Source: Nonlabens ponticola
Lineage (GTDB): Bacteria > Bacteroidota > Bacteroidia > Flavobacteriales > Flavobacteriaceae
Direction: 5' to 3'
Assembly: GCF_003966335.1 (NCBI RefSeq)
Contig: NZ_CP034549.1
Coordinates: 1,650,001 to 1,682,000 of the forward strand
Length of the DNA: 32,000 bases
Of the stretch, positions 1-32,000 are shown piece after piece. A program made the translations under genes and the position numbers. The notes beneath the pieces are model-generated. The model saw only the letters and a program-made list of their open reading frames with translations, did not search any database and was not told the origin of the DNA. Position 1 is the stretch's first letter, and every line of letters starts with the position of its first letter.

Positions 1-88
1 CGTTGGTACAATTGATATACTAGAGTTGGGTCAGGTTGATCCACGTAATAACACCTTTGAAAATGCATTTATGCCAGATTGGGAATAG
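1..88 (+). CDS. 3' end of an unidentified CDS running off the left edge
   Basis: The frame starting at position 2 is open (..VGTIDILELGQVDPRNNTFENAFMPDWE) and ends at TAG 86-88. A hairpin plus T-run follows at 108-127. Too short to identify. Confidence 0.3.
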   Translation, partial: VGTIDILELGQVDPRNNTFENAFMPDWE

Positions 89-107
89 CATCCTTTTATC
101 TATAAAT

Positions 108-127
108 GGGATGCGTATCCCGTTTTT
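108..127 (+). terminator. Putative rho-independent terminator
   Basis: GGGAT-gcgt-ATCCC stem-loop followed by GTTTTT, 20 nt after the TAG at 86-88. Confidence 0.45.
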
Positions 128-228
128 AAGTCTTGAATCTCTGAGCAAGGTTCAACGGGCTAGATAACTGAATATGATACTTACGCAACATCAATATTTA
201 TGATGCTGTTCCTTCTGCATAAAATTGA

Positions 229-268
229 AAAAGCCTAGCTGGATCTTAGGGAATCCGACTAGGCTTTT
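229..268 (-). terminator. Hairpin terminator (bidirectional in appearance) downstream of the 457..1998 gene
   Basis: AAGCCTAG (231-238) pairs with CTAGGCTT (259-266), with an extra GGAT/ATCC inner stem. It is flanked by an A-run on the left and a T-run on the right, so the minus strand reads hairpin + TTTTT. Confidence 0.5.
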
Positions 269-456
269 ATTCTAAATATTAGTCAAATATAACACCCAAA
301 AGCAAGAAACAGCGATTAAAGTATGTATTTACCAAAAATTTTGCTTTTAGTCGGTTAATCGATGGTTTCCAAATAAGCTTTAAGCTTTAATGTAGCAGGT
401 CTATTAGGCTACTTTGCTATAGTTGACCAATTATAGAGATAGCAAGGATTTGGTAA

Positions 457-1998
457 TTAGTCCTCTTCAAAAGTTACGCTCTCATAAGCGCCAGCATCTG
501 GTGAGCCAGCATCGCGAGCCGCTTGAGTTATATCTAGAGACGCCACGGTCGCTGGATTTCCTAGTCCATTTGCCGCACTTTCATTGCTTATCTGCAATTC
601 ATTGCGAGCAGCGTTCTTGAAGAATGGTTCCTCATTGAGAATGACCTGCTCGTATAAATCTGTATTACTAAAATCATAAACAGAAATATCTTCCAACTCG
701 CCAAATCGATCCTCAAACTTGATCAATGAGTTTTCAAATTTGAAATTTAGGTCACTCACCTCGTCATCAAGTATCAACAGTTCTAAATCTCTATCGCCAT
801 AGATGATGCAGTTGGTGAAAACCGCATTCTCCAAGGGTTCGCTCAATCCACTATTAGGAATTGTATTAGAAATGAATAACGCTGGATCCTGGCGTAGACC
901 ATTTGGGAAAAAGTTTGCGATCGTACAATTATTGAAGTTGTATTCACCACCTAACCGCAATACTACCGATGATTGACCAGAGTTATTGATCACAAGATTC
1001 TCCGCATCAATACTAGCTGTAGATGCAAGTATGCCGTTATTAGCGCTATTATAAATTTGCGTGTTATCTATGCGTAATGTAGCTCCATCATCGTCATCGC
1101 TCTGACTATCCATGATAATCCCAACACTCGAGTTGCGTATGGTAAGGTGTGAGATTTCATGATCTTTGCTACCTGCCGTAAGCCAGATGGCAGTCCATTG
1201 TCCAGGTAGGTCATTAAATGCAGGCTCTAGCCTGTCGCCTTGAAAGATCACCTCATTTTCTAATGCTTCGGTTAGGCTAGGAGCACCATTTACTTTAAGT
1301 GTTGATTCATTTGAGGCGATAATACCGCTGCCATCATGAAAAAATAATCTAGCGCCAGCTTCAATAGTTAGCGTTTGATCATTGGGTATGGCAGCAAATC
1401 CATAAATCACATATGGTTTTTCATTAGTAAAGGTGAGTTCATCCTCGTCTAGAACAAATCCTCTTATACGTATTTCATTCTCATCTTGGTCAACGCCTAA
1501 TAACAAGGATTCCTCAATGCCTTCATCATCTCGCTCTGGGAAAAGAAAAATTGCATCCTTAATCAAGGTCACTAATTCTACAGATTGGAAATCACCTGAA
1601 CTACCAAAATCGATCGTATCCAGATAAAGGAACTCATCATCATCGGTCTGTGTATTAATATCGACAGTGGTTTCAATAAAGACAAATAGGGAATCGTTTG
1701 CCAGTAATTCTACATTTTCAAAAACTCTACCAGGCACTCCATCAACAGCAAGTCGATACAGCGATTCATCACCTTGTCTTAATCGTACCTGTGGTATGAG
1801 AATATCCTCATCGCTGCGATTATAAACCTTTACGGTTCTCGTACTGCTACCTATATTGGTAAATACCGTGTCCAGAAAAACAGTGTCCTGTGAGAATTCT
1901 AGCGCGCCGACACTTTCAGTAAATTCAAAATCGTTGCGACAAGAAGCCAACAGAATAATTACAGTACCTAATAATATGGAGTACGCTATGTTTTTCAT
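457..1998 (-). CDS. Lipoprotein with parallel beta-helix-like repeats, function unknown
   Basis: 513-aa ORF. It has an N-terminal lipoprotein signal (..IILLASC) and repeated short N/G/I-rich turns (IRNSSVGIIMDS, IYNSANNGILAS, VINNSGQSS, FTNCIIYGD) typical of right-handed beta-helix proteins. Confidence 0.75.
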   Translation of the reverse strand: MKNIAYSILLGTVIILLASCRNDFEFTESVGALEFSQDTVFLDTVFTNIGSSTRTVKVYNRSDEDILIPQVRLRQGDESLYRLAVDGVPGRVFENVELLANDSLFVFIETTVDINTQTDDDEFLYLDTIDFGSSGDFQSVELVTLIKDAIFLFPERDDEGIEESLLLGVDQDENEIRIRGFVLDEDELTFTNEKPYVIYGFAAIPNDQTLTIEAGARLFFHDGSGIIASNESTLKVNGAPSLTEALENEVIFQGDRLEPAFNDLPGQWTAIWLTAGSKDHEISHLTIRNSSVGIIMDSQSDDDDGATLRIDNTQIYNSANNGILASTASIDAENLVINNSGQSSVVLRLGGEYNFNNCTIANFFPNGLRQDPALFISNTIPNSGLSEPLENAVFTNCIIYGDRDLELLILDDEVSDLNFKFENSLIKFEDRFGELEDISVYDFSNTDLYEQVILNEEPFFKNAARNELQISNESAANGLGNPATVASLDITQAARDAGSPDAGAYESVTFEED

Positions 1999-2402
1999 GA
2001 ATGTATTTCAAATAAATCTCTCAATTCTTGAGAGATGCGGACAGGCTTACCTGATTTGTCAACTGCACACCAGTCGCTGGTGGTTTTAGCCAGCAGCTGC
2101 ATGCCATCCTTTTTATAGATTTCTATAAAACGCTCATAGCGCACGTTTGTTGCTCGACCAACTTGTGTCTTAATGACGATCTCGTCATTTAGTTTAGCAC
2201 TGTTTTTATATTCAATACAATGTTTGATCATGACCCAATCGTATGCGTCCTTCATCTCATCAGTGGCGGCATTCAACCAGTGGTCCATGGCGATATCATT
2301 TGCCCACTGCACATACATCACATTGTTTACATGATTCAGATGGTCAATTTCTGTTTCATTGACTGTGCGCTCCATGGTATAGATTGGTAAGTCGTCACGC
2401 AT
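1995..2402 (-). CDS. Acyl-CoA thioesterase, hotdog fold (4HBT/YbgC-like)
   Basis: 135-aa ORF. The size and the N-terminal motif (ETEIDHLNHVNNVMYVQW) fit the 4HBT thioesterase family. Its stop overlaps the downstream gene's start by 4 nt (ATGA). Confidence 0.8.
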   Translation of the reverse strand: MRDDLPIYTMERTVNETEIDHLNHVNNVMYVQWANDIAMDHWLNAATDEMKDAYDWVMIKHCIEYKNSAKLNDEIVIKTQVGRATNVRYERFIEIYKKDGMQLLAKTTSDWCAVDKSGKPVRISQELRDLFEIHS

Positions 2403-2408
2403 TTTATT

Positions 2409-3470
2409 CTAGTTCTGGATGGCAATTTCAAACAATTTATTCCAGCGTTTGCCAGTTACAAACAGTCTATCATTGCTGCTATCATAAGCAATACCGTTGA
2501 GAACATTGTCTTGATCATTCCAGTTTTCTACTACCGTTTTGTCCAGTCTGTCTTGCAAGCCGTTCATATCGATCACAGCTTCTAACGCACCGTTTTCTGG
2601 ATTGACGATCATCACTACGTTTTGCTGGTAGATATTGGCATAAATTTTCCCATTGACCCATTCCAGCTCATTTATTTTCTCAAAAACTTTTTTATCAGAT
2701 ACTATCTGGATGTACTCCAGTTCTTCAAAAGTTTCTGGATCAATCTTCCATATTTTATTACTACCGTCACTCTTGTACAAGTACTCACCATCGTTGCACA
2801 AACCCCAACCTTCTTTACTGCGATTGTAGGCAAACTCGCCCGTGCGGTTTAGGTCTAGATCATAAGTGTAGGCATAACCGCTTTTCCACGTAAGTTGGTA
2901 AACTGTTTTGTCCAGTATAGTCAGACCTTCTGCAAAAACATTTTTATCTAGTTCCTTCTTTAGTAAAATCTCACCAGTTTCAACGTCAGTCGTGCGTATG
3001 TCTGATTCATTGTATTGTCCAGCGCTCTCATACAGGGTAGCATCATTAAACTCCAATCCTTGCGTGTAGGCATCACTGTGTGGATACTCGTTGACTACTT
3101 GATATTTGTATATTTTTGGCGCCTTCGTATTATACTTTTCGATAGTTTCCTTAGCTCTTGCTATGCGGCCATTTTGATAAATCGTGGCTTCATAGGTTAG
3201 TTTACCTAGTGGTTGGTTTGTTAGCTTTCGCGAAAGCGTAACTCCATCAACACCATCCAGCACACGACCGTTTTGTCTCCATACAACGCTGTCCATTCCC
3301 ATGTTTGCATCATCTAGTAGCGAAAGATTTACCGTATCACCATCATTCCAGCTCGATTTTGGATTATTTACAACGACCTTATAATTCTTATTAAATTTTT
3401 CTAGCTCTGTTTTACAGGCTGATAATGAGAGCGCTATCGTTAGTAAAAAAACAGAATTTCTCCAGTTCAT
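2409..3470 (-). CDS. Glutaminyl-peptide cyclotransferase (bacterial/plant beta-propeller type) with an N-terminal lipoprotein extension
   Basis: Family motifs are present: YPHSDAYTQGLEF, LYESAGQY, EGWGLCNDGEYLYKSDGS, NELEWVNGKIYANIY, VLNGIAYD, LFVTGKRWNKLFEI. The signal peptide ends LSLSAC. Confidence 0.85.
   Translation of the reverse strand: MNWRNSVFLLTIALSLSACKTELEKFNKNYKVVVNNPKSSWNDGDTVNLSLLDDANMGMDSVVWRQNGRVLDGVDGVTLSRKLTNQPLGKLTYEATIYQNGRIARAKETIEKYNTKAPKIYKYQVVNEYPHSDAYTQGLEFNDATLYESAGQYNESDIRTTDVETGEILLKKELDKNVFAEGLTILDKTVYQLTWKSGYAYTYDLDLNRTGEFAYNRSKEGWGLCNDGEYLYKSDGSNKIWKIDPETFEELEYIQIVSDKKVFEKINELEWVNGKIYANIYQQNVVMIVNPENGALEAVIDMNGLQDRLDKTVVENWNDQDNVLNGIAYDSSNDRLFVTGKRWNKLFEIAIQN
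3221..3243. repeat. REP-like palindrome copy inside the glutaminyl cyclase CDS
   Basis: The perfect 14-bp core GCTTTCGCGAAAGC lies at 3224-3237. On the coding strand it reads GTTACGCTTTCGCGAAAGCTAAC and encodes V-T-L-S-R-K-L. Confidence 0.55.
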
Positions 3471-3545
3471 AATGGCATTTTATCTATGCGAAATATAGTG
3501 AGAAAAATGCAGGCTCAAAACCTTTGTGAGGTTGTATGAGCACTG

Positions 3546-3553
3546 TATATTTG
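3546..3553 (+). promoter_or_regulatory. Bacteroidota-type -7 promoter box for the SRP RNA
   Basis: TATATTTG matches the TAnnTTTG consensus and ends 4 nt upstream of the predicted RNA 5' end. Confidence 0.5.
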
Positions 3554-3557
3554 CACT

Positions 3558-3654
3558 GGGCAAGTCCTACACAACCAGCTCCTGCTGAACTCCTCCAGGG
3601 CGGGAACGCAGCAAAGGTAAGCGGTCGTAGCGGTGTGATGTAGGTAGCTTGCCT
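3558..3654 (+). ncRNA. ffs: Signal recognition particle RNA (small 4.5S-type SRP RNA)
   Basis: The terminal helix pairs GGCAAG with CTTGCC and CCTACA with TGTAGG. A conserved domain IV-like core is present: CCAGGGCG-GGAA-CGCAGCAAAGG, with a GGAA tetraloop and AGG/AGCA loops as in E. coli 4.5S (CAGGUCCGGAAGGAAGCAGC). A T7 run follows at 3654-3660. Confidence 0.8.
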
Positions 3655-3702
3655 TTTTTTGTGCGCTATACTCAAATTTAACTATCTGATATCTAGTTGT
3701 TT

Positions 3703-4509
3703 ATGAAAAACGTGGTTTTAGTTACTGGTGGTTCATCTGGAATAGGAAAAGCTATCGCCCAGTATTTACACGATAGAAACTACAAAGTATACGGCACCAG
3801 CCGCAGTCCCGAGAAGTATGCAGACCTACCATTTACTCTCTTACAGCTTGATGTTCAAGATCAAATTTCTGTTAATAAGGCTGTTGAAGAATTAATCCAA
3901 CGAGAAGGCAAACTTGATATACTTATAAATAACGCAGGTGTAGGAATCACGGGACCCATGGAAGAGACGCCTATCGATGAGGTTAAACATGCGATGGATA
4001 CTAATTTTTATGGACCACTAAGAGTATTGCAAGCCGTGTTGCCTCATATGAGAAAGCAAAAATCTGGTCGTGTCATCAATATCACCAGTATCGCTGGCTA
4101 TATGGGATTACCTTATAGAGGCATCTATAGTGCGAGTAAGGGTGCTCTAGAAATCGCTACAGAGGCATATCGCATGGAGTGCGCACACTTGAATATTCAT
4201 TTTAGCAATGTGGCGCCAGGCGATTTTGCTACAAATATTTCCGCCGGTAGATTTCACGCGCCAGTAAAGGAGAACGGTGATTATGCAGCAGGTTACAAGC
4301 ACACACTCAACCTTATTGACGAACATGTAGAGGATGGCAGCGATCCAATTGAAGTTGCGCAGGTGATTCACAAAATTCTACAGCAATCCAATCCAGGTAT
4401 ACACTATAAAGTAGGTAGCTTCCTGCAAAAGTTTTCTATCACACTCAAGAAAATACTACCAGAGAAATCCTATGAGAAAATGCTCAAGAAGCATTATGGG
4501 TTGAAGTAA
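3703..4509 (+). CDS. SDR-family oxidoreductase (short-chain dehydrogenase/reductase)
   Basis: It has the TGGSSGIGKA Rossmann motif, NNAG, and the catalytic YSASK. The ATG at 3703 is preferred over the TTG at 3697 used by the ORF track. Confidence 0.9.
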   Translation: MKNVVLVTGGSSGIGKAIAQYLHDRNYKVYGTSRSPEKYADLPFTLLQLDVQDQISVNKAVEELIQREGKLDILINNAGVGITGPMEETPIDEVKHAMDTNFYGPLRVLQAVLPHMRKQKSGRVINITSIAGYMGLPYRGIYSASKGALEIATEAYRMECAHLNIHFSNVAPGDFATNISAGRFHAPVKENGDYAAGYKHTLNLIDEHVEDGSDPIEVAQVIHKILQQSNPGIHYKVGSFLQKFSITLKKILPEKSYEKMLKKHYGLK

Positions 4510-4520
4510 TCTGGTTTTGA

Positions 4521-5396
4521 TTATTCACCTTTTTTGAAAGGATAGATCATTTGATTGGCAAGATCTTCAGGAAAATTCTCATCACCAGGAAAGCCTAATT
4601 CAAGCTCAGGATCATGATAGGGAACCACCGCTGTTCCAAAAAGATAATCCCAAACACTCAACGACAGCCCGTAGTTAACACCATACTTTCTGCCATTAGG
4701 TAGTTTGCGTGCATGATGCCATAGGTGCATTTTGGGATTATTCAAGATGTATTTGAAAGGGCCGTAATCCCAATTAAGGTTCGCATGATTTAAATGACCT
4801 ATGAATACTCCTATCATATGTACCACAAAGAATTGTTGTATCCCAAAGCCAATCATTGCTAGTGGCAAGTACTGTAATGTCTTATAAATAATCGTTTCCA
4901 TAAAGTGAAACCTGAACTGTGCGGCAAATCCCATTTCTTTTACACTATGGTGAACTTTGTGAAATTGCCACAACCATGGTACTCTATGTAATAATCTATG
5001 AATATTCCATTGCACAAAATCTGCAACTACAAACATGATGAGTAGCTGTGACCAGGCTGGCCAGGTTTGTAATTCAAACGCGACCATATTCTCAAGACCT
5101 ATGCTTTGTAATAGATCATTGAATAGCTGCACGCCTATATTAGAAATCGCATTATAGCCAACCAGTGAGAACAAAAAGAAGTTGAAGAATAAATAAAATA
5201 GATCTAACCAGAAGTCCTTGCGCAGGATTTTTTGATTTTTACGCCAAGGCAACCATATCTCCAAACAAAACACAAGAACGGATAAACCTATTAACCAGTA
5301 GAAATAGTTATTCCACGCCGGTGTTGTGATCTCGCTCCATAGATAATTAGCGTAATCACTGAATGAGTTAAGAAATAGGTCTAGGTATGTGTCCAT
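4521..5396 (-). CDS. Fatty acid hydroxylase / sterol desaturase family membrane protein
   Basis: It has several hydrophobic segments and three histidine boxes (HRLLH, HKVHH, HLWHH). Confidence 0.85.
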   Translation of the reverse strand: MDTYLDLFLNSFSDYANYLWSEITTPAWNNYFYWLIGLSVLVFCLEIWLPWRKNQKILRKDFWLDLFYLFFNFFLFSLVGYNAISNIGVQLFNDLLQSIGLENMVAFELQTWPAWSQLLIMFVVADFVQWNIHRLLHRVPWLWQFHKVHHSVKEMGFAAQFRFHFMETIIYKTLQYLPLAMIGFGIQQFFVVHMIGVFIGHLNHANLNWDYGPFKYILNNPKMHLWHHARKLPNGRKYGVNYGLSLSVWDYLFGTAVVPYHDPELELGFPGDENFPEDLANQMIYPFKKGE

Positions 5397-5502
5397 TATA
5401 AAGGGTGTCGCATTGCAATGATACTCTTTACAAAGGTTAGTAGGTTGAGATATATTTAAGTAAGACTCACTTTACTATTTTTGATGAACAAAATCTTCTC
5501 GA

Positions 5503-7173
5503 ATGAAAAAGTATTTTCTTGCATCGCTAATCGTGGTATTGCTAATAGGTTGTAAAAATGATAAAACCCAAGAGAAAGAAATGAGCAAAGAGGTCGTTTC
5601 CAATTTTGATTGGGATGCGGCAAACGTCTATTTTTTATTGACAGATCGTTTCAATAACGGCGATAAAAGTAATGATAATACGGTTCCTAGAGATGAAGAG
5701 ACGGCAACCTTACGTGGATTTGAAGGCGGTGATTTTGTTGGTATTCAAAATAAGATTGAAGAAAATTATTTCACAGACTTAGGCGTCAATGCGATCTGGC
5801 TCACACCCATCTTTGAACAAGTAAAAGGTGGAGTAGATGAGGGCACAGGTTACACCTATGCCTACCATGGCTATTGGGCCAAAGATTGGACAGCCATTGA
5901 GCCAGCATATGGAACGATGGAAGAATTTAAATCACTAGTCCAGGCGGCTCACGATAAAGGCATCAGAATATTACTTGACGTGGTCATCAATCATGCAGGT
6001 CCGGTAACTGAACAAGATCCCGTATGGCCAGAAGATTGGGTGCGCACAGGACCCGTGTGTACTTATCAAGATCAAGAGACAGCGGTGAGCTGTACACTTA
6101 CTAATAATTTACCAGATGTTCTTACGGATAGTAAGGAAGAAGTGGAGCTACCACCAGCGCTAGTTCAAAAATGGAAAGATGAAGTCAGATATGAGGAAGA
6201 AGTACAGGAACTTGACGCCTTTTTTGAAGAATCTGGATTGGCAAGAACACCAGCTAATCATCTAATCAAATGGGTCACAGACTACGCTCGCGAGACTGGT
6301 GTAGATGGCTTTAGAATCGATACTGTTAAGCATGTTGAAGAAGAAGTATGGGCTACCTTTATTGAGCAGGCGCAAATTGCTTATGAGCAATGGAAAGACG
6401 AGCATCCAGATCTAATGATTCATAATGATCCGTTTTTTATCATTGGTGAGTTGTATGGTTATTACGCGGCTGGTGGTCGCGCGTACAATTTCAATGAGGT
6501 GCCCGTAGATTATTTTAATGTAGGGTATGATGCGATGATCAATTTTGGTTTTAAGGAAGATGCAGGACTTAATTATAAAGCCTTATTTCAAAAATATGCT
6601 GACATCAAATCAAATCTCAACAAGGAGACAGATAGCGATGTCGTTAGTTTCATGAATTATATAAGTTCACATGATGATGGCCAGCCATACGATCCTCAAC
6701 GTGAGTCAGGTATAGAGGCAGGAACTAAGCTGCTATTATCGCCAGGAATTTCTCAAATCTATTACGGTGACGAGAGTTCAAGGATTTTAAGTGCTGACGG
6801 TGCAGAAGGCGATGCAAACCTGAGAACAAACATGAATTGGGACAATATGGATGATGCCACGTTAGAACATTGGCAGCAGCTGGGAAGATTCCGTAGGGAT
6901 CATCCAGCAGTAGGTGCTGGTAAGCATTATAGTCTCGATCATACTGGTAGTGGCACGCTAGCGGCCAGATTTTATGAAAAAGACGATTATAAGGATGATG
7001 TCTTGATAGGAGCTGGACTAGAAAATGGTGAGATTACCATTGATGTGTCCAAGGTGTTTCCTGACATAGACGAGCTACGCAATGCCTACAGCGATACAAT
7101 ACATGTCGTTGAAGATGGTAAAATAATCACTACTGCGATAAATGGTGTAGTGCTGCTGGAGCCATATTTTTAA
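5503..7173 (+). CDS. Alpha-amylase (GH13), lipoprotein
   Basis: GH13 conserved regions are present: DVVINHAG, GFRIDTVKH, IGELYG, ISSHDD. The lipoprotein signal is LLIGC. Confidence 0.9.
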   Translation: MKKYFLASLIVVLLIGCKNDKTQEKEMSKEVVSNFDWDAANVYFLLTDRFNNGDKSNDNTVPRDEETATLRGFEGGDFVGIQNKIEENYFTDLGVNAIWLTPIFEQVKGGVDEGTGYTYAYHGYWAKDWTAIEPAYGTMEEFKSLVQAAHDKGIRILLDVVINHAGPVTEQDPVWPEDWVRTGPVCTYQDQETAVSCTLTNNLPDVLTDSKEEVELPPALVQKWKDEVRYEEEVQELDAFFEESGLARTPANHLIKWVTDYARETGVDGFRIDTVKHVEEEVWATFIEQAQIAYEQWKDEHPDLMIHNDPFFIIGELYGYYAAGGRAYNFNEVPVDYFNVGYDAMINFGFKEDAGLNYKALFQKYADIKSNLNKETDSDVVSFMNYISSHDDGQPYDPQRESGIEAGTKLLLSPGISQIYYGDESSRILSADGAEGDANLRTNMNWDNMDDATLEHWQQLGRFRRDHPAVGAGKHYSLDHTGSGTLAARFYEKDDYKDDVLIGAGLENGEITIDVSKVFPDIDELRNAYSDTIHVVEDGKIITTAINGVVLLEPYF

Positions 7174-7200
7174 TTAATTATCGTGTGGTGATTTTTGAAT

Positions 7201-7226
7201 GATTACGCTTTCGCGAAAGCGTGATC
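7201..7226. repeat. REP-like 26-bp near-perfect palindrome
   Basis: GATTACGCTTTCGCGAAAGCGTGATC, located in the intergenic region 3' of the amylase gene. Confidence 0.75.
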
Positions 7227-7344
7227 CCAACAATCTACCTGTAACATTTCCAGCCTTAACACAAATTAGCAGTTTCCCGCATACTTTGATATTTCCTTGT
7301 GTATGTCAGGTGTGATCTCTAGTTATCTTTAAATAAAAACAACT

Positions 7345-7848
7345 ATGAGCACCAATAACCTAAGTAATAAAGAAGCACAACAAAAGTTCAAGAAAATCGT
7401 GGAGAGCGTCGATTTTGCCATGATGTTGACACACCTAGATCAGACACCATTGCATGCGATACCCATGAGTACCAAACGAGTTGACGACAATGGTACGGTT
7501 TATTTTTTGAGTAATCGTGATAGTGAGCACAACAACAATATCGAGAACGATTCCCGCTGCCAGCTTATCTATTCAGAAAAGCACAGTATGGAATTTTTAA
7601 GTGTTTATGGTAAAGCATACATTAGTAATGATCGTGCGTTGATTCACAGTTTATATGGTTCAAGCGATGATAACTGGTTTGAAGGAAAGGATGATCCAGA
7701 GATTACAGTAATTACTTTTCACCCAGAAACTGGACATTACTGGGATTCAAAATCTAATGCACTGGTCAGTCTGTTTAAAATGGGTTATGGAGCCATCACA
7801 GGTGAGAAAATGGATGTAGGTGAGAGTGGCAGCTTGAGCAACCTGTAA
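7345..7848 (+). CDS. Pyridoxamine 5'-phosphate oxidase-like FMN-binding protein (general stress protein 26-like)
   Basis: 167-aa ORF. The size and sequence pattern (FAMMLT..IPMST..DDNGTVYFLSNRDSEHN..FLSVYGKAYIS..YWD) fit the split-barrel PNPOx-like family. Confidence 0.7.
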   Translation: MSTNNLSNKEAQQKFKKIVESVDFAMMLTHLDQTPLHAIPMSTKRVDDNGTVYFLSNRDSEHNNNIENDSRCQLIYSEKHSMEFLSVYGKAYISNDRALIHSLYGSSDDNWFEGKDDPEITVITFHPETGHYWDSKSNALVSLFKMGYGAITGEKMDVGESGSLSNL

Positions 7849-7859
7849 AGATTGAGATT

Positions 7860-8198
7860 ATGGCAGATTATAATAAAGAAGAAGTTTGGGACGAGTTTAA
7901 AGAAAAGCAAAACATGACTCATAATGAGTTGGAAAAATGGCTAGAAACTGAGGAGTCCAAAAATGCTGGCCGAGAAATGGACAACGGTGAGACAGTAGGT
8001 CACGCCAGCGGCCGTAGCATTTTGAAGATCAAGGAAAAGAACAAGAGCGATTTGACAGAAGCCAATTGGGATAAGATAAATGAAACCGTAGGTTATTACC
8101 ATCAAAATCTACACGAGTCCCAAAAACCGTCTAGCGATGTTGAAAACAGCGCATGGTACTATGCCCTCAAAAATTGGGGTCACGATGCTTTAAAATAA
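7860..8198 (+). CDS. Small acidic conserved protein (I recall DUF3140-like; not verified)
   Basis: 112-aa ORF starting 12 nt after the upstream gene and followed by a strong terminator. The family name is from memory only. Confidence 0.65.
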   Translation: MADYNKEEVWDEFKEKQNMTHNELEKWLETEESKNAGREMDNGETVGHASGRSILKIKEKNKSDLTEANWDKINETVGYYHQNLHESQKPSSDVENSAWYYALKNWGHDALK

Positions 8199-8217
8199 AT
8201 CTCAAAAATTAATTCAG

Positions 8218-8248
8218 AAAAAAAACCGATCATTAGATCGGTTTTTTT
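8218..8248. terminator. Bidirectional rho-independent terminator
   Basis: A-run, then CCGATC-atta-GATCGG, then a T7 run. Confidence 0.7.
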
Positions 8249-8250
8249 GT

Positions 8251-8373
8251 TTACAACCAGCTGGTAACAGCATTAATCGATTGTTGTAATAGATCATCTT
8301 CTTGATGATCATCGTTTTCTAATAGCCGCCGCTTGTAGTCGCTATAGCCATTTTCAGAGATGATAAGGTCCAT
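8251..8373 (-). CDS. Possible 40-aa small ORF between selO and the terminator
   Basis: ATG at 8373 to TAA at 8251 (MDLIISENGYSDYKRRLLENDDHQEDDLLQQSINAVTSWL). It is below the ORF-track cutoff and is supported only by its position just before the terminator. Confidence 0.2.
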   Translation of the reverse strand: MDLIISENGYSDYKRRLLENDDHQEDDLLQQSINAVTSWL

Positions 8374-8445
8374 GAGTATTTTTTTCTTTAAAAATAAATC
8401 CTCATCATTAAATTTCCTGTTAATGAAATCTTAGAAGCTATTTTT

Positions 8446-10044
8446 TTAGGAACTACAACTTAATTGAGAACAGCCAGGTTTATTTATGGCCCAATCTGGT
8501 CTTCTAGCATACCATTTGTCATATGCAGGTTGATCTGAATAAGGATTTTTAAGCATTTCAAATAATTCACTCATGATAGTGTAATCTCCTTGTTCTGCGG
8601 CCTCGATAGCAAGTTGAGCCATATAATTTCTCAGCACGTACTTGGGATTAGTGGCTCGCATTTTTTTGGCTCTTGCTTTCGCGAAAACGGAACTCCTATC
8701 AATCCTATCTATATATGACTGTAGCCATTCCAGCCATTGTTGTTTTATGCTAGACGGCATTATATCTATATCATAAATTGCTGGATGAATAATTTTCCAA
8801 GCAGTCAAGTGATCCATTTCTCCGTGAACTTTTATCAATTCTCTATAAAATATAGTCATATCTATAGGATGCACAGGTAATAAAGCTAGGAGACTATCAA
8901 TTAGTTTTGCATCAGCATGATGGTCATCTATAAGTCCTAATTTTGCTTTCATCATTGCCTGTTGCTCAACAAGATAATTTGATTTGTACACATCTAAGAT
9001 TTTTTCTAAACCATTAGTATCATCGATAACTAGGTAGAAGGAATTGGCGAGTTTCCATAGATTCCATAGAGCAATCTCAGGTTGTGATCGGTATTTATAT
9101 CGTTTATGCTGATTATCTGTCGTATTAGGAGTCCAATCAGGATTATAATCGTCCATCCAGCCATAAGGACCATAATCGATGGTCAATCCCAAGACAGACA
9201 TGTTATCTGTATTCATTACACCATGCACAAATCCTACACGCTGCCAATGCATGACCATCGTTAGAGTTTCATTACATATCTCTTTGAATAGCAATAGGTA
9301 GGGTTCCTTTTCTTGTGCTACAACCAATAAATGATTGAAAAGGGTCTTAATAGTGTAATCAAGAAGATTTTTCAGTAAAGTAGTATCACCACGTGAAGCA
9401 GGTAATTCAAAACTACCAAATCTTAGAAAGGACGGACTTACACGACAAACCATAGCACCCAATTCCTGAATGATAGTACCGTCATACATAGGATCTCTAG
9501 TTACTTTTTCTCCGGTAAGCGAGATACCTAAGGATCTAGTGGTTGGAATACCTAAATGATGCATCGCCTCACTGCACAAATGCTCTCTAATGCTTGATCG
9601 CAATACCGCAAAACCATCACCGCGCCTAGAGTAGGGTGTAGGTCCAGAACCTTTAAGCTGTAGATATTGTAACCCTAGATTAGTCTCAAAACCACCTAAC
9701 ATAATGGCGCGACCATCGCCCAACTGTCCAGCCCAATGGCCAAATTGATGACCACCATAATTCATAGCATAGGTCTTTAATTGAAGATCCAGTTGCTGGC
9801 CAGTCAACAGCTTTGCTATGTAGTTTGACTTCACCACCGATTTCTCAAGACCTAAATCCTTGGCTAACGCATTGTTGACATGAATGACGCTGGCATTTTT
9901 AAATGATTTAATCGCTACCGCAGAAAGCAGAAATTCAGGTACCTGCCTAGGAATATTACTTTCTATGGTATCGTATGGGAAATGCTGATCAATACTATTG
10001 GGATGAAGCTTTAATGACATGTCATAAAGATAAGTCAGTGACAT
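8446..10044 (-). CDS. selO: Protein adenylyltransferase SelO (YdiU family pseudokinase-fold AMPylase)
   Basis: The hallmark motif YAMNYGGHQFGHWAGQLGDGRA is present, along with HGVMNTDNMSVLGLTIDYGPYGWMD and a C-terminal ..SCSS. The true start may be the second ATG at 10020. Confidence 0.9.
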   Translation of the reverse strand: MSLTYLYDMSLKLHPNSIDQHFPYDTIESNIPRQVPEFLLSAVAIKSFKNASVIHVNNALAKDLGLEKSVVKSNYIAKLLTGQQLDLQLKTYAMNYGGHQFGHWAGQLGDGRAIMLGGFETNLGLQYLQLKGSGPTPYSRRGDGFAVLRSSIREHLCSEAMHHLGIPTTRSLGISLTGEKVTRDPMYDGTIIQELGAMVCRVSPSFLRFGSFELPASRGDTTLLKNLLDYTIKTLFNHLLVVAQEKEPYLLLFKEICNETLTMVMHWQRVGFVHGVMNTDNMSVLGLTIDYGPYGWMDDYNPDWTPNTTDNQHKRYKYRSQPEIALWNLWKLANSFYLVIDDTNGLEKILDVYKSNYLVEQQAMMKAKLGLIDDHHADAKLIDSLLALLPVHPIDMTIFYRELIKVHGEMDHLTAWKIIHPAIYDIDIMPSSIKQQWLEWLQSYIDRIDRSSVFAKARAKKMRATNPKYVLRNYMAQLAIEAAEQGDYTIMSELFEMLKNPYSDQPAYDKWYARRPDWAINKPGCSQLSCSS

Positions 10045-10067
10045 ACTCAGCGTTCATATGTAGACAC

Positions 10068-10100
10068 AAAAAAAGCGGCGGTTTGAAACAAACCGCCGCT
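10068..10100 (-). terminator. Rho-independent terminator of the T9SS protein gene
   Basis: The minus strand reads AGCGGCGGTTT-gtttc-AAACCGCCGCT followed by TTTTTTT. Confidence 0.75.
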
Positions 10101-10124
10101 TAGGATATTAATAAAGTTTACTAA

Positions 10125-13100
10125 TTATCTCTGTACTGAGATTTTGAAACTCTTAGTTGCTTGTGTAGAATTTACATTCAAGATGTAAAGACCATTAGCA
10201 ATTGATGGATTCAAGTTGAATCTCATGCGTTGCGCTGTACCGTTATTACGATACTCTCTATCAAATGTAGCTACTTGCTTACCTGATAGGTCATACAATG
10301 CTGCTGTTACTTTCTCATTCTGTGGCAACTGTAGAGTGATATTTAATTCACCTGTAGTTGGGTTAGGATATGGAGCTACAACAAATGCTTCAACAAAATC
10401 ATCGTTACTCAAAGTAATTATACCATCGTTCAATACAAGGAATACCTCTTCAGTGAAATCTGGTTCACCGTCTAAATTAGGAAGTATTCTAAATACTTGT
10501 GGAGTTCCTGCTGGTATATCATTTACAGTAAAGAAGAAACGCTCGAATTGATCATCGTTAACACTTTCTAGTGTCCCTAGGTCAACGTATGCATCTCTTT
10601 CAGGATTTTGTTGTTGAACTGTGTAGTTGTCAAAACCATAACCTGCAAAAGAAATACGAGCAGTTTGACGAGTAGAATCAGCATTGAATGTAGCTGCTAT
10701 CGCTTCGTCCTGAATCGTTTGGAAGTCAAAGTCAAATCCACCTTCGTACGCCTCAGTAGACACACTTGTAAATGACTCACTGATTGCAAACTGACCAGTT
10801 ACACCAGCTGTTGCCGCTGCGGCAGCTACACCATATCCAGCTTCTGCTTCTGCTTCGGCTTCAGCCTCTACCTCGCCAAATTGACCTCTTTCATTCTCAC
10901 CTTCAGCATCTGTTTGTGCATTTGCTATATCACGGAAAGTAAAACCTTGGTTCTGTCCACCATCAAGTACACCTAGTAAAGCTCTTGGAGCTGCAACGTT
11001 GGCAGGATCAGTGTAGACTACTACTTCTACTTGAGCAAAAGTCGCACCTTCATCTTCAGCCTCTCTTTCATTGCTCTCACCATCTGGACGCGGTACACCA
11101 GCTACTGCTACTGCAACGGATACTTGTCTGTCTTGAGAATCATCTGCTCTTGCAAATGCTCTTACATTACCAGCATCACCTTCCATAGGTAGAGTAATAC
11201 TTGTTGTTACTGTCTCACCAGCCGCCGCTGCTGCCGCTGCTGCGTGCAAGGTAGTTGCGATATCAGTACTTATCTGGATACCTTCATAACCTGCTGCTGC
11301 TGCAGCAACTGATGCTGCAGATGCGTTATAACCGACTTCAGCTTCAGCTTCAGTTTCAGTTTCTACTTCATATTCAAATGCGTCAAAATCAATTCCGAAA
11401 TCTGGATAAGCCTCTTGTGGCTCAGGTAAAATCTCTTTTCTATCAGATTGATTGTTTGCCTCACCATCGTAGACACCAGTACTAGTTGCACTAGTAGCTA
11501 CTGCAGATGCCTCAAATGGTAATGCACCATTTTTAGATTGCGCTGCATTTGAACCTGCTGCTGCTGCTGCTGCATTAAATCCTACTTCAGCTTCTGCTTC
11601 AGACTCAACTTCCGCCTCGTTTTCACTTACTTCTTCAAAAGTTCCTTTAGGGAAAAATCCTTGCTCGTTAGCAACGATCACGTCATCCCAATTACGCTCT
11701 GTCATTGTCAAGAAATCAAAATTTCTCTCACGCTCATTGAACATAGGATCTGCGATTCGTGTAGATTCTGTGGCGATATCACTATTGTCAATATCCTCTA
11801 TAATCAACGTTGCAAATGCGATTGCATCACCAGCACTCACTGCACTAGCCGTTGTACCTTCAGTCGATGGCACACCACCACCAGCTTCTGCTTCGGATTC
11901 TGCCTCAGCCTCGGCGCTTGATGTAGGATTAGCATCAGTTACACTTTGATAACGATCAGACAATTCTTCAAATTGACCATTATCATCTACTTGTACTCCG
12001 TTATTGTCTACTGTTGATGTAGATACAGACGCTACAGATGCAGATGCAGCACTTGATACAGCACCATTTACACCAGCACCACCTACCGCAGCTACACCAG
12101 CTGCTGCTGATCCATTGTCCACTTCAGTTTCAGCTTCTACTTCAGATTCAACTTCGGCTTCAAAGCTATTAGCACCTTTACCATTAAATAGTTGTGGTAT
12201 ATCCGCTAATGAAGAGGCTTCACCAGTTTCGTTGTTGACTGAATTGAATGATCCAGTTGCAGTACCACCACCAGATCCATCGCCAGATCCTTCACCAGAA
12301 CCACTACCTTCACCAGAACCTTCTTCTGGGTTGTCAGCCGTATTTCTTGACGGAGATTCAATTTCTGGTATATTAAAGAAAGATGGTTCTTCCTCAGTAA
12401 CAACAGATGTTGATACAGATGTCGAAGTCTTTACATCAACAGCAGCTGTAGCAAAATCACCGGCTACCATTACAGCTGTACCAGCTGTAGCACCAGCACC
12501 AGCACCACCAGTTTCAGTTTCTACTTCAACTTCGGCCTCAGCCTCAACCTCAGTTTCACTGTCTACACCACTCGCGATTTGTGCTCCTATACGTTGTGCA
12601 TTATCGCCAGTGTAATCAGCTAATCTTTCATAAGTAATCCCACTTCCTGGGAAAATCTCATTAGTAGCATCAGGGCTATTGATAGAATTGTTTGAAGAAC
12701 CGCTGCCTTCGCCTGATCCAGAACCGTCACCGGATCCAGAACCGTCACCGGATCCAGAACCATCGCCTGATCCATTATCTGGATAATCTTCCTCGCCAAA
12801 TTGGCTATTTGCCTCACCTTCTGCTGTTGCAGTTGGAGCTGCTGGGAACAAAATTTGGACTTCGCTTACAGATGCTTGGGTAGATGTGTTTGCATCAACA
12901 CCACTTACAGAGTTGGTTGGAAACAAACCAGTCTGGCCAGTTTCACCAACTAGATATTCTGCAGCCGCAACACCAGCTGCACCAGCTGCTGTACCTGCAA
13001 CAGCAACTGCTGCTCCATTCTCAACTTCAACTTCTACTTCAGATTCAACTTCAGCTTCTGCTTCAGCTAGGAAAAAATCTGCAGTTGTGTTTTTAGCTCT

Positions 13101-13436
13101 CAAGTCTCTACTAGAAGACTTTACTTTTTCTGGAGAATTAATTCCTGTTTCTGGCTCTTCACCAGTGGCAGCACTATCGGCTGGTTCTCTAGTTGCTGCA
13201 CTAACGTTACCAGATAATTTAACTTTAGCTACAGAGTTAGGAAAGTTACTTGCTGCTGCTGCACCTAAGGCAACGGCACCAGCTACTCGTCCAGGTTCGG
13301 CCTCAGCCTCAACTTCAGCTTCTACCTCTACTTCTGGGTCTAAGATCTGCCGCGTTTCCTCTCCACCGCCATCCTGTGCATAAGCACCGGCTGCGCAGAA
13401 TAGGGCTGCTAGGGTTAATACGTAATTTTTTTTCAT
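10125..13436 (-). CDS. Large secreted low-complexity acidic/Ala-rich repeat protein with a T9SS C-terminal sorting domain
   Basis: 1103-aa ORF with a signal peptide (..AGAYAQ). It has eight (E-x)n tracts, each followed by a Gly/Ala-rich block, and two (GSGD/GSGE)n tracts. The last ~80 aa (PNPTTGELNITLQ..LYDLSGKQV..GLYILNV..KISVQR) match the Por/T9SS type A sorting domain pattern. Confidence 0.85.
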   Translation of the reverse strand: MKKNYVLTLAALFCAAGAYAQDGGGEETRQILDPEVEVEAEVEAEAEPGRVAGAVALGAAAASNFPNSVAKVKLSGNVSAATREPADSAATGEEPETGINSPEKVKSSSRDLRAKNTTADFFLAEAEAEVESEVEVEVENGAAVAVAGTAAGAAGVAAAEYLVGETGQTGLFPTNSVSGVDANTSTQASVSEVQILFPAAPTATAEGEANSQFGEEDYPDNGSGDGSGSGDGSGSGDGSGSGEGSGSSNNSINSPDATNEIFPGSGITYERLADYTGDNAQRIGAQIASGVDSETEVEAEAEVEVETETGGAGAGATAGTAVMVAGDFATAAVDVKTSTSVSTSVVTEEEPSFFNIPEIESPSRNTADNPEEGSGEGSGSGEGSGDGSGGGTATGSFNSVNNETGEASSLADIPQLFNGKGANSFEAEVESEVEAETEVDNGSAAAGVAAVGGAGVNGAVSSAASASVASVSTSTVDNNGVQVDDNGQFEELSDRYQSVTDANPTSSAEAEAESEAEAGGGVPSTEGTTASAVSAGDAIAFATLIIEDIDNSDIATESTRIADPMFNERERNFDFLTMTERNWDDVIVANEQGFFPKGTFEEVSENEAEVESEAEAEVGFNAAAAAAGSNAAQSKNGALPFEASAVATSATSTGVYDGEANNQSDRKEILPEPQEAYPDFGIDFDAFEYEVETETEAEAEVGYNASAASVAAAAAGYEGIQISTDIATTLHAAAAAAAAGETVTTSITLPMEGDAGNVRAFARADDSQDRQVSVAVAVAGVPRPDGESNEREAEDEGATFAQVEVVVYTDPANVAAPRALLGVLDGGQNQGFTFRDIANAQTDAEGENERGQFGEVEAEAEAEAEAGYGVAAAAATAGVTGQFAISESFTSVSTEAYEGGFDFDFQTIQDEAIAATFNADSTRQTARISFAGYGFDNYTVQQQNPERDAYVDLGTLESVNDDQFERFFFTVNDIPAGTPQVFRILPNLDGEPDFTEEVFLVLNDGIITLSNDDFVEAFVVAPYPNPTTGELNITLQLPQNEKVTAALYDLSGKQVATFDREYRNNGTAQRMRFNLNPSIANGLYILNVNSTQATKSFKISVQR
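12715..12768. repeat. 18-bp tandem repeat (2 perfect copies plus 1 diverged) encoding GSGDGS units
   Basis: GATCCAGAACCGTCACCG occurs at 12715-12732 and again at 12733-12750, followed by a diverged third copy. Confidence 0.8.
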
Positions 13437-13850
13437 GACATTAATTTTTTATGGATTACATTTTAATACGGTTTAAAATTACCTTTTATGTGTAAGGGGC
13501 GTCTCACAAGAAAGTCGTAAAATTTCTTACAATTGGCTGCATATTCATAAGGTTGTGTTAATGGCTTGTTGAACAATTTTATTGGAAAGTATGTTACTTC
13601 AATATCTTGGGATTGCCTATGATCCGTTAGTCAAATATCTTGTATACAATAAGTTATGAATGATTACGTCCAAGTTCACGTAAATTAAGCCTGTTCTTCT
13701 TCTTGTAAATCGAACCGTTAATCCATGTTTTCGCTAGAGATTATCACTATTTATTATGATTAGTTGTATGAAAAAACTATGGCCGTTTATGTCAAGATAT
13801 AGATGAGTCAATTCTATTACTTATTTATATTATTTGTTGCGTACTATTTT

Positions 13851-13879
13851 GATTATTCCGCTTTCGCGAAAGCGTGATC
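13851..13879. repeat. REP-like palindrome copy
   Basis: GATTATTCCGCTTTCGCGAAAGCGTGATC, in the intergenic region upstream of the YihY-family gene. Confidence 0.7.
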
Positions 13880-13977
13880 TTAAAATATTTTCTACCTATA
13901 ATAAGGACACGTTCTTCAATCGTTAATTTTTATGTAACCATGAAGTGGCTATCCTGCCATTGTTTTTATTTGTAATT

Positions 13978-14928
13978 ATGAAAGTAAGTTTGAAAGGTTT
14001 TAAAACATTCCCGTGGCGGCGATTACCATATTTATTAATAGAGAGTGGCAAGCAATGGAACAAGGATGACGTGTGGCAGTTGAGTGCAAGTATTGCCTAT
14101 TATGCAATATTGTCACTGCCTGGATTACTAGTAATCATCTTAAATGTAGTAGGACTTATCTGGGATCAAGAAATCGCGACTGGTAGATTGGTTACTGATC
14201 TATCAGGGTTGATAGGATGGGACGCAGCCGAAGATATCAATGAGCTGTTACAAACAGCAAATCAAGACGATGGCGTGATCGCTTCTATTATTGGTGTAGC
14301 GACGCTCATTTTTGGGGCAACAGGAATATTTTATCAGTTGCAGGTATCCTTAAATAAAATATGGAGACTTAAGGTTAATCCCAAAACCCCTTGGTGGAAG
14401 TTGCTTACTGATCGTGCCAAAAGCTTTGGTTTTATACTAGTTGTAGGTTTTCTTATAATGATAAGTTTTGTGCTTTCAGCATTTATTGCGGTTCTTCAAG
14501 GTTTAATTGAGGCAAACCTGCCCGATTACCTTATATATGTAGCTTATATCATCAATTTCTTGCTCTCGCTTGTAATCATCGCATTTTTATTTGCTCTTAT
14601 GTTCAGGTACTTACCCGATGCATTAGTGAAATGGAAGATCATATGGCCTGGCGCAATTGTTACGGCCTTATTATTTGAATTAGGCAAATTCTTATTAGAA
14701 ATCTATTTTACCAATTCATCACCTGCTAGTGCATATGGCGCTGCTGGTCTTGTGGTTCTGCTTTTATTATGGGTTTCTTATAGCGCACTCATCCTTTTCT
14801 ACGGTGCTGAATTTGTCAAGATCTATGCTCAAGAATTTTTTGATGGTATTAAACCAAGTAGGAAAGCCATTAAATACAAGGAAGAGATTATTACTGTCAT
14901 AGAACCTGACGATCCTATCATAGAATAG
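13978..14928 (+). CDS. YihY/BrkB family inner membrane protein
   Basis: It has about six hydrophobic helices, and the N-terminal pattern (..SASIAYYAILSLPGLLVI..) is typical of YihY. The ATG at 13978 is preferred over the GTG at 13945. Confidence 0.85.
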   Translation: MKVSLKGFKTFPWRRLPYLLIESGKQWNKDDVWQLSASIAYYAILSLPGLLVIILNVVGLIWDQEIATGRLVTDLSGLIGWDAAEDINELLQTANQDDGVIASIIGVATLIFGATGIFYQLQVSLNKIWRLKVNPKTPWWKLLTDRAKSFGFILVVGFLIMISFVLSAFIAVLQGLIEANLPDYLIYVAYIINFLLSLVIIAFLFALMFRYLPDALVKWKIIWPGAIVTALLFELGKFLLEIYFTNSSPASAYGAAGLVVLLLLWVSYSALILFYGAEFVKIYAQEFFDGIKPSRKAIKYKEEIITVIEPDDPIIE

Positions 14929-14929
14929 G

Positions 14930-15346
14930 CTAGTACAATTCTTCCATCATTAAAAATGGAGCTAGTAATCGTTCCAGCTTTTTACTAGTGCTGATCTCGC
15001 GATTATCTTGTAAGTATTGATTTATAGATTCAAGATCTTGCGTGGTCTTAACTATATTAAATTTTGAGCTGTAATGTAGGAAAACAGGATGAGCGGTAGG
15101 CTTATTATAGACTTCAAATATCTCACCGTGTCGATCGTCTTTTTTGATTTTTTCATAGAGTTCTTTAAGGTGTTTTTCATTCCCTTCAAGCACTTGAAAA
15201 AAGTTACCGATAGAATGTAGTAGAATACCACTGACATCGCACTCATCATTGCGTTCTTTAGAATATTCAAAGATGTTTGTAATATCCTCGTCAGATAGGT
15301 TTTCTGAGGTTTTGCTCAAGTAACAGATTGTATAATACAGCTTCAT
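14930..15346 (-). CDS. Short BLUF-domain blue-light FAD photoreceptor
   Basis: BLUF pattern: YYTICYLS..(S)..DITNI..S..N....VSGILLHS.GNFFQVLEG......LY..I..DDRH. The ATG at 15346 (MKLYY) is preferred over the upstream TTG. Confidence 0.85.
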   Translation of the reverse strand: MKLYYTICYLSKTSENLSDEDITNIFEYSKERNDECDVSGILLHSIGNFFQVLEGNEKHLKELYEKIKKDDRHGEIFEVYNKPTAHPVFLHYSSKFNIVKTTQDLESINQYLQDNREISTSKKLERLLAPFLMMEELY

Positions 15347-15367
15347 TTTTAATGGCGTAGAGTTAAA

Positions 15368-15375
15368 CAAACATA
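15368..15375 (-). promoter_or_regulatory. Candidate -7 box (TATGTTTG) for the BLUF gene
   Basis: The minus strand reads TATGTTTG about 22 nt upstream of the ATG. The direct repeats TTCCTACA(N0/5)GAATA lie just upstream at 15375-15417. Confidence 0.35.
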
Positions 15376-15600
15376 TTCTAATTTGTAGGAATATTTGACG
15401 TGTATATTCTGTAGGAAAAAACAGTAATTTTTTAAATTACTGATCATTAGATTTTTAGGTCTTCATTCTTACGGCTAATTATCATTTTTTTAACGCTATG
15501 CGACTGATTAGCACGATATTGTGAGACTAATGTTGTTCAAACTTTATTTTTGTGGTTTAAACAAAAGCTGCCTGTATCAGCTTTTTAAAAGTTAATAATC

Positions 15601-16383
15601 ATGCCTGAATTACCAGAAGTACAAGGCTATAAAACCTATATCGACAGCACCTCTTTACATCATACAATTGAATCCATGGATTGTAGAGATGATCGATTGC
15701 TTAAAAAGGATATTAGAACGTTCAAGAAACATCTAGTCGGTGTTCAATTAAGTGGTACGAGACGTATAGGTAAGTATTCGTTTGTAGAAACAACCGGTGA
15801 CAAGATACTTGTGATGCACTTTGGTATGACAGGAAAACCTACCTACTATAAGGATGCTGATGCCAGACCCAAATTTGGTCACATCGTATTATCATTTGAA
15901 AACGGTTTTCAGCTTGTTTTTGAGAACAAGAGAAAATTTGGTTGGTGGGATTTGATCGATGATATAGAAGCGTATAAAAAGGAGCACGATTTGAGCGATG
16001 ACGCTCGAGAGTTGAGCCTTGATGACTTCAAAAAATCGTTGTCATCACGCAAGACTGATATAAAAAAGGTTATTATGGATCAAAGTGTAGCCGCCGGAAT
16101 TGGTAACTGGCTTGCTGACGAAGTCTTATATCAAGCAAAAATACATCCTCAACTCAAGGTGGCTGATATGAGCGAAGAGCGCATTGAGCATTTACATAAA
16201 ACCATGCAGGAAGTTATTGAGGTAACTATTGAGCATGATGCGCATTACAGCGATTTTCCTGATCATTATCTCATGCACATTAGAGAAGAAGGCGCTGACT
16301 GCCATCATACCAGCTCTAAAATCAAAAAAATCAAAGTAGGCGGTAGAGCTACCTATTTCTCACCGCAGTGGCAGGAGAAATGA
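15601..16383 (+). CDS. Fpg/Nei-family DNA glycosylase/AP lyase, variant lacking the zinc-finger cysteines
   Basis: It starts MPELPEV (catalytic Pro2/Glu3) and has an H2TH-like middle region. The C-terminus reads GADCHHTSS..VGGRATYFSPQWQ where canonical Fpg has CxxC..CPxC. Confidence 0.85.
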   Translation: MPELPEVQGYKTYIDSTSLHHTIESMDCRDDRLLKKDIRTFKKHLVGVQLSGTRRIGKYSFVETTGDKILVMHFGMTGKPTYYKDADARPKFGHIVLSFENGFQLVFENKRKFGWWDLIDDIEAYKKEHDLSDDARELSLDDFKKSLSSRKTDIKKVIMDQSVAAGIGNWLADEVLYQAKIHPQLKVADMSEERIEHLHKTMQEVIEVTIEHDAHYSDFPDHYLMHIREEGADCHHTSSKIKKIKVGGRATYFSPQWQEK

Positions 16384-16420
16384 TGCCTTGTAATCTTTAT
16401 GTATTGCAAGATGATGATAT

Positions 16421-16446
16421 GATTACGCTTTCGCGAAAGCGGAATC
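16421..16446. repeat. REP-like palindrome copy
   Basis: GATTACGCTTTCGCGAAAGCGGAATC, 3' of the fpg-like gene. Confidence 0.75.
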
Positions 16447-16494
16447 ATTAAAATTCTCTCAACAAACGACAGCGAGCGACGCTATCGCTAATCG

Positions 16495-16524
16495 TGTGAA
16501 GTAATCCTATTTATTTGTGAAGTG
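16495..16524 (+). promoter_or_regulatory. Paired direct repeats, candidate LytTR-regulator binding site upstream of the kinase/regulator operon
   Basis: TGTGAAGTA (16495-16503) and TGTGAAGTG (16516-16524) have a 21-bp start-to-start spacing and lie about 90 nt upstream of the kinase start. The same box pair recurs at 19392-19420. Confidence 0.45.
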
Positions 16525-16612
16525 TTGCGATATTATGGAACTAGATTTTATTTACCGCAAAATAGCTTGATATTGTACACTAGAATTCACTGTTATCTAT
16601 AGTTTTCTTAAA

Positions 16613-18550
16613 GTGATCATTTCAATTAAAGCGATAAGTAAAAACTTACCTACTATTCTTGTTTCTTGCAGCTTGCTACTGTTGGTCTCATGGCAGTCTT
16701 CAATTGATCCTGTAGTCAACCGCAATGATTTTAATAGAGTCATAAATGAAAGAAGAGAGATACAGCGTCAATTTAAAGATAGTGCGGTATATCTATTGCC
16801 ATCAACCTATTTAGAGAGCTTTAAAAATGCCAATAGTTGGGCGCAAGCGGCAGGCACTGAAAGAGAAAAACAACAGGCCTATTTCAATTTACTGTTTTAT
16901 TATTACAACCATCAGGATAGCGATAAAGTCATTGAAATCGCTAATCAATTACTTAGTGAACCGTCGTTCATGGAGGTACCTGAATCTGTCAGCACGCTAG
17001 AAGCCCTCAATTATTCTTACAATCGTATTGGGTTTTACAATAAGCAACTAGAAGTACTTCCGTTATTTATAGAACAGAATAAAAAATTTGGCTATCAGGT
17101 ATTGAGTCGTGATTTTAAGGATTACCATGATCGTGCGATGATTTACTATAAACTCAAACAATATGCTAAAGCTAGAGAGAACTTTGAGCTACAGGCCGCA
17201 GCGTTTCAAGAAAATGGTAAAACCTTTAGATACGCTAGTATGCTCAACAACATTGCTCTTACTTATGAAGGACAAGGAGATTATGATAAAGCGCTTGAGA
17301 CCTACTATCAAGCACTAGAAGCTCTTTCCAGCAGTGGTGCAGATGATTACTTTACTACTGAGTATCAACAGCATTTTACCAATGTGGTTCAATCAAATAT
17401 TGCCAGTATTAGATTGCGGCAAGGTGACATTGAGCAAGCGGGAAAGACTTTCTTGCGTGAGATAAGCTCCAGCAAACAAGTAGGTGAGCCCAGGATCACC
17501 ACACAGGCTTATATCAATATGGGTGAATGGTATTTGCTTAATAGTCAAGCGCGGCTTGCCAGTACTTATATTGATAGCGCTATTGCTTTGGAAAAGGAAT
17601 TCAAGAATCCTGTGGCTAGAGCAAAAGCATTTGCGATGAAAGCCAAAGTGTTACACACAATAAGTGATGCAAAAGACGCCTATAAATATGATCTATTTGC
17701 CCAAGGAATAACCGATTCATTGTCCAGGATAAGCGCTCAGCTGCTTTTAGAAGAAGCGGCACTCAAGTATGACTTTGTCAAAGCTCGTAAAGAAGTCGAT
17801 GAAGCTCGTGCCTTACTCAAAGAAAAAAACAAGCTAGAATGGCTACAGTGGATTATTGTAGGGATTTCAATAATACTGGTAGTCACATTTATTTTTCTGT
17901 ATTTAAAGAGTCGCAAAGCGCGTCGTCTGTCAGAAGCTCAAAGCGAGCTCATGAGTAAAGCTGCTCACGAGAAGGAATTAATGCTGTACGAGATTCACCA
18001 CAGGATTAAGAACAACTTGCAAACGGTTTCTGGAATTCTAGATTTAAAGACAAGTAATGTCGAGGATGCGCATTTTCGCAAGGTGATTGATGAATCCCAA
18101 CAACTTATTCAAACTATGAATCTAGTGCACGACCAGCTATATCAATATGGCGAGGACACTGTCGTAGATATGCAAACTCATTTTGAAAAAATATGTAAAG
18201 GAATAATCGATCAATTTGACGCACAAGTTTCTTTGCATGTAAGTGCCAGAGACGCTGTGGTACACTCTGCAGATGCAACACCATTAGGTTTGATATTATG
18301 TGAGTTAGTAACAAACAGTCTCAAACATGGATTAAAAAATGAAAAGAAAGGGATCATAACCGTACTTCTCAAAAAAGAACACGAGAATTGGTACTTCAAG
18401 TATAAAGATAATGGTAGCGGACTCGAGGCAGTTGAAAGCAATGAAGATGGCAAAGTAGGATTACAATTAATCACTTTGCTGGTTGATGAGTTGGGTGGCA
18501 CATGGGAATCAAGTAACAACAACGGTTTTATTTTTCAGATGAATTTTTAA
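16613..18550 (+). CDS. Sensor histidine kinase with an N-terminal TPR-repeat region, one TM helix, a HisKA_2-type phosphoacceptor and an HATPase domain
   Basis: TPR-like repeats are present (..YYKLKQYAKA.., NNIALTYEGQGDYDKALETYYQAL). The TM helix is WIIVGISIILVVTFIFLYL, the H-box is EIHHRIKNNLQ, and the ATPase motifs are LVTNSLKHG and DNGSG. The start codon is GTG. Confidence 0.85.
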   Translation: MIISIKAISKNLPTILVSCSLLLLVSWQSSIDPVVNRNDFNRVINERREIQRQFKDSAVYLLPSTYLESFKNANSWAQAAGTEREKQQAYFNLLFYYYNHQDSDKVIEIANQLLSEPSFMEVPESVSTLEALNYSYNRIGFYNKQLEVLPLFIEQNKKFGYQVLSRDFKDYHDRAMIYYKLKQYAKARENFELQAAAFQENGKTFRYASMLNNIALTYEGQGDYDKALETYYQALEALSSSGADDYFTTEYQQHFTNVVQSNIASIRLRQGDIEQAGKTFLREISSSKQVGEPRITTQAYINMGEWYLLNSQARLASTYIDSAIALEKEFKNPVARAKAFAMKAKVLHTISDAKDAYKYDLFAQGITDSLSRISAQLLLEEAALKYDFVKARKEVDEARALLKEKNKLEWLQWIIVGISIILVVTFIFLYLKSRKARRLSEAQSELMSKAAHEKELMLYEIHHRIKNNLQTVSGILDLKTSNVEDAHFRKVIDESQQLIQTMNLVHDQLYQYGEDTVVDMQTHFEKICKGIIDQFDAQVSLHVSARDAVVHSADATPLGLILCELVTNSLKHGLKNEKKGIITVLLKKEHENWYFKYKDNGSGLEAVESNEDGKVGLQLITLLVDELGGTWESSNNNGFIFQMNF

Positions 18551-19276
18551 ATGAAAGGACTCTTAAAACAAACAGTGTATGTTGTCGAGGACATGGGCGT
18601 TACACGCGCCAGTTTACTCAATACATTAAGTCGCAATAATTTTCTTGTTATGGGTAGTGCCGCAACTGCAGAGACTGCATGGATGGAACTACAATCATTC
18701 AAGAAATGCCCAAATGTGGTATTGGTCGATATCAATCTTAAGGGTACAAAAAACGGCTTATGGCTGGGAAATAAAATCATGAACCATTTGAAAAGCGCGG
18801 TTGTATTCTTAACCGCTTCTAGCGATAAGAAACACTTGCGTGAAATTACAGAAATGCAAGCAGCTGGATATATCATGAAGCCATTCAATAATCCAACGCT
18901 ACTCACGATGATTGATATGGCGCTGAGGCGTAATGAAGATAAGGTACAAGATGCTGCCGCTGCGACCAATAGTGTTTTTGTAAAAACTAGAAATGGGTTG
19001 CAAAAAATAAATCTTGAAGAGATCATCTACCTGCAATCAGAAGTGAACTATGTCCACATCCATCTATTGAATAATGTTCACACGTCAAGATCAAAACTTA
19101 TTGAAATGAAAGAAGTGTTGAACTTGCCATCGAATTTTATAAGAGTGCATAGGCGGTACATCATCAATAAGAAACAGATCAAGAGCTTGCATTCTCAAAG
19201 TCTCACGATGATCGATGACCTAGAAATTGTATGGTCTAAAAAGTATATTGAGAGCAGTTCTATTTTATACCCTTAA
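18551..19276 (+). CDS. LytTR-family response regulator (receiver + LytTR DNA-binding domain)
   Basis: It has a receiver domain (VLVDINL phospho-Asp context, YIMKP) and a C-terminal LytTR pattern (..IIYLQSEVNYVHIHL......IRVHRRYIINK). It starts immediately after the kinase stop. Confidence 0.9.
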   Translation: MKGLLKQTVYVVEDMGVTRASLLNTLSRNNFLVMGSAATAETAWMELQSFKKCPNVVLVDINLKGTKNGLWLGNKIMNHLKSAVVFLTASSDKKHLREITEMQAAGYIMKPFNNPTLLTMIDMALRRNEDKVQDAAAATNSVFVKTRNGLQKINLEEIIYLQSEVNYVHIHLLNNVHTSRSKLIEMKEVLNLPSNFIRVHRRYIINKKQIKSLHSQSLTMIDDLEIVWSKKYIESSSILYP

Positions 19277-19391
19277 AACCACAAGGTATTCGCGTCAAGA
19301 AGATCATATTTTCAAGGAGATTCTATCTTATTTCTCTTGTTCAAATAGTAAATGGCAACTAATAATCGGTGAACTGAGAGCCTAAACGTAT

Positions 19392-19420
19392 TACTTCACA
19401 ATTTGAGCCAACTACTTCAC
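19392..19420 (-). promoter_or_regulatory. Second pair of GTGAAGTA boxes (candidate LytTR site)
   Basis: TACTTCAC occurs at 19392-19399 and 19413-19420, which reads GTGAAGTA on the minus strand. The 21-bp spacing is the same as at 16495-16524, and the flank TGTGAAGTAAT is shared. Confidence 0.4.
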
Positions 19421-19504
19421 GGATTGGATCTCAATGAAAATGTTTGTCAATTGCTTAACTATATTTGAGTAATCAAGTAGCAGGATATATACTTTACATA
19501 TTAC

Positions 19505-19563
19505 AATAGCCATGAAATCCAGCAGGTGTAGGGACTTGTTAGATCTAATGGCTATTTATTTTT
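19505..19563. terminator. Hairpin with T-rich tail between the LytTR-box region and the GNAT gene 3' end
   Basis: AATAGCCAT (19505-19513) pairs with ATGGCTATT (19548-19556) across a long 34-nt loop, followed by TATTTTT. The long loop weakens this call. Confidence 0.3.
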
Positions 19564-19571
19564 GAGTTTTT

Positions 19572-19856
19572 TTACTTTCTCAATACGTCCTGTATATCAT
19601 CCAGTTTTTTAAACATTGCAGCTGCAAAAGGACACAGTGGCAAAATCTTAATATCCTTTTCACGAGCCATCTCTACAATTTTGTAGAGCAGTTCTTTACC
19701 AACGCTTTTACCAGCAAAATCGTCCTCAACCTCTGTATGATCAATGATAATAAAGTCTGACCCTGGAATGGAGTAGGTCATCACACCAGCGCGTTTACCA
19801 TCTTCTCGTGCCATGGCAAAACCCTTATTGTCTCTTTCAGTTATCGTTATTTCCAT
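19572..19856 (-). CDS. Small GNAT-like N-acetyltransferase (YjdJ-type single domain)
   Basis: 94-aa ORF. The pattern (IIIDHTEV...GKSVGKELL....E.AR...IKILPLCPFA) matches the small GNAT family of ~90-100 aa. Confidence 0.75.
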   Translation of the reverse strand: MEITITERDNKGFAMAREDGKRAGVMTYSIPGSDFIIIDHTEVEDDFAGKSVGKELLYKIVEMAREKDIKILPLCPFAAAMFKKLDDIQDVLRK

Positions 19857-19911
19857 GACTTAAAGATACGATGGGCAATGCAATTTCAACGCAAGAAGAA
19901 GTAAGCCCAAA

Positions 19912-21468
19912 TTACTTTCTTAATCTGTTTCTGCGACGTGATTTTCCTTTTGGCAACAAGTCTGTCAAATCGTTTATAGGATTGAACACACTATCGTCTG
20001 CCTCGATAAAAATGGTAAGGTGGTCCTTCATTTTAGCGTTCCATAGTCCATCTTGCTCAATGAATTTCACTTGTTGGCCTTCAATAGATCTCTCAGTAAT
20101 CGTACACGCGCCAGGCTCGCTGTAATCTGCAAGATCAAAATCGTTTCCCTTATAATCGTTAGTGTACAAGAACATACTTGCAAAGCTATAATGAGACGCA
20201 CTTTCTAGTGCCGCTTTCTGATATTCGTCGCTAGAATCTATCTGGTTTTTGTTTATTATTTGAAGCGTCTCAATATTTCTTGAATTCGTTGCCCAGAAAG
20301 CGACATCGCCCGTATTATCTTTCATAGGCGCTACGGCAGCGACACGTATAGGTGCGTTGAGTAGGTGATAGATGGTACTTAAGGTACCTTCTGTACTTTG
20401 TTTAAGGGCAACCTTAAAATCAAGATGGAAGTAACGTTTTAAGAACTTCCCTAGTTTGCGTCGCTCCATTTTAGTCAGTTCACCGTTTTCTAATTTGGCA
20501 AGATATTTATGTACCTGATTCACCACATAGATGAGATAACCAGTCATGATTTTTTTATGCTTCACATATGCTTTCATGTTCACTCGTTGCGGTACATTAT
20601 TTACGCTAGAGATATGAATGATTTCTGATTCTACATCGTTAAGATTAGACAACAAACTACCGTGACCAGATGGCTGCATCACTCGATCACCAGTTTGATC
20701 GATGGCCAGTTCATTATTCTCATTTAAACAGTATACATCGCTTGCAGGATCTTGAATAGTGGTTTGTATGTCAAGATCAGGAAATTGAGCTGCTTTTGAT
20801 TCTAATTGCTCTTGAAATAGTTGGTTACGCTTTTGAGGCACTGTAAACGTCAGGTTACTCGCTGTAAATGTTGAAGCCAGGGCATCGTGCAAACTCACAT
20901 GTTGATCAAAGGCTGTTGCAGCCTCATTGTCGGTACGATGTAGCGGTATTAATGCAACGGGCAAACTGGTTAGGTTAAGTTTATCGGTAGTTAATAAGAA
21001 CTTCACCATATCTAATCTACCGTGATTGATGTCAACCGCATTTAATAAGGTTTCTTTGATCTCATCTTGCACCAATGGATAGAAAGGTAGCCGTTTCAGG
21101 TGCTTAAAAAAATCATTGAGATTATAGCAGCCATGACTATTGATGTAAGTACTAACGCTTTGCTCGCTGGGATCATAATTGTGGGCAAATTGCACCAGAT
21201 CTTGCAATAATCTCGTTCCAGAACCACTTGCCGGTATAAAGTCTGTGTAGGAATATTGCGCTGCTTTTTTCTTGAATTTCTTTAGGAAACGCCTGCGTTT
21301 AGTCGCGCTCAGTTTTAAAATTCCATCCTTTAAACGTGCAGGCCTTGTGACCGTTGTATGATGATTGTCGTATAATATCGATTTGAGAATTTTATCTGCC
21401 TCGTCATAATTTTTTGTATCGGTAAGGGTCGCGTCGTTCATGGATAATAAATAATGGGTAGACAGCAT
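19912..21468 (-). CDS. Conserved Bacteroidota protein (I recall DUF4301; possibly nucleotidyltransferase-like)
   Basis: 518-aa ORF with an FIPASGSGTRLL motif reminiscent of sugar-nucleotidyltransferase P-loops. The family name is from memory and unverified. The start may be 21441. Confidence 0.7.
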   Translation of the reverse strand: MLSTHYLLSMNDATLTDTKNYDEADKILKSILYDNHHTTVTRPARLKDGILKLSATKRRRFLKKFKKKAAQYSYTDFIPASGSGTRLLQDLVQFAHNYDPSEQSVSTYINSHGCYNLNDFFKHLKRLPFYPLVQDEIKETLLNAVDINHGRLDMVKFLLTTDKLNLTSLPVALIPLHRTDNEAATAFDQHVSLHDALASTFTASNLTFTVPQKRNQLFQEQLESKAAQFPDLDIQTTIQDPASDVYCLNENNELAIDQTGDRVMQPSGHGSLLSNLNDVESEIIHISSVNNVPQRVNMKAYVKHKKIMTGYLIYVVNQVHKYLAKLENGELTKMERRKLGKFLKRYFHLDFKVALKQSTEGTLSTIYHLLNAPIRVAAVAPMKDNTGDVAFWATNSRNIETLQIINKNQIDSSDEYQKAALESASHYSFASMFLYTNDYKGNDFDLADYSEPGACTITERSIEGQQVKFIEQDGLWNAKMKDHLTIFIEADDSVFNPINDLTDLLPKGKSRRRNRLRK

Positions 21469-21628
21469 TATTGCCGTCGCAAATGTTTGACAAATCTATC
21501 CTACGCTATTTCCTACAACGTTAACACTATTGGAATTACCAATTTCTTAAGAGCGATAATGTTAATCATCAGCGGTTTTTAAGATTATCTATGGTACAGG
21601 AACACGTATTAGAACCGTTCTTTGTCGC

Positions 21629-23341
21629 ATGAGAAAAGGTGATGCATTTCTTGCAATAGTTGGTTTAGGAGCAAGAGGTTTACATGCACTAGAGCTGTTT
21701 TTTATTACGCTTTCGCGAAAGCAAAATCACAACAACCTCACTGCAATCATCTTTGAGTCTAGGAATATTCTAGGCACTGGACCGGCTTGGGATCCATGGC
21801 AATCGCCAGTAGTATTAAGCAACATCTCTGATAGGGCGCTCGAGACCTTGCACGGGCGTGAGGCATTCAAAATAGATAATGTTAGTATAGAAGAATTTCC
21901 CAGTTATTGGGAATGGTTGCGAGAAGAACGAGGTTCATTTTTGAGCGACGATATAGATACATTTTCACAGCGACAAACTACTGGCCAATACTTAAAAGAA
22001 AGAACCCAATCCATTCTTGAACCGCTTGTTGCGAATAATTTAGTGAGCATTGTTAGAGAAAGAATTATTGATTTACAGAAAACGGATTTTGACATAAAAT
22101 TGACTACCGAGACTTCTAAGGATTATCGCGTACAACGTTTGATTCTCGCACAAGGTCGAGTAGACATGAAACAAACGACAGAAAATGAAGACTTTGCAGA
22201 TCACGCAAATGAGCATCATCTAACTTTCATAGTAAAACCATACAACGTTAATTTAAAATCGATTTTGAGCGATTTTAAGACGGTCATAATAAAAGGCTTG
22301 GGCCTAGCAATGATTGATGTGGTGCACACTGCAGTAAGGAATAATGATCAGGTATTTGAGTCAAAAACTGATAGCATTTTCTTAAGGTATGTAGGAAACC
22401 ATCACGGCACGCTGGTACCGTATTCACTAGATGGTTTACCGCCAGTTCCCAAACCCGTAGGTAAACAAATAGACGACCATTTTGACCCAGAACCACACAG
22501 CGCTAAAGAAATAATACAGCAATTATTTGAAAATATAGAAAACGGCAAGGTTACTACGCTTGATGATATTCTCATTCCTGTGTCACGATTGACTATGCGG
22601 GTTTATGCAAGGTTCAATCACAGATTTGCTGACACTATGCTAAGCGAAGATGATGGCGTTGATCTATTACTCAAGTGGTATCGTGATCATGAAATACAAC
22701 ATCCACATATTCTAGATACAACCATGCCTGTGGTGGATTATATGAAGCAAACTTGCGAGATGTCCCATAATTTGCGAGCATTTTCTCTTGATTACGCCGC
22801 TGGTCAAGTTTGGCGATACATACAAATTGAGATGTACCGATTGTATCGCCATGATAGATTATCTAGTGAGCTCATCCGTGAATATATTGCTGTAGAAGAG
22901 CGTGCAAAACGTTACAGCTTTGGACCGCCCATAAAAAGCATTTTACAACTTATCGCATTAGCAGATGCTGAAGTCCTCAATCTTCATTTTGTAAAAAGTC
23001 CAGAAGTAGATTTAAACTCAAATGGATTCCAATTAAAAGACCAAAATGTATCAATCACCAGCAAATGCTTGATCAATGCGGTTTTACCCAAATCAGATCT
23101 TTCTCGAATTGACGATCCATTGATGAAATCGATGCTCGACAAGAATTACATCGAGCAATTATCTAATGGTCTAGGCATCGCTGTTAATGCAAGAGCCAAT
23201 CCGCTGGTAGATGATCAAGCCATCGACAATATTCACATATTAGGTAGAAATGCTCTAGGCTCAGAATACGGTGTGGACGCTCTCCTTGAATGTTTTAATA
23301 GTGAGTTGATGCAGGTGGTTATAGATGAGGTTTTGAATTAG
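21629..23341 (+). CDS. FAD/NAD(P)-binding protein (pfam13454-like)
   Basis: It has an N-terminal Rossmann motif (AIVGLGARGLHALE) and a second nucleotide-binding-like motif (VIIKGLGLAMIDV). A REP-like element is inserted in frame right after the first motif. Confidence 0.8.
   Translation: MRKGDAFLAIVGLGARGLHALELFFITLSRKQNHNNLTAIIFESRNILGTGPAWDPWQSPVVLSNISDRALETLHGREAFKIDNVSIEEFPSYWEWLREERGSFLSDDIDTFSQRQTTGQYLKERTQSILEPLVANNLVSIVRERIIDLQKTDFDIKLTTETSKDYRVQRLILAQGRVDMKQTTENEDFADHANEHHLTFIVKPYNVNLKSILSDFKTVIIKGLGLAMIDVVHTAVRNNDQVFESKTDSIFLRYVGNHHGTLVPYSLDGLPPVPKPVGKQIDDHFDPEPHSAKEIIQQLFENIENGKVTTLDDILIPVSRLTMRVYARFNHRFADTMLSEDDGVDLLLKWYRDHEIQHPHILDTTMPVVDYMKQTCEMSHNLRAFSLDYAAGQVWRYIQIEMYRLYRHDRLSSELIREYIAVEERAKRYSFGPPIKSILQLIALADAEVLNLHFVKSPEVDLNSNGFQLKDQNVSITSKCLINAVLPKSDLSRIDDPLMKSMLDKNYIEQLSNGLGIAVNARANPLVDDQAIDNIHILGRNALGSEYGVDALLECFNSELMQVVIDEVLN
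21704..21728. repeat. REP-like palindrome copy in frame inside a CDS
   Basis: ATTACGCTTTCGCGAAAGCAAAATC encodes I-T-L-S-R-K-Q-N. Confidence 0.65.
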
Positions 23342-23382
23342 AAAACCGTGCGTACTAGAATACTACACTTCGATTGCGATTA

Positions 23383-23895
23383 TTAATTGATAATTATTTT
23401 TCTGTTTGCGAGCCTATTTGAGAAATCGCTGATTGGACCTGTCATATGGAATACTTCATGATCTCTTTTCCCAATTTGAAATTTACTAGCATGAATTTCA
23501 GTGGTTCCAGACATAAGGCTGCAAGAAGTGTTCATTAGTTCAATCGTATTTTCTCTTTTGTTTTTTCGGGCAATCGTTATTCTTAATTGGTCATCATTTC
23601 TCGATTGTGGATAGCAATAACCTCTTTCATAATGCATTAGAATTTGGTTTCCAGCTTCTGATTCCAGAACGGAATATGGTTTGTCATTATTAAAGGAATC
23701 CCAGTCTGCGGCTAGCCATTCCTTGAGTTGAACAAGATCGTACTTTTCATGCCTGTGTTCAATGATGAATTTATAATCATATTTTTCTAGATCAACATTA
23801 TGCAGGTTGATGATGAACTCGCAGCTTGGGTCTTGGGCAAAAGCAACACTAGGTGCTAATAAAAATGTCGCTAGTAAGACGAAGGTGAGTCGCAC
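23383..23895 (-). CDS. Secreted hypothetical protein
   Basis: 170-aa ORF with a GTG start and a signal peptide (LLATFLLAPSVAFAQ). I recognise no family. Confidence 0.6.
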   Translation of the reverse strand: MRLTFVLLATFLLAPSVAFAQDPSCEFIINLHNVDLEKYDYKFIIEHRHEKYDLVQLKEWLAADWDSFNNDKPYSVLESEAGNQILMHYERGYCYPQSRNDDQLRITIARKNKRENTIELMNTSCSLMSGTTEIHASKFQIGKRDHEVFHMTGPISDFSNRLANRKIIIN

Positions 23896-24135
23896 AGATT
23901 GTAGCTAAGTTAATATTATAAAGACCATCATCAGTCGGAATAGATTAATTATTTCCTGAGAAGATTTTTTTATTTCCCGATACAAAATATAACTTTCCTT
24001 TATTAATAGTATTTAAGTAGGGTAGGGCAACAAATGGGAAACAAACCTTGATATAAAAAGAGAATATTAAGAATAGATATTAACAATAAGGCTATCTCTT
24101 TTATTCTCTCCAAAAATAAGTTATAAGCATAAATA

Positions 24136-24157
24136 AACCGCTCCATTAGGAACGGTT
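24136..24157 (-). terminator. Hairpin terminator downstream of the 24181..24822 gene
   Basis: AACCGCTCC-atta-GGAACGGTT (one mismatch), flanked by A/T runs on both sides. Confidence 0.5.
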
Positions 24158-24180
24158 TTTCATTTACTATTTAGATGCGT

Positions 24181-24822
24181 TTAAGCTGCCGTACCAGAGC
24201 CTAAATAGATGCTGTTTGATACTTGACTACCATCTTCTGATACAAATGCCATAAATAGCTCCACATTGTCTCCAGAATAGGTGTTTGGTAAAGTGATCGT
24301 TTGAGAACCGACGGTTCTATTTGCACCTGTCAAGGTGTACATAGATTCTTTCTTTGATGGATTGTAAACCAATACCATAGCCTTATCGGTAATACTAGCA
24401 TTTCCTTCTGCTGAATTATCTCCCCAACTAAAAGTAGCTTCTCCAACAGTTGTTATATCCACAGCACCGTTTAAAACACCTGATAATGAACCACGACTGA
24501 TTAATGCGTTAGCATAATCAATCATAAAGTTAGGTGCTGTTCCTGTAATTGCATTATTTAGGATGTACGACATTGCTGCATTAAACTCTGTACGCTTGTT
24601 TGCAAAACTTTTATACCCAACTTTAATAAAAGCTTTATTGGCTTGTAAAAACGATAGAGTAGTAGTAAATTTAGTTCGTTGATTTACTTGTCCTTCTGTT
24701 CTTGGATTTGCAACGCTTGAAGGTTTGATTCTTATATAATCAATTCCTTTCCAGTTTCCACCGACTACGTTACCTACTTTTCCTGATAGTCCTCCTAAGA
24801 TTCCTTGAGATATTTTTCCCAT
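24181..24822 (-). CDS. Conserved Bacteroidota hypothetical protein (I recall DUF6266-like), probably beta-rich
   Basis: 213-aa ORF. The N-terminus (GKISQGILGGLSGKVGNVVGGNWKGIDYIRIKP..NPRTEGQ) resembles a family seen in Bacteroidota accessory regions. The name is unverified. Confidence 0.7.
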   Translation of the reverse strand: MGKISQGILGGLSGKVGNVVGGNWKGIDYIRIKPSSVANPRTEGQVNQRTKFTTTLSFLQANKAFIKVGYKSFANKRTEFNAAMSYILNNAITGTAPNFMIDYANALISRGSLSGVLNGAVDITTVGEATFSWGDNSAEGNASITDKAMVLVYNPSKKESMYTLTGANRTVGSQTITLPNTYSGDNVELFMAFVSEDGSQVSNSIYLGSGTAA

Positions 24823-25177
24823 TACTTTATTGTTTAAAAATTAATATTCGTTTGGACTTGGTACGGACTTAATTCGGCTTAAACAAACTCAAGGCAATAA
24901 TAAGGTAACTTGTCTTTGATTATAGAATAGTGGTTTCTTTTGCCCTCTATTGTTCTTTTTTAACTCTCAAACCCCACATAAATTTTTTAAAAAAGAAAAA
25001 CAAAAAAAAGAAAACGATACTTCTGATGGCGTGGGGAATGGCGACAAGGTTTTTAGGAAAATTATTGCTTTATACCTGAAACATAGAAGTAATAAGAAAC
25101 AGACTGCTGCAAAAATTTTTCTAAAACCCTTTAGGGCTTGACCTTTTCGGCATTATGCGGCTGGTGTGGTAGCCATC

Positions 25178-25185
25178 TATATTTG
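25178..25185 (+). promoter_or_regulatory. Candidate -7 box (TATATTTG) for the 25236 gene
   Basis: It matches TAnnTTTG and lies about 50 nt upstream of the ATG. Confidence 0.35.
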
Positions 25186-25235
25186 TGACCTTTTTTTATC
25201 TTTCTCAGATTATTGTAAAATAAATACAAACCCAT

Positions 25236-25835
25236 ATGAGCTATAAAATATCCATAAAACAAATTATACTGTCTTTGTTGTCTGTTAAAGAGCAACTATA
25301 TAAGAATTTCAAAAATGATAATAGATATAATATGCTACTTGAATACCTTATGTCTAAAGACTTTTACTATGATGATGAATTACCAGTACCATCTGTAAAG
25401 CTTATCAGTGAGTCCACTGAAATAAATACTTACCAAGTAAGGAAAAGGATTATTGAACTGAATGAATTAATCTATAATGATGAAAATGATACCTTTTTAG
25501 AGTTTCCTGAAACAGAAATAGAATTTTCTGCAAGGAATTATGCAGGTTCTATGTTTTTAAAAATGAAGTCTATTAAAGAGGTTCCGCAAGTAGGTGATGA
25601 TATTACGTTACCTCTATTGAGAGGTAAACTAAATACTGATATGTTTTTTGTTGAATCAAAGCATCATTTTTTTGAAGGAAATAAACAAATTATACATTGC
25701 TATCTACAGTCTGGTATGTATAATGAATATTGGCACTTGAGAAAATCTGAAGCTATTTTTAAAGATGAAATTCCGTTTAAAAAAAGGATTAAAATGGATG
25801 ATTATGATATGAAGAAGGAATTAAGTTATTATTAA
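25236..25835 (+). CDS. Hypothetical protein, no recognisable family
   Basis: 199-aa ORF with an ATG start. Its composition is AT-rich, consistent with the island. Confidence 0.55.
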   Translation: MSYKISIKQIILSLLSVKEQLYKNFKNDNRYNMLLEYLMSKDFYYDDELPVPSVKLISESTEINTYQVRKRIIELNELIYNDENDTFLEFPETEIEFSARNYAGSMFLKMKSIKEVPQVGDDITLPLLRGKLNTDMFFVESKHHFFEGNKQIIHCYLQSGMYNEYWHLRKSEAIFKDEIPFKKRIKMDDYDMKKELSYY

Positions 25836-26556
25836 AGCAGGTAATCGCGCAGCTATAGCGCAGTAAGGAATGAAGCGCAGCGAAATGGATTGCTGTGATA
25901 TAAAGCGAGCCGCCAGCGAGTTGAGCAAGGGTGGTATGGCAAATAGCGTGTAGCGATAGCGAAACGCTGCCATAGCTACGTGGTACACGCAGGGCTGGCG
26001 GTGTTTTTGATTCGGCAGTGGTTTGTTGAGATTATAAGGCTTAATTCAGTATTTAGATGATGTTTAAGTTTGCAAATATCAAAAACAGTGACAGCCCGAT
26101 TAGCCCGAAGCGAGCAGCAGGCGAGCCAAATTATTAAACAGCGGTTTACCCTTAAAAAAAAATACTTGCGTAGCAAATCCTTATTGGATATTAAGGGTAA
26201 AAAGAGCTGTGAGTGAGGAAGGCGTGTAATGTGTGTAATAAAACAAATAAATAGCGCCAACGAGGACGTTTCGCCGCAGTGGTGCTATTTATGGTAAGCA
26301 CAAAAGCGACCGCAGGAAGCTATTGTGATTATGTTTTATGGAACAAAATGGAAAAACTGACGAACACCTTATTACCTGCTACAATGTGCGCGCAAAGGCA
26401 AAAGGTGCTGGCTGTAATGCTGTAGCGTCTTATGATAATAAGGTGCGGAAGCGTTATAGCGAGTACCGCGCGGAACGGTAGGCTCTTGCGAGTGAATGAG
26501 TGTAGCTTGCGGAACGAATGAGCGAGTAAGTGCCATTAGTGTGGGGTTTTTTAGAC
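25836..26556. other. ORF-free, GC-enriched, hairpin-rich stretch (candidate structured ncRNA or decayed repeat array)
   Basis: There is no credible ORF. It contains recurrent GAATGAG(C/T)G(N)AG and AGCGnAGCGA motifs and several stems: 25910-17 with 25994-26001, 26146-54 with 26192-200, and ATAAATAGC with GCTATTTAT near 26246-26294. Confidence 0.3.
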
Positions 26557-27033
26557 CTAAGTGTTTTTTAATTCGGATTTCCAAAATTTGTGTTCTCCAT
26601 CTAAAAACACAACGTAAAAAACATTTTTTACTATATGACCTATCACACATTGTTTTCCTGTTATATGTAATCTCGCCCAATTTGCGTCTTCTGGTATTTG
26701 CTCAGGTGGGTAGTACTCAGTTTTCTCATCTGGTGGAAAATCACCGTAGATCGTAAATTTTTGACCGTCAGTTTGATTAAGTAAAGTATCATTACAATAA
26801 CCTGAAAGAACTTCAATAGAATGAGCTAACATAGCATTAGCTTCCCATTCATACAAATTATGCCCTTGTTCTTTGTCTAAATGTCTTAACGATAAGAGCA
26901 TAAAAGAATCAGAATCTAAATCCTTATTAGATTTTTTCTTTTCTAATGTTTGCTTAATAATACTTTTTCGAAGATGTGGTTTTAATTTACCCGCCATAAA
27001 CTTGAGACTTGTAATAATCTCTAATACATTCAT
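26557..27033 (-). CDS. Uncharacterised partner of the Panacea antitoxin (candidate toxin)
   Basis: ORF of 158 aa, or 146 aa from the ATG at 26997. That ATG overlaps the upstream gene's stop (ATGGCGGGTAA). The C-terminal pattern WARLHITGKQCVIGHIVKNVFYVVFLDGEHKFW is loosely RelE/ParE-like. Confidence 0.6.
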   Translation of the reverse strand: MNVLEIITSLKFMAGKLKPHLRKSIIKQTLEKKKSNKDLDSDSFMLLSLRHLDKEQGHNLYEWEANAMLAHSIEVLSGYCNDTLLNQTDGQKFTIYGDFPPDEKTEYYPPEQIPEDANWARLHITGKQCVIGHIVKNVFYVVFLDGEHKFWKSELKNT

Positions 27034-27490
27034 TAGGAATTACAACTTCACATCTTTGACCAGCATCATAGCCTCTACGTGCGTATATCCAAGGCTCTTC
27101 GGAATGAGTCATATTCTCTAATTGAAGCCCAGAAAGTTCTTTCAATTCATCTATGACATCGTTAACAACCTCCATCTGAGAAGCAGTCAAAGTATCATTA
27201 ACTATAATAGCAGGGTCAAGTTCGCCTTCATCTAAAACAAACTTAAGTTCTGTATGCAATATTGATAAATCTCTAGCAGAATTATAAATTTTACGAGATA
27301 CTGGACCGTGCACCCAAGCTTGAAACTCATCTTCGATGATGGGCACGTCAAAATAGGCCAAATGATAAGCTTGAATGTAAAATAGTATTTTCTGAATTTT
27401 CAAATGAGACATAGCTCCTCCTCGTACTAAAATATAGTCGACAAGATTATTTGAATCTATTAGAGCCAGTTCTTTACGTTCAATACTCAT
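26987..27490 (-). CDS. Panacea-domain (DUF4065, SocA-like) antitoxin
   Basis: It contains HLKIQKILFYIQAYHLAYFDVPIIEDEFQAWVHGPVSRKIY, which matches the DUF4065 pattern (kLqKLlYy.q..hL......lf...f.AW..GPV...vY). Confidence 0.8.
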   Translation of the reverse strand: MSIERKELALIDSNNLVDYILVRGGAMSHLKIQKILFYIQAYHLAYFDVPIIEDEFQAWVHGPVSRKIYNSARDLSILHTELKFVLDEGELDPAIIVNDTLTASQMEVVNDVIDELKELSGLQLENMTHSEEPWIYARRGYDAGQRCEVVIPNECIRDYYKSQVYGG

Positions 27491-27534
27491 TATGAAAGTT
27501 AATTATTATTATTATAAATATGGACTTTCTGATG

Positions 27535-27542
27535 CAAAGATA
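27535..27542 (-). promoter_or_regulatory. Candidate -7 box (TATCTTTG) for the Panacea operon
   Basis: The minus strand reads TATCTTTG about 45 nt upstream of the ATG at 27490. Confidence 0.3.
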
Positions 27543-27673
27543 TCATTTTAATTGTTTCAGTGGTCTGCAACACAATATTCCAAATGTGAAGAGTTGCTAA
27601 CCGAGATACTGAAGCATCTTATAATAATAAGTTGCAAAAGCGTTATCGCGAGTTAGTACTGTCATTTAGCTTT

Positions 27674-27910
27674 TTAGGACTTAGATGTTATTTTATCTAT
27701 CAAATACCCTAATAATATTATACCACCAATCGTAATTGCTGTTTTAAATACACCTTCTGCATTTTTATCTGCAACATATTTATCATATTGACTTTTAGTA
27801 ATAGAATTACTTTTAAACAATAAACTCATATACTCATCCTTCTCAGATGTAGTTGCATTATTGGTATTAACTCTTTGGTTTAAATACCTAAGTCTTTCGT
27901 AATCTATCAT
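27674..27910 (-). CDS. Small tail-anchored membrane protein
   Basis: 78-aa ORF with a single C-terminal hydrophobic helix (AITIGGIILLGYLI). Its start overlaps the upstream stop by 4 nt (ATGA). Confidence 0.55.
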   Translation of the reverse strand: MIDYERLRYLNQRVNTNNATTSEKDEYMSLLFKSNSITKSQYDKYVADKNAEGVFKTAITIGGIILLGYLIDKITSKS

Positions 27911-28185
27911 TTCTTAGGTTTTTTAATTTTCGCAACAGCTTCTATTAAATCAGGAAGATGATTAAGTACTTGTGCTTGAAATGTATCTATGATTTGTTGT
28001 TGATTCTCATCACGTCCTCTAAGCTTTTCTAATTCTATTTCCTGATTATGTAACTTATCCTTTAGCTCGTTATATTTGTTATTGGTGTACTCTTTTAGAT
28101 TGTGCTTAGTAGAGAAAAATGTAACTACCGCACTAAATGCCATAAGAGCTATACCTATTAATAATTGTACTGCTATGTTATCCAT
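27907..28185 (-). CDS. Small N-terminally anchored membrane protein with a coiled-coil tail
   Basis: 92-aa ORF with an N-terminal helix (IAVQLLIGIALMAFSAVVTFF) followed by a charged heptad-like region. It starts 51 nt downstream of the ATPase-Toprim gene. Confidence 0.55.
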   Translation of the reverse strand: MDNIAVQLLIGIALMAFSAVVTFFSTKHNLKEYTNNKYNELKDKLHNQEIELEKLRGRDENQQQIIDTFQAQVLNHLPDLIEAVAKIKKPKK

Positions 28186-28236
28186 ATTATTCAGTTATAG
28201 TGTAACTGCAATTCTTATTCCGAAATTTCATTAAGA

Positions 28237-30405
28237 TTAAAGAGCCTTTTTAATCAACTCAATTAAGTTTGCGGTGTTATCATTTAATTTTAAAACTATT
28301 TCATAATCTCCATTACCCCAGTGACCTTTACCAGCAACATCCTTAGTTATTCCTTTTGGATCATCTAAAGTACCTTTCTTTTTATTTATCCAGATTTTTA
28401 ATTGTTTTGTCTGGATTGTTATATCTACAACATTACTTTTCTTTTTAAAGGCTATATAATCCTTTTTAGGAACAACTTTTAAATTCTCATCAAGAGCAAG
28501 TATCTTATCTCTTAGATCTTTGTAATATTGAACTATTACACCTGTTCTATTTTTAAAATGGTCTTCTTCAGTATAAGAACCTTTTTGAGTATTGAGAGCA
28601 ACAAGTTTTAATGGTTTCTTCTTTTCAGTTTTATCATTTTTATTAGAATCTTTCTTTTTATTTTGACTCATCATACTTTTTGCTTTCATCGCTGCTATTG
28701 AACTTATAGAATCCAATCGTATTTCTTCTAAATAGTCGAACAGTGGAATGAAATAATCAAAATCACTTTCTTCAAATTTTGTGCTATTTAATGAAAGTAT
28801 ATTCTTTGCTTTTAATTTAATATCCTCGCTTATATCGTCTATAGATTTGTTATTGAAATAGCCTTTTGATTGCTCTAATGACTCGATGTAAGCTTCTTCG
28901 AATTTGTCACAGCTATACATATTCTCAATTGTGCAATCTCCTTTAAATCCCTTAGGTTTAGGCAATGCTAAGGCGTAATAAGAATAATGCGAATAATCAT
29001 TATCTTTTAATATTCTGTATTGTTTTCCTTTAATCGGTAGAAAGCCTCCTTTAGTTAATGAGCTATTACCGGCTGTGTCATTGTCATAAATGCCTATGTA
29101 TAATTTGTTATTATTTAAACTGGCGTCTCTAATTCCCTTAAGCATTGGTGCGATATTCGTTTCACCTTTTAAAGAGAAAATATCAAAATCTAAAGATGGG
29201 TATTTGCTACTAAGAGCTTTGAAAGCTGTTTTTATATGCTTCAAGTCGTGTTTGCCTTCGACAAGTAAAATAATTTTTTTATCACTTGATAAAAATGAGC
29301 TTTGCTGATGTTTATTCCAAAAATCGCCTGTAAGATCATCAATGATTTCTTGTTTTTCTTTAGGTATTATTTTACCGTCATTTACCATAAATAGTGAATC
29401 ATCATTTATGGATTTAGTGACTGTTGGTGAATGAGTAGTTACGACAATTTGTCTATTTGATTTATATGGATTAAAGGTTTTTATTATTTGTTCCTTGTTA
29501 TTCAAATGAATATGAGCGTCAGGCTCATCCAAAATAAATAAACTATCTTCTTGACTTGCAAACTCAAATGCCGACTTAATTAGAAGTAATTTTTTCTCTC
29601 CTTCACTTAAGTCCTCTATACTAAGATGTTCATTAAAACGAATTACTATGTCAGAAATGATTTTTGTTGATTTAGGGGTGAATGCCACATAAAGTAATTT
29701 GTAAACGTCATCCGGTATATAGTCATTATCATTAATTAGTTTTTTAAATTCTTTCAACGTGTACTCACTTTTTTTATCAATTATTTTGATAAAATCGAGT
29801 ACTGAGCCATCATTATATTCTGAATAATTATCCTTTTTAAATTGGAATGATATTTTATCTACTTGAGTTATACCTAAAACATCTTTAACGAACACTTTGT
29901 TATCATCTAAGTCAGAAATAATTAAAGCCAATAAAGAAATATGCCAATAAAACTTATTTAGATAAAGCATTTGCGGCATCAAAGAAACACTTTGTAACAG
30001 TCCTTGTTTGCTTGACTTATTAATATTTGAAACATAATCTCCGTAAAATGGAAAGTAACATTTGCGCCATAGTCTATCTTCCTCACCACTATATAATGCA
30101 ATTACTTTTTTTGGCAAATACTGGCTTATATTTATTGTGCTAACATCATTAACAAAAGCAGTAGTTTTAGATTTCTTCTTTTCTATTTTGATGGTTTGCT
30201 GAGCTAAGTTGGTATATTCTATAAAATAGTCAAACGAGACCGTTTCTGTTTCACGATATAGACTTCTAAAAATATAACTAAGAGCTTCTAACAAATTACT
30301 TTTTCCACTCCCGTTATTACCAATTAAGGCAATGATATCTGAGCTGTGTACTAATTTGATTTCTAAATTTTTATAGCCATCAATTGCTAATTTTGTTATC
30401 TTCAT
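28237..30405 (-). CDS. ABC-type ATPase + Toprim nuclease fusion (OLD/PARIS AriAB-like) with a C-terminal DUF5655-like domain
   Basis: ATPase motifs: Walker A GNNGSGKSNLLEAL, signature-like LSEGEKKLL, Walker B LFILDEPDAHIH, H-loop VVTTHSP. Toprim motifs: ILLVEGKHDL and GIYDNDTAGN (compare DnaG EGxxD / DGDxAG). The C-terminal ~110 aa (YIAFKKK..LDDPKGITKDVAGKGHWGNGDYEI..LIKKA) resemble DUF5655. The start overlaps the hsdS stop (ATGA). Confidence 0.85.
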   Translation of the reverse strand: MKITKLAIDGYKNLEIKLVHSSDIIALIGNNGSGKSNLLEALSYIFRSLYRETETVSFDYFIEYTNLAQQTIKIEKKKSKTTAFVNDVSTINISQYLPKKVIALYSGEEDRLWRKCYFPFYGDYVSNINKSSKQGLLQSVSLMPQMLYLNKFYWHISLLALIISDLDDNKVFVKDVLGITQVDKISFQFKKDNYSEYNDGSVLDFIKIIDKKSEYTLKEFKKLINDNDYIPDDVYKLLYVAFTPKSTKIISDIVIRFNEHLSIEDLSEGEKKLLLIKSAFEFASQEDSLFILDEPDAHIHLNNKEQIIKTFNPYKSNRQIVVTTHSPTVTKSINDDSLFMVNDGKIIPKEKQEIIDDLTGDFWNKHQQSSFLSSDKKIILLVEGKHDLKHIKTAFKALSSKYPSLDFDIFSLKGETNIAPMLKGIRDASLNNNKLYIGIYDNDTAGNSSLTKGGFLPIKGKQYRILKDNDYSHYSYYALALPKPKGFKGDCTIENMYSCDKFEEAYIESLEQSKGYFNNKSIDDISEDIKLKAKNILSLNSTKFEESDFDYFIPLFDYLEEIRLDSISSIAAMKAKSMMSQNKKKDSNKNDKTEKKKPLKLVALNTQKGSYTEEDHFKNRTGVIVQYYKDLRDKILALDENLKVVPKKDYIAFKKKSNVVDITIQTKQLKIWINKKKGTLDDPKGITKDVAGKGHWGNGDYEIVLKLNDNTANLIELIKKAL

Positions 30406-31763
30406 TTCTGGCTAAATATTTCTTGTTCAAATTTCACTAATGCATCTTTCCTATTGTTTAATGCATTCACTTTTAAAATTTCAATACGTTGGTATATGCT
30501 TTGTAGCTTGTTAGCTATTGTATTTTGCAGTTGGATGGATGGTAGAGGAAAAATGATCTTTTTTAGATTGGTAATCCCTAACTCAGTTTGCTTAGTTGAT
30601 TGTGCGGATTTAATGCTTTCTACTTGATATTGACCATACTTGCTATTAAATAAATAAGTAAAGAATAAGGGATTTACTTTTGTTTTATCTAATCTCAATA
30701 ATAACAAATGACTATCGTACAAAAGATCTTCATTTTCAAAAGTAATTATTGATGCACGACCGATAGTTCCATCACCGGTAGAGTTAATTAATACATCTCC
30801 TTCTCTTGTAAAGAACTTTTTGTCAATTTTGTTATACCATTTGTCATTTACTGTTTTTACGTAGCTAAGATCTAATGCATTCCATCTATTACATTTTTGA
30901 TTGAGAATAGTGCTATTACCTTCACTATCATATTTTGGACTTTTACCTCTAAATGCATCGTTGAATAATTCTGGTGAAATTGATAAAGAAGTTGTTTTAT
31001 AAATATTAGACTGAAATCTTGAATTATCAATATTATATCCCCATTCGGCTATCTCTGTGTAAGACACAAAGGACAAACCTACCTTTGAAACTTTATTATC
31101 AATTTTATCTAATCCTAAATCTTTAAATAGTATTTTTTCTATTTCATTTTCTAATTGCGTTATTTCATTTTCCTGATTTTCAGCAATATCAAAATGATAA
31201 TTATAATTGTCAATTATTCTCTTTTGCTCATTTATAGATGGTAAGGGTATTTTTATTTCATTGAGTAGTTGATCAGGTTTAATATATTTTCTATTTGTAG
31301 AGCCTGTTACAAATCCGTCCATATATTGATTTACCATTGGACTTTTGAATAGAAGTTGAACATAATCTATTAATACTTTAGATTTGTCTATGGTTGCAAA
31401 AGTCATATTAGAAGATGCTATACCCTTTTCAAAACGATCATCGATTATTCCAAAAGCACCATTTTTAGTGTCCACTTTACACCAAAATAAATGATCTTTA
31501 GGGGCAATTTGATAGGTTCGCATTTTTAAAGTATTGCCTTTTACAGTTCTATTGATAAATGTCCCCTTGCCATATGATCGAACACCTAAAATTCTGTATT
31601 CTTTGTGGTCAATAATTTTGGTTTTTTCAATAATTGGTTTACTCAAAAACTCACCAAATAAAACTAATGGCAATTTTTCTTTGAAAATATTTTGTAGTCT
31701 GAAATGATTTTTCACATCCCAAATTGCAAGTTCTGTATATTCTATAATTGTCAATTCTGCCAT
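30402..31763 (-). CDS. hsdS: Type I restriction-modification specificity subunit
   Basis: It shows a two-TRD architecture with the two conserved helical spacers (IPLPSINEQKRIIDNY...LENEIEKIL and IFPLPSIQLQNTIANKL...). It starts 2 nt after the upstream stop. Confidence 0.9.
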   Translation of the reverse strand: MAELTIIEYTELAIWDVKNHFRLQNIFKEKLPLVLFGEFLSKPIIEKTKIIDHKEYRILGVRSYGKGTFINRTVKGNTLKMRTYQIAPKDHLFWCKVDTKNGAFGIIDDRFEKGIASSNMTFATIDKSKVLIDYVQLLFKSPMVNQYMDGFVTGSTNRKYIKPDQLLNEIKIPLPSINEQKRIIDNYNYHFDIAENQENEITQLENEIEKILFKDLGLDKIDNKVSKVGLSFVSYTEIAEWGYNIDNSRFQSNIYKTTSLSISPELFNDAFRGKSPKYDSEGNSTILNQKCNRWNALDLSYVKTVNDKWYNKIDKKFFTREGDVLINSTGDGTIGRASIITFENEDLLYDSHLLLLRLDKTKVNPLFFTYLFNSKYGQYQVESIKSAQSTKQTELGITNLKKIIFPLPSIQLQNTIANKLQSIYQRIEILKVNALNNRKDALVKFEQEIFSQK

Positions 31764-31765
31764 AA

Positions 31766-32000
31766 TTATTTATAAAACAATTCTGGTTCTCTTGCTTCAC
31801 TATTTTCAGATATAGGAATACGATACATTTTATTGTCTTCTACAATTTCATATTCCACCTTATTAATTATATTCCTCCAGAGCTTGTTTGAAATGCGATA
31901 CTCTGTAAAGTCTTTGGCCAGTGGTACTAACTCATTTTCAATTTTTGCACCTGTTGTGCTTATTCCTGCTTTTTCTACTTCAGCTATTGGAATCTCATAA
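31766..32000 (-). CDS. hsdM: 3' end of the probable type I R-M methyltransferase subunit (partial)
   Basis: An open frame runs off the right edge and ends ..YEIPIAEVEKAGISTTGAKIENELVPLAKDF...PELFYK*. The position immediately 5' of hsdS and the C-terminal pattern fit HsdM, but only 78 codons are visible. Confidence 0.55.
   Translation of the reverse strand, partial: YEIPIAEVEKAGISTTGAKIENELVPLAKDFTEYRISNKLWRNIINKVEYEIVEDNKMYRIPISENSEAREPELFYK

Follow-up and report, generated by a model that had tools for sequence, protein, structure and literature searches.

The window analysed here is a stretch of 32,000 nucleotides from Nonlabens ponticola, and all the features described below lie on its minus strand. 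At the edge of the window is the 3′ end of an hsdM-like methylase gene (31769–31999, the last 77 codons in translation, with the TAA stop codon at 31768–31766). After a gap of 2 nucleotides (TT) follows hsdS, which starts at 31763 and encodes a specificity subunit of 453 amino acids with two target-recognition domains (30402–31763). Its stop codon, TGA, shares 4 nucleotides (ATGA, 30402–30405, read directly) with the ATG of an open reading frame of 722 codons, which runs from 30405 to 28237 (stop codon 28237–28239). The overlap is seen within CAGAAATGAAGATA and makes translational coupling of the third gene to hsdS probable. The order had been set out in a preliminary description of the locus, and the list of open reading frames and direct reading of the sequence agree on it. 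The 722-residue reading frame is no chance frame, since its product is 100% identical to a deposited N. ponticola “AAA family ATPase” and has 120 relatives among the matches listed, all with E ≤ 1e-173.

The segment from 28 to 32 kb has a G+C content of 29%, as against about 39% in the rest of the window, which marks it out as an acquired island. A SocA/Panacea pair adjoins this low-GC locus. Downstream of the third gene lie two small open reading frames (27674–28185) with a mutual overlap of 4 nucleotides, one of 92 amino acids with an N-terminal hydrophobic helix, the other of 78 amino acids with a C-terminal one. The preliminary description had called these two small membrane genes; they have no Pfam, PADLOC or PHROG match, their counterpart is absent from every related locus compared, and they are probably outside the system. 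A domain search found no SF2-helicase HsdR encoded in 16.6–32 kb of the window, in keeping with the earlier observation that no hsdR lies downstream.

Domains of the 722-residue protein

The protein has the three parts that the preliminary description had named. Residues 1–365 (29311–30405) are an ABC ATPase like those of OLD, PtuA and AriA, interrupted by a helical insert over roughly residues 106–245; residues 366–583 (28657–29310) form a Toprim nuclease domain and a helical domain; and a lysine-rich disordered linker (residues 584–607, 28585–28656; pLDDT <50 at residues 585–607) leads to a C-terminal DUF5655 domain (residues 608–722, 28240–28584). All six motif strings quoted earlier were located, i.e., GSGKS (residues 32–36), LSEGE (266–270), ILDEPD (291–296), TTHSP (323–327), VEGKHD (382–387) and YDNDTAG (440–446). 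The ATPase is recognised in Pfam by AAA_21 (2.4e-22), SMC_N (3.6e-16) and AAA_15 (2.4e-11), and in PADLOC by PtuA (4.7e-43), mad3 (2e-26) and AriA (8e-22). Across 77 sequences, K35/S36 of Walker A, the signature S267-E268-G269, D293-E294 of Walker B and H325 are invariant.

The Toprim domain is the part least evident in Pfam, where OLD-like_TOPRIM scored 17.2 bits, below its cut-off of 23.2; it is borne out by four other lines of evidence. In the same 77 sequences E383, D387, D441, E494 and K534 are invariant, while position 443 (D in 73, E in 4) and position 492 (T in 75, S in 2) show conservative changes only, with D443 and T492 in the present protein; together these seven residues correspond to the catalytic set E400/E404/D455/D457/T506/E508/K562 of Bp OLD from Burkholderia pseudomallei (PMC6755086). 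The Toprim region alone is matched by the PADLOC retron RT-Toprim_I-C models (8.7e-9 to 3.5e-5), and PF20469 is present in family members. In the AF2 model of the whole protein (pLDDT 87) the domain has the β-α-β-α-β topology (pLDDT 85–97), and the top Foldseek matches are Ts OLD from Thermus scotoductus (6p74), GajA and retron Eco8; the ATPase part is also matched to OLD, GajA, PtuA and AriA. Judged by these residues, the Toprim domain carries the full OLD two-metal catalytic set, and the enzyme looks active.

The DUF5655 domain (Pfam, residues 614–721, 2e-11, 44.3 bits, cut-off 24; PADLOC PDC-S18, 2.2e-36) is modelled with a pLDDT of 91 as a YdhG/YjbR-like α/β fold, for which Foldseek gives YdhG (2oc6, E 0.02, TM 0.56), YjbR (2fki) and COG5646 (2i8d) as weak matches, and it has a conserved GHWGNGDYE motif (alignment A2). 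Among relatives this tail is swapped, being DUF5655, DUF4357, DUF4268 or missing altogether. Each of these three tail domains matches the C-terminal half of a PADLOC candidate, namely PDC-S18 (DUF5655), PDC-S14 (GIY-YIG plus DUF4357) or PDC-S11 (DUF4268), all of them proteins of about 300 amino acids that lack the ATPase–Toprim part. DUF4268 and DUF4357 are accessory domains in type IV enzymes (PMC4619093; PMC11090510).

Methylase, HsdS and linkage across related loci

The 77-residue methylase fragment matches the PADLOC model MTase_I PDLC03018 (9.2e-24) at positions 678–743 of 749, a model which covers the full-length nuclease–methylase fusions of relatives end to end (about 1296 bits), and it is 77.6% identical to residues 723–798 of the protein at related locus L013. 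The methylase of the window is thus predicted to be a fusion of about 750–800 residues between a PD-(D/E)xK nuclease and an N6-adenine methylase; the window ends at 32000, and the methylase N-terminus and an HTH gene beyond that edge are predicted from homology only. Most of 18 related loci encode such a methylase of about 750–800 residues with an intact HsdR-type PD-(D/E)xK domain, as in type IIB enzymes. The N-terminal domain in these relatives is HSDR_N_2 (2.1e-21), the PD-(D/E)xK motif is invariant, and RM.BsaXI matches the family by sequence (4e-21). Two variant loci (L104/L105) have a methylase of 471 residues without the nuclease domain (52% identical from residue 166 on), leaving the Toprim domain as the sole recognisable nuclease in the three genes; their contigs are only 5–6 kb long and may stop short of an hsdR or another nuclease gene. 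The hsdS product of the window is recognised by Pfam Methylase_S (7.6e-14, two stretches) and PADLOC Specificity_I (1.7e-82 over residues 4–451), and shares only 25–40% identity with its counterparts at related loci, as expected where specificity is variable.

The linkage of the third gene to hsdS proved very strong in a survey of homologue neighbourhoods. Relatives of the ATPase–Toprim protein (31–67% identity; Bacteroidota and Psychrobacter) led to 18 distinct loci, and in 18/18 methylase and hsdS lie directly upstream; many of these loci begin with a small HTH gene, 0/18 have hsdR in the gene set, and no family member away from methylase–hsdS was found among the loci examined. Two of the loci lie amid non-defence genes, one in Psychrobacter (adjoining polA) and one on a Flammeovirga megaplasmid. 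Searching from the methylase instead (the best 80 of at least 501 matches, with 61–82% methylase identity to the query), an ABC-ATPase nuclease module was found directly after hsdS in 53 of the 56 loci with enough downstream sequence, and in 43 the ATPase gene starts within about 60 nucleotides of the hsdS stop codon (spacing where measured, −11 to +17 nucleotides, mostly −4 to +3); this linkage of 95% may fail for more distant methylases, since the sampled loci share 61–82% methylase identity. The slot after hsdS is filled by an OLD-type ATPase–Toprim or by Septu PtuA and PtuB, the two kinds of loci being interleaved along methylase similarity, and it also admits extra genes and an IS200 transposase.

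The gene set is real and widespread in bacteria. Across the loci examined, the lack of hsdR is systematic and no artefact of the window edge; rather than being inserted ahead of an hsdR, the gene closes a fixed HTH–methylase–S–ATPase set. A type I operon with its hsdR out of view or lost does not agree with the family-wide absence of hsdR and the type IIB-like nuclease fusion of the methylase. For the same two reasons the earlier term “prrC slot” is only an analogy: the gene does follow hsdS, but no hsdR lies beyond it.

Known systems and the role of the third gene

An equivalent system was not found in PADLOC or in the searchable literature, and no PADLOC model spans the whole 722 residues; within these models and papers, the domain combination is undescribed, as had been supposed. 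In the OLD family (class 1, P2 Old/Ts OLD; class 2, GajA; class 3, the Eco8 effector), which gave the best structural matches, an ABC ATPase with a helical insert is likewise fused to a Toprim and a helical domain, with the same E/+4 acid/DxD/TxE/K set, whereas the protein described here has an additional, exchangeable C-terminal domain and a Pfam OLD-like_TOPRIM score below cut-off. The classes differ in partner: none in class 1, a UvrD-like helicase in class 2, reverse transcriptase and ncRNA in class 3, and here a methylase–HsdS pair. None of the four published OLD classes is linked to restriction–modification (PMC10568477), and the present family may be read as a dedicated restriction–modification-coupled OLD class.

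The closest parallels are MADS, PrrC, PARIS, the retron I-A/I-B effectors and HEC-04. MADS (mad1–8) also has a regulator, a methylase, an ABC ATPase and an HsdS-like subunit in one operon, and PADLOC mad2 matches the methylase of relatives (2.9e-51), and mad5 the HsdS-like subunit (1.2e-22). The MADS recognition site is bipartite, much as in type I systems; by genetic evidence its methylase, ATPase and S subunit act together, and deletion of mad5 is tolerated only when mad2 or mad3 is deleted too (bioRxiv 10.1101/2023.03.30.534895). The present system differs in gene order and in the fusion of its ATPase to a Toprim nuclease; the MADS-defining mad6–8 were found at none of the loci examined, and the NCBIfam scores are far below cut-off (MAD3, 32.8 vs 420; MAD5, 51.3 vs 400). 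PrrC–EcoprrI and PARIS likewise tie an ABC ATPase and a nuclease to restriction–modification (AriA is among both the sequence and the structure matches): PrrC is kept inactive by its restriction–modification enzyme, and Ocr triggers PARIS (bioRxiv 10.1101/2024.01.29.577857; PMC12839542). However, the nuclease part of PrrC is an anticodon nuclease, not Toprim, and its gene is embedded in a complete hsdMSR operon, whereas hsdR is missing here; PARIS is usually two genes and is not bound to any one restriction–modification system, and its AriAB model covers only residues 259–446 here. Both retron effector families, PtuAB (I-A, as in Septu) and ATPase–Toprim (I-B), fill the slot after hsdS, and PADLOC ATPase-Toprim_I-B spans one relative nearly full length, but a methylase–S pair here takes the “sensor” place of reverse transcriptase and msDNA, and the loci checked showed neither a reverse transcriptase nor a retron ncRNA. 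HEC-04, from the same preprint as PDC-S18, PDC-S14 and PDC-S11 (Payne et al. 2024), joins ABC ATPase and Toprim in one gene and has been validated (bioRxiv 10.1101/2024.01.29.577857); it was found embedded in an Hma defence system, but is not among the top PADLOC matches of the 722-residue protein. Type IIB enzymes (BcgI, BsaXI) share with the relatives a PD-(D/E)xK plus N6-adenine methylase and a separate two-domain S subunit, but not the ABC-ATPase nuclease after hsdS, and PADLOC files the methylase as a type I methyltransferase. No type IIB enzyme is known to work with an ATPase.

On balance, there is about an even chance that the 722-residue protein acts as effector nuclease in a dedicated defence set without hsdR, comprising HTH protein, nuclease–methylase, HsdS and OLD-family ATPase–Toprim. 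The favoured role is that of a guard or effector kept in check by the methylase complex. The stronger of two rivals, though unlikely, is that ATPase–Toprim belongs to the restriction enzyme itself, as a core subunit in an ATP-dependent restriction–modification type that would be new. HsdR would then be split: the methylase would carry its PD-(D/E)xK domain, an ABC ATPase with a second (Toprim) nuclease would stand in for its SF2 motor, and restriction of unmethylated DNA would need all three proteins. The absence of hsdR at every locus examined, the near-obligate linkage in both directions, the HSDR_N_2 domain of the methylase and the variant loci in which Toprim is left alone (short contigs notwithstanding) are consistent with this, as is the requirement of MADS defence for the ATPase mad3, deletion of which rescues the mad5 deletion. 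Yet type IIB enzymes of like make-up, such as BsaXI, cut without an ATPase; the third gene swaps freely with PtuAB and has changed much more quickly than the methylase (28% vs 62% identity at locus L083), not the usual behaviour of a core catalytic subunit; and the OLD, PARIS, P2 Old and retron effectors so far characterised are triggered toxic effectors.

Distinctly less probable again is an OLD-type nuclease encoded by one gene and sufficient by itself, acting in abortive infection or like a type IV enzyme and without cross-talk, its tail reading a DNA feature and its gene riding a hotspot 3′ of a self-sufficient type IIB-like pair. Single-gene ATPase–Toprim defences are known (P2 Old, E. 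coli YbjD, HEC-04), two of the alternative tails are type IV accessory domains, and the window locus lies in a low-GC island beside the SocA/Panacea pair. As the PD-(D/E)xK motif of the methylases is invariant, the pair may restrict unaided, with the third gene a mere co-inherited neighbour; and the presence of Septu in the slot, besides extra genes and the transposase, could mean “hotspot” rather than “partnership”, because Septu works alone in published assays. Against this, all 18 relatives, down to 31% identity, retain their upstream partners with frames usually overlapping or nearly abutting, none was found elsewhere, and two loci have no other defence genes nearby; such linkage far exceeds ordinary co-occurrence in islands.

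In the favoured reading, that of an effector held by the methylase complex, methylase and S would assemble in the (RM)2S manner of type IIB enzymes, and this complex would recognise a bipartite site and methylate the DNA of the host. With its synthesis tied to that of HsdS by the ATGA overlap, the ATPase–Toprim would be kept inactive by the complex, presumably by physical association, until unmethylated foreign DNA is engaged or a phage anti-restriction protein blocks the complex; on firing it would cut DNA or possibly tRNA. This can be likened to the part played by RT–msDNA for PtuAB or ATPase–Toprim in type I-A or I-B retrons, and by EcoprrI for PrrC, and suggests a putative design with a suicide-type nuclease in place of the usual restriction motor, steered or held back by a methylation enzyme. 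The DUF5655 tail would serve as an exchangeable, non-catalytic binding or adaptor module. A free-standing DUF5655 protein is also encoded between hsdS and hsdR in a canonical type I operon.

An RM-coupled gene set without hsdR

The gene for the 722-amino acid (aa) ATPase–Toprim–DUF5655 protein is part of a real and well-conserved feature: a dedicated restriction-modification (RM)-coupled OLD gene set, which lacks hsdR and has exchangeable effector and tail modules. In the window, the genes lie on the minus strand in the order that the preliminary description had claimed, as seen in the ORF list and by direct reading. The 3′ end of an hsdM-like methylase gene runs from the window edge (31999) to its TAA stop codon (31768–31766); hsdS starts at 31763, two bases past that stop; and the ATG start codon of the 722-aa ORF (30405–28237) is overlapped by the TGA stop codon of hsdS (CAGAAATGAAGATA, read directly). 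The encoded protein matches a deposited Nonlabens ponticola “AAA family ATPase” with 100% identity.

Loci were collected from genomes and assemblies via relatives of the 722-aa protein, giving 18 distinct loci (relatives 31–67% identical) from many genera of Bacteroidota, from Psychrobacter, and from a Flammeovirga megaplasmid. In all 18, the methylase gene is followed directly by hsdS and then by the ATPase–Toprim gene; the linkage of homologues to hsdS was thereby borne out by the neighbourhood survey. Many of these loci begin with a small HTH gene, and the genes around the related loci are unrelated or housekeeping ones.

The methylase of the relatives comprises 729–805 aa in nearly all of the 18 loci, with an N-terminal HSDR_N_2 domain (2.1e-21) and N6_Mtase. 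Both its PD-(D/E)xK motif (EE...D...ECK) and its NPPF methylase motif are invariant, it has a sequence match to RM.BsaXI, and the PADLOC model PDLC03018 (“type I methyltransferase”, 749 positions) spans it end to end. The 77-aa methylase fragment in the window matches the last 66 positions of that model, and it shares 77.6% identity with the C-terminal end of the Mariniflexile methylase (locus L013; L-numbers denote loci from other genomes and metagenomes). With the fragment as query, short fragments were retrieved and the full methylase was not. From its likeness to the fusions, the “hsdM” of the window is predicted to be the same nuclease–methylase fusion.

An hsdR gene (SF2 helicase, ResIII/Helicase_C) was found in the gene set of none of the 18 related loci (flanks of 7–10 kb where the contig allowed), the lone nearby helicase being encoded by an unrelated PLD-helicase gene in L102/L103, and no helicase-type gene was found among the ORFs at 16.6–32 kb of the window. 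The family as such lacks hsdR, and its absence here is no effect of the window edge; loss of hsdR from this locus, or its position beyond the edge, is ruled out by the systematic absence in relatives. Of the earlier reading as a type I operon without hsdR, with the ATPase–Toprim gene in the “prrC slot”, the linkage to hsdS stands, whereas the type I and prrC framing falls, given the fusion methylase and the family-wide absence of hsdR.

There is a variant form of the gene set (L104 1576–6032 and L105 716–5088), in which the methylase has 443–471 aa and no PD-(D/E)xK N-terminal domain, its identity to the long form being 52% from aa 166 onward. Here too, hsdS and an ATPase–Toprim gene (569 aa) come after the short methylase gene, on contigs so short that other genes are possible. 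A 161-aa ORF upstream of the L104 methylase was considered as the detached nuclease domain and ruled out (hhalign probability 0.05%).

The linkage can also be viewed from the methylase. In a metagenome scan, the best 80 of at least 501 matches (61–82% methylase identity) were taken, 56 of which have at least 1.8 kb past the hsdS stop codon. Among these 56 loci from the best 80 of at least 501, an ABC-ATPase gene of the same superfamily lies within 1.5 kb after hsdS in 53, and in 43 it starts no more than about 60 nt from the hsdS stop; the measured hsdS–ATPase spacing is −11 to +17 nt, mostly −4 to +3. The linkage to the nuclease–methylase and S genes is strict and usually involves translational coupling. 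Classified by alignment extent and ORF length, with spot checks only, about 32 of the 53 are ATPase–Toprim genes and about 21 encode a PtuA-like ATPase (~480–520 aa) with an overlapping gene for ~200–230 aa. Some of the ATPase–Toprim genes are fused to a tail (700–745 aa); others encode 560–640 aa, and a separate gene comes after them, for PDC-S14 (GIY-YIG+DUF4357), a Schlafen/AlbA_2 protein, or a 291-aa protein of unknown family. The PtuA-like pairs were Septu PtuA+PtuB in all three pairs checked. The two types are interleaved along methylase similarity, and the effector diverges far faster than the methylase (e.g. 28% versus 62% identity in L083). One nuclease–methylase and S pair is coupled to two families of ABC-ATPase nuclease. 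PtuA+PtuB genes were also seen directly after hsdS or beside the ATPase–Toprim gene in L003 (6565–9388), L021 (10146–12300), L023, L025, L090, and others.

The ATPase–Toprim protein and its exchangeable tails

The division of the 722-aa protein into ATPase, Toprim and DUF5655 parts, as first read from its sequence, proved right by Pfam, PADLOC, an alignment of 77 family sequences and Foldseek. The motifs on which that reading was built are all present: GSGKS (aa 32–36), LSEGE (266–270), ILDEPD (291–296), TTHSP (323–327), VEGKHD (382–387) and YDNDTAG (440–446). The ABC-type ATPase was matched by the Pfam families AAA_21 (2.4e-22), SMC_N and AAA_15, all above their cut-offs, and K35, S267-E268-G269, D293-E294 and H325 are invariant in the 77-sequence alignment. 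The matches to the PADLOC models PtuA, mad3, AriA, AriAB, GajA and Old take in the ATPase and the beginning of the Toprim part.

The Pfam model OLD-like_TOPRIM (PF20469) gave 17.2 bits with the 722-aa protein, under its gathering cut-off of 23.2; several relatives have a precomputed PF20469 match, mostly weak or faint. Despite this score, the Toprim assignment is secure. In the 77 aligned family members, E383, D387, D441, E494 and K534 are invariant, and there are conservative changes only at D443 (73 D, 4 E) and T492 (75 T, 2 S). These residues have the pattern E / +4 acid / DxD / TxE / K of the OLD protein from Burkholderia pseudomallei (Bp OLD), in which the two-metal set comprises E400, E404, D455, D457, T506, E508 and K562 (PMC6755086), the TxE and Lys coming from a helical domain. 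When aa 366–582 alone were compared with PADLOC, the retron RT-Toprim models were matched (8.7e-9 to 3.5e-5). The fold points the same way: in an AlphaFold2 model of the 722-aa protein (mean pLDDT 87), the best Foldseek structures were OLD from Thermus scotoductus (6p74; 2.9e-11, 528 columns), GajA (1e-10, up to 696 columns), and retron Eco8 (642 columns), with TM-scores that are low (0.27–0.38), as expected with differing domain orientations. Sequence searches of the PDB, with the single protein or a profile, reached the ATPase part only. Its motifs and its fold place the protein in the OLD family, and judging from the conserved residues its OLD-type ATPase–Toprim is apparently active.

A lysine-rich, disordered linker (aa 585–607) joins the Toprim part to the DUF5655 domain (PF18899, aa 614–721; 44.3 bits, Pfam cut-off 24), and the PADLOC model PDC-S18 matches this tail. 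Modelled separately, DUF5655 has an alpha/beta fold (pLDDT 91) and contains a conserved GHWGNGDYE motif. Its likeness in Foldseek to YdhG/DUF1801, YjbR and COG5646 is weak (E ≥ 0.02, TM ~0.56), and at E values of 0.02 or worse these matches assign it neither a catalytic role nor a clear function; free-standing DUF5655 proteins had no second Pfam domain. In close relatives of the 722-aa protein, the first ~565 residues are conserved, whereas the C-terminus is DUF5655, DUF4357, DUF4268, or none of these. An exhaustive search at E ≤ 1e-30 gave 213 clusters (50% identity), the majority tail-less with 555–600 aa. PADLOC has a single-gene candidate for each tail (PDC-S18, PDC-S14 or PDC-S11), and the tail equals the C-terminal half of that candidate. 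The tail is a swappable module.

DUF4268 and DUF4357 are accessory domains of the type IV enzymes GmrSD and McrB (PMC4619093, PMC11090510). Clostridium paraputrificum (L107 4051–11792) has a canonical type I operon in which two genes separate hsdS from hsdR, one for a free-standing DUF5655 protein of 217 aa and one for a 271-aa protein of unknown family. Given this placement and the roles of DUF4268 and DUF4357, DUF5655 is itself restriction-associated, and a binding or adaptor role would fit the tail. DUF5655, DUF4357 and DUF4268 are hereby tied to one defined context, in which their roles could be worked out.

Known systems and possible modes of action

Published OLD proteins fall into four classes, namely stand-alone, Gabija, retron and PARIS (PMC10568477), and the 722-aa protein appears to fit none of these. 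Class 1 OLD is a stand-alone gene without conserved neighbours, whereas here methylase and hsdS genes lie directly upstream in 18 of 18 loci. For Gabija, the UvrD/PcrA-like helicase GajB was not found in the window (16.6–32 kb) or beside the gene in related loci. For retron I-B (class 3 OLD), the gene tables of the related loci contain no reverse transcriptase, and no retron RNA was found in the window with Rfam. For PARIS, PADLOC gave matches to AriA (8e-22) and AriAB (7.9e-19), the AriAB alignment covering aa 259–446 only, and DUF4435 was unmatched in Pfam. PrrC has an anticodon-nuclease domain and is encoded within hsdM–hsdS–hsdR; here there are Toprim and DUF5655 domains, with no hsdR in the window or related loci. 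In MADS, mad6, mad7 and mad8 are mandatory in the detection model of its authors (bioRxiv 10.1101/2023.03.30.534895); none of the three was seen in the part of the loci covered, and the downstream ORFs of the window had no PADLOC matches. The mad2, mad3 and mad5 models do match the methylase, ATPase and S proteins; the NCBIfam scores are far under their cut-offs. Membership in Gabija, retron, PrrC and, for the loci covered, MADS systems is ruled out, and membership in PARIS seems unlikely, since a defining partner or domain is absent in each.

Type I RM requires HsdR with its SF2 motor, and none was found in the gene set of the related loci (flanks of 7–10 kb where the contig allowed) or downstream in the window. 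The RM half resembles type IIB enzymes (BcgI/BsaXI), which cleave on either side of a bipartite site and need neither ATP nor further subunits; their make-up, a nuclease–methylase and a separate two-domain S protein, is that of the relatives, the window showing the last 77 aa of the methylase. To our knowledge, no type IIB enzyme has an ATPase partner, and the near-constant ABC-ATPase partner distinguishes the gene set from the known ones. Nor is this a Septu system: the PtuA model PDLC00293 covers aa 1–197 only of the 722-aa protein, and the window lacks a PtuB-like gene. The general theme of ATPase–Toprim defence is already known from HEC-04, a validated single-gene system embedded in the Hma system (bioRxiv 10.1101/2024.01.29.577857). 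The gene set was described neither in PADLOC nor in the searched full-text literature, an earlier description in Krishnan et al. being possible. Annotation pipelines label its parts singly (“N-6 DNA methylase”, “restriction endonuclease subunit S”, “AAA family ATPase” or “ATP-binding protein”) and call no system.

As to the mode of action, the favoured view, which is regarded here as an even call, is that the methylase–S complex discriminates and holds the ATPase–nuclease, which would fire on trouble. The complex would provide discrimination by sequence and methylation, the ATPase–nuclease would be held by it, and firing would be triggered either by an encounter of the complex with unmethylated DNA or by an anti-restriction protein that blocks the complex. 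Precedents speak for this view. In retrons I-A and I-B, PtuAB and ATPase–Toprim effectors are leashed by reverse transcriptase–msDNA. PrrC is restrained by EcoprrI, and PARIS is triggered by Ocr (bioRxiv 10.1101/2024.01.29.577857; PMC12839542); in MADS, mad5 can be deleted only together with mad2 or mad3, its loss alone being lethal (bioRxiv 10.1101/2023.03.30.534895). The invariant nuclease motif of the methylase speaks against the favoured view, since the RM pair may be sufficient by itself. It also counts against this view that Septu functions alone in published assays.

It is doubtful, if conceivable, that the gene set constitutes an unrecognised ATP-dependent type of RM, in which an ABC-ATPase nuclease cartridge would stand in for HsdR and the nuclease domain of HsdR would have moved onto the methylase. 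The exchangeable cartridge would then be either OLD-type ATPase–Toprim or Septu PtuAB, and the methylase–S complex would direct Septu and OLD effectors as the reverse transcriptase–msDNA of retrons does. That the ATPase–Toprim protein is a true restriction subunit replacing HsdR seems rather unlikely, even with the universal lack of hsdR in related loci and the L104/L105 methylase without a nuclease domain in its favour. That the ATPase–Toprim gene is a single-gene defence of its own, carried along in a hotspot, appears quite improbable, both from the methylase–hsdS linkage in 18 of 18 loci and from two loci in which no other defence genes lie nearby.

OLD-family and Septu ATPase–nuclease modules are among the commonest defence effectors of bacteria. 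We know of few cases in which their sensing of infection is understood, such as PARIS and Ocr, retrons, and recBC-defective cells for P2 Old. Here, a family of hundreds has the same effectors wired to an RM module which reads sequence and methylation and has no HsdR. This offers a tractable system for asking whether an RM complex can be the sensor or leash of an abortive nuclease and whether an ABC ATPase–nuclease can take the place of the type I restriction motor; it could show an RM complex controlling, or completed by, an ABC-ATPase nuclease.

The low-G+C island and the surroundings of related loci

The G+C content is 29% at 28–32 kb, compared with ~39% elsewhere in the window, which indicates that the genes lie in an acquired island. 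Directly downstream of the 722-aa gene, also on the minus strand, are two small ORFs of 92 and 78 aa (27674–28185), with a 4-nt mutual overlap and one hydrophobic helix apiece. Neither had family matches or counterparts in related loci, and as non-conserved genes these membrane-type ORFs are ruled out as members of the system. Further along the minus strand, a 167-aa SocA/Panacea-domain antitoxin gene (26987–27490; Pfam 1.9e-23) overlaps a 158-aa ORF (26557–27033), the sole match of which is PHROG 8366 (1.5e-5); these are probably a toxin–antitoxin pair in the same low-G+C island. Downstream of the system, at a distance of a few kb, is a DUF6266 gene (24181–24822, minus strand; Pfam 3.1e-97), found likewise in Polaribacter-type loci (L015/L016 17730–18371), there beside DUF6943 and an HTH_17 gene; its presence in both hints at a shared mobile-element backbone. 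L013 and L021 have an integrase gene upstream.

In the closest relatives (regions L013 12169–14674; L015/L016 12150–15661; L022 12743–15206), a conserved 107-aa protein without family matches is encoded after the ATPase–Toprim gene. Next after it, in L013 and L015–L017, is a gene for a Piwi-domain protein (prokaryotic Argonaute) of ~705 aa, and in L022 the place of the Piwi gene is occupied by an unannotated 693-aa ORF. In Flavobacterium cheongpyeongense (L008), a homologue of the 107-aa protein is found between hsdS and the ATPase gene, and an IS200-type transposase gene (7609–8049) lies between methylase and hsdS, by which this system may be disrupted.

At 25820–26760, the window has short, implausible ORFs only, on both strands, with a positive GC skew; no tRNA and no Rfam match at the gathering threshold were found there. 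The only Rfam match of the window is a Bacteroidales-type small SRP RNA (RF04183, 101 bits) at 3551–3658 on the plus strand.
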